NCBI GenBank assembly: GCA_051546255.1
Contig: CP128816.1
Coordinates: 124,001 to 188,000, forward strand
Length of the DNA: 64,000 nt
Reading direction: 5' to 3'
Origin: Meyerozyma guilliermondii
Taxonomy: Eukaryota
Both the position numbers and the translations under genes were made by a program. The notes below the pieces were generated by a model, which did not search any database, had not been told where the DNA came from, and saw nothing but the letters and a program-made list of their open reading frames with translations. Shown here one piece after another: positions 1 through 64,000 of this stretch (positions are counted from its first letter, which is position 1; each line of letters starts with the position of its first letter).

Positions 1-644
1 GGAATGATCTCGTCTTTGAACTTACCGTCAGCCACGGCCTTGACGGCCTTTTGGTACGAGGCAGCAGCGAACGCATCCTGCTTTGTTCTTGGAATGCTGT
101 ACTTTTCCGCCACGTTTTCGTTGGTGATACCCATAGGAATCATACACTTGGCCATTCCGTCCTCTTCAGCCAAATGTGAGTCCACCTTGGGAAGAGCGCC
201 GGCACCATAGTTGGAGGACATGGACTCCACACCTCCAGCGAGACCACAGTCGATTTCTCCACACTTGATCTTGTTGGCAATGTCGGAAATAGCCATCAAA
301 CCTGAAGAACATTGTCTGTTGATGGCAACAAAAGCTGCCTTGTTGGGAATTCCAGCAGCCAACGAAGCACCTCTGTGCTCGGAAGCACCAGCAGCACGGT
401 TCAAAACGTTACCAATGGCCACGTCTTCAATCAAGTTCACGTCAATTTTGGTCTTGGCCAAAAATCCCTTGATAAGTTGTGCCAAAAGATAGTCGGAACC
501 AACATCTTTGAAACCACCTTTTCCACCTTTGGTCAAAGCGGTTCTATAAGCAGCCACTACAACCACATCATCTGGGTTCTTCTCTAATACCGCCTGTTTG
601 GAGGAAGGAGACAACTGGCCTGCAAGTTGATTTAATCTGTCCAT
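1..644 (-). CDS. POT1: Peroxisomal 3-ketoacyl-CoA thiolase (5' part; runs off window start)
   Basis: Read manually on the minus strand from ATG at 644: MDRLNQLAGQLSPSSKQAVLEKNPDDVVVVAAYRTALTKGGKGGFKD..., with N-terminal PTS2 (RL-x5-QL) and the thiolase NRQCSSG active-site region. Absent from the ORF track because it has no stop inside the window. Confidence 0.93.
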   Translation of the reverse strand, partial: MDRLNQLAGQLSPSSKQAVLEKNPDDVVVVAAYRTALTKGGKGGFKDVGSDYLLAQLIKGFLAKTKIDVNLIEDVAIGNVLNRAAGASEHRGASLAAGIPNKAAFVAINRQCSSGLMAISDIANKIKCGEIDCGLAGGVESMSSNYGAGALPKVDSHLAEEDGMAKCMIPMGITNENVAEKYSIPRTKQDAFAAASYQKAVKAVADGKFKDEII

Positions 645-749
645 TCTATGAAAAGTGAATAAATATGAAAAATATTTGGTGATGACGCTGCTTATATATT
701 TGCCGTCACAGGCTCACTCCGCATTTCGGTGCCGCGGGTGCCATGTGAA

Positions 750-1006
750 CCGAGGATGCGGGGGCACACACGACCGATAGAACAGGAATGGAGAGAAATA
801 GAGAAGAAAAAAAGAAGGAAAGGAGGAAAAGTATTAGGGTGTTTTGGAGTGTTCAGTGTTCTAAGTGTTCATAAGTGTATTAGAGTATCGTGCACGATTA
901 CACAATTTCCTAATTAATTCTTGCTACTGTCTTCTGTTACCCCGGATCCTGCACCCGTCCACGGGTAATGGTGTTGGGTGTGCAGGATGTCAGTTGGTGG
1001 CCTCGG
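750..1006. promoter_or_regulatory. Two CCTCGG (FarA/Ctf1-type fatty-acid response) motifs upstream of POT1
   Basis: CCGAGG at 750-755 and CCTCGG at 1001-1006, plus a GCGGGG Mig1-like site at about 758. CCTCGG is the established FarA/Ctf1 site in fungal beta-oxidation promoters. Confidence 0.5.
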
Positions 1007-1205
1007 GTAGGTGGGAGGTGGGGCAAAGGTGCAGGTACCGAGCTGGAACGGCTCAACACTGATAAAGAAATTTCAGTTCCCTCACTTATTTCTTTCTCGC
1101 TTGTCACTCATTTCTAGTCTTCGTTCTCACCCAATTCTCACTAAATTCTCTGTTTCTCTTTTTCCTCTCCTTTCGTTTTCTCCTTAATTCACTAATCTCT
1201 TTCTT

Positions 1206-1676
1206 TTAATCCTCCCTCTCAAAAGAAAATATCCCTATAAACGGATCGATCTTGTCCGGACGTCCCTCGGGACATCTTCCCGTAAACACAAGCGTGGGTA
1301 TTTCCTCCTCTTCATATGTATTTTCTCCACCAGCACCAACCAGTGCTTTGAGTGCCGCTTCGTCAAAACCCTCTTTCTTTGTTTCTCCACCATTGGAATC
1401 GCTCGAAAGTGTAAATATCTTTGTAAAGTCGATCCTGAGCGTGTTATTTTCCTCCACGGCAACATAGAGTTTATATTTCTGGTTTATCAAGTCTTTGGAG
1501 TCATTGTAGTGTATCAAGCCCTTGGTGGAACCCGTAATTAATCCCATAGTGGAGCCTATTCCCATGATGTTCGTGCCCTTTATTTTAATGTACACCCCCG
1601 ATAACCCAAACGGTGAGCAATGGATCTCCAAATCGCACTCATTGGCGTACTGGAAATCGACCTGATTATCACTCAT
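1206..1676 (-). CDS. Small hypothetical all-beta protein (possible Vap-like beta-barrel)
   Basis: 156-aa ATG-initiated ORF with alternating hydrophobic beta-strand pattern and AT-rich flanks; no family recognised with certainty. Confidence 0.7.
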   Translation of the reverse strand: MSDNQVDFQYANECDLEIHCSPFGLSGVYIKIKGTNIMGIGSTMGLITGSTKGLIHYNDSKDLINQKYKLYVAVEENNTLRIDFTKIFTLSSDSNGGETKKEGFDEAALKALVGAGGENTYEEEEIPTLVFTGRCPEGRPDKIDPFIGIFSFERED

Positions 1677-2208
1677 GATGAAGAAGCTCCCGCCGCGTCA
1701 TCGGTTTGGGGGTGTGTGCAGGAGGTTGCAATACAAAAATACGAAAATGCTAAAAATACCCCTACTGTAAGTAAAGAAGAAAGAGTGATGTAATAACTTT
1801 TTAGAATAAGAGACTTGGACCGGCTTGGTGCAATAGTTTATTCAAATTAATATGAAATTTTAGGTGGTCAATAGTGAGAAGCCATGAGCAAATGGGTGCA
1901 AATTACGACAATTTTATCACAATTTAATCACAACGATTTGTCACAACATTCTGTCAATGTGACTCATAAATAGAGAACGGTTTAGAAAAGAGAGAACGTT
2001 CAAGCGAAAAAAGGGGCATTCATAAAATTATTGACAAAGTTGAATTATGAGTGGTGATTTTATGTGAGAATATGAAAGCAATGAGATTATAAGATAGAGA
2101 TGAATTGTAAAGATGACGATGAAAGTCATTGTGAGCAAACTCTTTCAATACAAAGAATGGTGAAAAGCGACTTTCAATTGAAATCATAAAAGTGAACGAA
2201 ATCCATTC

Positions 2209-3582
2209 TTATACAACTATCGCCCTTAAGGCTTGACTTCCTTCCCCTCTCTCCTTTCCAACACATCTTCTCCACTCGTCGAAATCTACCGGATCCATGC
2301 ATAAATACCCAAGATGAACATATAACCAGTTGATCACACATATCAAAGTTTTTTGCTGCGGTCCACAGTCTCCAGCATTACGATAGTTTCGTTCAATATT
2401 CTTTTCCACAGCCAAAACTTGCTTGTGAATCTTGTTGGCTTCGTGGATGTCTTTGTAGCTTATAAGTAGGTTTTTGGTAAAGTTAGGCGGCATCAGCAAA
2501 GTAGCTTCATGCTTGGGGTAGTCGCTAGGAACATGTAGAAACACCTCTACCTTTCCATGTTTCTGCCACGCCGAAGGAATATGGTCCTTTTGCATAGGTA
2601 TTGGAAGAATGACTTTGTACTTGTTCTCTAGAGCCGATTTCTTGAAAACTTTCACCGTTTCTCGTCCAAATTTGTCGTTCATTTCTTGTATAAGTCGGGC
2701 CCGTTCTTTGGCAACTTCAGAGGAGACAGAGGAAACAGAAGCCACGGACAAGTTGTCCACAGGTTCAGACTCCAATGGCTTAGACTCCGGCTTTTGGGTT
2801 TGTTTCTGGGCTGACGGAGTAGGTTCTACTGAAGGACTACTACTCTTTTCTCGTTTCTTACTCTTGACGAATTTGATAGTTTCCTTCTTCTCTTGTTTCA
2901 AAAAAAGCTCCAAATACTTGTCGAGTGTCTTGATTTGTGACAAGAGACCTTTTCCTTCGACGAGCTGAATTTCTTCATCTTCAACACCCATGGCCGCGGC
3001 TGCAATTCTTCTGAACCCAATCTCCAAATTCACCGCAAATCCTCTTGGAATGTCGTCGTTCAACACGTATATGGAGGAACGTGCCTCCTTGGAGTAGGGA
3101 TACTTTGGGGGTATGCTGAGACTAATTTTGACCATTTCTACATTGTATGGAAAATCGGGGTCTGAAGGTGCGAATTGAAAAGAAAGATGGATTGGTTGAT
3201 CTGGCTGCGATGTGATGAATTTCAAGATGTAGTCTTCCACGTAGTTTTGAGATGACTCCTTGTTTATGTTTTCATCCGCTTGAGCTCGTTTCTGGATAAT
3301 TTCAGGCGGAATTCCATTGACCGTGAGTGGCTCGATAAAACGAATGAGCTTCTTTACTTCGAGGTACTTGTAGTCCTTTGCCGGGTCTCTCACCTTTGGT
3401 TTCTTTGCTTGCTTCAAGGAACGTTTTGGAGGTTTCAGGCCGTTTCGTTCCTTCGAGTTGGAATTGGCCTCTGACGTTTTTGACGATTTTGTGGCCCCAT
3501 TTCTCTTTCTCGGCCGCAGCCTCTTGGGCTGTGTAGTGCCACCCTCTGGCTTTGAGCCGTGGTTTTCTTGAGCTTCTGGCAT
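2209..3582 (-). CDS. Conserved fungal hypothetical protein with two RWD/UBC-like modules
   Basis: 457-aa ORF with a basic N-terminus; motifs FAPSDPDFPY...LSIPPKYP and LHVPSDYP resemble the RWD/UBC-fold P-x-x-YP signature. Confidence 0.75.
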   Translation of the reverse strand: MPEAQENHGSKPEGGTTQPKRLRPRKRNGATKSSKTSEANSNSKERNGLKPPKRSLKQAKKPKVRDPAKDYKYLEVKKLIRFIEPLTVNGIPPEIIQKRAQADENINKESSQNYVEDYILKFITSQPDQPIHLSFQFAPSDPDFPYNVEMVKISLSIPPKYPYSKEARSSIYVLNDDIPRGFAVNLEIGFRRIAAAAMGVEDEEIQLVEGKGLLSQIKTLDKYLELFLKQEKKETIKFVKSKKREKSSSPSVEPTPSAQKQTQKPESKPLESEPVDNLSVASVSSVSSEVAKERARLIQEMNDKFGRETVKVFKKSALENKYKVILPIPMQKDHIPSAWQKHGKVEVFLHVPSDYPKHEATLLMPPNFTKNLLISYKDIHEANKIHKQVLAVEKNIERNYRNAGDCGPQQKTLICVINWLYVHLGYLCMDPVDFDEWRRCVGKERGEGSQALRAIVV

Positions 3583-3714
3583 GAAGAATAATAAAAGAAA
3601 AGAGACTGGTCAATATCCCAAAATGAGATTTAGTCAAAATCAAAATGAGTAATTCTGCGCGATGATGCGTAAACTGTAACTTGCATTGACACATTTTAGC
3701 GCATAATTTTGAGC

Positions 3715-4611
3715 ATGATAAAGGAAATTAGCCTCGTGGCTGTGACCCCGAAATACGTGGTGGTCAACAAACCGTCGGGAGTTCAATGCCACGGAACGAG
3801 AAACTACAAGCAGTTTCTTCAGCCCCAACTTTACAAGCATCTCAAAAATTATTTTGCAGATTCGCAGCAAAAGCAAACCAAACTAGACCCCAATGAGTTC
3901 AAAATCGTCCAAAGACTAGACAAATATACCTCAGGTGGATTGGTGGTTGGTAGGGGAAACTATGGTCGAGTTTTAGCTGATTCGTTAGCGGGCCGCAAGT
4001 CCACGGTGCTGATAACCAGACGATATGTGGGTATACTACCACTCGAAAAACCTGCTAGCAGCATCTTGGAGGAGCTAGAAGAGGTGGAAGCGACAGATAA
4101 TGGCTGGCTGGGACACATAAGGTACAATATCGAGGCATTGGCTCGAGATTATAATAACTCCAACACCATGAGACCAACGATATCATACTCTGCTCACACC
4201 AAATTCAATCTTATAAACACACCTTTGACTCCTGAAAAACTGCAAAACGAAAAGTATCCAGGCTTGTACAAAAACAAGACCCTCTACCCAATAGTATTCG
4301 AATTGGTGACAGGAAGAAAAAACCAGATCAGAGACCATGTAACCCAAGCCTTCAGTACCACTTTGCTCAACGACGATAAATTTTCCGAATTCAAGATGGT
4401 TTCCTCCAAAACCACGGAAAAATCACAAAAAAATCCAAACAGCGAACTTTTTACCAGTAATCAAATTGGACTTCACAGCGGTTACATCAGAGTAGGAAAC
4501 GAACACTACATGATACCCGTCCCAAACTGCGACTGTGAGCTCTGGAGCGGGTTTCTAGACTCGTTGTGGTTCAAAAAAGAAATTGCAAAAACGCTTCGCT
4601 ACGGGTGGTAA
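3715..4611 (+). CDS. PUS5: RluA-family (mitochondrial rRNA) pseudouridine synthase
   Basis: VVVNKPSG, QRLDKYTSGG (catalytic Asp), RRYVG and ELVTGRKNQIR motifs; ATG at 3715. Confidence 0.88.
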   Translation: MIKEISLVAVTPKYVVVNKPSGVQCHGTRNYKQFLQPQLYKHLKNYFADSQQKQTKLDPNEFKIVQRLDKYTSGGLVVGRGNYGRVLADSLAGRKSTVLITRRYVGILPLEKPASSILEELEEVEATDNGWLGHIRYNIEALARDYNNSNTMRPTISYSAHTKFNLINTPLTPEKLQNEKYPGLYKNKTLYPIVFELVTGRKNQIRDHVTQAFSTTLLNDDKFSEFKMVSSKTTEKSQKNPNSELFTSNQIGLHSGYIRVGNEHYMIPVPNCDCELWSGFLDSLWFKKEIAKTLRYGW

Positions 4612-4839
4612 TCGCTCCGTTTCATCAACCTTTCATGAACTTGCAGCCGTTCCAATAACTTGCACCCCATTCTTCATATCCTGCATACAGCCTTATCATC
4701 ACCTGCATCTGGTCGCGCGGGGGAGATTAATTCTTATCGTGACGGAGTTCATTTTACACTACCACTACATTTACGCCACACTTTGTTAGCAAACGAACAT
4801 ATATAACCGTTGATATTTACTCCCCCGTACCAAATCACC

Positions 4840-6360
4840 ATGAAATACTCCTCAGAGGTCCCTGATTCTACACCAGCCGTTCTGGGGACGCGGTCCACTT
4901 CGCAGTCGTACCGCAAACTTCTTGCCTCCCATCTGTCTATTTATAATGCACTCAACGACCCCGAACTCAACCAGGGGGTTCAAAACGACACCGATCAGGA
5001 ATCTCATGGCTTAAAATCCCTCAAAGTGACGCCGATCCCCGAATACGATATCCACTTCCCGGAAGCAAAGCTCCCTTCCAGGGTCCCTACACCCGAACTC
5101 CAGTTTTCGTGGCAACTGCTTAGCAATGAATCTGTTTACCGAGATGCTCGTGTGCTCAAAAAGCCGTCGTCTTCGATCTTGTCTTCTACAACTGACGACA
5201 AGGATGAGTCCATGGTAGTAGTTTCCCGCAACGGGGGCAGCCCCAGCTTTGGAGGAGTGATGGTATTCGAAACAGACGAAGAGGACCCGCTGGACGGAGA
5301 GCCTGAGTTTTTGCCGAACCAAAAGTCTTTTGTGATGCCAAAGATGCGGTTATCTGAGCAGCAGATACTAGATATCGTTGTGCTCAGTAACTCGCATGGC
5401 GCGGAATGCGAAGCATTGGTAGATCGAATCAAGAACGATTTGGCCACTACAAAGATGTCTATCGCCAATTTGCCCGTTTCTAGTGTTAGAGACAGTGCAG
5501 ACTTGTCGCTGGCGTTGCGGCAGGCTGACTTGGTGTTCATGATCAACGACGGATCTCCACTATTCATCAAGTGTCTCGAAACAGTGTTTGACCAACCAGA
5601 CTCCATTTCTGCTCCCAAGCTCACGGTGATAAACATGATGAGTGTCAACTACTTTATCAATCTCTTTGATTTGATTGCGTTCATGCGTCCATTTCAAATA
5701 TGGAAGACTTCCAGCTTGCACCAGCAGAACCTCGTTACCAGAATCGAGGACTACATCCTGCTCGAAAGCCTGACGGATTCACTAGAATGCCAAGGCACTT
5801 CTGGCATAGATTCGATCATGGACCTAAGTGTCACCAGAACTTCTGCACCAAACTATAAGCAGATCGAACGACAAATCCGGCATGAATTGCAAGATTCTGT
5901 CAGCTTATCAAGCTCAGATCCTTTAAGGCTCTCATCGAGCTTTTATCATGTCAATATCCTCTACACCATTATCAAGAAGATGTTTCAAAGTCACAATAAT
6001 CCGTCGAATCCACACGATTCTGGCGACTCAAAGTTGTGGTTATTCTGCAGCTTTGCCTTAGGAATTGGCCTCGGTATCACCTTGGCTGGAAGTGCTGCAA
6101 CAGTCTTTGGGTTTTGCGTTTCCAACGTCATTACGCAGGTGGATGAAAAGCCGGAGATTAAGGGTCTCCTGGCGCATCCAGTTCGCGCCGTGGACGTTGT
6201 CGATGACTGGGTTCAGGGAATTGTAGACTCGCAATTCTGCTGCACAATTACGAGATGGTGGGATAAGTTTTCAGGCAGCATGCAACTCTTCAGTTCGCAC
6301 ATGGTTGAAGCCGTTATTGGCGGCTTTGAAAAGGTGGTGTGCATGGCACAAATGGCTTAA
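4840..6360 (+). CDS. ATG32: Mitophagy receptor
   Basis: Atg8-interacting W-x-x-L at 5110-5121 (SWQSL with CTG=Ser), Atg11-binding-like SILSSTTDDKDE, FVMPK motif, and a single C-terminal TM LWLFCSFALGIGLGITLAG. Confidence 0.75.
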   Translation: MKYSSEVPDSTPAVLGTRSTSQSYRKLLASHLSIYNALNDPELNQGVQNDTDQESHGLKSLKVTPIPEYDIHFPEAKLPSRVPTPELQFSWQLLSNESVYRDARVLKKPSSSILSSTTDDKDESMVVVSRNGGSPSFGGVMVFETDEEDPLDGEPEFLPNQKSFVMPKMRLSEQQILDIVVLSNSHGAECEALVDRIKNDLATTKMSIANLPVSSVRDSADLSLALRQADLVFMINDGSPLFIKCLETVFDQPDSISAPKLTVINMMSVNYFINLFDLIAFMRPFQIWKTSSLHQQNLVTRIEDYILLESLTDSLECQGTSGIDSIMDLSVTRTSAPNYKQIERQIRHELQDSVSLSSSDPLRLSSSFYHVNILYTIIKKMFQSHNNPSNPHDSGDSKLWLFCSFALGIGLGITLAGSAATVFGFCVSNVITQVDEKPEIKGLLAHPVRAVDVVDDWVQGIVDSQFCCTITRWWDKFSGSMQLFSSHMVEAVIGGFEKVVCMAQMA

Positions 6361-6486
6361 TAGAGGCTAGTAGAGTAATGTTGCAGTTTATCGATGTAGG
6401 TGGGAGCGCAGTAGAGTAGGTATAGAAGTACACCCGAGACGGTGGCAGCGTCACAAACCGAAATCAATAAGGCACTAACAAACCAG

Positions 6487-6627
6487 GAAACTAGGCTAAC
6501 AAAAGCCATTGATATTTTTTCGCTTGGGTGTGTTTTTTTCTATGTAATGACCGGTGGGGGCCACCCATTCGGCGATCGGTATATGCGGGAAGCTAATATT
6601 ATCACTGGCGAATACGATCTCAGTCGT
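6487..6627 (+). pseudogene. Isolated fragment of the IRE1 kinase domain (subdomains IX-X)
   Basis: Translation ETRLTKAIDIFSLGCVFFYVMTGGGHPFGDRYMREANIITGEYDLS matches the characteristic Ire1 segment. There is no room for the rest of the gene: ATG32 ends at 6360 and the tRNA starts at 6678. Confidence 0.8.
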
Positions 6628-6677
6628 GTAGTATTCGTCGCCTATGATATCAAATCGGTGGGAAATCTGTCATTATT

Positions 6678-6750
6678 GGGCGTATAGCGTAGTTGGTAGC
6701 GCGTTCGCTTCGCATGCGAAAGGTCTCCGGTTCGACTCCGGATGCGTCCA
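6678..6750 (+). tRNA. tRNA-Ala, anticodon CGC, no intron
   Basis: Cloverleaf: acceptor GGGCGTA/TGCGTCC with G3:U70, anticodon arm TTCGC-TT[CGC]AT-GCGAA, T-arm TCCGG-TTCGACT-CCGGA, discriminator A. Confidence 0.95.
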
Positions 6751-6753
6751 TAA

Positions 6754-6766
6754 TTTTTTTATTTTT
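6754..6766 (+). terminator. RNA polymerase III oligo-T terminator of the tRNA gene
   Basis: T7 run starting 4 nt after the tRNA 3' end, followed by another T run. Confidence 0.8.
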
Positions 6767-7873
6767 CTATTTGGTGAAATCAAACACCACCTTATTGACT
6801 TTATGGGCATCAAAGATGTCAAAGCCGTGTTTTGCATCGTCCACCAGAATCTTGCAATCGATGAAACTCTCAAAATCTTTCTTGAGTTTTTCAAATACTT
6901 CTAATGCCTCATGGAACAATGACCAAGCATGGCATCTTCCAAAGGAGATGTTCACGTTCTTTAAATAGCATTCAAGCCCGGTAAATGGTAGAGAGTCATG
7001 GGGCATACCAATTGAAGAAATAAAACCATTACCACGAACAGAATCATAAGCGGTGCGAAGAGCTTGAGAAGCACCGACTACCTCTAAAACAGCATCAAAT
7101 CCAATTCCTCCGTCTGTATTTTTGGCAATAAAGTCAGCAAGGGCATCAGGTTCGGTCTGGAAGTTGATCGTCTTATAGGCACCCAATCTTTGTGCCTCTT
7201 CGAGTCGTTGCGGAACACTATCAAGACACACAATCTTCTTGAACCCAAAATGCTTCAATGCTCGAAGAGCACAAAGCCCAACGGGACCCAAGCCAAGCTG
7301 GAGAATCGTTGCGTCGCTGATATCCTGTTGGACAGATCCCCTTGCCAGTTCGTTCTTGAAATGGTTAACAATTTTCTTGGCTCCGTAGTAACCGGTGGTG
7401 AAGATGTCTGCCATAAGAACATAGACAGAATCGTCAGTAGAGTCGTTAGATGGTTTTTTGATAAGAGTCGTTTCAGCATAGGGAATACGGACATATTCGG
7501 CTTGTCCACCCGGCAAGCCGGCTTTTCCAAACGTATTTGTCTTGACACATTGCCCCGAGTATCCATGACGACAGTACCAGCAAGAACCACATTGAATAGT
7601 AAAAGTACTGAGCACCTCGTCCCCAACTTCAAAGCTTGAGATCGCTGACCCTTTCTCCACCACCACTCCCATAAATTCGTGTCCTATAATGTTTCCAACA
7701 GGACCCTTAATGTGCCCTCGGTAGGTGTGCAAGTCGGTTCCACACAAGCCTGAATACGTTACTTTCAAGAGCACATCGGTGGGTTCGGTCAATTTGGGGG
7801 TAGGAACAGACACAGTAGCAATGTCGAATGGTCCCTGGAACACAATGGCCTTCATGGATTCTGGAATTGACAT
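6767..7873 (-). CDS. Zinc-dependent medium-chain dehydrogenase (formaldehyde/alcohol dehydrogenase-like)
   Basis: GLCGTDLH, GHEFMG, structural-Zn CGSCWYCRHGYSGQC, GLGPVG Rossmann motif; ATG at 7873. Confidence 0.9.
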   Translation of the reverse strand: MSIPESMKAIVFQGPFDIATVSVPTPKLTEPTDVLLKVTYSGLCGTDLHTYRGHIKGPVGNIIGHEFMGVVVEKGSAISSFEVGDEVLSTFTIQCGSCWYCRHGYSGQCVKTNTFGKAGLPGGQAEYVRIPYAETTLIKKPSNDSTDDSVYVLMADIFTTGYYGAKKIVNHFKNELARGSVQQDISDATILQLGLGPVGLCALRALKHFGFKKIVCLDSVPQRLEEAQRLGAYKTINFQTEPDALADFIAKNTDGGIGFDAVLEVVGASQALRTAYDSVRGNGFISSIGMPHDSLPFTGLECYLKNVNISFGRCHAWSLFHEALEVFEKLKKDFESFIDCKILVDDAKHGFDIFDAHKVNKVVFDFTK

Positions 7874-7981
7874 GGTAAGTGGGAGTGAAATAATTGCGGG
7901 GGAGATTTTCAACCCGATTGCCGAAGTTACACAAAATGGAGTAAGCCACCTTTAACCGGAGTACGAGTCGGCTGCAACGGC

Positions 7982-8875
7982 TTACATGTCCATTGAACTC
8001 CACAGTGCCTTGAATGTTGCTTCTAGTACCCGGAAGTGAAAAAAAAATCGATGCAAATAGTTGTGTGGAATGTAAGCCGCCATATTGACCAGAAGCACTA
8101 TAGGTGGGACAATATACATCACGAATAGTAATGTAGAAACCGCGGAAATGAGCCAGGGAACCTGCGAGAGCGCCCATGAGAGCCATGAGGTGCCATTGAG
8201 CACTTTTCTAGAAATTGTTCTGTCGAATGCAAAAATGAGAGAATCGGTGCTGGGAACACAGATGGTAGTATCGGCCGAACGAGTGCACTTCATATTAAGA
8301 TCGAGCACAATGCTGTTTAAGACCACCTGGGCCATCATCAGCAATGTCGGAAACCTGGTTTCTGGTGGTATACCATAAAATATATCGTCATTATTGTTGA
8401 AAAGCTGCGCTCTCACCGGTGCGACCCATGGGTAACCACTGAATATATATGTCTTTAGATCACTGGTGGTGCTTTCAGAAAACGTTGCCAAGTTTGCCGC
8501 TGTCAAGAGCAGTTGCCCCAAACTGGTAAAGAGCCATCCAAGCGTGAACATAAATAGGGTGGAGACCACTAGGGTGTGGGCCACGCGAGCACAAAATATC
8601 CATAAACGTCCTAGAATTGCCAATGGTCCAATCGACCTTAAATGCCTCCAAATGAGCCGGTACTCCACCACGGGCAAGGTAATGTAGGGAGCCAACCTTA
8701 AGGGCCGAACATACCTGTTTCTGTGTCTCGCTTCGTCAGGTATTCGGAGATGAGCAAGTGCCTGATTTCGACCGTTTTCGCCAGCAGCCACTCGGAGAGC
8801 AGTCACCTCGTTGTAGATATCCACCACCGAGTTCCAGAACCCTGCATCGTCTAACTGGTTGTCCTGGTGATTCAT
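7982..8875 (-). CDS. Hypothetical multi-pass membrane protein (weakly Asi2-like)
   Basis: 297-aa ORF with two hydrophobic blocks; TFSE motif after the first TM region. Confidence 0.7.
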   Translation of the reverse strand: MNHQDNQLDDAGFWNSVVDIYNEVTALRVAAGENGRNQALAHLRIPDEARHRNRYVRPLRLAPYITLPVVEYRLIWRHLRSIGPLAILGRLWIFCARVAHTLVVSTLFMFTLGWLFTSLGQLLLTAANLATFSESTTSDLKTYIFSGYPWVAPVRAQLFNNNDDIFYGIPPETRFPTLLMMAQVVLNSIVLDLNMKCTRSADTTICVPSTDSLIFAFDRTISRKVLNGTSWLSWALSQVPWLISAVSTLLFVMYIVPPIVLLVNMAAYIPHNYLHRFFFHFRVLEATFKALWSSMDM

Positions 8876-9113
8876 GAATGAAGTGAATGAAGTGAGATAG
8901 TGAGAAACGAGAAACGAAAAGTGAGAAAGATTAGATAGTGAGAATTGAAGAATTGAAGAATTTAATAATTTCGCAATTTGCTTTATTTCACGATTTAGAA
9001 GGATTATATGAGTAGTTTACGGTTTGTTCATGGCACTTTCGTGTATTTGACACACTTCCCTTGGTATACTTTTCTTATCTCTTTGGCTGCAATTTCTCTG
9101 CATTCATAGCGAC

Positions 9114-10727
9114 TTAAGCAATATGCAACTCCGCAGGAATTGCTCCCCGGTAATTGCTATAAGTGCCCTTCCATGTATCTATCAATTCAACACTGACAGC
9201 AACAGGATCAAAAACCTCGGAATACTTGGTGTTGCATTCCACTATTGTATCACCTTGAACCTTATACGAAGGAAGAGTGAATTTCGGATCAATGATCCAT
9301 TCTTTCTCATGATGTCCTTGGTACTCCAGGTAAATTTGCTGAGCCAATTCCCATCCATTGGTATAAAGACTTAATCTCTCGTACTGCTTTTGACATTTGT
9401 TCACCCGTTTGGATGCTTCGATGCTTCTCACCACATAGAAAAACCAAAAAACTCGCATATGAAATTCACCATGAATAAGAATACCCCAAAGTATCCACTC
9501 ATAAATCTCCAACGGAGCCGACGTACTTGTGGTCACAGCGAGAACTAGCTTTCGGATCATGTCCAACACCAGTCTTCGACGGTTTTCAACAGGTAAATCT
9601 TGCTCGTTTCCCAATTGTTCATACAATAGAGCACACCCTAAACAGTACTCCGAAAGTCTTCCATGAACAAATTCTGTCAACGGATTGATGTTGCGTTCGG
9701 CGAAATCAAAAAGAAGTTCGAGTGCATCTTCACTGCTGAGAGGAACTTTTCCAATTGTATGGCAATGGATAATGAGTAACAAGGCAGTATTTCTGCTAGC
9801 AATATTGATGGTATCGTTTTCCAAGTGAAATGCTTTGAGCCGGTCCAAGACGCCAATAGCCTTTCTCAGAATTGCAATAGACTCCTCGAACCTTTGATCC
9901 AATCTATGGAAAAATGACATTGTTAGACAGCTCTTGACAATGATAGATGCTTGGTCAAACCGAGTATGATCATCCATGTCACACTCGCTCCATTCCTGGA
10001 CTTTAAAAGAGTCAACGTCCTGATGAAAAGCGGCTCGAAACTCTCGATTAATAGCCTGGACAATCGAATCCACCTGCTTAAGTATCGAGTCAAAAGTTTC
10101 ACTCAGTTCCAACGAAGTCACCGCTGAAAAAATGACATTGAGCGAGTGCTCTACCTCTAAACGCTTTGCTTTGTGAATCCCACGGCGTAGGAAAACACTG
10201 CAAGCATCCAACACAGACTTTTGTTTGACAGAAAGTCGGCACTTATATGGTGGACTGTCGATAATCACCAGTTTGGTCGCCTTTAAATCTATGCCATCGC
10301 AAATTTCTCGTAGAGATTTAAGCTTGACACAGTGAGGATCGCTGCCCTCTCTCACTTGGAGCTCAGCATCAATATCGAAAGTTATATCCTTTAGGCAAAT
10401 TGCAGCGTAATCTTTGTTTCCCAACCGTGCAAGAATAGCTACCAAAAGTAGACTCAAATGGTACCTCAAGTAAGAGTTGTATTCGGCCACAATTAAAACA
10501 GCCAATTCACGCATACAATCATCGTACATCTGACTATGCATAAGAGACTGTAAATGGATCACACGCATCAAACTGGTCCATTCCAAGGTGGATTGTGAAC
10601 AAAATTCTATGACTTCAGAATACCGTTTTTGGACAAAAAAACCAAGAAGCAACTCCGAGTCTTCGCTATTGGAATCAAACTCGTGGTATGCGCCAATCAC
10701 ACTGGTTTCAATTTCATCAAGTTGCAT
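9114..10727 (-). CDS. Hypothetical alpha-helical (TPR-like) protein
   Basis: 537-aa ORF with amphipathic helical repeats; family not recognised. Confidence 0.75.
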   Translation of the reverse strand: MQLDEIETSVIGAYHEFDSNSEDSELLLGFFVQKRYSEVIEFCSQSTLEWTSLMRVIHLQSLMHSQMYDDCMRELAVLIVAEYNSYLRYHLSLLLVAILARLGNKDYAAICLKDITFDIDAELQVREGSDPHCVKLKSLREICDGIDLKATKLVIIDSPPYKCRLSVKQKSVLDACSVFLRRGIHKAKRLEVEHSLNVIFSAVTSLELSETFDSILKQVDSIVQAINREFRAAFHQDVDSFKVQEWSECDMDDHTRFDQASIIVKSCLTMSFFHRLDQRFEESIAILRKAIGVLDRLKAFHLENDTINIASRNTALLLIIHCHTIGKVPLSSEDALELLFDFAERNINPLTEFVHGRLSEYCLGCALLYEQLGNEQDLPVENRRRLVLDMIRKLVLAVTTSTSAPLEIYEWILWGILIHGEFHMRVFWFFYVVRSIEASKRVNKCQKQYERLSLYTNGWELAQQIYLEYQGHHEKEWIIDPKFTLPSYKVQGDTIVECNTKYSEVFDPVAVSVELIDTWKGTYSNYRGAIPAELHIA

Positions 10728-10779
10728 GGTTGAACTTTTGTATCGCTCGGAGCGCTCGTTTTTGGCACAAACACAAACG

Positions 10780-11658
10780 CTATTTGTACTTGTAAAACTG
10801 CTCTTTTGAAAGTCTTTTGACCTTTTTATCCGCGTTTCGATTGCTTGCTAGTTTGGGGTCGCTACTCTTGCCGAGGTCAAGAAGCTTTAGTATGTACAAG
10901 TAGCAATTGTAGCACCAGTCTAAATCAATCTGGAGACATTTCTGAAGGTATCCCAGCGGATATGATAGGTCTGGAAACCTCGCTTCTGCATCGCAAATGG
11001 TTAAAACGAGGGCGGCAGCTAGTATCGTGGGCATATCGTAGGCCACGGTGATGGGAAGTGATGAGAGGATTTCGACCGAAGAAATGGCATTTCTGATAAT
11101 TTCAGGAAGCTTTTCGAAAAACACTTCATGTCCATCTTCAGAATGGTCGTACTCTTCCAACGGTCGCCGCAAGTCGTACGGGAGGTCCAAGTTGAGCTCA
11201 AAATTGAGATTTTTTAGGATCAATTCTTCACGAAAAAGTAATTGGTCCCTCCAGTGCCAGAAAACCGTGCTTTGTTCATCGATGACTTTGTGCGGGTTCT
11301 TTATAGTACATCCTGCCATGGCTATCTTATCAGGGGCACGATAGTTGTCATTGAGTTTGCATGATATGGACATGGCAGCGCATGCAACAAAATATTTTGA
11401 TGTTGTGATAGGCATACGGACATAAAAACGGTTTATGTATATGGTGGCGGCCAATATAGTTGGACCATCAACTCTGAGGGCGGTTCCAAGACGAATAACA
11501 AAATCATGAATGGATTCTCGAGTTTTCAAGTCTTGTGCGATGGTCAATTGTTTTCTGCTTGGAGAAGACTTGAGAAACTCACGTTCGGGAAATAGCCACG
11601 TGTTGCCAACAGGAAGCTTGGTACCGGTTTCCAGAGCCTCAACGGGCGCAGGAGGCAT
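10780..11658 (-). CDS. BUR2: Cyclin T/K-type transcriptional cyclin (Bur2/Pch1-like)
   Basis: Cyclin box TILAATIYINRFY...ISCKLND; IDEQSTVFWHWRDQLLFREELIL resembles Pch1/Bur2; ATG at 11658. Confidence 0.75.
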   Translation of the reverse strand: MPPAPVEALETGTKLPVGNTWLFPEREFLKSSPSRKQLTIAQDLKTRESIHDFVIRLGTALRVDGPTILAATIYINRFYVRMPITTSKYFVACAAMSISCKLNDNYRAPDKIAMAGCTIKNPHKVIDEQSTVFWHWRDQLLFREELILKNLNFELNLDLPYDLRRPLEEYDHSEDGHEVFFEKLPEIIRNAISSVEILSSLPITVAYDMPTILAAALVLTICDAEARFPDLSYPLGYLQKCLQIDLDWCYNCYLYILKLLDLGKSSDPKLASNRNADKKVKRLSKEQFYKYK

Positions 11659-12478
11659 TTTATGGATGGGAGTTTGGTGGAGAGAAGAAATGAGAAAGAT
11701 AAAAAGTTCGCGCGAAAAAGGTTGCAAATTGAAACGATTGAAAATTGCTGGATATACGAATGGTGGGAAAGAGGGATAGAATGAATACAGAACTTCGTTC
11801 GCGGAGATACGAAAGAAAAGTCAATTAACGCAGATATGAATATGACTAATGTATATGGTAGTCAATTGTCTGAGATAACCATGTAGCTTTCGTATAGAGT
11901 AGTAGGATGTTCTTAGTCAGTACACCAGTACAACTAACTGAATCCAAACTGTACAAAGAATAAGCTCTATAATAAAAAACTGGTTTAGTCTCACACCCGG
12001 AAACGTCGAGGTATACCAAGAATTTTTCAGTTTGTATCGTACCAAAGTGGAAGTAGTCTTAGTAATACAAAGTCTTGCATAGACGAAAAGGACGAAAAAG
12101 GAAACGGAGCATTGAGAAGTAGACAACTTTAGGTTTCAGAATTAAGCCAAATACAATCTTTGGGGACCAATTGAACCAACTGGTACCAACTGATACCAAT
12201 GGGGCACATCCAGATCAAATCTTATACTTTGTTCGTTGTCGAAAGATGTCGCTGTGGAACCTTCTGCACGTCAAACTATTTTGCGGTACAGCCGCGCGCT
12301 CGGCCGAAATTACGTGAGCTAAACCGCGATCTCAAAGTTCAAGTTTGAAGCTTTTGAAGGTGGTGCTTAGTTCTGTTGAGGATGTAAGCCTTCTAGGCAC
12401 TGGTATGCAACATTTTCCGTTTTTCTGAAGAGTTGTGTGCTTTTTCGTGACAAAAAAGTGCCCACAGCTGTTCAGCCA

Positions 12479-12516
12479 CCTCGGCGATTTCGGGCGCATC
12501 TCGGCGATCTTTCGGT
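12479..12516 (+). promoter_or_regulatory. Four direct TCGG triplets (Zn2Cys6 factor sites) upstream of the MFS drug transporter
   Basis: CGG at 12482, 12491, 12502 and 12513, with CTCGGCGAT duplicated. Confidence 0.45.
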
Positions 12517-12587
12517 GGAGAGACGATATTTAATGGTTGCAAATTCGATTATTTATCACAACTAATTCCAATTCTCCGTCCAGAAAC

Positions 12588-14309
12588 ATGTCCTCCGAAG
12601 ACTCAGAAAAAAAAGTTTTTGTCGAAGCAGATGCCGGAGATGGAACAAACAGAGAAGAACATCATCTTCATGGTACCCAGCTTATGATGTGTATTCTTTC
12701 TGTTTTCTTGTGCTTGTTTTTGTTTGCATTGGACCAGACCATTGTTGCCACGATTTTAACTACGGTAGGTAACAAATTCGACGGTTTTGATCGAATTGGA
12801 TGGTTGTCGTCTGGGTTCTTGTTGTCTACCGCCGTCCTAGTTCCTTCCTGGGGAAAAGTAGCCATGGTTTTCGGACGTAAGATAACCATGTATGCTGCGA
12901 TTTTGATCTTTGAGGCTGGTTCGTTGATGTGCGCTCTTTCCAACAATATGAATACCTTGATTGGAGGTAGAGTATTGGCTGGTGTAGGAGGAGGAGGTGT
13001 CCAATCTCTATCTTTTGTGATTACTTCTGAGGTTGTTCCTATAGAGAGAAGACCTTTTGCTATGGCGGCCATGGGGTGCACTTTTGCTGTGGCTAGTGTA
13101 TTGGGTCCACTTGTGGGTGGTGCTTTCACAGACAATGTTTCATGGAGATGGTGTTTCTACATCAATTTGCCGATAGGTGCTGTTGCTGCAATTGCACTAT
13201 TTTTTTCGTTTAAACCACCAAAAACCAAAGGAAGCATAAGGGAAAAACTCAAGTTGATCGACTACTGGGGTACATTTCTTTTCACCTCCGGCTTGGTGGT
13301 TCTTCTTCTAGCCATCACTTTTGGTTCTGGTAATGAATACGCTTGGAACTCAGCAGCAATCATCGTTTGCTTCATTTTGGGTACTCTAGCTCTTATCGTG
13401 TGGTGTATCTACAATTTCAGATTCTCCAAGAACCCACTTCTTCCATGGGAAGCAGTGAGAATTATCCAGGTTAGTGCTCCAGCACTCACACTTTTTTGCA
13501 CATATGGTTCATTTATGAGTGGAATCTTGTACATTTCCATATACTTCCAGGTGATCCATGGAGCCAATGCTTGGAGATCAGGTGTGGATTTGTTACCGTT
13601 TATCATTGCCCTGGTTGTCAGTTCTGTCTCACTGGGAATTGTTATTGCCAAATCGAGGTTCGTCAAGCCATTTGTGGTGGTTGCTGGCTCTTTTGGTCCT
13701 TTGGGCTACGGATTGCTTACCCTTTTGAAAGTTGATTCCAGCACCTCGAGTAAAATTGGACTTTTGATTTTGCCTGGTGTTTGCACTGGTATTCAAACCC
13801 AAGCTTCAATTATTGCCCTGCAAGTGTCGGCTCCAAAGTCTCCAGGAGGAATGATTTACGCTACAACTTATATCAACTTTGCTCGTGCTACTGGAGGAGC
13901 ACTTGCGTCTGCTTTGTCCACTACCGTCTACTCGTCGGCACTCAAAAATGCTCTTCTGAGTCACTTGAAAAATGCTCTGAATGACATCCAACAACAGTTG
14001 TCCCTGGTACCAACCGACACTCTTGTCAACTCCACAGAACTCATCAAGACCCTTTCGCCTGAAGCTCGAGCCTTTGTAAAGGATCAAGTTATGTGGGCCA
14101 TTGAAAGAGTATTCTACATGACTGTTGGATTTGCATCGTTGGGGTTCATTGCATGTTTGTTTGCGACCAACCATAGACTACCAAAAAAGAGTATGGGAGC
14201 TTCTGCTGCTGAGACGAAGGAAGAAGAGCAGGAAGGTTTGACCAATTGCGATTCACAACCAACTCCAGTGGATAGGGAAAATGTCAAAAATGTCGAGTCC
14301 AGTGGATAA
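12588..14309 (+). CDS. MFS drug:H+ antiporter, DHA2 (14-TMS) family, SGE1/AZR1/VBA-like
   Basis: ALDQTIVAT, FGRK motif A, GRVLAGVGGGG, GPLVGG, SWRWCFYINLPIG; about 14 hydrophobic segments; ATG at 12588. Confidence 0.92.
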   Translation: MSSEDSEKKVFVEADAGDGTNREEHHLHGTQLMMCILSVFLCLFLFALDQTIVATILTTVGNKFDGFDRIGWLSSGFLLSTAVLVPSWGKVAMVFGRKITMYAAILIFEAGSLMCALSNNMNTLIGGRVLAGVGGGGVQSLSFVITSEVVPIERRPFAMAAMGCTFAVASVLGPLVGGAFTDNVSWRWCFYINLPIGAVAAIALFFSFKPPKTKGSIREKLKLIDYWGTFLFTSGLVVLLLAITFGSGNEYAWNSAAIIVCFILGTLALIVWCIYNFRFSKNPLLPWEAVRIIQVSAPALTLFCTYGSFMSGILYISIYFQVIHGANAWRSGVDLLPFIIALVVSSVSLGIVIAKSRFVKPFVVVAGSFGPLGYGLLTLLKVDSSTSSKIGLLILPGVCTGIQTQASIIALQVSAPKSPGGMIYATTYINFARATGGALASALSTTVYSSALKNALLSHLKNALNDIQQQLSLVPTDTLVNSTELIKTLSPEARAFVKDQVMWAIERVFYMTVGFASLGFIACLFATNHRLPKKSMGASAAETKEEEQEGLTNCDSQPTPVDRENVKNVESSG

Positions 14310-14796
14310 CAGCACGGAAAGGTTAGCAATGACACATAAGTTGAGCTGTGAGAAAAGCTCCATTGCTTGGCTATACTATAATATTTGCATATGAGTACTA
14401 GATTAATAGATGAAGAATAATGAAAGTGAAGGTAGGAAGATTTGTTTGCCCAAAGTCATTGAGAAGAGTTGGTACTTATACTTTGAAAATAGCTAAGTAA
14501 AGAGCTAAAATGAAAAAGAAGACTAAGTAAAGAGTTATAATGAATAGATTATAGTGAAGTTATGAAGGTGAGAAAATTGCATGAAAAGTTACAGAACTTG
14601 CATGAAAGAAAGACTCCACGGTAGAAAGAGATTATGGTAGAAAGGCTTTAAGTAATATCACGATACAATGTTACAAAGTCATCGTGGTACGTTGCTGTAT
14701 CAGCCCTTGTTCCATAATTTGCACCCAGTTTTCGATGACATAAGCCGCGGTGTAGGCTGCGATTCTCAACGCAAAAAATTCTCATATTTCTTCATC

Positions 14797-15783
14797 ATGG
14801 CCGACACTCCCTCCATGCATTTGGTGCGTCCCACCGTGGCTGCCCTCGCGGCGCTGCTGGCTTCTGGCCCATGCAAGATCAAAGTGCACAATGTAGCGCT
14901 CTTCAAAATTTTGGAAATCGTTGCCAAACAAGTTCATCCTGACCATAAAAGAGTGATTGGAACAATGTTAGGATACCGATCCGAAGACGGAACCGAGTTT
15001 GAAATTCGCGATGCTTTCATGGTTCCATGTACCGAGACCGGAGAGTCGCTTGCTATTGACGACCAAGCACACAAGACGTTTTACAAGTTGTATAAAAAGG
15101 CTCATCCTAAGGAATACGTGTTGGGATGGTTTGGAAGTGGAAAACAAATCGATACCACCACAGGTTTGATCCACGATTTCTACAGCAAGGGTGCCGACAG
15201 CGCAGCTCCATATCCTGCTATTCACTTGAATGTGGATTTTGTAGACGATGACCAGAATGTCACCGCCCCAAGTATCTCGACATATATTGGAGCCGCCATT
15301 GGCAGACCTGCGTCCGGCAAAATTGGCTGGAAAACTTCATCGTCGCTGAACAACTCGTACATATTCACGCCAATTCCTCACGAAATAATAACTGGCAGTG
15401 TCACCGAAAAATTGGCCCTCAATGGGTTGTGCGAAGCGGTTCAAATTGGCACCGAGTCCGGTGCCTCGTCCGTGTCTGGTGCTGCCGCCAGCGACTTGTC
15501 GTACTTGTCGTCGCAACTCAACGCCGTAAGTGCCACCATTACCAAACTTCTCCACCACATTGAGTCCCCCTCCACCTCCGATGCCGACGTCGATTTGTTG
15601 CGTCTTTTGAGCAACAATCTCTTGACCAAACCCCATTTTCTCACCGATGTTTCCGAGTTGAAACTGCACTTCATGGCCCACAACCAGGACGTAATCATGA
15701 TCGAATACTTGACCAAGGTGGTAAAGGAGCAAATAGAATTGAGTGCTCGGTTGACAGCCGGTGCTGAATCGAAGTACGCATAG
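14797..15783 (+). CDS. Translation initiation factor eIF3 subunit F (MPN- domain)
   Basis: RVIGTMLGYRSEDGTEFEIRDAFMVP...YKKAHPKEYVLGWF; C-terminal HNQDVIMIEYLTKVVKEQIELSARL; probable ATG at 14797. Confidence 0.85.
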   Translation: MADTPSMHLVRPTVAALAALLASGPCKIKVHNVALFKILEIVAKQVHPDHKRVIGTMLGYRSEDGTEFEIRDAFMVPCTETGESLAIDDQAHKTFYKLYKKAHPKEYVLGWFGSGKQIDTTTGLIHDFYSKGADSAAPYPAIHLNVDFVDDDQNVTAPSISTYIGAAIGRPASGKIGWKTSSSLNNSYIFTPIPHEIITGSVTEKLALNGLCEAVQIGTESGASSVSGAAASDLSYLSSQLNAVSATITKLLHHIESPSTSDADVDLLRLLSNNLLTKPHFLTDVSELKLHFMAHNQDVIMIEYLTKVVKEQIELSARLTAGAESKYA

Positions 15784-15924
15784 AGTCTAAGTCATGCGAG
15801 TCTAACATGGTACGAGGCCAAAGTCATGTACGAGTCTGATACAGTCAACATGTATAATACAATACGTTTATATTTTCCCCTACAGTATTCTTCAGTATTT
15901 TTCAGTTCCCCACATCCACACAGT

Positions 15925-15973
15925 CTCATCGCTATCGCTGTGGCTGGAGCCGCACCGAAAAAAAACTCATCTC
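15925..15973. promoter_or_regulatory. PAC and RRPE-like elements upstream of IFH1
   Basis: CTCATCGC at 15925-15932; A-run followed by CTCATCTC at about 15957-15973. Confidence 0.45.
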
Positions 15974-16238
15974 AAATTTTACGGAGTAGTTATCAACCAC
16001 TGATTAGCACCCACACACAAATAGGGCACTTTCGCAGCGATCCTATAACACTCTATTACCCGCTAGCCCCCCAAATCCACTGAAATAACAACCTTAAGGT
16101 GCGAAATCATTTACCGCCCGTTTAATGACAATAATGGACATTTGCACCAAGACAGAAATACACAATACTTTTAGGCTATCTTGGTAAACAACTAGAAAGA
16201 AACTATAAAACAACCACAAAACAACCACAAAAAACTTC

Positions 16239-18431
16239 ATGGCAAAACGTCCCAGAAAAGGCGCAAAAGCTGCCAAAGGGTCCCAGAACACTACTGGGGG
16301 AAAGAGCTTCAAAGCCCTCAAAAACCTTCGTGCAAGGCGATTTAGTATCAACGACTCCAGCTCGCTGTCCGAGGATGAGGAGGAGAGCCTGGTTGGTGAT
16401 TTTGGTCAAAAATTACCGGGGAAGACTTACAAACGAGGATCGGGGTCTGAATCCGAGTCGTCACTAACGGCATTGTCAGATGACGATTCGGTGTCCAAAA
16501 CAGGCTCTGTTTTCTTTGAGAGCGACGATGAGGTGCTCGTTCCTCGTGGCAAGGGCAAGACGATGCCCAGCAAGTTTTCGAGCAAGAAAAAGTACCCTAT
16601 GAGTACTTCTGGCAAGAAATCTATACCCTCGGTAAGTGTCGATGAAAGTGACGACGATTCAGATTCCGACTCCTCTGACGATTCCAATTCGGATTCTGAA
16701 GTGGATTTTGTCCAGCTCCAGGCGCAACGAAAAGCAATGAAGTCAAGACCCAAGGGAAAGACCCTCAAATCACTCCCGCAACCATCCCGGCGCAGAAGCT
16801 CCGCTACCCCTAAATACGGTCGTCGCAAGTCCAATGCTGCGCTTCCCGACGACATAGAGTTTGCTCTTGAGTTTGACGACGACGAGGAAGACGAAAATGC
16901 GGTGAAAGCTTTAGTTGGTGCACCAGGCGAGGAAGACCTCGGAGAGGAAATCAACGACACCAAGGTGAACTACACACTCAACTCTGATGATGACTACGAA
17001 ATCGACGACAACGAATTGCTTGCAACGTTGCAGGCGGATAATGACATGGAAGAATTTAATGACGGAGGAGGACTTGCTGCCCGAAATGACTCGGTGGTGC
17101 TGTGGGGAGACGACGAGGACAAATTTTTGCGAGAGGAAGAAAGGTTTTTGGTAAATGAGTTTGAGAACAACGGCTTTGACGACGAGCAGCCGCTGGTTCT
17201 CCAGAACTACGAGTCGTATGATGCCGACTCGAACCAGACTCACTTGAATGATAGTCTCGAATTCATGAACAAGAACAAGGTGGAACACCACGGAAGCGAT
17301 TCTTATGAAGAAGAAGATGACGAAGATGACGAAGATGACGAAGACGACGACGATGATGATTTTATTGTGTTTGACCTGTTGTTTGAGAACGGCATCACCA
17401 CCAACGACAAGCACAAGATTCGAGACAATTCAGCAAAGAGCAGTCCGCGCAAGAGAAAGCACCACAAGGTGGGATTGTCGGCACGGTCCAGCGACGACGA
17501 AGACGATTCGTATCTCTGGAACTACTTTTTCAGTCTGGACGAGTCCAGTGGTGAGGAAAAGAAAGCCAAGTCCAACGACGGCGACGAGCAAGAGAGCGAG
17601 AGTGGAGAGCTCATAGTTGACGATTTTTTTGAACAGAGTAGAAAAAGACCAGTGGAAGCCGCAGTTAGTGACCACGAGTACGACAGCGGAGAGTCGACCG
17701 ACGAGGACGTGCTGCTCGCTACAAAACCCCACCGCAAGCACGCAGGGTCGAAGCTGGCGAAGGAAGTGTTGTCGTCGAAAACCGCCGATTACCGGCCTCC
17801 TATACTTGGAACCTGGGTAGCAATTGACAGCAAACCGTTTGGGATTATTGATGGATTATCCACGAGAAACTTGGTCCAGCCGTCACGGCAAGCACAGCCT
17901 CGCAAGCCAAGAATCGACACCTCAGGTAGCAGCGACGACCTGGCACTCGAGTTGGACGAACTTTTGAATATCAGTGAACTTGACGATGTGGATGAAACCG
18001 ATATACAGATCTGGCGGGACTTCAACAACGAGAAGCGAGCGGTGCCACTAGGAGCGTTCCGTAACAAGTCGCTAGTCTACACAAACCTAGCAGCAGTCAC
18101 GGCTGGACACAGCGACGGTGGATTGAATCACACCAGCCGTAGTAACAATGACTACAACAAACGGCGGTACTCGTTGACGAACCACAGCCATGGTGACCGC
18201 AAGGCGGCCGCGGGAGCCAGCAAAAGAGCGAGAAGAAGGTCTTCTACGGGAAATAGGGCCGGGTTGAATATTCCATCGAGAGCGATGCGAAGACGGGCGT
18301 CGAATGCCCAAGCCGAGTCCGAAGGTCTTCGGCCCACGAAATCCGGACTATTCAGCGAGACGGCTCTCGCAAACGTGGAAGAACTTCTCGGCGACGATAC
18401 GGAAATATTGGCGTTGGTACATGGGTTGTAG
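16239..18431 (+). CDS. IFH1: Ribosomal-protein gene coactivator Ifh1/Crf1
   Basis: Acidic protein with DDEDDSYLWNYFFS, GESTDED and DYRPPILGTW...KPFGIIDGLSTR forkhead-binding (CRF1) domain. Confidence 0.9.
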   Translation: MAKRPRKGAKAAKGSQNTTGGKSFKALKNLRARRFSINDSSSLSEDEEESLVGDFGQKLPGKTYKRGSGSESESSLTALSDDDSVSKTGSVFFESDDEVLVPRGKGKTMPSKFSSKKKYPMSTSGKKSIPSVSVDESDDDSDSDSSDDSNSDSEVDFVQLQAQRKAMKSRPKGKTLKSLPQPSRRRSSATPKYGRRKSNAALPDDIEFALEFDDDEEDENAVKALVGAPGEEDLGEEINDTKVNYTLNSDDDYEIDDNELLATLQADNDMEEFNDGGGLAARNDSVVLWGDDEDKFLREEERFLVNEFENNGFDDEQPLVLQNYESYDADSNQTHLNDSLEFMNKNKVEHHGSDSYEEEDDEDDEDDEDDDDDDFIVFDLLFENGITTNDKHKIRDNSAKSSPRKRKHHKVGLSARSSDDEDDSYLWNYFFSLDESSGEEKKAKSNDGDEQESESGELIVDDFFEQSRKRPVEAAVSDHEYDSGESTDEDVLLATKPHRKHAGSKLAKEVLSSKTADYRPPILGTWVAIDSKPFGIIDGLSTRNLVQPSRQAQPRKPRIDTSGSSDDLALELDELLNISELDDVDETDIQIWRDFNNEKRAVPLGAFRNKSLVYTNLAAVTAGHSDGGLNHTSRSNNDYNKRRYSLTNHSHGDRKAAAGASKRARRRSSTGNRAGLNIPSRAMRRRASNAQAESEGLRPTKSGLFSETALANVEELLGDDTEILALVHGL

Positions 18432-18585
18432 TTATGGTAGAGTGTTGGTGAAGACGAATGTACTGCATACAGTTTTCGCACCCAATAAATCAATTTGACG
18501 AATTTTTATTCTCACGCTTTTTTTATCCCCAGCATCTAGTAGTTTTATAGTGCCCTAGGTTTTCTATAGTAGCCCGTTAGCCGTA

Positions 18586-20844
18586 ATGCAACCACGCAAG
18601 TCTGCTCGTTCCAACAAGGGACAGCACTCCCAGTGGAGTCTCCAGGATGTCTTGCGCCAGGAGCAAGATGACGACGTAAATTCGGAGCCAAGAAGAAAAA
18701 AATCAAAGGTGGAGTCGGATCTGGACGATGTCTACGACGATGCGGGAGAAGTGGCTAATGCCAGCTCAGAAAATGACGACGATGATGACGACGACAACAA
18801 CAACGACAAAAATGAAGAAGATGGCGAAGTCAGATGTACGCCTTGTGGTGCCAATAAAGACAATTATGACGAGGAAACCGACGAGGGAGGAACCATGATT
18901 GAGTGTGACAAGTGTCATACGTGGCAACATGCAAAGTGCATGGGGTACCGTAATGAGCGCAGTATACCCAAGAAGTACATGTGCAATTTGTGCCAGGAAT
19001 CAAAGAGTGAAACGAAGAAAAAACCAGAAAAGGAGCAAACAACTCCTGGATATTCGTTCACGCTTCGTGACAAGACGAGAATCAGCGTGGCAAAGGCTTT
19101 TTTTGGAGTGTTTCACAAGAACATTCCTCCGGCGTCGCTTCCGGACGGCATCGATGCAGTTATGATGGCCACGAAATGGGCCCAGGAACTCGAAGCGGAG
19201 GTTTTCAAGGTGTTTCCGCTGAAGGACAAGCATTACACCGACAAGAGCAGGGGGTTGATGGTGCTTATCAAGAAAGAGAATGTAATGCGGCGGATTTCCA
19301 CTGGTGAGCTTTCATTCTATGATCTTGTCAATTCCTCTCCCGAGGAAATCGACGAGGATTTAAAGGTTTACGCAGAAAAAGTGAGACAGGAGTCGATCCG
19401 CAGGTCCGTGTTGACGGTGGACGAGGGTCTGCAACGAATTAGGCGAACCCACAAGGGAGAAGAGATAGTAGAGGATGCCAATCGTCAGCTGGAAGAAGCT
19501 GACGTTAATGTGGTTCCCAGAAACATCGACCATCGTAGGATCAAGGAGGACTCACCGCCTCGTGAAATCATCACCAATTCCGAATCTCAAACCTATTACC
19601 ATAATGAAGAAGACGACGATGACGACGAACAAGCGGAGGCAGACGGTGAGGAAAGCAACAAGGACGACGTAAATGAAGACAGTTCTGATCTGGATGACGA
19701 TGAACTCGACATGATTCTTAAAGACAAGAAAGATGAAAACAAGGAAGAGGTGGAGGTGCGCCAACAGCCAGCCAAACCCGCCCCAGTTCCCGCTAAAAAG
19801 CCTCTGTTTGAAAAGGAATCCGCCGAGGTGTGGAAGGGAGAGATTGTATTCCCAGATTTTGCTTCTTTTTCTGCCGTTGCTGAGCTCAAGTCTTGTACCA
19901 ACTATGTCGAACCAAGCGACTCTCAAACCGCACGCAATTTCAGTCGTTTTATCAAGGTGGGAAAGGAGCTTCTTTCACGCAAGAAACATGAGGTGGAGGG
20001 CCGTTTGGACAAAAATCGTGCTGACGATTATCTCAACAAGGTTGTATCTTCGCGAGATTTTTACTTGATTGAAATCAAACCAACGGCGAACCACCCTGAT
20101 TATGATAAGCTTTATGGGTACCTCTTGGATCGAGAAAAGGTGGGAGTGTTGTCCGGGAAACCTTCTTTTGCTAAAGACTCCTATTTGATAACCCTTGAAA
20201 AATCTCGCCCATTGCCTCCATACTTGAGCACTTTGAAAGGATTTGAGCAACTGACAGGTTTATTTGCCTTATATGTGGTTAGGAAAGGCTACGTTCCTGC
20301 AGCACCTAGCATTCTCAAGAATCGGTCTTCCTACAACGTTCCTGCTCCAATACCTCCAACCAATTCAAATCACCATTCCAAACCAATGCTTCCTCAACCA
20401 CCAGCCATGGCCGCCAAGCCCAAGACTCCTCTTTTGGACTCAATCTTGAGCACTTTAGGCGGAGCACAGGCAAACCCGGTGCCAAAACCTCAACCAATAC
20501 CTCAGCAGAACCATCAGTTTCAACAGCCTCATTTCCAGCACCAACCCAGCGGTGCTTATAACAGAGTGCCAAGTCTTCCAGGCAAACCAAACCTTCCTAG
20601 CAAACCAACATTTGGTTCTAATGCGTCCAACGCCCCCAACTATAACAAACAACACCAAACCAGCGACTTGAACCTTTCTGGAGATCAGATGAGATACCTC
20701 CAGGAACTCGTGAAAAATAACCCCCAGCAGGCCAGACACGAACCACAAGCACTTGTAGGCATGGCCGCAAATTCTGGTGCAAGTTTTGGTGGCTCTGGAC
20801 TCCCTGCTGGTGACGACGATGACGAATTTCCAACCTATAATTAG
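18586..20844 (+). CDS. BYE1: Transcription factor Bye1 (PHD, TFIIS-central, SPOC)
   Basis: PHD VRCTPC...MIECDKCHTWQHAKC...YMCNLC; RIRRTHKGEE; SPOC WKGEIVFPDF. Confidence 0.92.
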   Translation: MQPRKSARSNKGQHSQWSLQDVLRQEQDDDVNSEPRRKKSKVESDLDDVYDDAGEVANASSENDDDDDDDNNNDKNEEDGEVRCTPCGANKDNYDEETDEGGTMIECDKCHTWQHAKCMGYRNERSIPKKYMCNLCQESKSETKKKPEKEQTTPGYSFTLRDKTRISVAKAFFGVFHKNIPPASLPDGIDAVMMATKWAQELEAEVFKVFPLKDKHYTDKSRGLMVLIKKENVMRRISTGELSFYDLVNSSPEEIDEDLKVYAEKVRQESIRRSVLTVDEGLQRIRRTHKGEEIVEDANRQLEEADVNVVPRNIDHRRIKEDSPPREIITNSESQTYYHNEEDDDDDEQAEADGEESNKDDVNEDSSDLDDDELDMILKDKKDENKEEVEVRQQPAKPAPVPAKKPLFEKESAEVWKGEIVFPDFASFSAVAELKSCTNYVEPSDSQTARNFSRFIKVGKELLSRKKHEVEGRLDKNRADDYLNKVVSSRDFYLIEIKPTANHPDYDKLYGYLLDREKVGVLSGKPSFAKDSYLITLEKSRPLPPYLSTLKGFEQLTGLFALYVVRKGYVPAAPSILKNRSSYNVPAPIPPTNSNHHSKPMLPQPPAMAAKPKTPLLDSILSTLGGAQANPVPKPQPIPQQNHQFQQPHFQHQPSGAYNRVPSLPGKPNLPSKPTFGSNASNAPNYNKQHQTSDLNLSGDQMRYLQELVKNNPQQARHEPQALVGMAANSGASFGGSGLPAGDDDDEFPTYN

Positions 20845-21157
20845 TGTACTATATAGCGCAGCGAAGCTGTTGTATTATACGATCTCGAATCGTCATTGGC
20901 TTCAAGTTGGTGCAGTTGCTACGGTTGTTACAAGCTAGCACAGTTGTTACAATTGCTAGCTTTGCTATTACTACTAATTTCATATGTCAATTGCTTATGT
21001 TTTCCATTACCCGTAGACACCATAATTTTCATCTTTCGCAGCGCGAGCTTATTCTTAGATTACAACTATCTTCGCTTAATATCACAACAAAAAACTTCCA
21101 AGCCATTCGACGTGGTTCCCAGGCTCAAACTGTCCCCTAGTTTCTTGTGTGTGGTTT

Positions 21158-23674
21158 ATGACCGTTCCTCGGAGCCGATCGTCGTGGAATCAACTTCCTC
21201 CAGAATCAGTAGACGAAGACGATACCAACTCGAGTCTTGTTTTTGGCAACGATCAGGTGGAGGAGACACAGAAGGACGACAAAAGTAAAGAAAATGGCTC
21301 TTTTTCGCTTCAGAACTCGCAATCTCCATCCAAACTCGGCCTGTCTTTGCACTACGACGATACTCAAATCATCCGAAATGACAACCAGAGCTCTCCTTTG
21401 ACTTTCAAACACCCTGATACGCTTGATATAAGCTCACCCAAGACTGATACACAGTATCAAGTACCAAATTACAATAACGGTGCAGAAAACACTCAAAAAG
21501 ATTTGACCCAGAAACTGCAATTGAATGACGATACACAAGTGGTTGTTCCAAATGACTCCCAAAAGAGAAGGATGGGAGACACTCAATTGGACAGAGACAA
21601 TTCACCACAAGCTTCTCAAGCATATCAATCCTGGAACGATACTCAAAGAATAGGACGAATATCTTCAGGGGACACTCAAAGAGTACCCCGAATACCTTCA
21701 GAAGACACTCAAAAAATACCACGAATACTATCCGAAGACACTCAAAGAATACCACGATTTCCATTAGAGGACACTCAAAAAATACCAAGACTTCCTCCAG
21801 ATGATACTCAGAGAATACAAATACCTTCAGACCTGCCCCGGCACGAGACACAGGTACTTCAGACGCTGCCTGAGAACCACGATACTCAAGTAATTCGGCC
21901 TTTTCTGCCGGAATATAGTGGCACTCAGCCTCCAACGCTGCCATCAGTGACTCTCACAGACACCCTGAAAGCTGGTCTCGAAGATTTTCAAAATACATTG
22001 GCAACTTCCTCGCCAAGAATTGACGATATACACCAGTCTCGGACTCAAGTCATCAACACACAAGAAGTAGTTGAAGAGCGCAACCTTGCGGGAAATACAA
22101 GTACAAAACCAGTGGTTTCCAGTAGCCAGCGAAGCCAGCCAGATAAAGAGGAGATCCAGTCTGAAGACGAGGACTGGACCTATGTTCATGTTGACGATAC
22201 TTTGGAACTAAACAGGCTAAAACGACATGAACATCTGGTGGAACCTCGCAAGCGAATGAAAAACGACGCCAACATTTCTCATGAAACAATTCCATCTTCG
22301 CCAACGGTTCCCAGTCGTTCTGCCGGGCGTCATCTACGGAAAATGGCATTGACCGATACACAATCTGTGGATGGTAGAGACACCGAAACTCAAAAAGATT
22401 CCAGTATTTTACGCAGTGAAGCTCTGAACACAATTACCCAGTCTCAAATTGTCAGCAGGAACAGTGTGTGGGCCGCCTACGATTTCCGCATGTATATTGG
22501 CCTAGTTGTGGAAAGTGGTCCACTTGACCTGTCGGTGAAGTTTGAGGACGATATTTACAAGATAAAGAATAGCGAGTTGCACTTGCTTGATGTTCGCATT
22601 GGTGACAAGCTTCGAGTGCGCACGTCACCCAACGAATATATAGTCTGTGGTCTTGTTCGAAAACCAGACTTTGATGGAATCTGTTGCATAAGAGGCTTCA
22701 ATCACGTACTTTTGAAGAAAGTGTCAAAGAAGGGAGCTAAAGAACTTTTGGTGGAACTAGAGCAGTGCTCCATGGAGTTACCCGAGTGGATCCAGCACCA
22801 ACAAAAATTTGGATTGGTATCTGAGTCGTCGGTTCAAACCACTCCAAGACGGAGAACGAGAGAAGAAATGTCATTAGCGTCCAAAAGAGAACATATTTCC
22901 TTATCTAACCAGCCTCTGAAACGCACGTCTGACTTGTTTCGAGGATGTCTATTTTGCTTGACAAATATCGGCAAAGGAATCTCCGCCCAGCGACGGTTGC
23001 AAATCAGAAGTCTAGTAGAAACCAACGGCGGGGTGCTTTTGGAAGACGGTTTTGAAACGATCTTTTCTTATGCAAAAGACGAAAATGGACATCGTCTAAC
23101 TTCTAGTCAACTCGACGAATACTATTTTGCAGCTGTTGTATCGAATAGTTACGGCAGAAGCGCCAAATATTTACAGGCGCTTTCGCTTGGATGGCCGATT
23201 GTGTCGGACTCATTCATTTTTGACTGTGCCAAAGGCGCCATTCTGATCAGTAATTGGCCGGTATACCTTCTTCCTGCGGGCCAGTCGAAGAAAACCAACT
23301 CGGTCAAGAGTATCGATATTTATCGGTTTCGCAACAAGTATGAACGGGGCCTAAAATTGGTTCACCAGCTTGACAATAACGGACACTTGTTGACGGGATA
23401 CCACATTCTCTTTATCGACAACAAAACTAACAACAAGAATTGGGACACTTGTGAGTTCATATTCCATGCATTTGGCGCCAAATCTCTACGGTATGTCAAG
23501 TCCAAGTCTGACCTCGAAAACCACTTGGATTCAACCCAAAGTCGCTATTTGATCTACGACAACAGTGGCACGTTCAAGGTGCAACATGAGGGCATATACG
23601 GCATTATTGACTGGGAATGGGTGGTGCAATGTGTGATCAGTGGATTTACATGGGAGCCCAAAAGTTTCAAATAG
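21158..23674 (+). CDS. RAD9: DNA-damage checkpoint adaptor (SQ/TQ cluster, tandem Tudor, tandem BRCT)
   Basis: Many DTQ/SQ motifs; Tudor NSVWAAY...LDVRIGD; BRCT LFRGCLFCLT, RSAKYLQALSLGWP, WEWVVQC; first ATG at 21158. Confidence 0.9.
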   Translation: MTVPRSRSSWNQLPPESVDEDDTNSSLVFGNDQVEETQKDDKSKENGSFSLQNSQSPSKLGLSLHYDDTQIIRNDNQSSPLTFKHPDTLDISSPKTDTQYQVPNYNNGAENTQKDLTQKLQLNDDTQVVVPNDSQKRRMGDTQLDRDNSPQASQAYQSWNDTQRIGRISSGDTQRVPRIPSEDTQKIPRILSEDTQRIPRFPLEDTQKIPRLPPDDTQRIQIPSDLPRHETQVLQTLPENHDTQVIRPFLPEYSGTQPPTLPSVTLTDTLKAGLEDFQNTLATSSPRIDDIHQSRTQVINTQEVVEERNLAGNTSTKPVVSSSQRSQPDKEEIQSEDEDWTYVHVDDTLELNRLKRHEHLVEPRKRMKNDANISHETIPSSPTVPSRSAGRHLRKMALTDTQSVDGRDTETQKDSSILRSEALNTITQSQIVSRNSVWAAYDFRMYIGLVVESGPLDLSVKFEDDIYKIKNSELHLLDVRIGDKLRVRTSPNEYIVCGLVRKPDFDGICCIRGFNHVLLKKVSKKGAKELLVELEQCSMELPEWIQHQQKFGLVSESSVQTTPRRRTREEMSLASKREHISLSNQPLKRTSDLFRGCLFCLTNIGKGISAQRRLQIRSLVETNGGVLLEDGFETIFSYAKDENGHRLTSSQLDEYYFAAVVSNSYGRSAKYLQALSLGWPIVSDSFIFDCAKGAILISNWPVYLLPAGQSKKTNSVKSIDIYRFRNKYERGLKLVHQLDNNGHLLTGYHILFIDNKTNNKNWDTCEFIFHAFGAKSLRYVKSKSDLENHLDSTQSRYLIYDNSGTFKVQHEGIYGIIDWEWVVQCVISGFTWEPKSFK
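21638..21830 (+). repeat. 33-bp coding tandem repeat (about 6 x DTQ[RK][IV]xRxxxx) in RAD9
   Basis: GA(C/T)ACTCA(A/G) recurs every 33 nt from 21638. Confidence 0.9.
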
Positions 23675-23696
23675 ATGTCTATTCTTTCATTAATCA

Positions 23697-25193
23697 TTAT
23701 AATAATACACTTTTAAATCTAGCCATCATTTCAGAAACCACCGCCTTTACCAACGGGAAACCATTGTCGCTTTTGACCGCATCTCCATTCTCTTCAAGAC
23801 GTCTCAACAAGTAGTGCTTGGTTTCAAGTGGAGGTCCCCAAGGAACGTATTTGATGACATTGTCTATCTTGTATTCCTTGATGAGGTTGTAGGTAATGTT
23901 ATCAGCCATTCCCATCAACTGGCCCAAAACAATGTTGCTCTTGTTGCTGTTGGATGCGTATACTGGTTCGGCCAATTTTCTCGTGGTCAAAGAAAGTGAC
24001 TCGGCATTGTGAGAGGCCACCACCAAGTGTCCAATGACGGAGGTGTTGCCCTGGTGGGCCAAGATGGACTCCAAGCAGTAGGTGATACCTTGGTTGTAGT
24101 TTTTATCAGTGTCTTCCTTGGTTTTGTGGATAACAGAACGGTCCTTTTCAGAGTGAATGTATGCTCCACGAACGAGCTTAAGCCCCAACCGGTAGCCATG
24201 TTCAGCCGCCAAACGCTCCTCCATCGCCAAGAGGTCAGAAGAACCTGCCAAGTACATTTGTAAAGTTCCCACAACGCTGACGGGTTTGTTCTTTGGGTTA
24301 AACTTGGCATAGAGTCTTCGTTGAAGTTCGTAGACACCTTCTTGCAAGTCGTGCTTCTCAGCGTCAATGACACCCACTACCAAGGGAGCAGTTCTGTTGG
24401 GGTATTTAAGGGCAAACTTGGAGTTTGCGTCGTAGATTTCCTGGCAAATGGACGAAGCTCTTTCCACCAATTCGTCAAACATAGCAGCATACTTTGGGTT
24501 GGCATTGTAGTAGCGCAAAACGTTGGCTGCGTCGTGAGAAAAACCGGTGGGTTTCAAGGCTACGTAGCCGGGAGGAATCGAGTTGATATCCTTACCGCTG
24601 GTATTGATGATACTCTCGGTGTGAGGAATGAGAATATCACGCACAGATTGACGGGTTTGGCTCACAATGCTGTCTGGATCAACTTTATCGTTGCCGTCGC
24701 ATGCCTCAATGGTTAATGAGAGCATCATGTTGTGAATTCCCCTGTCGCTGAGCCGGGCTCCGGTTTTTCTCACCTGGTCAAAAGTCTCGCCACCACAGTA
24801 AATCTTGTAAACCAAAGCCTTGATGACCGGAATAGGCACGTAGGGGAACACCTTGATGCAAAGATTGAGTATGGTCTTGTTGACGGTACAAAGGCCCATA
24901 ATAAGGTACGAGAGCAACTCCGAAGCAGAGTAGGCTTTGAGGTGGGCACTAGAAAATTCGGTGCTAGAAATGTCCTGAGGAGCTGCCACCGACTCAGGAA
25001 TATGCTGGGTAGTCACCTGTGGTATTTGTGACCGAACATCACCAATAATCTTTTTTTGGGAAGAGTCGTGAAAGTTTTGAAAGTGACCTGGAACCTTAGA
25101 TAAGGCCAAACAGGGTCTGGTGGTTAAAGCTAATAATGCTGGTCGATGCCGCAAGGTTGTAGAAAAACGTGCGGTACGAATTATTGTTGACAT
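23697..25193 (-). CDS. PUT1: Proline dehydrogenase, mitochondrial
   Basis: YCGGET, ALKPTG, IDAEK, GLKLVRGAY, VVASHN, GQLMGMAD, KYVPWGP...YLLRRLEEN; basic presequence. Confidence 0.95.
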   Translation of the reverse strand: MSTIIRTARFSTTLRHRPALLALTTRPCLALSKVPGHFQNFHDSSQKKIIGDVRSQIPQVTTQHIPESVAAPQDISSTEFSSAHLKAYSASELLSYLIMGLCTVNKTILNLCIKVFPYVPIPVIKALVYKIYCGGETFDQVRKTGARLSDRGIHNMMLSLTIEACDGNDKVDPDSIVSQTRQSVRDILIPHTESIINTSGKDINSIPPGYVALKPTGFSHDAANVLRYYNANPKYAAMFDELVERASSICQEIYDANSKFALKYPNRTAPLVVGVIDAEKHDLQEGVYELQRRLYAKFNPKNKPVSVVGTLQMYLAGSSDLLAMEERLAAEHGYRLGLKLVRGAYIHSEKDRSVIHKTKEDTDKNYNQGITYCLESILAHQGNTSVIGHLVVASHNAESLSLTTRKLAEPVYASNSNKSNIVLGQLMGMADNITYNLIKEYKIDNVIKYVPWGPPLETKHYLLRRLEENGDAVKSDNGFPLVKAVVSEMMARFKSVLL

Positions 25194-25420
25194 GCGGGAA
25201 TGTTAAAGAAAAAAAACAACCGGCAGATGCTGGAGTATTTAAGTGGGTGATAGTCGCTTGTGGTTACCTCACTGAGCCGTTTGCAACCCATGACCTGCGG
25301 AAGACGCACGGAAATTGTCAGCGAGCACACACACAGGACAGGCGTGAAAGGCAGGCGCGGGCGAGCAGTGCAATGGAAACCCATCCATTTTGGTGCGGCG
25401 AGGTGTGCAGGAAATAACAT

Positions 25421-25448
25421 TGATTGGGCACGTGACCGCGCACGTGAG
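25421..25448. promoter_or_regulatory. CCAAT box and two CACGTG E-boxes in the PUT1/SLS1 divergent promoter
   Basis: TGATTGG 25421-25427; CACGTGAC 25429-25436; CACGTGAG 25441-25448 (Cbf1/Tye7-type). Confidence 0.5.
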
Positions 25449-25483
25449 TCGATGACTTTGGTGCGCCGATTTCTTTCATCTCT

Positions 25484-27790
25484 ATGTTTCGGCCGCGGTT
25501 TCGGGCCGTTCGTTGGTACTCGCTGCGCCGAATTCCGTCCGTGGTGCATCCCGAGCTCCAGAGCAACCACGCACCAGAACGGATTCTCATTTTAGATCCT
25601 GCGGAAACCGCTGATAAACGGTTTCGACAAGTTGTACGAGATATAGGTTCATTTCGACCGGAAATTACTCCGGATCTGGTTGCTCTCGCTTCACTAGACC
25701 TTCTCCAGGATGCTCAGCTGGACGGCCGCGGTGCACTGGATGGCGTGGATCACACTGGAATTTCGATAGAACAACAAAAACCTGCGGTATCATTCTTGAC
25801 CGCTCAACAGCATAAAGAGTTATGTGACACTTTAACTCGTTCTTATACAAAGACACAGCTCCAGCATTTTCTCGTGGCCCGCCTAGGGACCAGTAGAGGG
25901 CTTCAAAGACGGACAAAGATCCAATTGGCCCAACTTATATTGGAAAAAGCATGGAATATCACTACCGGAGAACCGGCCGATTTGAACCATCTTGTACGTA
26001 CTAAGAGTGTGGAATTGTCGCCTCTGGATAGGTTTTTGTTGGTGCTGAAGAGCGCGACTTTGTTAAGGCATGTAGCGAGGGCTGGAGCCAAAATCGAGTT
26101 GGGGTCTAAAAACCTCGTTTTCACGGGAACAGATTTCCAAGTTAAGGACGCTGAAAATTTGTTGCGGCTGGTTTTGGATCGTTGTTATCGAACCACTGTT
26201 GACTTGCTGGCGATTAAACTGATGTTTGACGAGAGAAACCATGATTTTGCAGCCGCTGTGGCTGCCGTGAGTCAATCTTTGGGAGTGTTTTTTAAGCCAA
26301 ATGCTCAGGAAGGTGTATTTGACTTTGCCGCTTTCGATTCCAGTCAGATCCAGCGGTCTCAAAGAATGCTCATGTCTATGCTTGTGTCGAAGCGCAATGA
26401 ACTGAAATATTTGCCCAATTTTCAATCCAAAGATTTCAGTTTGGTGCCATTTGCAGACGACGAGTCTCTTCCTTGGCACTCAAGAAAGCCGTTTTATGTT
26501 GCTCGGATAACGCAACCTCGTGGTTTTATACAAGAGGCACTCGCCAAGCTAGATGTGGATGAGAAAACCACTCCTTCATTTGACTATGAGAAGCAGTTGT
26601 ACGACGCAAAGTCGTTACCTCCCCAACGAGACCTTGAAGAAGAGAGCTGGAATTTGTTGCGGGACTTGGGGATAGTGGAGAAGGGGAAGGAGAAAGAGGA
26701 AGGAGAAGAAGTTTCTGAAGAAAAAGAAGTTACTGAAGTGAAAGAAGTTTCTGGAGTGCAAGAAGTTTCTGAAATCGTGAGTGAACCAAAAGATGTCTCA
26801 GACGTTTCTGAAGCAAAGAAAGACTCAGATAGAGAGAGTCCGGACTCTTTTTCCACTAAAACCAGCACTGCAAATTTCACAAGGTTGCGAGATTTTGCTT
26901 CAGAAATCACCAACAACCACTACGACTTCCTAACCTCATTCAAATCCACCAGCCTACCCTCCTCAACCATGTTCACCGTGGGTCTTGGAAATATCTTGTT
27001 TCCTGCTCCAAAAAGTTCCACAATTATTCCAAAATTTGGAGACAATCTTTCAGAGGTCTCAAGGTTCAGTACCAATGCTGCTACACTCATCAAGAAGCTT
27101 GTCCAGCTTCCTTTTTACGAAAAGCCAGACGCCAGTCTTTCCAGTCAAGCCATGGTCCACGATCCTCATACATATGTTGCACAAATACGGTTTGTTCCGT
27201 CTCCATTTGACCATGTCGATCACGAAGAATTTCCGCCTGTGGAAATCTGGGTTGAGCTCAATGACCGTTCCAAGGCAGATGTGGACACCCTCAGCATGGT
27301 TAGCGTGGAAGGAGAAAATGAGTGCTTGGTGGGACTACCACAAGAAATCTTGGACATGAAGGTGAGCTGCCAGAAAACCGGAGACTTGTTGAAGGTTGAA
27401 AGTGAAAGTCCTCACCACGAAAAAAATAGCATTTATGACCTTCTCCAAGAAACCGCACCTCGCTACAGCAGGTTTGATTCTCAACCTGGGCTATCAGAGT
27501 TTTTGGACAATTCTCGGTTGGACTTTGGTGGGTCGCAACGGCCTTCTATATGTCCTTTCATCGACATAAATTTTGGCGAAAAAAAGTTAAGATACCTTTA
27601 CGTGAATGTCAATTATAGGAAACAGCTTGAGTTCCGTTATGGTGACCGGCTCATACAAATGAGTACAGTTGAAGGAGGAAGCATGGGAGGAAGAACCACC
27701 GAAGTGACATTTGTGGGAGAAAACGAAGACAAGCAGGAACTACAGGAGTTGTTAATTGACAGCCGGTTGTTTTTGGAGGAATGTATATAG
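25484..27790 (+). CDS. SLS1: Mitochondrial inner-membrane transcription/translation coupling factor
   Basis: Arg-rich presequence; SYTKTQL...LILEKAWNI; FVPSPF...FPPVEIWVEL; GGSMGGR motifs. The neighbour PUT1 is also near SLS1 in S. cerevisiae. Confidence 0.75.
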   Translation: MFRPRFRAVRWYSLRRIPSVVHPELQSNHAPERILILDPAETADKRFRQVVRDIGSFRPEITPDLVALASLDLLQDAQLDGRGALDGVDHTGISIEQQKPAVSFLTAQQHKELCDTLTRSYTKTQLQHFLVARLGTSRGLQRRTKIQLAQLILEKAWNITTGEPADLNHLVRTKSVELSPLDRFLLVLKSATLLRHVARAGAKIELGSKNLVFTGTDFQVKDAENLLRLVLDRCYRTTVDLLAIKLMFDERNHDFAAAVAAVSQSLGVFFKPNAQEGVFDFAAFDSSQIQRSQRMLMSMLVSKRNELKYLPNFQSKDFSLVPFADDESLPWHSRKPFYVARITQPRGFIQEALAKLDVDEKTTPSFDYEKQLYDAKSLPPQRDLEEESWNLLRDLGIVEKGKEKEEGEEVSEEKEVTEVKEVSGVQEVSEIVSEPKDVSDVSEAKKDSDRESPDSFSTKTSTANFTRLRDFASEITNNHYDFLTSFKSTSLPSSTMFTVGLGNILFPAPKSSTIIPKFGDNLSEVSRFSTNAATLIKKLVQLPFYEKPDASLSSQAMVHDPHTYVAQIRFVPSPFDHVDHEEFPPVEIWVELNDRSKADVDTLSMVSVEGENECLVGLPQEILDMKVSCQKTGDLLKVESESPHHEKNSIYDLLQETAPRYSRFDSQPGLSEFLDNSRLDFGGSQRPSICPFIDINFGEKKLRYLYVNVNYRKQLEFRYGDRLIQMSTVEGGSMGGRTTEVTFVGENEDKQELQELLIDSRLFLEECI

Positions 27791-28061
27791 AGCATGAAAG
27801 TGGGTCCATTTCGATTTTCTGTCTTTAGTTCTGATTATTTTCTACTCTCACTATTTCTGTTCTTCTCACTATTTTCAGCTCTTCCAACTTTTCAATTGAC
27901 CACTTCAATATTCCACTTCCCGTCACTTTTGGCAATTGAGTTCTGGATCACATACTTCACAAATGAATCTTTTTCAACAATTATCAATTCTCTTTATTCT
28001 CTTCTCTTATTTTCATCTCTTCTCTCCATCTCTCTACACCCCTTACAAATACATTTATTCT

Positions 28062-28322
28062 CTACTTTCTCTCTTCCAATGCACGCACATGCTTCTCCAA
28101 GCCCGCAATAGACTCTCTCAACGCAATCACATCAGCAACAACAACTTGGTTAGCGTTGGTGAATTGGTCGAGCAAGTAGTAATAAGCGCCAAAACCGGTG
28201 GTGGAAACTCCTAAAAGAAAACCCAAGAATCCCCCACGGAAAGAGCCGACTTTTCTGGGTCCAACCGTGGTGGCATAATGACGGGCTTGTGTTCTGGAAC
28301 CTCTAGCCAATGTGGAGAACAT
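28062..28322 (-). CDS. Small conserved single-pass mitochondrial protein (86 aa)
   Basis: Presequence MFSTLARGSR, RKVGSFRGGFLGFLLG TM segment, C-terminal coiled coil; ATG at 28322. Confidence 0.8.
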   Translation of the reverse strand: MFSTLARGSRTQARHYATTVGPRKVGSFRGGFLGFLLGVSTTGFGAYYYLLDQFTNANQVVVADVIALRESIAGLEKHVRALEERK

Positions 28323-28370
28323 GGTGAAGATGAAATTTCGCGGCACGAATATCGATTGGCCGCGGTAAGA

Positions 28371-28450
28371 GTGCGAGTGCGAAGTCGAACGGTGCGAATT
28401 GGTGCGAATTTACATTTTTATCGCGAATCGGTGCGAATTGACTGCGAAAC
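28371..28450 (+). repeat. Cluster of (G)GTGCGAA(TT) motifs in a divergent promoter
   Basis: GGTGCGAATT three times plus GTGCGA, GTGCGAA, TCGCGAA and CTGCGAA variants within 80 bp. Confidence 0.75.
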
Positions 28451-28525
28451 ATCTAGCAACAGCGAGCAAATCGTAACAAATCGTAGCACTTTGGGTACTA
28501 GGGTGTTCCACAGACCTTATAGACC

Positions 28526-30235
28526 ATGTGGAGATTACGAGTTTCCGGTAAAAATGGCAAAATCTTGAGTTTTGGCCAAAAAAAATCATCCTCACTATTT
28601 TTCGCCACCAAATTTCCCCATATTAGAACCCTTGCAGGACAATCTACCGGTAAAATCAGCACCCGAACTTCGCTGCGGAGCCGAAAGTATGTTGCTGTTG
28701 CCGCTGGAGTCGTGGCAACCACCGCTGGTGCTTATTACATCGATACCAATTATTTGTCATCCACGGCAGTTCGCTCTATCAAAGCATTCTATGTCCTTAT
28801 GTGGATAGCATACGAATATTCTCGGAACTCAGACAAGTACGAGCGCCTGGAAGATCTCCACGAAGCCACCGCAGAGGCATTGCTCCAACTTTTGATGGAA
28901 AATAAAGGATTATACATCAAGCTCGGTCAGGCCATCGCCAACCAAGGGTCGATTTTTCCCATCGCCTACCAGAAAAGGTTCTCCAAACTCTATGACGAAG
29001 CGCCCATAACCCCCTGGAACAAGGTGGATAAGGTTTTGCGCGAGGAATTGGGCGAAAACTACAGTGAAATTGTGCAAGTTGACAAGAACCCCATTGCTAG
29101 TGCATCCATTGCTCAGGTTCACCGTGGTCGCTTGTCTACCGGAGAAGATGTGGCGGTCAAGGTGCAACACTACTACATGAAAAACCAGATAGTTGCCGAT
29201 CTTTTGATGTACCGACTCATTTCTCGTATCTATGAGTACGTTTTTGAGCTCCCAATGACAATGTTCACAAGATACGTTCTGGACCAGATGCACCACGAGA
29301 CGAGCTTTATCCAGGAGAGAAAGAACGGTGACAAGTTGGCGCAAATGATTGCGCAAGACAAAAGCGCCAAGGCATTGAACGTACATGTTCCTCGAACATA
29401 TCCCGATGTTCTGACGGATCGAGTTTTGATCACCGAATGGATCGATGGAGTCTCGATGGTTTCTCGCAAAAGGATGGAGGCTGCTGGGTACAATGTAGCC
29501 ACGGCCATGACTCAGTACCTCAGTCTTTTTGGCAGACAATTTTTCAAGTATGGGTTTGTTCATTCCGATCCGCATCCTGGTAATTTGATGGTTCGTTTTG
29601 ACAGCAACAAAAAGCAACAGTTGGTGATCTTGGACCATGGGTTGTACATCACTCTCCCGGACAAGTTTCGGTGCCAGTTCCGAGACTTGTGGCAGTACAT
29701 TTTTTCTCTCAATACGAAGGGAATTCAGCAAATTTCTGAAGACTGGGGTATCGGATCGTCGCAAATGTTCACCACGATGGTGACACTTCGACCTCCGCCC
29801 GAAGGCAGCCCGGGACACATACCTCCACACATGTCGAATACCAGCGATATGAAGAGTTTATTCAAAGACTTTTTGAGCGACGAGAAACGGTTTCCGATGG
29901 AATTGCTCTTCTTGATGCGAACGCAGCGCATGATTCAGAACCTAAATCTCCAGATGGGAAGTCCCGTGAACCGGATCAACCTTTTCACGAAGGAGCTGGT
30001 GGACGCTGCGTTGTCGGAGCACCAGCAATGGACAACATGGTTGGGCTTGTGGAGAGTAAGAGTGGCACTTTTGTTGAGCGATGTGGTGTTCTGGATCTTC
30101 CACATCAAACAGTTGATTAGCGGCCGGCACGATGCGTCTGACGGCATAGAGCGCTACATCATGGACTTTACCAAGGACTCGTCGCGTGCTATGGGCTTTG
30201 ACGTGTGGGACGGCGACGACGAGGTGATATACTAG
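28526..30235 (+). CDS. MCP2: UbiB/ABC1 atypical kinase, Mcp2/Cqd2-type
   Basis: GLYIKLGQ (KxGQ), IASASIAQVH, VAVKVQH, VHSDPHPGN, ILDHGL; mitochondrial presequence. Confidence 0.85.
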   Translation: MWRLRVSGKNGKILSFGQKKSSSLFFATKFPHIRTLAGQSTGKISTRTSLRSRKYVAVAAGVVATTAGAYYIDTNYLSSTAVRSIKAFYVLMWIAYEYSRNSDKYERLEDLHEATAEALLQLLMENKGLYIKLGQAIANQGSIFPIAYQKRFSKLYDEAPITPWNKVDKVLREELGENYSEIVQVDKNPIASASIAQVHRGRLSTGEDVAVKVQHYYMKNQIVADLLMYRLISRIYEYVFELPMTMFTRYVLDQMHHETSFIQERKNGDKLAQMIAQDKSAKALNVHVPRTYPDVLTDRVLITEWIDGVSMVSRKRMEAAGYNVATAMTQYLSLFGRQFFKYGFVHSDPHPGNLMVRFDSNKKQQLVILDHGLYITLPDKFRCQFRDLWQYIFSLNTKGIQQISEDWGIGSSQMFTTMVTLRPPPEGSPGHIPPHMSNTSDMKSLFKDFLSDEKRFPMELLFLMRTQRMIQNLNLQMGSPVNRINLFTKELVDAALSEHQQWTTWLGLWRVRVALLLSDVVFWIFHIKQLISGRHDASDGIERYIMDFTKDSSRAMGFDVWDGDDEVIY

Positions 30236-30293
30236 ACATTGTACATAGACATATTAACGTGGGTGCACTGGGTGCGCTCATTGGGTTCTGATG

Positions 30294-30301
30294 CTCATCG
30301 C
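30294..30301 (-). promoter_or_regulatory. PAC element upstream of UTP13
   Basis: CTCATCGC (GCGATGAG on the minus strand) just upstream of a ribosome-biogenesis gene. Confidence 0.55.
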
Positions 30302-30327
30302 GGAAAGTTGGTGAAGATTGAAGACGA

Positions 30328-32670
30328 ATGAACACAGTGAGTTTCCGCCACCGGGACATCGAGCCTTTTTTCGTGGACAGCAGTGCTGCGTGCATGTCGC
30401 AGGACGGGCACATAGTCGCCACGTCGTCTGGGGAGGATGTTTCCATTGTGGATGTGGAGAAACAGGCGATTTTGGCGAAAGTTGATGGCGACGGCGAGCA
30501 AATTTCTTCACTTATCATCACACCCGACGGCCGTTACGTGGGTATTTTCTCGCAGTCGCAGCAGTTCAGGGTGTGGGATGTGGCCAGCGGGTCTGTAAAG
30601 TCCACAATACGGCTGTCGGCGCCGATATTCATGAGTCGAGCCGACCCAACTTCGACACTTTTTGCATTTGGAGGTTCGGATGGAGTGGTGACGGTGTGGG
30701 ACGTTGAAGGCGGGTATGTGACACACTCATTCAAGGGCCACGGAACCACGATTTGTTCCTTGGCGTTTTTTGGTGACAATGGAACCGCCGACTGGCGGCT
30801 AGCATCCGGTGACATAATGGGTACCGTCAAGGTTTGGGACCTTGTGAAACGGAAATGTGTAGCCACGATCCGTGAGCACAGCTCTGCGGTCCGAGGGGTC
30901 TCTTTTGATGCAAATGGACAACTTGTGACTGGAGGAAGAGACCAGGTGGTGGTGGTATACTCGGACAAGTACCGGCCTATCAAGTCGTTTCCGGTTCGGC
31001 ACCAGGTGGAGGCGGTAGGGTTTGTTACTGTGGGCGGAGAGGAGTGTATCTACAGCGCTGGAAGCGGATCTACGTTGTGGGTTTGGGACAGAAATGGAAC
31101 CATGGTGGGCCATCTGACCAAGATGCTCGAAACCACCGAAGAGTTGATGGTGACAGATGTGTTTGCGCGAGACCAGGGTGTGTGGTTAGTGATGAGCGAC
31201 CAGACTTTGGTGGAGGTTTCTCTATTTCCCGAGCAAAAAGATGGAGTTTTGGAGTTTCCGGTGGTACAACGTTTAGCAGGAAACCACGGCACAGTAGCAG
31301 ATATTTGTTATGTGGGATCCAGCCGCAACTTGCTAGCATTGGCCACCAACTCTCCAGCACTTCGAATCATGGATCCAGCAGCTCCATTGGCGGTGAAACT
31401 CTGCGAAACTCACACCGATTTGCTCAACGCTTTGGCGGTGCTGAGCGACGGATTGTGGATAGCCACGGCAGGAAAAGATGGTTTGGCGGTGTTGTGGCAG
31501 TGGACCGATGATCAAGAGCTGTTTGTGGTGCACTCGACGTACCATGGGCACGCCGGGAGCGTGACAGCGGTGGCTCTCAGTCAGGAAAATCCACCAAAAT
31601 TTTTGATTACGGGCTCCGACGACTTGACGATAAAGAAGTGGGTAGTTCCGAGCGAGAAGAACAAGCTCCAAAATTCTTCCGTGAAAGTCGCCCAGTTCAC
31701 CAGACGGGCTCATGAAAAAGATATCAACAGCATAGCGGTTTCGCCCAACGACGAGTTTTTTGCGTCTGCTTCGTACGACAAAACCGCCAAAATATGGAGC
31801 ACTACTACTGGTGATACTGTGGGAGTACTAAAGGGCCATAGAAGAGGGCTCTGGAACATTGAATTTTGCCAGTATGCGCCGATGGTGGTGACGAGTTCCG
31901 GTGACAAAACCGCCAAAGTATGGTCACTTCAAGACTACACATGCATTGCAACACTCGAGGGCCATACTAATGGAGTCCAGAGAGCCATTTTCGTACGAGA
32001 TAACAACCAAATTGTCACCTGTGGAGCCGATGGACTTGTTAAAATATGGACTACAAATGGTGAAATTTTGGCTACTCTCGACAACCACGAGAACCGGATC
32101 TGGGCATTAGCAGCTAAGGATAACGGTCAGGAGTTGGTAACGTGTGACGGCGATGGATATATGACGATTTGGACCGATAATAGTGAAGAGACTCGGATGG
32201 AAAATGAAGCAGAATCGCGAAAACGAGTCGAACAAGAACAGAAATTACGCAATTGCATCGACCAAAAAGACTACAGTGGAGCATTTCTTCTTGCATTGAC
32301 TTTGGACCATCCAATGAGACTTTATCTGGTGGTTCGTTCAAGTATGGAACTGGGTCCAGATTCGCAACTGCTGTTTCTCGGGCTGAAATCGCTTGAAAAT
32401 ACCATTTCTGCACTTACAGATGATCAGATCTTGTTGGTGATGAAGAGAGCACGAGAATGGAATGTTAATTTTAAAACATTCGACGTAAGTCAGAGGTTGG
32501 TACGGGTTATTCTTGCCCAATTTGCACCCACCAGACTTACATCAATTCGCGGAATGGTTCCGTTGGTGGATGGATTGGTTGCGTATAATGAACGGCATTA
32601 CTCGCGCATAGAGTCACTAATTGAACAGAGTTATATGCTAGATTACGCAGTGGCAGGTATGGGTAAGTAG
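30328..32670 (+). CDS. UTP13: U3 snoRNP/SSU processome WD40 protein
   Basis: Many WD repeats; THSFKGH, LALATNSP, FTRRAHEKDIN, LKGHRRGLW; C-terminal LALTLDHPMRL and YNERHYSR Utp13 domain. Confidence 0.93.
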   Translation: MNTVSFRHRDIEPFFVDSSAACMSQDGHIVATSSGEDVSIVDVEKQAILAKVDGDGEQISSLIITPDGRYVGIFSQSQQFRVWDVASGSVKSTIRLSAPIFMSRADPTSTLFAFGGSDGVVTVWDVEGGYVTHSFKGHGTTICSLAFFGDNGTADWRLASGDIMGTVKVWDLVKRKCVATIREHSSAVRGVSFDANGQLVTGGRDQVVVVYSDKYRPIKSFPVRHQVEAVGFVTVGGEECIYSAGSGSTLWVWDRNGTMVGHLTKMLETTEELMVTDVFARDQGVWLVMSDQTLVEVSLFPEQKDGVLEFPVVQRLAGNHGTVADICYVGSSRNLLALATNSPALRIMDPAAPLAVKLCETHTDLLNALAVLSDGLWIATAGKDGLAVLWQWTDDQELFVVHSTYHGHAGSVTAVALSQENPPKFLITGSDDLTIKKWVVPSEKNKLQNSSVKVAQFTRRAHEKDINSIAVSPNDEFFASASYDKTAKIWSTTTGDTVGVLKGHRRGLWNIEFCQYAPMVVTSSGDKTAKVWSLQDYTCIATLEGHTNGVQRAIFVRDNNQIVTCGADGLVKIWTTNGEILATLDNHENRIWALAAKDNGQELVTCDGDGYMTIWTDNSEETRMENEAESRKRVEQEQKLRNCIDQKDYSGAFLLALTLDHPMRLYLVVRSSMELGPDSQLLFLGLKSLENTISALTDDQILLVMKRAREWNVNFKTFDVSQRLVRVILAQFAPTRLTSIRGMVPLVDGLVAYNERHYSRIESLIEQSYMLDYAVAGMGK

Positions 32671-33569
32671 GGTAGTTTAAGGGAAGTTTAAGAATACGAG
32701 CCATGCACGTTGGCGTACGGTTATGTAATGAGCCGCAGTAATCGAAGCACCTTGGCTGATAGATATCACACCACCAACATTCGGCGCTGTACCCATTAGG
32801 AAAGATGCGATCGGATAAGGGAAGGAGCAACCCGTGCACGCAATTAGCGTGACAGAGAACAATGCTCGGTTGTGCGGCGTCGCGCCCAATCACCGAGTCT
32901 TGCCGGGGCAACCATGCGTGAACCATGCGTAATTGTGCATCGGTGGCAGGGGGTTTCTACGTCGCATCTTATTCGACATATACGCGGTTATTATCGGGAG
33001 ATTTACCAGCAAACCTAAAAGTTTGATTATTTAGGTGGAAGATGCATGAGCCGCACCAAATGTATTATTTCTTCCCAGTTTTTGCGCCTGTGCAGAAGAA
33101 AGGAACAGCAATTGCAGGAATCGCCAACTCTAAGCGAGTGGGGGAAGGAGCGACGTAAGACCGCCGACAAGTCCGCAGCCAGCGTTGGGTTTTATGCATA
33201 ATAGGGGATGCGGGCTGGCCCCCTTGAAAATTTTGAGGCTCCAATTTCCAGTCAAATTGCTTCTTGATCTCCATCCAATTAGGAGCAACAATATTTTTTG
33301 AAACGGCGATCGATACTACAGATCTGTTTCATGTTTCGGCGACTCCTGCAGACACAAGATTAGCGAACGCCCGGATTAGGTTTGTGACGTCAAGCATCTT
33401 GCATATGCAACCTATGCAGCCACACATTCTGGATGCAAAATGGAAACTCGATCAATGGCCCGCGGCTAAAATGGAAGCTACATTGGGATGCGTTAGGCAC
33501 ATTGGTACCACATTGCGATGCATTGGGAAGCAGAAATTATTAAAAATAGGTTGCATTGATACGCATATA

Positions 33570-34613
33570 CTAATTAGTAAGATCATGAACCGATACTCTA
33601 TGAGACTTCGAGCCCTGCTCGAGATTAGGCAGAGGAGTAGTCTCCTCTAATTTTGTATCAGATTCATGGTCTCGTTTCTTGGTCTTTTGATTGGTACATT
33701 CGTAACCCAAACATACTTTTTTCGACCTTTCACAATTAAAACAGTGAGGTTTTCTTTCATCACATTTTATGCGTCGCTTGCGGCACGTCAAACATCCGGT
33801 TCTGGTCCGACGCTTTATTATGCGGCGACGATTGATTAATGCATTGTTCTCGTCAAAAGATCCGAGCACATGCAGTGGAGGAGCCCCCCAAATTTTTGTG
33901 GTATTATCCTGAAAATGAGGGGCTCCAAAGTAATACTGGGGATAAGGAGGTGGGTAGGGTCCTGTGGGAGGAAAGTGGGGATGTGCCATATGTGGAGGTG
34001 CGCCGCTATAATCGAGGCCGGGCCCATTAGGAGGTGGGGGATATGCGTAAGCAGTCATGTAGGTATTAGGAGCGCTATGCGGGCCAGTATGCTGGCCAGT
34101 ATGCGGAGCACTGTGTGGGCCCTGTGGGCCTTGTGGGATATGCGGGCCTTGTTGGCCGTGCGAAGTAGGAGGGGCATGCGCCGGGATCAGACGCGGCAGC
34201 ACCATGGCGGGGCCAAAGTTGGGCGATGTGTTATACGAACCGGGGGTAATCAGGGTCGCCGATGGATTTCGAGAAAGCAGTTCGATCGACGAACTGATCG
34301 ACGATCGCGGTTGATGGGGGTAATGCTGCACGGGCGCAACTTGAGGACCGGTTTTCCTAGATGGTGGGAGACTAAAGTAATCTGCCGAGGGTTCCAGCCT
34401 TCGGTGATGCTGAGTTGCGTGGGGTACTGGCAAAATTTGGTCGGAAGGTGATGTAGTTGGTGGCGGTTGATATTGTTCGAGTCGAGGAAGAGAATTAACT
34501 TCCGGTGTTCTTGGATCATTTCCGGGGGCAATGGGTGATTTATGACCGGAATGAGGAGCCGGTTGTTGTTGGGTGGTTACCATCAATTCGAACACCGACG
34601 GAAGTTGGGGCAT
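33570..34613 (-). CDS. WOR2: Zn2Cys6 transcription factor with C-terminal cluster (white-opaque regulator 2-like)
   Basis: [39 protein letters not shown] near the C-terminus. N-terminal [10 protein letters not shown] resembles my recollection of the C. albicans Wor2 start. An alternative upstream ATG lies at 34724. Confidence 0.7.
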
Positions 34614-35420
34614 ATCTTGATATGTCCGAGGGAGCAGACAAGTCCGAGGATTGGAGGTGGTGACAGTGGGGGAAACGGCAGTGGCGCCTTTATTGGTATG
34701 ACCGACCGGAAGTAAATATTCCATGTACAAGCGCAAAGCAATTTACTATATTGGCTGCAATAAAAGATTCTCACCGGAAATGTTCGCGTTTATATTTTCA
34801 AAAATGATACCACCCCAAACCCCTCATACGCACAGACGCAAAAAAAAAAATTAAGAAATCATGGCTATAACTACATATGCGGATGCAGATTTAGACACCA
34901 AATACATTGACCCTAAGACACCCCGCCTAAACGAAGAAGCATTTACTTAAGATTTTAGCACCGTGGCGCCGCATGCACCTACAGATGCATGCATAATTGC
35001 CCGCAAGGCTGCACCTGCAAAAAAAACTCATTCGCGTAAATTTTCCCTTCTTCGCGATATCCTTCGTACAGGCAGGTTGAATTTGTATGACTTTACAATG
35101 TGGCCGTGGCACCGGTGCGCAACTTTGCGTGCGGCGGATTGACTTGCCTAGTTTTCTCATGCAATAACCCTCCCACTGGTTGTGCATAAAAATAAGCTAT
35201 TTCGAACCATCATTATACATACGCATACATGCCACCAAGATTATGCCACCAAGTAGTAACCATCAGTCAAACCATCAGTCTGTAATTTATCAATGCGTAA
35301 AAATAGTTCAGTCACGAGCCCACCCACGCCGTGCGGCTCGCCCGATCTTCATTGCAAAATATCTGCGTGGCAACGGAAAACGCACCTTTAGCCTAAATTT
35401 TCGCCTCAACTTGGCCCGCC

Positions 35421-36788
35421 TCATTGCTGATTAACTTGATCATCATAAAAAGGACATTCCCATGGCGGGTAAAGCAAAACCACCTGTGGAACCAATATTG
35501 CGTTTGAAGCTGCGCCGCGCCTGCCACCGATTTTCATTGCGTCATTATTGTCACAGTCGGCGCCGTTGATTCCGCTTCTGCTGCCGATGTCTGTATCAGT
35601 CGCCACTTCGGTCGCCGTACTTAAATATGCATAGTGCAGTAAATCTATCTCCAGCAGGCCGGTACTGGTACAGTTTGTTTCTGCCAAGACCCTCGGAGTC
35701 GTCACCCCCACAGTTATGCGCGCTGCCCCCACTTGAACTAATTCGGCGAGTGGTCCGATATCATTGAAATTTTCAAGATGTATCCATACTTTGGTAATAG
35801 ACCAATCGATCGTCAGTAAGATCGCCGCAATTGTCATTATCACGGTCGCATTGACGTCATCGTCCGACTTTGGTGGTGATGCATTTTTAGCGATAATGCT
35901 TACAGCTTGTAACCCTTCATGCATTGACCTCCGGGCCCGAATCAATTTCGCTTCGCAATATAGCGCCAAGAGTGCATGATGTACATCGGTATATGCGTCG
36001 TCATGTACGTCGGAATGATGTACATGACCATGACCAACATCGTCATGTATATCATCATGTATGTCGTCGAGAACAACCATTAGCGTAGTCACAGTAGCCG
36101 CTAAAAGTCGGTTCACAACACCCACCAACCGCTTTAACCCCCGATGGGGCCGGAGCGTCACTTTCAAAACCCGAAGCCGTTTAAATTCTAGGGTCCCTAT
36201 CAAATCAATCACATCCAAATTACTCACATCCAACTCCAAAGTTTCCACATTGGCTGCTAATTCGCGCCCCAACACCACCGCCAGATTACCAACAATCAAC
36301 TCCCGTAATTTCGACACATGATCCCACCCAACAAAATTGTCGGTATCAGCATTTTCGAGCCGAGTCCAACGGCTCGCTACCTCCGCTACTCGTATACTGG
36401 GCGGCAACCACACCCGGCGCATGTTGATGCAGCCCGCGATAATCTTGTGATATTGCGGCGGCACCACCACCCACTGTGCAGGTGCGTAACGTACGTCAAT
36501 CTCCTCCACAAGCGGCTGAAGCCACGCATTGCGCTCAAGCGCATGCATGATTTGGTGCCACTGCTCCTCAGTTTGAAAGATCAGTTTTTTATTTGTAATT
36601 CGGTCATTCTGATATTTCCACTGCTGCGGTGAAACCGGATAGTAGCATATTCTTTGATAGAGTTTGGGAATCAACGTCCTGTACATAGTCCGGCTCGTTT
36701 GCGCCATACAAATCACAGATTTCCGCTCAGTAGCACCAATAATCTCATACAATACCCCTGGCGGAAGGCTTTCAAAGGTTGTTGGCAT
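35421..36788 (-). CDS. F-box/LRR-like protein with His/Asp-rich insert
   Basis: N-terminal FESLPPGVLYEII F-box-like motif, LxxLxL repeats (KLRELIV, NVETLEL, RLRVLKV) and a DDIHDD...HGHVHH tract. Confidence 0.7.
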   Translation of the reverse strand: MPTTFESLPPGVLYEIIGATERKSVICMAQTSRTMYRTLIPKLYQRICYYPVSPQQWKYQNDRITNKKLIFQTEEQWHQIMHALERNAWLQPLVEEIDVRYAPAQWVVVPPQYHKIIAGCINMRRVWLPPSIRVAEVASRWTRLENADTDNFVGWDHVSKLRELIVGNLAVVLGRELAANVETLELDVSNLDVIDLIGTLEFKRLRVLKVTLRPHRGLKRLVGVVNRLLAATVTTLMVVLDDIHDDIHDDVGHGHVHHSDVHDDAYTDVHHALLALYCEAKLIRARRSMHEGLQAVSIIAKNASPPKSDDDVNATVIMTIAAILLTIDWSITKVWIHLENFNDIGPLAELVQVGAARITVGVTTPRVLAETNCTSTGLLEIDLLHYAYLSTATEVATDTDIGSRSGINGADCDNNDAMKIGGRRGAASNAILVPQVVLLYPPWECPFYDDQVNQQ

Positions 36789-37039
36789 GTCATAAGATTT
36801 TCATGAGCTGAATTGTTAAAGAGTCGATTTGCCAAAATGAGAAGAATTTGAGTATGAAGAATGGTGGATCGAACTGTCTCTGGTTTACTCTTCCTTTACC
36901 TTTCTTGTTTCCTTCTTTATCTTCCTTTATTTGATTCACTTTCTTCTTCTTTGATTTCTGATTTGTCGCGCACCCAGACACCATCCTGCAGATACGCCAC
37001 GCGGTCATCAACAAAACAAATAAACATTTGTACCTTGCC

Positions 37040-39529
37040 ATGGATAAGGAGTACCTTGAGGAGGGTAAGTAGCGCAACACGTTCCAATTTTTGGATCAAG
37101 TACATTTGGAACCCCTGGGTTGACAACGCGTTCAATTCAAGATATATTGATCACTTTGTGACAAGTCATCTTCGGACCTCCGGCTGCAATTTTATTGTTA
37201 TTCCTATACTAACTCAGGTTTCGACCCAAAGTCTCTCAAGGTTGCCCAATTGCGTGGAATTTTGAATGAACACAACGTGGCGTACGCTTCGAATGCCAAG
37301 AAGGCAGAACTCGTGGATTTGTTTGACCGAAAAATCGCTCCAAAAGCAGCACAATTGTTGACCTCTCATCAGCAAAAAATGGAAAATGGATCTGGTGAAG
37401 GATTTGAAAACGTTAGTGAACTGCAATTGGAGACCCCAAAGCCTAAGAAAAAGCGCGGAAGACCGAAAAAAGTTTCCCCTAAAGACGAATCATCTCCAAT
37501 TGTGCCTCAGAAACGTACTCAAGAAGAGTCCAATGAGTCACTGAAAAAGAAGAAAACTTCGCCTCCGTCTCTGGCACCTTCAAGTGGAGCCAAGCGCAAC
37601 CGTGGACACTTGTTTGATGACAATTCGAGCTTTTCCGACGATGATTTTTTTGCGACTAAAATCAAGAGATCACCAGCAAAGTCGGCAATCAAAGAAAAGT
37701 TGGATCAGGTGAAGGAGGAGTCGCCAATTCGAAAGAAACAACAAAAGCAGCAAGTTGAAAGTCCTCAATTCAAAACCTTAAAGGAAGAAGAAGATAGCTT
37801 TGAGCATGGTCGTGCTCTTATAAAGGACCGTAAATTGGCGGAAATGGCCGCTGATTTGGGGGTAACCATTCATGGCACTCCGCCTAAAGACTTTAAGCTT
37901 GAGGAATCCAGTTTTGAGTCCAAAATTAGCGATACTCCAAAAAGAACACCAAGAAAATCGCCGTTGAAAAGTGCGTCTCTGACAGAAAAGAAGAAGACTC
38001 CCAAGACTCAGACGCCAGTGAAGAGCAGTTCGTCTCCCACGCTTTCTTTGAAGCTGACGCCAGCTAAAGACACGCCAAAGATTAAAGACACGCCAAAAGC
38101 TAAAGAAACTCCAAAAAGCTCGAAGGATACCCCAAAAGCTAGAGACACTCCAAAGGGCCACAAGGATACCCCAAAAAGCTCGAAAGTAACCCCAAAAAGC
38201 TCCAAGGTCACACCTAAAAGCTCGAAAGCGACTCCAAAGTCTGCGACGCCCAAGAGAACGCCTAGGAAGACCCCATCGAAAGGCTCGTCAACACCGAAAA
38301 AAGCGGAGAATTCTGTAATTGAAGAAGAATCTGACGACGAGTCGGATGAAGAGACGGATGAAACTCATCACAAGTCGTCCAATTCCCGCAAAAAGTCGTT
38401 CTGGTCGCCATTTTTCTTCATTTCTCTCTGGCTTTTGGCGGTGGTATACGGCCTTGGAGTGTTCTGGTACCGTGAACAACAATACCTCGTTGGCTACTGT
38501 GGCCAAGAAATCGAACAGGCAACGGTTCCACCTAATTCACATCCTTTGTTGGTGTCTGTTGGAGCCTATTTAGACGCCAATTTCAAACCCAGGTGTACTC
38601 CATGTCCTCCTCATGCCCGATGCTACCCATACTTGGAGCTTGGATGTTATGAGGATTTTGTGGAAACACAACCATGGTACTTCCGTCTTACTCCTACGTT
38701 ACACACCAATTTGAAAAGATGTGTTCCCGACACCAAAAAGGCAGAAAAGCTCGAGATCATGATCGATGTAGCATTAGACTTGTTGCGGTCGCGCAACGCA
38801 GAAAAGAATTGTGGAAGAACTTCCACCGATGACTTCGAGGCAGGCTTGAATTCCACTGAGCTCCATGATTTATTGTTGATGATGAAGGCTCCTTATATTA
38901 CTAGGGACGAGTTTGAAGAATTGTGGGAAAGATCAGTGATTGAATTGGAAAAAGAACCCGAAGTAATTGTAAGGCAAGTTAGCACATTTTCACCTTTTTC
39001 CCAACCTATACTAACCCAGACTGGATTCAGTGATGGCGTACGTGCCGGTATCGTTGACAACTCGTCAAAATCGCAGAAAACCTCGGACAAAATTCTTCGA
39101 TCAACGTCCTTATCAAACCTCAGTTTCAAATGCCGAATTCTGAATACGGTGATAGGGACGGTGGTTCACTACAAAGGAGTATTACTGGCCATGGTGGCGG
39201 TGTATTTTATTGTATTATATGTTCGGTACCGGATTCGCCAGTATAGATTACAGCGACTCCGGGTTGAGACCGTGTACTATGAAGTTCTTCGCAACCTCAA
39301 AAAACAGTATAACCTTGCGAAGCAAGACCCATCCATTCCCCTGTACATTGGGTCCACTCAGCTTCGTGATTTGATCTTGACCACTGAAAAGAACTTGAGT
39401 CGGAAGCTCAAGCTTTGGAACCGAGTGAGTTCGGAGGTGGAGAACAACTCCAATGTGCGGTACCATTTGGTGGAACATCATGGTGAGATCATGAAGGTGT
39501 GGGAGTGGATCACGGACGTGGATACGTGA
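37040..39529 (+). CDS. SRC1: Inner nuclear membrane LEM/HeH-MSC protein; spliced (exon 1 37040-37064, intron 37065-37217; second intron 38978 or 38974 to 39019)
   Basis: Spliced start MDKEYLEEG|FDPKSLKVAQLRGIL (HeH domain) via GTAAGT...TACTAACTCAG; TM1, GYCG, CTPCPPHARC, TM2, C-terminal QLRDLIL...WEW. Confidence 0.9.
38057..38302 (+). repeat. Coding array of about 14 TP(K) motifs in the Src1 nucleoplasmic linker
   Basis: DTPKIKDTPKAKETPKSSKDTPK...VTPKSSKVTPKSSKATPK; 18-21 bp imperfect units. Confidence 0.85.
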
Positions 39530-39604
39530 GCAACTCACTTCTTCAGTAGTTGTCTCCGTCAACCAGTACATAGCATAATAAACATTCAGTCTTTAATGAT
39601 TTTT

Positions 39605-40303
39605 TCAGTTGGTGATTGCAATTGCTGCCACCTCTGCCTCCAAATCGTCTTCGTTTCCTGCCAATCCCTTCTCAAAGATCTCTCTTCCCGTCATTCTACC
39701 ACCGTGCATTTCTTGGTAAGCCTGTGCAACTTTTTCGTCGATTTTCAACTCTTTTCGCAAATTCTCTCTCCATTTCGTCCACAGTTCTTTGGTGACTTTT
39801 GTGCCGTGAAACTTTTTCTGTTCCTCCATTTCCTGGGCAAGAAGTTTGGTTTCGTATTCTTTTTGAGCCTTGGTGAGTTTGGCTTGAAACAAACTTTCGG
39901 CTTCTTCTTTAAGTTGAGATGTCAATGCAAATACCGACGGTATTCCGATCTGGGCTGCGGCCTCGTCCTCAATTTTCAAAAGAAGAGTACGAATATCAGC
40001 CAGTTCGAACCGTACAAACTCTCCCAAATCGCCCAATCTGGGTCCTTCATCCTCGCTATCTTCATCATTTCCATGCTGCTCTACACCCTCATCATCAAAT
40101 TCTGCTTCCAATGAAAGCTCAGGGACCACTTCCGGGTACTCTGGCGGGTACTTTACATGGAGAATAATGGTGTGTTTTGTTTCCGAAGGTGTATCGAGGG
40201 CAATGTGGATGGAGAATTTTTGGTCTGAGATCTTTGTGAGTTCGTCTGGGTAGATGGACTCGAGCACCTCGAGCTCTTGTTGTTGTTCTTCCAAGGGGTC
40301 CAT
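39605..40303 (-). CDS. GIR2: RWD-domain protein, Rbg2 GTPase partner
   Basis: EEQQQELEVLESIYPDEL, YPPEYPEVVP, KFHGTKVT, GRMTGREIFE. Confidence 0.92.
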   Translation of the reverse strand: MDPLEEQQQELEVLESIYPDELTKISDQKFSIHIALDTPSETKHTIILHVKYPPEYPEVVPELSLEAEFDDEGVEQHGNDEDSEDEGPRLGDLGEFVRFELADIRTLLLKIEDEAAAQIGIPSVFALTSQLKEEAESLFQAKLTKAQKEYETKLLAQEMEEQKKFHGTKVTKELWTKWRENLRKELKIDEKVAQAYQEMHGGRMTGREIFEKGLAGNEDDLEAEVAAIAITN

Positions 40304-40744
40304 GATTAGTTGTGTGGGAAGGAAAAACGAAGAAAATGAAGAAAATAAAATGAAGGGAAAATAATTTGAATGAAATCAAATGAAATTAAAGATGAAGTGA
40401 TGTAAGTTCTCAGTAGTCAGTCTCACAGTTTTTCAGGTGTGCGTGCGGTGCACGGGTGCACCAGTAAACCGCCGGAATCGCATTCACGCAACGGACACCA
40501 ACCTAGCTGGGTCACGCAAACAAAGCCAACTTCCAGCCGGTGCAGCGCTATTTATCAAGTTCCGGCCACCCAGGCACCGGCTCAACAAAAACAAGTAAAA
40601 AAACCTGGACAATATCAGATAAGAAGACGATCAGAGCAACGATCAATCCCACCCAAACCAAAAAACCAGATTAAACTTTTGTGAACTTCTTCACTTTTCA
40701 CTTTCCACTTTCCACTCCATTCCACTCCATTCCACTCCACTCCC

Positions 40745-41377
40745 ATGCCTTCCTTTGCCAGCCTTTTTCCCCCCAACACCATCATCAAAGATTTTGCATA
40801 TTCGTCATCGCACCCGCTACGGCTGGGCAACTTTGAAGTGTACGAAAACAACTCCGACGACGAGTATGACGACGACTACAGCTACCACGACGACGACCAG
40901 TCGCCGGACGAGATCAATCGCCGGGCGGTGGCGCTTTTTGACTTCACACCGGAAAACGATAACGAGGTCAAGTTGGTGGAGGGTCAGGTGATCTGGATAT
41001 CCTACCGCCACGGTCAAGGCTGGTTAGTAGCCGAGGACCCAGCCACCGGTGAAAACGGTCTTGTTCCCGAGGAGTACGTGGAGGTTTTTGACGACGATGA
41101 TCTCGAGGCTGACGGAGACGGAATTACAAGTACAAACAGCACAAACAGCACAAATATCGATGTTGATCCCAATGATTCCAGGTCAATTGTCGGCTCAAAC
41201 GTAAACTCTAACCGGCCCGACGACGATGCCCCCAAGCCGTTTTTACCGGGAATTCTTCGCCATAACCAAGAAAGCGACAGCGACTGGGTGGACACCGAAT
41301 ATGAAGATGATGAAGAAGATTTGGTAAAACAATTGCACAAAGCGAAGCTAGACGGGAGCGAGACAGATGATAGGTGA
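40745..41377 (+). CDS. NBP2: SH3 adaptor of the HOG pathway
   Basis: IKDFAY...HPL N-terminal motif; SH3 AVALFDFTPENDNE...ISYRHGQGWLVAE...GLVPEEYV. Confidence 0.9.
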   Translation: MPSFASLFPPNTIIKDFAYSSSHPLRLGNFEVYENNSDDEYDDDYSYHDDDQSPDEINRRAVALFDFTPENDNEVKLVEGQVIWISYRHGQGWLVAEDPATGENGLVPEEYVEVFDDDDLEADGDGITSTNSTNSTNIDVDPNDSRSIVGSNVNSNRPDDDAPKPFLPGILRHNQESDSDWVDTEYEDDEEDLVKQLHKAKLDGSETDDR

Positions 41378-41504
41378 TAGGGCTAGATAGGGCTAGATAG
41401 GTGATTGGGCAGATAGGAGTAATGTCATGAATAACGTCAGTCTATAGTTTGCTTAGCTGCAGGACCGGCCATAATCTACAACAATTCCGGGCGATGAGAC
41501 CGAG

Positions 41505-42992
41505 ATGGCTGCGGCACCTCTGGGCCAAAACCGACCGCGCAAGCGGCGAGCCCCGCTCAAACCGCTCCCAGGGTATGTTGCCATGTACAATGCGCATGTG
41601 AGAGAGTTTTTTGGCGAGCAAAAGTCGTTTGGGTTGAAACCACTGATGGTTTCCAGCGACAGTTTGAAATATGGTGAACCCGATAATACCCCCGGAACTT
41701 GGTGGAGTTCCGGGGAGAAAGACAAGTTTTTCCGGCTTCTAAGTCGCTATTCGATCCATTGCGTCGATATGATTCTGGCGGCGCTCGAAACAAAGTCAGA
41801 GTTAGAAATCCTCAGTTATTACCATATACTACAAAGATCATTGAAAAAAATGAAACGATATCTGAAATCGGCCCATTACAAAGTACTGGTTCCTCGTCGG
41901 AGAACCCATCACAATTTCCGACTCGACATGCATGTTCCGGTACTCATTCTGTATCGAGATATGCCCATTGCGTACGAGATGAGCGAGGCTTTCACATCAA
42001 TTGAGGAACGGCAGGCGCTCATATTGATCCAGGGCGAACGAAAAAGGGTGAACGACGAAAACCGCCGATTTCAACGACATTTTGATGCATATACCTCGTC
42101 TGCAAGTGAAGACGCACCTGACGGGGAAACGGGTATGGTGCATAACGGTGCAGCCGCAGGTTCGGCTGATCCGTGTCTTCTCAACCTTGATGCGGCACTC
42201 CACATTTCTCATGGTGTATCCCAAACCGTCAATCATGATTCTGTGCCTCGACTTCATCTTAAATCTTTTGCATTATTGGAAGAACTAGCGAGAATTTATA
42301 CCTACAAACTTGTGGTAGATGTTGCTGCAAAAAAAATTCAAAGTCGATGGGTAGCGACAAGAAACACAGAAAATCCATCTTCTGTGACTAGAGTTGACAT
42401 TGAAAGAGCCGTAGAACTGTGGAAAAGAGTTCCTTCTGTGCTTTTTACACCTTTGCAATCCGAACCATTAGTTTCCACCATTCCGCATATCGAGCAGTTG
42501 ACCCAAAGTAGGCCACAAACTTCCTGGGATGAGCTTATAGAAGAGCAACTTGATACGCTAGTCGAGTCGTATTTGGACGAAAAAGATGGGTGGGAATCTC
42601 GGAGTCATGAACATATTATGCTAACATTTTTGAGCAGTTACGGAAGAAACGAGAGGGAAATTGAAAGAAGGAAAGAAGAAACAAATATTGACGAAGAAAT
42701 GCCAAATAACGAAGAAGAAGATCTGCACGAGTCCATTTCGGAATCTGACTCCGATTCCGAAACCGATTTTGAGTCTGCTAACTCACTAGAGTCCGATTCA
42801 GAGTCTGGGTCAGACTTAGTTTCAGAGTCTACATCGGAGTCCGATTCTGACTTAGTTTCAGAGTCTGATTTAGAGTCCGGTTCTGACTTAGTTTCTGACT
42901 TCGTTTCCGATTCTCAGTCCGGTGTCCATTTCGATATTCCCAACCAACTTGTATTGGCCCACAGCAAGGTGTTCTCTCGCTACGAGATCTAA
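41505..42992 (+). CDS. RRN5: RNA polymerase I upstream activation factor subunit
   Basis: SANT-like WSSGEKDKFFRLLSRYSIH...KSELEILSYY; MPIAYEMS motif; PAC GCGATGAG at 41491-41498. Confidence 0.85.
   Translation: MAAAPLGQNRPRKRRAPLKPLPGYVAMYNAHVREFFGEQKSFGLKPLMVSSDSLKYGEPDNTPGTWWSSGEKDKFFRLLSRYSIHCVDMILAALETKSELEILSYYHILQRSLKKMKRYLKSAHYKVLVPRRRTHHNFRLDMHVPVLILYRDMPIAYEMSEAFTSIEERQALILIQGERKRVNDENRRFQRHFDAYTSSASEDAPDGETGMVHNGAAAGSADPCLLNLDAALHISHGVSQTVNHDSVPRLHLKSFALLEELARIYTYKLVVDVAAKKIQSRWVATRNTENPSSVTRVDIERAVELWKRVPSVLFTPLQSEPLVSTIPHIEQLTQSRPQTSWDELIEEQLDTLVESYLDEKDGWESRSHEHIMLTFLSSYGRNEREIERRKEETNIDEEMPNNEEEDLHESISESDSDSETDFESANSLESDSESGSDLVSESTSESDSDLVSESDLESGSDLVSDFVSDSQSGVHFDIPNQLVLAHSKVFSRYEI
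42740..42920 (+). repeat. Imperfect acidic coding repeats (ES[DG]SDLVS) in the Rrn5 C-terminus
   Basis: GACTTAGTTTC occurs three times, with GAGTC(C/T)GATT variants. Confidence 0.8.
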
Positions 42993-43825
42993 GCATTATA
43001 TATACTAATAACCACAAAGAGAACATCAAATGCATAAATAGTTGCCATGGCAACTAACAAATAATTGTTCAGAGTGGTTTGTACATGTTTTGGTGCCGAC
43101 TGCTTGATTTCTCCTAAAACCACCGGGGTATAGTACTCAGCATAGTCGGGCGCCAAGCCTTCCAGAATAATATCATGGCGGATCAACACCATTTCAAAAA
43201 GGCAAAACACATGGATGCAATAGAATTTTATGGCCAATTGGGCCAACTTGTAAATGGTCACAGACACGGGCCATACTGCAAACGGAAATTTGGAGTTGAT
43301 GCAAAGGAACGAATGGCCCATGAAAATGGGAAGAAAATTGTTATTTGTATCGATGACAAACTCTCGATAGTTGGCTGGTGTCTTGTCGTCATCATCTTTG
43401 CACCAGTCGCTAACTATGTTGATGGCTATGATACCATAGGGACAAGCTATTTGGCAAATGACAAACACCTTGATTATGGTACTGATAGGAGTGTAGACCA
43501 AAGAATATTGGTGATGAAACAACAAAAGACCACAACCAATATTTTGTAACAGCAATAAAATAGTTTCACCCACGGGACCGAAAAAATGGCCCATGGAGAA
43601 TCTGGTGATGAACAAGAGCGATACCGTTACCTGGACAAGATCGACTATGTAGTCGGATGCAAACAAAAACTCGGCATTGCCGTAGACTGCCAAGTGAAAA
43701 AGCTGCGAAAAATTGACAACAACCGTCGCTACTATAGCCACCACAGACCAAAACACAGGGTGGTATACTCCATAGCAGAAGTACTTGTGGATGATTTTGA
43801 GGTTGTTGGTGTAAAATTCTGACAT
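42989..43825 (-). CDS. Hypothetical polytopic membrane protein
   Basis: 278-aa hydrophobic ORF with about 6-7 TM-like segments; its stop codon overlaps the RRN5 stop. Confidence 0.65.
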   Translation of the reverse strand: MSEFYTNNLKIIHKYFCYGVYHPVFWSVVAIVATVVVNFSQLFHLAVYGNAEFLFASDYIVDLVQVTVSLLFITRFSMGHFFGPVGETILLLLQNIGCGLLLFHHQYSLVYTPISTIIKVFVICQIACPYGIIAINIVSDWCKDDDDKTPANYREFVIDTNNNFLPIFMGHSFLCINSKFPFAVWPVSVTIYKLAQLAIKFYCIHVFCLFEMVLIRHDIILEGLAPDYAEYYTPVVLGEIKQSAPKHVQTTLNNYLLVAMATIYAFDVLFVVISIYNA

Positions 43826-45389
43826 GATAAAAATGTCTAGTCTTCAATAGAATTGAATTGTGAATAAAAGATTGGTATTCGAGATGACGACTATTCGTCT
43901 TCTGCTCGGTATCTGTTCGGTTTCTGTTCGGCTTCTTTTCGTTTTCTGCTCGGTTCTGCTCGGCAAACTTTCAGTTTTCCGGTTTCCGCTTTCGCTAAAT
44001 TTAAGCAGAACAAATACTAAACTATTCGTCTTATTTCTCCCTCTTTTCTCTTTTCTCGTTTTGTCGCCACCTTTCTCTCTTTTCTGGTTTTTTCTTTCTT
44101 CCCTTCTCTACTTGCCGTCGATCTACCAGCGACCAGACACAGTTAGTAGCAAAATACAGAAAACAACACAGAAAGTCAAATCCCCCAGAACCCGCCCAAA
44201 GTCCAGAAATTACGCGTGGGTAGGCGTCGTTGGTTATAAATAAAGCCAATGGGTCAAAAATTCAACAAGCCTCGTCTCACAAACTAAGCCCGTTCCAGCT
44301 GCACAACGCACTTTGATGTACAAGCGCAACAATGCAGTCTGATGCATCAGCACTAGAAGTAGAGTGGACTATTAGTGTAGTGTTGGCAAATTTGACCCAC
44401 GTTGATACAAAAGTTGAGGTTGTGGTGGTACTAATTTTAGCCACATGGTCCAGATTTGACTCATTCTGCACAGGGTGGTAATGCGCACGGGGCGCCACAA
44501 ATGTGGCCGCACGAGGTTCTGGCGGGTGTGCAGAGACGAAAGAGGAAATGGATAAAAATAGATTGAGATAATGAGAATTACTTGATCTAGATATGAGATT
44601 AAGAATGAGATTAATGGGAGATTAATGTGCCATTGAGGTGATCAATGTGAGATTGAGACGGAAATTGAAACTTTGATTGAAATTGAGAAAATCTCGACTT
44701 CTTCTTGTAGACTGCAGGCTGAAACACCATTAAGTCTATGTGTCCCTCGTTATCTCAAGTCAATCTGAAACATCTTTGAAACGAATCCGATACTAGTTTT
44801 ATCTCATCCTAATGATCTCAACAACTCACTCTTAGCATCGTGTGTAACGTCATCCTCTCGCTACCGCACTGCCATTGTTACTCCTGTAATTAGCCTTGAT
44901 GGCTTAGGCAATTGTCTCCGCAACGCCTCAGTGCCATTGTATGATCAATTACGATAACCAGAATTCAGGTCAACAACGAATGATTAAAATTCGTTACAAT
45001 TGACTAAATTGCTATTCTACCGATTTGGTATTCTAATTGTCTCTGATTTTCTTCTCATCTCTTGGCTCGTTTCTTTCTCGTTTCTCTAATTGACTGCAAA
45101 ACACAATGGTGATTATCACATAAGTGCCCTTGAAGAAACTCGTGCTTCTCTCTACTCTCTTATCGCTTCAGAGCAGGAAGATGAACATTGATTTAATCTG
45201 AGCCTGAAGAGGTGACTAAATCAAATAACGTCATGATATGAACTCTTATGGTTCGAGTCACAATAATGAAGATTGTGATTCGCTGTGGTTTCACGTTACA
45301 AAATCAGTCATCCAAAGTATATCGAACAGAAATGATAAAGAGGTGTGCTCACTTGAAAGAGCATCAATTGATTTCTCTCGTTTGTTCTT

Positions 45390-45417
45390 CTGGTGTATTG
45401 GTGTATTGGTGTACTGG
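45390..45417 (+). repeat. 3.5 x 8-bp (C/T)TGGTGTA telomere-like tandem repeat
   Basis: CTGGTGTA TTGGTGTA TTGGTGTA CTGG. Confidence 0.7.
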
Positions 45418-45454
45418 CAACAAATCAACTAATGATCGCACATCTCAAACCGTC

Positions 45455-45970
45455 ATGTCCCACAAGTTCCAGCCCATCAGCGACGTCATAGACACGGCGC
45501 CACGGTCCAAGCACCAATACACAGACATCTACGACGAGCCAGAGAATTTCCTTGAGGTGGAAGTTCGCAATCCGCAAACCCACACTTTTGGCAGGGAGAC
45601 TTTCACCGATTTTGAGATCGTTTGTAGAGTAAGTTACCACAACAACAAAGTTCACAAACCAATACTAACCTAGACCAACATTCCTGCGTTCAAAAAACGC
45701 AACTCCAGGATCCGGAGACGGTATTCTGACTTTGTAGCATTTCGCAAGATACTCGAACAAGAAACTTCCCGAGTAGTAATTCCTCCACTACCCGGCAAAA
45801 TTCTCCTCAATTCCAACAAGTTCAGCGACCTAAACATCGAAAAGCGCCGAGCGGGGTTAGAAAAGTTTCTTTCGGTGGTAAGTGGCCACCCGCTCATTCA
45901 AACTGGCCTGCGAGCCTTGGTGGAGTTTGTGCAAAATGAAAAATGGGATCCAAAGTCCCACGTCTACTAA
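45455..45970 (+). CDS. SNX3: Sorting nexin 3 (PX domain); intron 45629-45673
   Basis: Exon 1 ...[13 protein letters not shown]...[15 protein letters not shown]...TACTAACCTAG 45-nt intron, exon 2 [20 protein letters not shown]...IPPLPGK; stop at 45968-45970. Confidence 0.93.
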
Positions 45971-46524
45971 GAAGCGAAGAGCAGAATACAATCCTAAAAG
46001 GCAAGAGCAAAATTGGCAAATTGCCAAATTGCCAAATTGGCTCATAAGGTTTAGATCATTTTTGCTCGAAGGCTGTTATTAGCGCCCGGCACTAATGCGA
46101 TAATGCGACTAATGCGACTAACGGCGACACCAACACTGCAACCGTTGGTTGTTTGCCCCACACTCCGTGGTTCGGACATCCGCGCACCTTTCCCCTCAAT
46201 TCGGACTTACACCAACTACTGGCTGACAGGCGAAGCTGTCCTAACTCCGATGGTATAACCACCGTTGCACACCTTGGAGGTCCTGGCGCTGAGTATAACA
46301 GTTGCTCGCCTCCACGCAATGGATTTGCGAAAACAACCACCAAAGAAGTTTTTTCGGTCGGTTCCTGGCCGCGATTTTCCATCGGATGATTTTTCACTGA
46401 TAACATACCACCGGGTCCTGCACGTCGGACATAAGATCACCAGACGCAGATGTGGGGGTCCGATGGAGGTCTATAAAAGTAGCACGGTGGCAGTTGATTT
46501 GAATCATTGACAAAGATTTCAAAT

Positions 46525-47571
46525 ATGGCCATTCCAACTAAACAAAAAGCAGTGATTTTCGAGACCAACGGTGGTGAATTGCAGTACAAAGACATCGATG
46601 TCCCCAAGCCTAAGCCCAATGAGATCTTGATTAACGTGAAATATTCCGGTGTGTGCCACACCGATCTTCACGCCTGGAAGGGAGACTGGCCATTGGCTAC
46701 CAAGCTTCCTCTTGTGGGAGGCCACGAGGGTGCTGGTGAGGTTGTTGCAATTGGTGAAAATGTCACCGGCTGGGAACTCGGCGACTTGGCTGGTATCAAG
46801 TGGTTGAACGGATCTTGTTTGTCGTGTGAATTCTGTATCACCTCCAAAGAATCCAATTGTCCTCACGCTGACTTGTCTGGTTACACCCACGACGGATCTT
46901 TCCAACAGTACGCTACGGCCGATGCTGTGCAGGCCGCCCGTATTCCAAAGGGAACCGACTTGGCTCAGGTAGCACCAATTTTGTGTGCCGGTATCACCGT
47001 GTACAAGGCCTTGAAAACGGCCGACTTGACTGCCGGTCAGTGGGTTGCTATTTCTGGTGCTGCTGGAGGTTTGGGTTCCTTGGCTGTCCAGTACGCTAAG
47101 GCCATGGGTTACAGAGTTGTGGGTATCGATGGTGGTGCTGACAAGGGTGAGTTTGCCAAATCGATGGGTGCTGAAGCTTTCGTCGATTTCTTGACTTCTA
47201 AAGACTTGGTTAAGGATGTCATCAAGGCCACCAATGGAGGTCCTCATGGTGTGATCAATGTTTCAGTTTCTGAGAGAGCCATGCAACAATCGGTAGAGTA
47301 CGTCAGACCTGCCGGTACTGTCGTGTTGGTGGGATTGCCAGCTGGTGCCAAGGTTTCTGCTTCTGTTTTTGATTCCGTTGTCAAGACCATTTCCATCAAG
47401 GGTTCCTACGTGGGTAACAGAGCCGACTCTGCTGAGGCCATTGAATTTTTCTCCAGAGGTTTGATCAAGTGTCCTATCAAGGTTGTGGGATTGAGCGAGT
47501 TGCCAAAGGTTTACGAATTGATGGCCGAAGGTAAGATTTTGGGACGTTACGTCGTTGACACTTACAAATAA
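46525..47571 (+). CDS. ADH2: Alcohol dehydrogenase (Adh1/Adh2 family)
   Basis: [41 protein letters not shown] at about 46472. The ADH2 call rests on recalled adjacency to TKL1 in C. albicans. Confidence 0.85.
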
Positions 47572-48441
47572 GCGAGGTGAAAAAGGTGAGCCGTATGAAC
47601 CGTCGAAGATGTATATGATAGATGAGAATTATACGATATCATCTGTGATAAATGTAAATTTAGGATGATACGTAACAAAAGAATTGAAAATAAACTCAAC
47701 ATCAAGCTTTTTGATTAGTGGTGTATAGTCTATTTGGTGATTCAATTCCTCTGAATTTTTGACCACTTCTTGATTCCAGAATTACTGAGCACATGCACCA
47801 TTTGTTAATTCGAACACTAATGTTTTTTAGATCAACCTAAACAAAATTCCGATAAGCCACGTAAAGTACTAGGCTGTTCGAAATAAACTACAAAACGACA
47901 ATACTCAAATGATTTCCAACGGTTCCGCCACAGATTAAATCATCTTTCGGTGCGTCTGACTTTGCGCTTCTGCGCCGCACCATCTGTCAAGAAGCTGTCG
48001 AAAGTGGAGAGCACTTTCAAGAAGAAACCACCGACTTTGAAAGATGATTAGCCTCATCAATTGGTTAAATAGGTTTTATGTGACTAAATTCTGATTTTCA
48101 AGACGTTTTTTTTCTTGAATATCGTATCAGCATGGCTTTGACGTTCAACCGACTATGCGCAAATCGTTGAATTTTCAACCACTTCTTAATATTTCTAGAC
48201 GGTTCAATGATCGTTTTACTTGATTTTCAATAAGCAGAAATTAACACGCCCGAAGCTCAATTCACAGTTACAAGATGCTATCATCAGATATCCAGGTTAC
48301 GAGCCAATAATTTTCTTGCATCTGTCATTTTATGCGAAGACTAGTGATAAGAAATTAGGACACTGTCTACTCAGTCAGTTAATCAACCTCACCACTACGC
48401 TTAGTCTTCGCTCACTAAATCTGATTACTCTACTCACCTAC

Positions 48442-50475
48442 CTAAAAAGCCTTGTTCAAAGGAGACACCACTGGCTTGTTCTTGTAGAATTGTACAGTCT
48501 TGGCTGCCTTGTCGGCAACACCTTCGGGAGTAAAACCTAATGCCTTGTAGATTTCTGGTCCCTTACCCGACATACCAAAACGGTTCATGCCAAAGTGCTC
48601 ATGAGAGTACTTGGACCATCCGAAGGTGGACATAACCTCGAACGACATGATTGGAACACCGTCTGGCAACACAGACAATTGGTACGACAATGGCTGGTTG
48701 TCGAATGTGAAGAAGTCTGCCATGGAGACAACGTTAGCCTTGATTCCATCGTTGGCCAATTGTTTAGCACCTTCAACGGCAATGTTAACTTCAGATCCAG
48801 TAGACACGATGATGATGTCTGGGTTCTCAACTTGGTGCACAGTGTAACCACCCTTAAGAGCCTTCTCAATGGAAGATCCTTCGAGATGTGGGCATCCTTG
48901 TCTGGACAAAGCAATGATAGAAGGATGAGAGTCGGTTTCAAGAGCAGCAATGTAGGCAGCAGACACCTCGTTACCATCGGCAGGTCTCCACACAGACATA
49001 TTTGGAAGCGCTCTAAAGTGAGCCAAAGTCTCAACTGGTTGATGGGTTGGTCCATCTTCTCCCAAACCAATGGAATCGTGGGTAGCAACCCACACCACTG
49101 GATGGTGGGACAAAGCCGACAATCTCACGGCACCAGCAGCATAAGAAACAAAGTTCAAGAAAGTACCACCAAAGTTCTTGTAGTTGGCACCGAATGCAGC
49201 AATACCGTTCATGATAGCACCCATACCGTGTTCACGAACACCGTATCTGATATAACGGCCAGAATAGTCACCCAATTTTGAGGATGGTGGTTGGAAATCA
49301 ACCGCCTCGGTGGCTCTGGTCAAGTTGGAACCAGTCAAATCGGCGGATCCTCCAATAAGTTCTGGAATCACAGGGTAAAGCTTCTCCAACACAGTTTGAG
49401 ACAATGCTCTGGTGGCCTGGGTCTTGTCCTTTGGAGTGTAAGATGGCAAAGCATCTTTCCATCCTTCTGGAAGCTTACCTTCCAAACGACGGGCCAATTC
49501 GGCACCCTCGGTTGGGTACTTCTTCTTGTACTCAACAACCAATTTGTTCCAGTCACTCTCGATCTTTTGGTTCTCGGCAACATGCTTGGCGTAATCAGCG
49601 GTCACCTCAGGAGGAATGATAAACTTCTCATCTGGGTTGAAACCATTCTTCTCCTTCAATTGCTTAATATCATCAGCCTTCAAGGCAGCACCGTGAACAG
49701 AGTGAGTACCCTGTTGAAGCGATCCAAATCCAATAATGGTGGTCAATCTGATCAAGGTGGGCTTGTCGGTGACCTTCTTGGCCTCTTCAATAGCATTGGC
49801 AATGCCTTCCAAATCGTTGTCACCCTCCTTGATGTGAATGGTGTGCCATCCGTAAGCACGGTATCTGGCCTCCACGTCCTCGGTGAAAGCCACCGCGGTG
49901 TCACCGTCAATGGTGATCTTGTTGTCGTCCCAGAAGGCAATCAAGTTACCCAACTGGAGGTGACCAGCGATGGAACTGGCCTCGGAAGCCACACCCTCCA
50001 TCAAACATCCATCACCGAGGAACGCATACACAAACGAATCGCAGATTGGGAAGTCTGGTTTGTTGTAGGTGGCGGCAAATTGTCTTTGAGCAAGAGCCAA
50101 TCCCACGGCATTGGAGATACCTTGACCCAATGGACCGGTGGTGACCTCGATTCCGGGAACATCCAATCTTTCAGGGTGTCCTGGAGTTTTAGAGCCCACT
50201 TGTCTAAATTGCTTCAAATCATCAACATTCAAAGCGTATCCATACAAGCACAACATGGAGTATAACAAAGCACAAGCGTGACCATTACTCAAGATAAAAC
50301 GATCTCTGTTAATCCAGTTTGTGTTTTTTGGGTTAAACTTCATTTTCTTGAAGACCGCATGTGCAGCAGGAGCAAGTCCCAAAGGTGCACCAGGATGGCC
50401 GGATTGAGCAGCATCCACCTGGTCCACGGAAAGAAGACGAATTGTCGCAATAGCAAGTTGATCAATGTCTGTCAT
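48442..50475 (-). CDS. TKL1: Transketolase
   Basis: SGHPGAPLG, NRDRFILSNGH, GDGCLMEG (TPP motif), THDSIGLGEDGPTHQP. Confidence 0.97.
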   Translation of the reverse strand: MTDIDQLAIATIRLLSVDQVDAAQSGHPGAPLGLAPAAHAVFKKMKFNPKNTNWINRDRFILSNGHACALLYSMLCLYGYALNVDDLKQFRQVGSKTPGHPERLDVPGIEVTTGPLGQGISNAVGLALAQRQFAATYNKPDFPICDSFVYAFLGDGCLMEGVASEASSIAGHLQLGNLIAFWDDNKITIDGDTAVAFTEDVEARYRAYGWHTIHIKEGDNDLEGIANAIEEAKKVTDKPTLIRLTTIIGFGSLQQGTHSVHGAALKADDIKQLKEKNGFNPDEKFIIPPEVTADYAKHVAENQKIESDWNKLVVEYKKKYPTEGAELARRLEGKLPEGWKDALPSYTPKDKTQATRALSQTVLEKLYPVIPELIGGSADLTGSNLTRATEAVDFQPPSSKLGDYSGRYIRYGVREHGMGAIMNGIAAFGANYKNFGGTFLNFVSYAAGAVRLSALSHHPVVWVATHDSIGLGEDGPTHQPVETLAHFRALPNMSVWRPADGNEVSAAYIAALETDSHPSIIALSRQGCPHLEGSSIEKALKGGYTVHQVENPDIIIVSTGSEVNIAVEGAKQLANDGIKANVVSMADFFTFDNQPLSYQLSVLPDGVPIMSFEVMSTFGWSKYSHEHFGMNRFGMSGKGPEIYKALGFTPEGVADKAAKTVQFYKNKPVVSPLNKAF

Positions 50476-50823
50476 GAGTAGTTGCGTGAAAGAAAAGTTG
50501 GGGGCGCGCCGGGCCGGTTAAATACATTTTCACTGAGCAAGCGAGCACGGTGACTAAGCAGTTATTTAATGGAAAAAGAAAACCCATAGCAGATCACGGG
50601 AAACTGGTATGCTGGATGCAGTAGGGGCGGAGCAAGTGATGCAATTGTAGGCACAACCCCGATCAAATTTAGTTAGATGGTGAAATTATCGGAATTGGAC
50701 CCCACGATGTTGGGTGCCGGTTGGGTCTAGACCGGTGCGGCTTATTGATGGTTTTCGCTTCAGCGGGCATGCGGGTGTTTGGGTGTGTTCTCCTTCCCCC
50801 ACCAAAAGATCCGGAGCGGTTTC

Positions 50824-52146
50824 CTAATTCGATGGCTGCGACCGGTCCACATATGGCTCCATATCCATTTCCACGTCTAGCACAAACGACCCGGCTCCCA
50901 GCCCATTGGCGCTCTGCATCCGCATGGGTGCATCGAGCTCACTGATATCTATTGGAATTTCACCGTCGTGGCCATCCATTAACACTTCTCTTGGCTGGAT
51001 TCTATGCAAACTTGCAGCCCGATTTATTTCACCAATATCTGAATCCACGTCGGAGTCGGAAGAGTAGGTGTCGTCTGGATCGTGTGAAGGCTCGGAATTT
51101 TCGGTGGTTTGTGTGGTTGGAGGGGCCGTAGCCGTATGTATGGGAACATATTCTGCCGCATTGTACTCGATGTCCCGATCTTCGTCGGTCACATCGTCCT
51201 CGTCTTCCTCTTCGATTCTGTCCACAGGAACCAACCGCGGCTGTGCCTTGATCGCCGTCATCGTGGGGTCTCGGCCGGAACCCCCAGGACCCTGACCCTT
51301 TTCGGAGTTGGACGCTTTGACGACGTCTCCTACAATCGACGCATTTTCAATGGTATTCCAGTCGGAAAAAATACTCTCTTCTTCGTACGAGTAGATCGAC
51401 CGGGTATTGTTCTTGGTGGGTCGCACCGTGACTCCGGGAATGTAGGCTATGGGAAGAATGTTGGAAGCATTGGTGGTGGAAACCGTAGTTGCGACAGAAT
51501 TACGATGAGATGGATTCAAATATACCAGCCGCTGCTTCAGCGACGAACCTTTGTGCGATGCTCGAGGCCGGCCCGCGGCTTTCCGTTTCGCTTGTGGCTT
51601 GGTAAACAGCTCGTACGACGATATACGACGGTTAGCCATGGCGCCTCGGTTCGGGGCTGTATAGTAGGTTTGATGTCTTCTCATCGGTGGTTTTTCGACG
51701 GGATTTGCAGTAATTGCTGCTCCTCCGGGCCCTGCCGCTTCTCCAGGACCATCGCTGCTGCTTCCTCGGCCCGTAGTTGTGGTTACAGACTCCTCGTCCC
51801 ATTTCATGTCGTTCAACATGAGGTCCAGGTCGTCGAGTGCCACACTTCTTCTCTTGCGATACACGAACCAGTACAACAAAAAGCCCACTATGAGTGCCAA
51901 CGCCACTACTCCACCTACCGCTCCTCCCACAATGCCTCCGGTGTTGGTCAGACCACCGGTGGACTCGGATTTCACGCACGACGCAATGGCGCACGTATGA
52001 CAAGTTCCTTGAGTGAACTGGCATTCTTCGCCTTTTTTACACGTGGGACAAGTGGGTACAGAGCAGATGATACAGCCATCGGAGCCGGTGGACGTGGCTC
52101 TTTCCACAAGTGTGGGTATGTCGAATACTGTGTCTGATTTTGACAT
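50824..52146 (-). CDS. OPY2: Membrane anchor of the HOG/filamentation pathway
   Basis: Cys-rich extracellular DGCIIC...C domain, one TM, conserved NASNILPIAYIPGVT; next to TKL1. Confidence 0.9.
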   Translation of the reverse strand: MSKSDTVFDIPTLVERATSTGSDGCIICSVPTCPTCKKGEECQFTQGTCHTCAIASCVKSESTGGLTNTGGIVGGAVGGVVALALIVGFLLYWFVYRKRRSVALDDLDLMLNDMKWDEESVTTTTGRGSSSDGPGEAAGPGGAAITANPVEKPPMRRHQTYYTAPNRGAMANRRISSYELFTKPQAKRKAAGRPRASHKGSSLKQRLVYLNPSHRNSVATTVSTTNASNILPIAYIPGVTVRPTKNNTRSIYSYEEESIFSDWNTIENASIVGDVVKASNSEKGQGPGGSGRDPTMTAIKAQPRLVPVDRIEEEDEDDVTDEDRDIEYNAAEYVPIHTATAPPTTQTTENSEPSHDPDDTYSSDSDVDSDIGEINRAASLHRIQPREVLMDGHDGEIPIDISELDAPMRMQSANGLGAGSFVLDVEMDMEPYVDRSQPSN

Positions 52147-52728
52147 GAAAAAAAGAGACAGAAAATGAAAGAAAAATCAGACAAGTAGTGTTTCCTTCTG
52201 CTTTAGTGAATCTCGGGAGGATGTGAGATGTTTCTTTGATTCTCACTGTTTATTGATCTTGATCTTGATCTCTGATGGTTCTTGATCTCTTAAGATGTTG
52301 TCTCTTTGTTTTTCTCTGATCTCGGTCAGCTGACTCTATCCTATCTCAGCTTTCCCTGTAATATCAGCAGTTTCCTGAAAGCTAATGAACACTTCGTACA
52401 ATAGCAAATCTATAGCAGGTTCAAAAATGGAAAATTATCATCCACGTATTTTCCGATCTGGAAAGTTATCACCAACACTTGATCCTAGGTATCAGCCTTC
52501 CAGTATCGCAGATAAAACAGAAACGTATACCAATCAAATAAAACTAGTATCAAAAGGTTCCGTAGATGGAATTTGTGTCAAAAAAATCTTGCTTCTGTTA
52601 ATAGATCAACCCGTTTCAGTTTAATATGTACTGCATCTAGCATGGCTCTGCCCCTCGCAAATGGCTGCAAAGAGTACTACAGTTCCTGGCTACAGTTTGC
52701 AAAGAGTTTGTCTATATTAGCATTAGAT

Positions 52729-54231
52729 TTACTGAAACACCTCCCGAAGCTCGGCTGGGAAGTCAAAGTTCTCTTTTCTTCGGGTGAGCCAAGTTTTCTC
52801 GTAGTCAAAGTATTTATAGCTTGTCGCATCTCCCGATGGAGTTGGAGATTTCGCTGCCTTTTCTGGAAAATGCCATTGCTTTGTTTCATGGTGAAACACC
52901 CATCCACGCTTGGAGAGCTCTCTCGCCGCATTCCATTTAGCCAAGGCATTGCTTCCCTCCAAGTAATAGAAGCAGAAAAATAGTGTGTCATTATCGAACT
53001 TTTTCATGATATGGCTCAGGTTCAATTCGTACATGGGTTCTTGTGGATAATCCACCAGCGAAGGGTGGGTGTTGAGCGGGTGGTACTGGCGGGGTTTTTC
53101 GGCATCAAACGAGTCCGGACAGTTGAGAAGTGACGTTTCTAACATGGGGGCAGCCACTGCAAATGGAAGAGGGTGCTGCAACCGTCTGGCCGCCATTTGG
53201 GTCGAAGCAGTAACACCTTCTCCAAACGTAGATATTACGCTGGGCAGGGTGGATTTGCGAGGAATGGGCGAAGCAGTGGACGACTTGGGCTCGAGTCCTG
53301 GAGGAGGTGCCTTGACTACGTTTGAGTAGAGTTTCTTTGGCAAATCCTTCGCAGGTTCTTTTGAAGGCTCTTTTGAAGGCTCTTTGGCAGAATCTTTTGC
53401 AGAATCTTTAGCAGAGGCCTCAGAAGTTTGTTCCTTTGGTCGTTGGTCACCGTGTTCATGGTTGTCTTCCTTTTTCTCTCTGGGTGCCTCAACTGCCATC
53501 TGTGCCAACAGCCCTTCGTCCACCTTCAATTGATCGTAAAAGTCATCATACTCAACATAATCCTCCTCCTGGTTGTTCTCAACGTAATAATCAAGATCGT
53601 CCTTGATTTCGTCGATTTTCTCCGGTGCCAAAAGGTCGGTTTCGAGATTGTGCAACACCTCTTCAAGCCTCTCCACATGGCTCTTGTTACGCGCCAACGA
53701 CTCGCGCGCGAATTCCAACTCCTTCTGGGCTCCAGCAGTGTTCTTGTTCTTCTTTAACTGCTGGGTAAGTGAAATGATGTCCAGGTCGAGAGTTTCGTTC
53801 TGTTGGTTCAATTGGTCAATTATGTCGGAAATATAAGTACACGACTCTGCCTTTTTGGAATCGTCGGCTCCACCAAACTTGTTGAACCTCCGTTGGCTTT
53901 GGAGCTCGAGTCCTTCATTGGAGAACTGTTTTATTTTCGAGATCTTTTCCAAATCTTTAAACTGGTCCATAGCATGCTCTATTTTCGTGCGGTTTTCTTG
54001 CAACGAGTTTTTGTCTAGCTTGATGCTGCTATCGGAGAGCCACTGCTTGAGCTGGTCACGCAGTTTCTGAAGCTTTTTGATCTCCTTCTTCAAATCATTT
54101 TCGAGTTTCTCTCGTTGCTGACCCACGTCTGGCGAGACTAACTTTTCGTACGTTTCATCAAAGGCTGTTAGTCCTTCAGATATCTTTTTGTTGATCTTGT
54201 CAAACTCCTGTTGGAGCTTCCGTGCACTCAT
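52729..54231 (-). CDS. NOT5: CCR4-NOT subunit
   Basis: MSARKLQQE...REKLENDLKKEIKKLQ Not3/5 N-domain; NOT box DTLFFCFYY...YKYFDYEKTW; clustered with LTP1/TKL1/OPY2. Confidence 0.88.
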   Translation of the reverse strand: MSARKLQQEFDKINKKISEGLTAFDETYEKLVSPDVGQQREKLENDLKKEIKKLQKLRDQLKQWLSDSSIKLDKNSLQENRTKIEHAMDQFKDLEKISKIKQFSNEGLELQSQRRFNKFGGADDSKKAESCTYISDIIDQLNQQNETLDLDIISLTQQLKKNKNTAGAQKELEFARESLARNKSHVERLEEVLHNLETDLLAPEKIDEIKDDLDYYVENNQEEDYVEYDDFYDQLKVDEGLLAQMAVEAPREKKEDNHEHGDQRPKEQTSEASAKDSAKDSAKEPSKEPSKEPAKDLPKKLYSNVVKAPPPGLEPKSSTASPIPRKSTLPSVISTFGEGVTASTQMAARRLQHPLPFAVAAPMLETSLLNCPDSFDAEKPRQYHPLNTHPSLVDYPQEPMYELNLSHIMKKFDNDTLFFCFYYLEGSNALAKWNAARELSKRGWVFHHETKQWHFPEKAAKSPTPSGDATSYKYFDYEKTWLTRRKENFDFPAELREVFQ

Positions 54232-54543
54232 GGTGAGTATAAGTGTGGTCTTCTACAGATTAAAAGAGCTAGGAATGGTGGTGGAGTATGTGAGAAAAGG
54301 CGGACTGTGACGTGCTGAGGGTGCTGACAATTACGCGAAAATGGATATGGACAAACTAAACCAAATTCAGTCTACACACAAGGGATCTAGATGGTATTCT
54401 GTTGTCTGGACTGTCTGGTACTCTCAGATATTGGCTAAACGGCATTGACCCTTACAAAAGTTTGCGCTAATCTTCTCACAATGACCATCAGTCGCACACT
54501 CACCTATGGCTGCGAATTTCTAGTCATAGGCGTATTGGTTGTT

Positions 54544-55139
54544 CTACAAATTCTGCTTCTCTCCCAACTCCTGCTTCAAGAACTCATCGCTAAAGTGACT
54601 CAACTGCTTGAAATTGGTTTCAAACCCATCAATTCCACCGTAATATGGGTCCACCACAATCTTGCCGAACGACTCGTCCGTCCTCCATTCGCCAAAAAGC
54701 GCCACTTTAGCATTGCTATTGCGTGGTTTCATATGTAACAAGTCTTCCTTGTTGGAATTGTCCATGGCAATCACATAATCAAACTTTTTAAACTCACTGC
54801 TGGTGATCTGTTGAGCTGAGTGGTTCACAGGAACACCATGTTTACGACAAGTCTTCACGGAACGGGAGTCTGGAGACTCACCAGTGTGCCAGCCTCCGGT
54901 ACCATACGAATCTATAAGATTGAACCGGTTTTCGTACCCTAGTTCTTTGACTCTACTCTTGAAAACTGCTTCCGCCATTGGCGACCGGCAACTTTGGTTA
55001 GTTGAGAGCAAAAATGTGGACCCAGGGTCCCAAGAAGACTGGTGAGGAACTTGGGTGCTGCTTGTGTAGTCTGTGACACTTACATGTTTCCAAGGCATAC
55101 GAAAGCCACAGATATTTTGGAGTCGTCAGTATTGGACAT
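54544..55139 (-). CDS. LTP1: Low-molecular-weight protein tyrosine phosphatase; exon 1 55139-55084, intron 55083-54992
   Basis: Splicing (GTAAGT...AACTAACCAAAG) restores ISVAFVCLGNICRSPMAEAVF; DPYYGG motif. Confidence 0.93.
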
Positions 55140-55309
55140 TAAGGTTTTAGCGGTGGAATTCGCACTCACCGGCAGATAGCGACACCGGAATCAAGCCTAG
55201 CGAGAAATTACCGAGAGTGGAACTGTAATCGAATTCTTATGAAAAATAACTCGATTCTTTTACTGCTATAAATATGAGGATGTTAATCCACCGAATCAAC
55301 GACAACTGC

Positions 55310-58102
55310 CTAAACTATTATATTAGACTTCAGTTCCACCTGATCGAAATTCTTTCGCCATTCCTCAAACAGAATTGGCTCATGTAGCCAATCTGACCTC
55401 TTCACATCACCACCTAAATCATCCACAGCTTCCCTCTTTGGAGGTTCCGACAAAACCTCGCAAATCTGAATTATATCCGATGCCACGACGTCTCGAATCA
55501 AATCAACTTGCCTGAAAGACGAAGTGATAGCTTCTGGTCTTACAGAACAGCTCCACTCACCATGTTGAACAGGTGAGAGAGGTGAATGGCCATGGACACT
55601 CGCCTTGTCGGCGGCATCTTCTCCAAGTTCAAGTAAGTTAGCAAGCGTAGCATAGAAGAATTTTTCTGGATCTGAAGTAGAAAGGCTCCTCCGGTGAGCA
55701 ACTCTAGTGTCCGTGGATGAGCGTCCAAAGATCTCTTCCAATGGAACATCGATGGAGCCTCCTTTTGCTGGAGAATATTCCTGTGGTGTATTTTTGTTAC
55801 TTCCTGGTTGTCCATGGGGAGTAGGGAAGCTGTTCGGGGACCTTGAAGCGCCCACACCGCTTCCTGGAGTTCCAGCATTGGCCGCTGGTGTTGGTATACC
55901 GCCTGCATTGGACACAGATTTGGTTGAACCTTTTCTGCGAGACTGTGCTGGAGGTTTCTTGGCTTGAGGTTTGGGGGTAGCTCTTTGAACCATTGGCAGA
56001 CCCGCCATCATAGGACTGCTGAACCGCGGAGTTTGTCCTGGATGAGTTGAAGGAGGTTTTGTCGATTGCGAGGTAGGAGGTGCAAGCAGCGTTGACTGTT
56101 GAGTTTGGGGCTGCACAGGAAGTCTGTTGAAAAGAAGGTTCAGGTTCTGAGTCTGAGTCTGTTCCGAAACTTGTGCGGGAATATTACTAGGCATCTGGCT
56201 CTGGTTCATCATTCCCATTGCATTTTGGTTTTGGTTCATTTGGTTTTTCCTTGCTGCAAACTGCTCTTTGACATACTCAAAATACTTTTGGTACTGCAAC
56301 TTTAGCTTCTCCAATAAATCGGGCCCAGCTAAATACACACCCTTTTGAAGACTCTCCATTATGTTCTTGGTCATGTACTTCATTTGAATGAGCCGCTTCG
56401 TTCCTTCGGCATTTCTGGTGAGGATATAGAAGTAGCTGATGATACTGTCGACATTGGAATACAGCTGCGAAATTCGCATAACAGCGTCTCGAACAGCATC
56501 CTTTTGCGGTCCGGTCAACGACATGGTAACGTCTTTTAATGCAATGCTGTTTCTGGCCACCTCTTCCACCAACTGCCGAAGTTTCATTTTCATTTCGTCG
56601 TTGAGAGGAGGAAGTTGCATGCGCTGCTGCTGCTGCTGCTGTTGAGGAGGAGGAACAGGAGACATATGCATATTCATCATAGGCAGTGCCTGCGCCGGAG
56701 CCAGTTGGGGTGGTACTGGTTGAGCTGGAAGAGCTTGTGGTTCCTGAGAAGAAAATTGACTGCTTGGTGGAAACTGCTGCTGAGGAGCTGAAGCAGGAGG
56801 CTGCGACTGTTGCATTCGACGAGCTGCTTCCTGTTGCTTCCAAGCAGTTGCTTTCTGGTGAGATATGTACTTTCTGATAAAGCTTTCTTTTTGCACCTGG
56901 TCCAAGTTGGGGGATATAGAGCCATTGCTTTGAAGACGACTGAGAAGGTTCATTGCATCACCGCTGTATTTTGCCATATCTTGGGGAGTAATGGTCAAAT
57001 TCGGCGGTTTAGGAGGCTGCTGTTGTTGCTGTTGTTGCTGTAACATTTGGCTGTTTCTCATTTGGTTTTGCAACATTTGCTGTCTCTGCTGAACAGACAT
57101 GTTGGAATTGATGTTGTTGGCATTCACATTCAAGTTCGTTCCATTCATGTTTCCGGTACTCATATCCATGTTCTGGGTGTTCAAGTTGGTATTGGTACTG
57201 TTGTTCATGTTCACATTCATGTTTCCACCGCGATTCAACCGTTGCTGGTGCTGACGCATTACGATCGAGACATGAGCACCGTGCATTTCCTTGATTACTG
57301 GCATAGCCACGGCAGGAATGATTTTCTTCTGGTAGCAGTCGAATATTTGGTTCCATGTGTTCACGTTTGGTGGAAGATGGGGGATTTGTGACAAAAGGGC
57401 AGGAGGTATGGGGGTATTGCGAATCATGTTACTAACTTGTTGAAGCTGAGAACCCAGCGGTTGAGTTGTCGCTTGTTGTAAGTTCGGAGACGACAGCGGC
57501 TGAGGGTTTTGCTGGCGCATTGGCTGCTGCATGAATCTTTGATTGGGGCTCAGTTGGTTCATGTTCATGTTCATGTTCGGGGACGAATTCTGGCCCATAT
57601 TCTGGCCCATTCCCAGGCTCACGCTCTGGTTCAAGGTTTGATTTACGCTTGGGTTGATGTTCTGATTCACGTTCTGGTTCATGTTCAGATTCATATTGCC
57701 CATGGTCAGGTTCATACCGGACATGTTCATGTTGGACATATTCAGGTTCATGTTCAGGTTCATGTTCATGCCTCCATTCATGTTCAGGTTCATTCCGTTC
57801 ATATTCAGGTTCATTCCGTTCATGTTCACGTTTCCATTCATCATACTCTTCCTTCTACTGTTCTCTCGGAGCTGCATGACCTTTTGTTCGATGAGCCTCA
57901 AATACTCATCTCGACTGGTAGACTTCATGAACGTATACTTTTCGAATTCCTGGGCCATGGTGGCGGCTCTTTGTGGGTCATAGTTGCTGCTCTGGATGTC
58001 CTTGAGCGCCAGAGACAAAAGTTGGACCACTTTTTGCCGGTCAGCCCCGGAGTAGCGTGAATGCCATGAGTTCATCTGCTGGTTCATTGGCGGGTTGTAC
58101 AT
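55310..58102 (-). CDS. GAL11: Mediator tail subunit Med15 (KIX domain, Q/N-rich)
   Basis: N-terminal KIX WHSRYSGADRQKVV...EFEKYTFMKSTSRDEY; polyQ and N/M tracts. Confidence 0.85.
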   Translation of the reverse strand: MYNPPMNQQMNSWHSRYSGADRQKVVQLLSLALKDIQSSNYDPQRAATMAQEFEKYTFMKSTSRDEYLRLIEQKVMQLRENSRRKSMMNGNVNMNGMNLNMNGMNLNMNGGMNMNLNMNLNMSNMNMSGMNLTMGNMNLNMNQNVNQNINPSVNQTLNQSVSLGMGQNMGQNSSPNMNMNMNQLSPNQRFMQQPMRQQNPQPLSSPNLQQATTQPLGSQLQQVSNMIRNTPIPPALLSQIPHLPPNVNTWNQIFDCYQKKIIPAVAMPVIKEMHGAHVSIVMRQHQQRLNRGGNMNVNMNNSTNTNLNTQNMDMSTGNMNGTNLNVNANNINSNMSVQQRQQMLQNQMRNSQMLQQQQQQQQPPKPPNLTITPQDMAKYSGDAMNLLSRLQSNGSISPNLDQVQKESFIRKYISHQKATAWKQQEAARRMQQSQPPASAPQQQFPPSSQFSSQEPQALPAQPVPPQLAPAQALPMMNMHMSPVPPPQQQQQQQRMQLPPLNDEMKMKLRQLVEEVARNSIALKDVTMSLTGPQKDAVRDAVMRISQLYSNVDSIISYFYILTRNAEGTKRLIQMKYMTKNIMESLQKGVYLAGPDLLEKLKLQYQKYFEYVKEQFAARKNQMNQNQNAMGMMNQSQMPSNIPAQVSEQTQTQNLNLLFNRLPVQPQTQQSTLLAPPTSQSTKPPSTHPGQTPRFSSPMMAGLPMVQRATPKPQAKKPPAQSRRKGSTKSVSNAGGIPTPAANAGTPGSGVGASRSPNSFPTPHGQPGSNKNTPQEYSPAKGGSIDVPLEEIFGRSSTDTRVAHRRSLSTSDPEKFFYATLANLLELGEDAADKASVHGHSPLSPVQHGEWSCSVRPEAITSSFRQVDLIRDVVASDIIQICEVLSEPPKREAVDDLGGDVKRSDWLHEPILFEEWRKNFDQVELKSNIIV
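57540..57845 (-). repeat. Asn/Met-rich coding repeat (ATGAAC-based, including 21-bp units) in GAL11
   Basis: Repeated GTTCAT and TTCAGGTTCAT on the + strand. Confidence 0.85.
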
Positions 58103-59035
58103 TTTTTTTTGTTATGAACAAGTGGGTTTTAAGCTTAATGGAACAGAAGAGTGATGTGCTGGAGATTTTGGTCAGATATATGGTTCGTTTTGGATTTTTT
58201 CGATTTTCGTTCCAAATATAGTTTTCACTAATGGTATCAATTTACAACACAAAAAGTGCTGCGGACGACAACGTGTCTTGCTGTAGTGCTCCAGTGCACT
58301 CTGCTTGCGTTACCACTCGGAACTGTCAAAAATATGGGAGGTTCCAGGTTTCAATTTAAGCTGATCCAAACGAAATCGTGCGGGGCGGATTATTAACTAG
58401 CAACGCAGACGACCTTGAGATTTTGGTGGTTGGGCCGGTTTTTGGCGGGGCAGATATGGCGGGGTTTCTTTAACGAAGCCACAGAAAGATATACGGCAGG
58501 ACCCTGTATATATACCTAGCAGGTTTATTTCAGAGTATAACTTGATTTTATATGTAAATTCTACGATATAGGTTATTTTCACCAGGACTCGGACTCTAGT
58601 GTTGGCGGTGCGGTTCCAGATGATGCGGCACGGTGCAGCTGTGTGCAGCATAAGGCTGAACGTCTGGAAGAGCCAGTAGCCGACGTGCATAAGAACCAAT
58701 TTGGCATAATGATTCGATACGAAACAGTGATTAGAATCTGTAAGCGAATGACCTGATTTAAATATATGCTTTGAAACAGAAAATTGATCTGTGAGATTTG
58801 CAGCAAGAACGAATTCGCAGCAAGATCTAGAGTCTGACAAGATGGAGCTAAGATTTCATTTCAGGAAAAAATATATTATGATGTCAGTGAACAGTGCAAC
58901 GTGAACGTTACATTGTAATGTTACAATGCGGACGACAATTGAACGGTACAATGTAAATTCATTTCATATACAGTGGAACAGATTCGACAAAATAATGTCA
59001 ATTTACTACTTTCATGGTATTTTTCAGTATCTATA

Positions 59036-61906
59036 CTATATCGTTGTGTAGGTTCGCTTGATCGCACGCTTGTCCCGAGCGCTTTTTTGTTCTTCTTCAT
59101 CAATATATTCGGTCTCATGTTCGAGTCTCCATTGCTGCTTGGCATACTTGAGACCTTGGGTATTGAACCCTACCTCTGTGGAACTGGTCTGTAACGCTTG
59201 TCTTATCTGTTCCTTCACAACCATCAACTGGTTTTTGAGTTTAGGGTCTCGCTGCCCTATCAATTCTCGAGCATTGCTCTTCACAATGAAGAATAAAATC
59301 TTACAAATAAGTGAAAGATGGACAATGTTCCCCGCGATTTGACTTCCACTTGTCCACACTTCAATGAGTTTCAACAACTTGAGTGTATAGGAAAATGGCA
59401 ACACCAAAAGTGCATCTTCCATATGCGACAGTCTGATCTTGGATGCTACGCTCAAGACATATTCCTGTCCACTTACTCCCATTGCCATTAACACCGTATG
59501 CTGTGTAGGACGTACTGGAGCTGGACCTGCCTTCAGAGCATTGTACCGCTTCATATCGGCGTCATATTGCTCATGGTTGCAAATATCTTCATATCCAATA
59601 TCGAGCGCTTCCATGAGTTTTTCTCCAGCTTTCAAAGTTTCCATCGTCTGCTTCTGAACACCCGTAGTCTCTTCTTCGTCTTGCTCACCACTCTTTTCTT
59701 GTTCAACACCCTCGAGTAATTCTTCCTCATAAAGTTCGTCCATTTCCTTTTCTCGCTCTTCCTCCAAAAACACCTGGTCGTCTCCAGCCATCCATAAACG
59801 AATGGAATGATCGTGAGATGTCGAACACACAAACAGCCCGTCACTACTTGCACTCAAGCACCACACTTCGGACTGGTGTGCCGCTAACTTTTGCACACAT
59901 TCAAATTTGTCTCCGTCCCAATATTTCACCACTCCATCTTTTCCAGCTGAGAAAAAATTGTGGGTTTCGCCAAGAAACTTGACATTCATAATCGAGTCCT
60001 GGTGCCCAAAAATCGACTTGTGGCAGTCTCCGAAGTCAAGACCCCATATCTTGATGTTCTTGTCGGCGGCAGAAGTTGCAATCAATTTTGAATCTGAAGA
60101 AATGTCGATGGAAAGAACCGGCAACTTATGACCATACAAGGTCAAAAATAACTTCGAGGTATCCATGAAAAGAACCTGAACATTGTTGTTAAGAAGCGAG
60201 ATTGCCAACAACCGAGAATCAGGCGATACTTTGACACAAAGAACATCTTCGTTGACCTCAATCGTCTTACTATGAACCATCCGCATCCTCAGAATGGTGG
60301 TTTCGGTTCCAGGAACCGTTTCCTTTTCGACATTGAAATTCCAGAATCTCACCGTCTTGTCGTTTCCTCCCGTCACCAACTGGTGTCCATCAGGAGTTAA
60401 GTCCAACGTCCATACTGCCGACCCTTCGTCTTCACCATGGGCAGATTCAACCCGGTCAACCAACGAAGAAGATGTCAAGTCCCACAACTCCAAAGCACCA
60501 TTTTTGAACCCAACGACTATCAAAGTGCCTCCAGGAAGAAATTTGCAACATAATGCGTATCCACTATCCAACACAAACGATCTGATAACGTTTTGGGTCT
60601 TGAGATTCCATACCTTGAGTTCACCGTTGGATGCAGTGGCTATTAACTTATCGTCTGGTGAGATATCCATGGCTCTAATGTCACTTCTATGGCCCAACTG
60701 TTCAACTGTGTTCTGCTTCACTGGTATGACATCTGTTGGAGTGGCTTTTTTGACCAGCTCTGGCAGAGAAATGGTATAGTACTCAATGGAATTGTTGGCG
60801 AGAGAAACCAATAACCCCATTTTTCTTGATGATTTTGGTGCCCATGAACAGGACCGGATTTTGGCGGAAGCTCTTACCGTCGTATATGGAACCACAAGCA
60901 TGCTGATCTGAGCTTCTTGTATTGACTGCTTGATCTCCTCTTGATCAAGTCCCTTTTCTGCTAATCTTTTTGTTCTTCGAGCAATTCCCTTCTTGATTTC
61001 ATCGTCCAGTCGTATTCTGAATATTTCAATGGTACGGTCGGCATTCTGCAAACACAAAATGGTCGCTGTAGTATCAGCAATGGAAATATCCTGAAACTGA
61101 ATCTCGCTCGTTCTGGCTTTACTTTGCTTTTGAAAATTACCCAATTCAACAATTTTCTGTGTATCTGGCTCGGTAAGATCCAATTTCCACACCTTGATCT
61201 CATCACGATTTCCAGCCGTAAAAACTAGTCCTCGCTCCGTATCGGTGCCCAAGGACCAGCACTCACTTGAATGTGCAACATGAGTCTCTACACACTGCTG
61301 ACTCTTCAAATCCCACAATTTGATAAGTCCATCTTTCGAAACACTCATCAAGTAATCTTCCATGGAATCACTGAGGTCCTCATTATTATGCAACGAAAGT
61401 AGCTCAGTACCGGTTATCTGTCCCTTGTGACCCTTAAGCTTAAACAATCCTTCTTCGCCAACCAAATCCCACATTATGATACTGGAATCGAACGAGCCGG
61501 ACACAAGACGAGCTCCGGTTCTGTCAAACTTGAGTATACTCACGCCCGACTTGTGGCCCTGAAACGTCATTATAACAGATGCTGATGCTAAATCCCACAC
61601 TTTAATGGACCCATCGCTGTATCCTGATGCTACAATGTTGGATTCGGGGTGGTATGCTAATACGGTGACTGTGGCTGGTGCCAGCGAAGTGGGAGCATTG
61701 TGGGCTCCAGGAGTCAACCCGTCTCTTAAACGGCTGATAATCTCTCCTGTCTTGATGTCCCATACGAGAATCTCTTCTAAAGCGGCAGTTAATGCTCTTC
61801 CAATGGATTTGGATGATTGAAGTGGAGGTAACCATATGACATTGGAGTTGGAAGCGATGACTCCAAAGCTTGCTTCTTGTTCATATCTATCGTATGACTT
61901 TACCAT
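59036..61906 (-). CDS. DIP2: SSU processome WD40 protein Utp12
   Basis: MVKSYDRYEQ, GHRSDIRA, LYGHKLPVLSIDIS, KIWGLDFGDCHKSIFGHQDS, LKAGEKLMEAL. Confidence 0.95.
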   Translation of the reverse strand: MVKSYDRYEQEASFGVIASNSNVIWLPPLQSSKSIGRALTAALEEILVWDIKTGEIISRLRDGLTPGAHNAPTSLAPATVTVLAYHPESNIVASGYSDGSIKVWDLASASVIMTFQGHKSGVSILKFDRTGARLVSGSFDSSIIMWDLVGEEGLFKLKGHKGQITGTELLSLHNNEDLSDSMEDYLMSVSKDGLIKLWDLKSQQCVETHVAHSSECWSLGTDTERGLVFTAGNRDEIKVWKLDLTEPDTQKIVELGNFQKQSKARTSEIQFQDISIADTTATILCLQNADRTIEIFRIRLDDEIKKGIARRTKRLAEKGLDQEEIKQSIQEAQISMLVVPYTTVRASAKIRSCSWAPKSSRKMGLLVSLANNSIEYYTISLPELVKKATPTDVIPVKQNTVEQLGHRSDIRAMDISPDDKLIATASNGELKVWNLKTQNVIRSFVLDSGYALCCKFLPGGTLIVVGFKNGALELWDLTSSSLVDRVESAHGEDEGSAVWTLDLTPDGHQLVTGGNDKTVRFWNFNVEKETVPGTETTILRMRMVHSKTIEVNEDVLCVKVSPDSRLLAISLLNNNVQVLFMDTSKLFLTLYGHKLPVLSIDISSDSKLIATSAADKNIKIWGLDFGDCHKSIFGHQDSIMNVKFLGETHNFFSAGKDGVVKYWDGDKFECVQKLAAHQSEVWCLSASSDGLFVCSTSHDHSIRLWMAGDDQVFLEEEREKEMDELYEEELLEGVEQEKSGEQDEEETTGVQKQTMETLKAGEKLMEALDIGYEDICNHEQYDADMKRYNALKAGPAPVRPTQHTVLMAMGVSGQEYVLSVASKIRLSHMEDALLVLPFSYTLKLLKLIEVWTSGSQIAGNIVHLSLICKILFFIVKSNARELIGQRDPKLKNQLMVVKEQIRQALQTSSTEVGFNTQGLKYAKQQWRLEHETEYIDEEEQKSARDKRAIKRTYTTI

Positions 61907-62000
61907 TTCACTCTAGCGATGTTGAAGAGGTGCTGGTGATATAGTTCAGTTGTATGCAAATAGGAAGCTATGCTCTTCTCGTTAGCTTCGAATGCGGCTC

Positions 62001-62028
62001 TGAAAAAAATGGCGATGCGATCACGTGA
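62001..62028. promoter_or_regulatory. RRPE-like, PAC-like and CACGTG elements upstream of DIP2
   Basis: TGAAAAAAAT 62001-62010; GCGATGCG 62012-62019 (1 mismatch to PAC); TCACGTGA 62021-62028. Confidence 0.5.
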
Positions 62029-62336
62029 TGTATCTGGTAGAGATGGTGTAAGTAGATGTGGATACCAGACTAAGTTTCAGAGTGTTCGATGTTTCTGTAT
62101 CATCTCTTTCGTACTAGAGCTTTCCTTGGCTTATTCTAATTTTTTCTGGTGGTTTTTTACCACCAAAAAAATATAGCCTCAAGACAGAATTGACTGCGAA
62201 AAGACTAATATCAATACCAATTAAAAAGGAACAACATAACAACTTCCCTACCACTTTTACTCCTATACATCATTTTAAGCACTAATGTGTACGTATAATT
62301 CATAAATATAAAAATCTGCAAAATTTGCCATTTTGT

Positions 62337-64000
62337 CTATATGATAAAGGCACCACTAATGAGCAAGACTACATACACCACTGCTTGCCATGGAGCCGAT
62401 ACAGATGTTGCAGCACCCTTCTTCTTGCCGGTGGATGTAGATGACGATTGCGAGCTGGATTTGGAACTGGAACTGGAACTGGAACCTGTAGGACTTGCAG
62501 CATCAGTGCTAGCAACGGCATCTTTGGAACCTCCATTCCAGCAGTATTTTTGAAAACATTTTTCACATTCAGAAGATTGCTTGATACCTCTGCGCTCCTG
62601 AGAACGTCTGATGATGGCACATCCCATACAAGTGGCCCATCCATCATCAGTAGTACCATTCTTTTGAGTGGTAACTTCAAATCCGTTTCTTATAACTCCC
62701 CATTTTTCATCGTTGTCGTAGGACATCTTGTAGGTGGAAGTGTTGGAGTTATAAGAGTGTCTATGGTTGGGCATGTACACCACCAAGGGAATATCGGTTT
62801 CGTTGATATTATTGTTTTTCAGCTGTTGAACAAGATCGGTCATATTCGAAGCATCGCATCCAAAGAACACAGGTCGCTTGTTGAGCTCTTTATCGACGAA
62901 TTCATCCACTGAAGGAACATATGGGAATGGCGTACCTCTTCCTTGAACCGAGTATTGACGCTGGTAGGTTTCCACGAGAGAAGAACCATTGGGCCAATTT
63001 TGGTTGGTATCGGCAGAATTGTCGTAGGCAAGAATTATGTCCAATTTACGAACCGTTTGGATCAATGGATACAAAGGAACATTTTGGTTGTCTTCTCCAC
63101 CATCGCACAAGTAGAGAGTATCGTTCTTGAGGACAGATCTCAGACCACCATACTCCGAGTCATAGAATGGATTTGGCTCGTATACTGCAATATCATCTTC
63201 ATCGTTGCTAACCAGTTTCAACAACTTGTTGAGAAGAGATTTAAGAACGCTGGGGATACTGGTTCCAGGAAGTCTCAAAATCACCTGGTTGAAAAGAGAA
63301 GAAGAAGTACCCAATACGAAACCAGCATTGTCGAAATTAGCGGTACATTTGTCATTTTTAGGATCACCACCCAGAACTCCACTTCCCAAGTATTTGACGT
63401 CGAAAAATGTGTGAACAGATGGATCCCACGATCCCATTTCGAAGGGATTGAACTCAAAAACAGTAGAGTTGCTGTTAATGATGTAAGTACCTGGGGTTCT
63501 TCCATCGGCAACCACCACTGGGAATGGCATTTCGTAGTCTTTGAAGCTGGACAAATCTTGAATGGAGGACCAGGTAACGTTCTCTCCACCTTGATCGCCT
63601 TCAAAAAATTGGTTGGAAAGGGCACGGCCCCAGATATCAGTAATCGAGGTCTCAAACCCAGCATCTTTTTTGGCGTTGAGAGCATCGTAAATATGCTTGT
63701 AGTACTCCACCGTTTTAATGACATTAATTCCATTAGGGTTGAAAATCGAGTCCTCCAAGTCCCAAATTTTCTTTTTTCCGGAATAAATATCAGCCACTGA
63801 GATCCAGTCGTTTAAAACCATCAGTCCAACAAGCCAGTTTCCACCGGATAAACCAGCAATATATGTCGAACTTTGCAACAAACCCCCAAGACCATTCTCC
63901 GAATCTTCCCCGTCGTATCTGTCGTCCAACCCCAAGAGCTCGCCAGCTCCACAGAGCATGGCACGGTATCCTCCTCCAGAAAACGCTACACCAATGGTGA
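62337..64000 (-). CDS. Lysophospholipase/phospholipase B, probably GPI-anchored (5' end beyond window)
   Basis: AFSGGGYRAM, GLSGG catalytic Ser, DGGED, WPNGSSL; Ser-rich stalk and hydrophobic C-terminal GPI-type signal. Confidence 0.93.
   Translation of the reverse strand, partial: TIGVAFSGGGYRAMLCGAGELLGLDDRYDGEDSENGLGGLLQSSTYIAGLSGGNWLVGLMVLNDWISVADIYSGKKKIWDLEDSIFNPNGINVIKTVEYYKHIYDALNAKKDAGFETSITDIWGRALSNQFFEGDQGGENVTWSSIQDLSSFKDYEMPFPVVVADGRTPGTYIINSNSTVFEFNPFEMGSWDPSVHTFFDVKYLGSGVLGGDPKNDKCTANFDNAGFVLGTSSSLFNQVILRLPGTSIPSVLKSLLNKLLKLVSNDEDDIAVYEPNPFYDSEYGGLRSVLKNDTLYLCDGGEDNQNVPLYPLIQTVRKLDIILAYDNSADTNQNWPNGSSLVETYQRQYSVQGRGTPFPYVPSVDEFVDKELNKRPVFFGCDASNMTDLVQQLKNNNINETDIPLVVYMPNHRHSYNSNTSTYKMSYDNDEKWGVIRNGFEVTTQKNGTTDDGWATCMGCAIIRRSQERRGIKQSSECEKCFQKYCWNGGSKDAVASTDAASPTGSSSSSSSKSSSQSSSTSTGKKKGAATSVSAPWQAVVYVVLLISGAFII

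Follow-up and report, generated by a model that had tools for sequence, protein, structure and literature searches.

The spacer between an ATG32-like gene and a tRNA-Ala(CGC) gene of Meyerozyma guilliermondii holds a 65-codon piece from the interior of IRE1, the gene for the kinase Ire1, that matches the Ire1 protein of the same species complex residue for residue and recurs in public assemblies. On the sequence evidence, we read this fragment as a young, neutral copy-paste capture of a piece of the yeast's own IRE1 at a break beside the tRNA gene, with a probability of about 0.75. The stretch of DNA that was analysed, hereafter the window, is 64,000 nucleotides (nt) long, and coordinates refer to it throughout. 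The fragment and its surroundings are laid out as follows.

4840–6360, + strand: ATG32-like open reading frame (ORF) of 506 amino acids (aa), recognised by its motif layout and ending in TAA at 6358–6360, with an in-frame TAG at 6361–6363.
6361–6432, + strand: 5′ spacer between the ATG32-like stop and the fragment, holding ATG 6378 and GTAGGT 6396.
6415–6687, + strand: stop-to-stop open frame of 90 codons plus TAG at 6685–6687, this stop lying inside tRNA-Ala(CGC).
6433–6627, + strand: IRE1-derived fragment, 65 codons equal at the protein level to Ire1 residues 931–995 of 1170.
6628–6676, + strand: 3′ spacer leading from the fragment to the tRNA gene, free of any A-run and of likeness to IRE1.
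6677–6751, + strand: tRNA-Ala (anticodon CGC), called by ARAGORN and by Rfam RF00005 (64.3 bits against a gathering score of 29) and followed by a T-run.
6767–7951 (stop-to-stop frame), − strand: zinc-type alcohol-dehydrogenase-like gene (Pfam ADH_N, E = 1.1e-25; ADH_zinc_N, E = 4.6e-20), which converges on the tRNA.

The limits of the fragment are set by comparison with full-length proteins. A search for longer proteins with the open frame returned 274 proteins at E ≤ 0.001 among 377 candidates, the best being P0001, an Ire1 of 1170 aa. BLASTP aligned the fragment with residues 930–996 of P0001 at E = 3e-45 and with 65 identities over 67 positions. The two mismatches are its two end residues only, so the homologous block is Ire1 931–995, or window 6433–6627, with breakpoints within 6430–6433 on the 5′ side and 6627–6630 on the 3′ side. 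This block comprises subdomains IX–X of the kinase C-lobe together with the lineage-specific loop SQTEINKALTNQ that precedes them; the open frame outside it has no likeness to IRE1, and the single CTG codon of the frame (6667) lies beyond the IRE1 part.

Structural matches point the same way. The best PDB match of the 90-aa frame is S. cerevisiae Ire1 (2rio_A residues 212–260, E = 3.1e-15), and IRE1 accounts for each of the top 16 PDB rows (E = 3.1e-15 to 8.4e-09), the next best family reaching E = 0.085. The resemblance to Ire1 is well outside chance and specific with respect to other kinases; together with the 65 matching residues, it confirms the initial identification of an Ire1 kinase subdomain IX–X segment. 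The coordinates given there for the open frame, with its stop inside the tRNA, are likewise borne out by the sequence. The extent assigned to the fragment held in part: it does end about 50 bp before the tRNA gene (47–49 nt upstream), but the IRE1 part is 6433–6627 and not 6487–6624. Its true 5′ end, PETVAAS at 6433, lies 54 nt before the start seen earlier, the shorter extent arising because only the conserved part, from ETRL (6487), had been recognised. What is present falls far short of a complete Ire1 gene, as the frame has 90 codons, Pfam Pkinase (PF00069) scores 17.5 bits against a cut-off of 31.7 over profile positions 170–201 (32 of 263), and only residues 931–995 of 1170 are represented. 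Full-length Ire1 relatives also have the KEN/RNase domain PF06479.

The loop identifies the donor. The cluster of P0001 has 21 members, those with names being Meyerozyma guilliermondii ATCC 6260 PGUG_03117, M. guilliermondii and Meyerozyma sp. JA9, and full-length Ire1 proteins of the Meyerozyma guilliermondii complex are present in public assemblies. Identical copies of the 65 residues occur in 12 of the 13 aligned cluster members that contain the region, the thirteenth, P0131, having one E-to-D change. In the alignment, the two nearest sister-species Ire1 proteins, P0002 and P0003 (approximately 77% identical overall), have a quite different loop at SQTEINKALTNQ. Because the identity includes this lineage-specific loop, the donor is the own IRE1 of the M. 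guilliermondii lineage and neither an old gene nor a foreign one.

No second copy of the fragment and no parent IRE1 was found within the 64-kb window. Scanning metagenome contigs with the 67-aa fragment yielded 10 loci, all of them IRE1 genes of other species that do not have the lineage loop, the best reaching 86% identity over fragment residues 22–64. The same scan gave 0 loci from 286 pattern matches in prokaryote genome contigs and 0 loci from 16 pattern matches in viral contigs. Two side observations concern the Ire1 proteins recovered. P0121, an Ire1 at 100% (rounded) to P0001, appears in NCBI as a protein of the basidiomycete Naganishia cerealis (KAJ9101613.1), in an assembly that probably includes Meyerozyma contigs. 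P0136 and P0137 (98 and 123 aa, from ENA assemblies of another yeast) also contain this Ire1 segment, preceded by a loop rich in Asn, Ser and Gly and followed by unrelated terminal residues; they look as though an IRE1 gene had been called in pieces after an interruption or frame shift, and they illustrate how variable the loop preceding subdomain IX is.

The fragment is a genuine, recurrent part of the genome of the species. A search for proteins of similar length returned 3 proteins among 4 candidates. One of these, P0135, is an 81-aa ORF whose start is a GTG matching 6442 and which continues through the fragment and the 3′ spacer into the tRNA; it differs from the window at one position, with Ala for Val at 6628–6630, the first codon past the IRE1 part. 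It clusters with one other protein, P0138. P0135 comes from 1 contig of 1151 bp; P0138, present on 30 contigs of up to 428,316 bp, is the window frame exactly, from the codon after GTG 6442 to the frame end. The 81-aa ORF, spanning the fragment, the 3′ junction and the start of the tRNA, is found in this way on 31 public contigs, 30 identical and 1 with a single change, which rules out a one-off misassembly for the 3′ junction; the 5′ junction is seen in the window sequence alone. The initial annotation had allowed for an assembly chimera. At the 3′ junction, which is reproduced on these 31 contigs of up to 428 kb, that idea is refuted, and we consider chimera or contamination next to impossible as the source of the fragment. 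The non-IRE1 tail of the ORF is covered by the P0135 cluster only, among the best 150 of 1505 HMMER matches to called ORFs in 1.84 billion representatives, and no diverged version of the 81-aa ORF from other lineages appears among those best 150. The proposal of a recent captured gene fragment, made in the initial annotation, is supported by the 65/65 identity including the lineage loop, by the full-length IRE1 in the species complex and by the 31 contigs.

The recipient site is a short interval between the ATG32-like ORF and the tRNA gene. The upstream ORF had been labelled ATG32, a name that is plausible from its motif layout: WQSL (WQLL by the standard code) stands at residue 91, SSSILSS at approximately 110–116 (ILSS at 113), and there is one hydrophobic span at approximately 399–427. 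This layout fits S. cerevisiae Atg32, for which WQAI, Ser-114/119 and a membrane span at 389–411 are given in the description consulted (PMC3164466). The label has no named homologue in its support, however: 0 of 49 homologues bear ATG32 as a source-given name, every named source reading ‘hypothetical’ or ‘uncharacterized’, and the ORF has no Pfam family, no PDB match and no useful Atlas match. The exact protein was found on 39 public contigs. The fragment starts 73 nt beyond the stop of this ORF and probably lies within or just past the 3′ untranslated region of the gene. The tRNA gene on its other side is the only one in the 64-kb window.

No direct repeat bracketing the fragment was found. 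A 9-nt direct repeat, AGTAGAGTA, occurs at 6369–6377 and 6410–6418; we rejected it as a mark of insertion because both copies are in the 5′ spacer and do not bracket the fragment. Neither the fragment nor the 3′ spacer is significantly similar to the 5′ spacer on either strand (shuffle p 0.26–0.88). An inverted repeat at 6596–6615 and 6631–6650 (70% complementary) was considered as a fold-back signature at the 3′ junction and also rejected, as flank–fragment alignments match shuffles (p 0.33–0.70, either strand). Separately, the end of the ATG32-like gene with its stop (6351–6371) and part of the IRE1 fragment (6490–6510) form the two arms of an imperfect inverted repeat of 21 nt with 71% complementarity. 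It is probably due to chance, since the fold of the whole spacer, 6361–6676, has no excess stability over shuffles (z 0.00, 44 of 100 shuffles being as stable).

We propose that a copy of an internal IRE1 piece of 195–200 bp (codons 931–995 of 1170) was inserted in sense orientation in what would have been a spacer of approximately 120 bp between the ATG32-like gene and tRNA-Ala(CGC), while the donor IRE1 would have stayed intact elsewhere. The event would most simply be a templated insertion made during end-joining repair of a chromosome break beside the tRNA gene, and the copy would be selectively neutral. Templated insertions at yeast breaks, as portrayed in two reports on the subject, are approximately 10–1000 bp long and of copy-paste type, with the donor retained (PMC11724301, PMC12214859). 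The open frame can be attributed to inheritance from the donor. It extends 6 codons upstream and 19 codons downstream of the IRE1 part, no more than chance allows, the probability of 19 stop-free codons being approximately 0.4.

The main rival to a break-repair insertion is a retroelement-linked origin, in which IRE1 mRNA would have been reverse-transcribed into cDNA and captured, by template switching or as free cDNA at a break, its landing upstream of the tRNA being owed to tRNA-targeting retroelements. The position is suggestive, as the 3′ junction lies 47–49 nt upstream of a Pol III gene, a distance at which certain tRNA-targeting retroelements of other organisms integrate. Long terminal repeats (LTRs) conventionally begin with TG and end with CA; the 54-nt stretch 6379–6432 begins TGTTG and ends CA (6431–6432) in the manner of LTR termini, but it is much too short for identification. 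Ty cDNA is also among the DNA that one of the two reports describes as inserted at breaks (PMC12214859). Against these points, the fragment is internal to the gene and includes neither end of the mRNA, and it is not followed by a poly(A) run, GTAGTATTCG... coming directly after codon 995 of 1170. There is no LTR-length repeat and no further copy of the flanks in the 64-kb window, and no retroelement ORF adjoins the fragment. We regard reverse-transcriptase capture as unlikely. In its classical form, as a retrocopy or processed pseudogene, it was rejected on the internal position of the fragment, the missing poly(A) and the missing bracketing direct repeat. A literature search on guilliermondii retrotransposons at tRNA genes turned up nothing relevant.

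The initial annotation had also offered a rearrangement scar, and a relic of this kind would mean that IRE1 formerly stood here and moved off, leaving a scrap behind. Spacers adjoining tRNA genes are often rearrangement breakpoints, and a leftover piece of a gene at a site of this kind is in keeping with such a history. An old relic should have decayed, however, whereas this scrap equals the present-day protein, including its fast-evolving loop. Nor do IRE1 loci of other fungi recall the window: in all 10 fungi compared (flanks of approximately 5 kb, or less on shorter contigs), 0 of the 62 window ORFs of at least 150 aa and 0 tRNA genes lie near IRE1, a comparison that weighs little at the distance of these species. 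These loci give no hint that IRE1 once resided here, and we consider an old relic highly improbable. Our literature search found no paper combining guilliermondii, IRE1 and pseudogene.

A capture by break repair would leave the question of whether the fragment does anything. The initial annotation had pointed to ATG 6378, a GTAGGT donor at 6396, a CACTAAC branch point at 6473–6479 and a CAG acceptor at 6484–6486, and each of the four is present at exactly that place. Splicing at these signals would join MLQFID to ETRLTKA... and give a peptide of 72 aa; this peptide, or an RNA acting on IRE1 or ATG32 expression, would make the fragment a functional element. The exact GTAGGT...CACTAAC pair has one occurrence in the window, at the fragment, which lends the model some support. 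The proposed branch point and acceptor, however, are the Ire1 codons K-A-L-T-N-Q and, as the fragment starts at 6433, both fall within inherited IRE1 coding sequence. Relaxed triplets (GTNNGT, NACTAAC, YAG) number 20 on both strands of the window, and the 20 GTAGGT and 6 CACTAAC motifs on the two strands predict approximately 0.4 exact pairs per window by chance. For comparison, the window has one clear intron.

45629–45673, + strand: 45-nt intron in a PX-domain gene, with GTAAGT, TACTAAC (45663) and AG, following ...TDFEIVCR.

The gene that this intron splits presumably encodes a small sorting nexin, which it resembles. Its branch point is merely 5 nt from the acceptor AG, so the similarly short spacing in the proposed 6396–6486 intron is no defect by itself and is matched by a real intron. 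The proposed donor and branch point, GTAGGT and CACTAAC, nevertheless contrast with the GTAAGT and TACTAAC used there.

Translation and RNA structure give little further encouragement. The frame has no in-frame ATG before residue 44, and ATG 6378 opens only 13 codons when unspliced and lies 18 nt past the stop of another gene, where promoter space is lacking. As a slice of the kinase C-lobe core, the 65-residue fragment would be unable to fold alone. On the RNA side, Rfam (E up to 1) finds the tRNA only in the region, and the fold z-score of 0.00 is that of shuffled sequence. The ORF with the same tail is moreover limited to the single P0135 cluster among the best 150 matches noted above. In favour of a function, the frame is open on 31 of 31 contigs with the called ORF, and 0 of 65 residues differ from Ire1. 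Weighing these points, we find no sign of function in the fragment, meaning no usable start codon, RNA family or fold signal, and judge a functional element distinctly improbable. The micropeptide or regulatory RNA that had been suggested is not supported, as the peptide would reach a start codon only through a hypothetical intron built on IRE1 codons and the RNA has no family or fold signal.

The comparison with Ire1 also bears on the age of the insertion. The fragment has 149 non-synonymous sites and 0 amino-acid changes relative to Ire1, which places neutral divergence below approximately 2% (95% bound), barring gene conversion from IRE1. Lineages of the complex differ by 2–6% in the Ire1 protein and by 3–10% in the ATG32-like protein. 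Unless the copy is being preserved by gene conversion or selection, the insertion probably postdates the separation from the JA9-type lineage. Purifying selection or gene conversion would also account for a copy that has no amino-acid change and is nearly uniform over 31 contigs. The copy could thus be one that selection or recurrent gene conversion from IRE1 keeps intact, perhaps transcribed with the 3′ end of the ATG32-like gene or antisense to it, or serving as the source of the 72-aa peptide. The unchanged 65 residues and the frame open on all 31 ORF-bearing contigs are compatible with such a copy without lending it positive support, and we hold it to be very improbable. Were it true, the sensor of the unfolded-protein response and the mitophagy receptor would be coupled by way of RNA, with small RNAs or mRNA pairing as conceivable means.

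One further lineage, represented by P0341 and P0134, is approximately 97–98% identical in the ATG32-like and Ire1 proteins. Its ATG32-like protein, P0341, is on a contig of 592,508 bp, longer than any contig with P0138 or P0135. The insertion may be absent or altered in this lineage, which makes it a candidate presence/absence polymorphism, although a weak lead.

The young copy-paste capture that we favour can be set beside several known kinds of displaced sequence. Classical gene relics are whole duplicates that have decayed where they originally stood. Like the relics of yeasts, the fragment is a non-functional scrap of a protein gene between annotated genes, recognisable by translation alone, but it has not decayed, comes from the interior of its gene and sits at an unrelated site. 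Processed pseudogenes and other retrosequences are dispersed, promoterless copies of coding sequence, and the fragment is one as well; unlike them, it has no poly(A) tract and neither mRNA end, and consists of 65 internal codons only. With NUMTs and retrotransposon cDNA captured at breaks, in the cases that the second report relates, it would share the presumed route, a filler ligated into a break, although single-copy nuclear coding DNA here takes the place of organelle or transposon DNA (PMC12214859). The closest likeness is to the templated insertions of S. cerevisiae, which these reports depict as short, unrelated nuclear DNA in the 10–1000 bp range at one site, with the donor retained (PMC11724301, PMC12214859). 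Such insertions can be a single fragment and can take either orientation. The S. cerevisiae insertions so described were laboratory events at an induced break, whereas the fragment is a natural allele in many isolates of a CTG-clade yeast. In those accounts tRNA genes are enriched near the donors; here the tRNA gene is at the recipient site.

The fragment would gain importance only if it were transcribed or under selection, and it opens no new question otherwise. For annotation it serves as a warning, in that an 81-aa ORF called automatically in these assemblies is a scrap of pseudogene. If our reading is right, the locus is a small natural case of a copy-paste insertion, common among the sampled isolates, of a type whose study has so far centred on breaks induced in S. 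cerevisiae in the laboratory, and the fragment could act as a lineage marker in the Meyerozyma guilliermondii complex.
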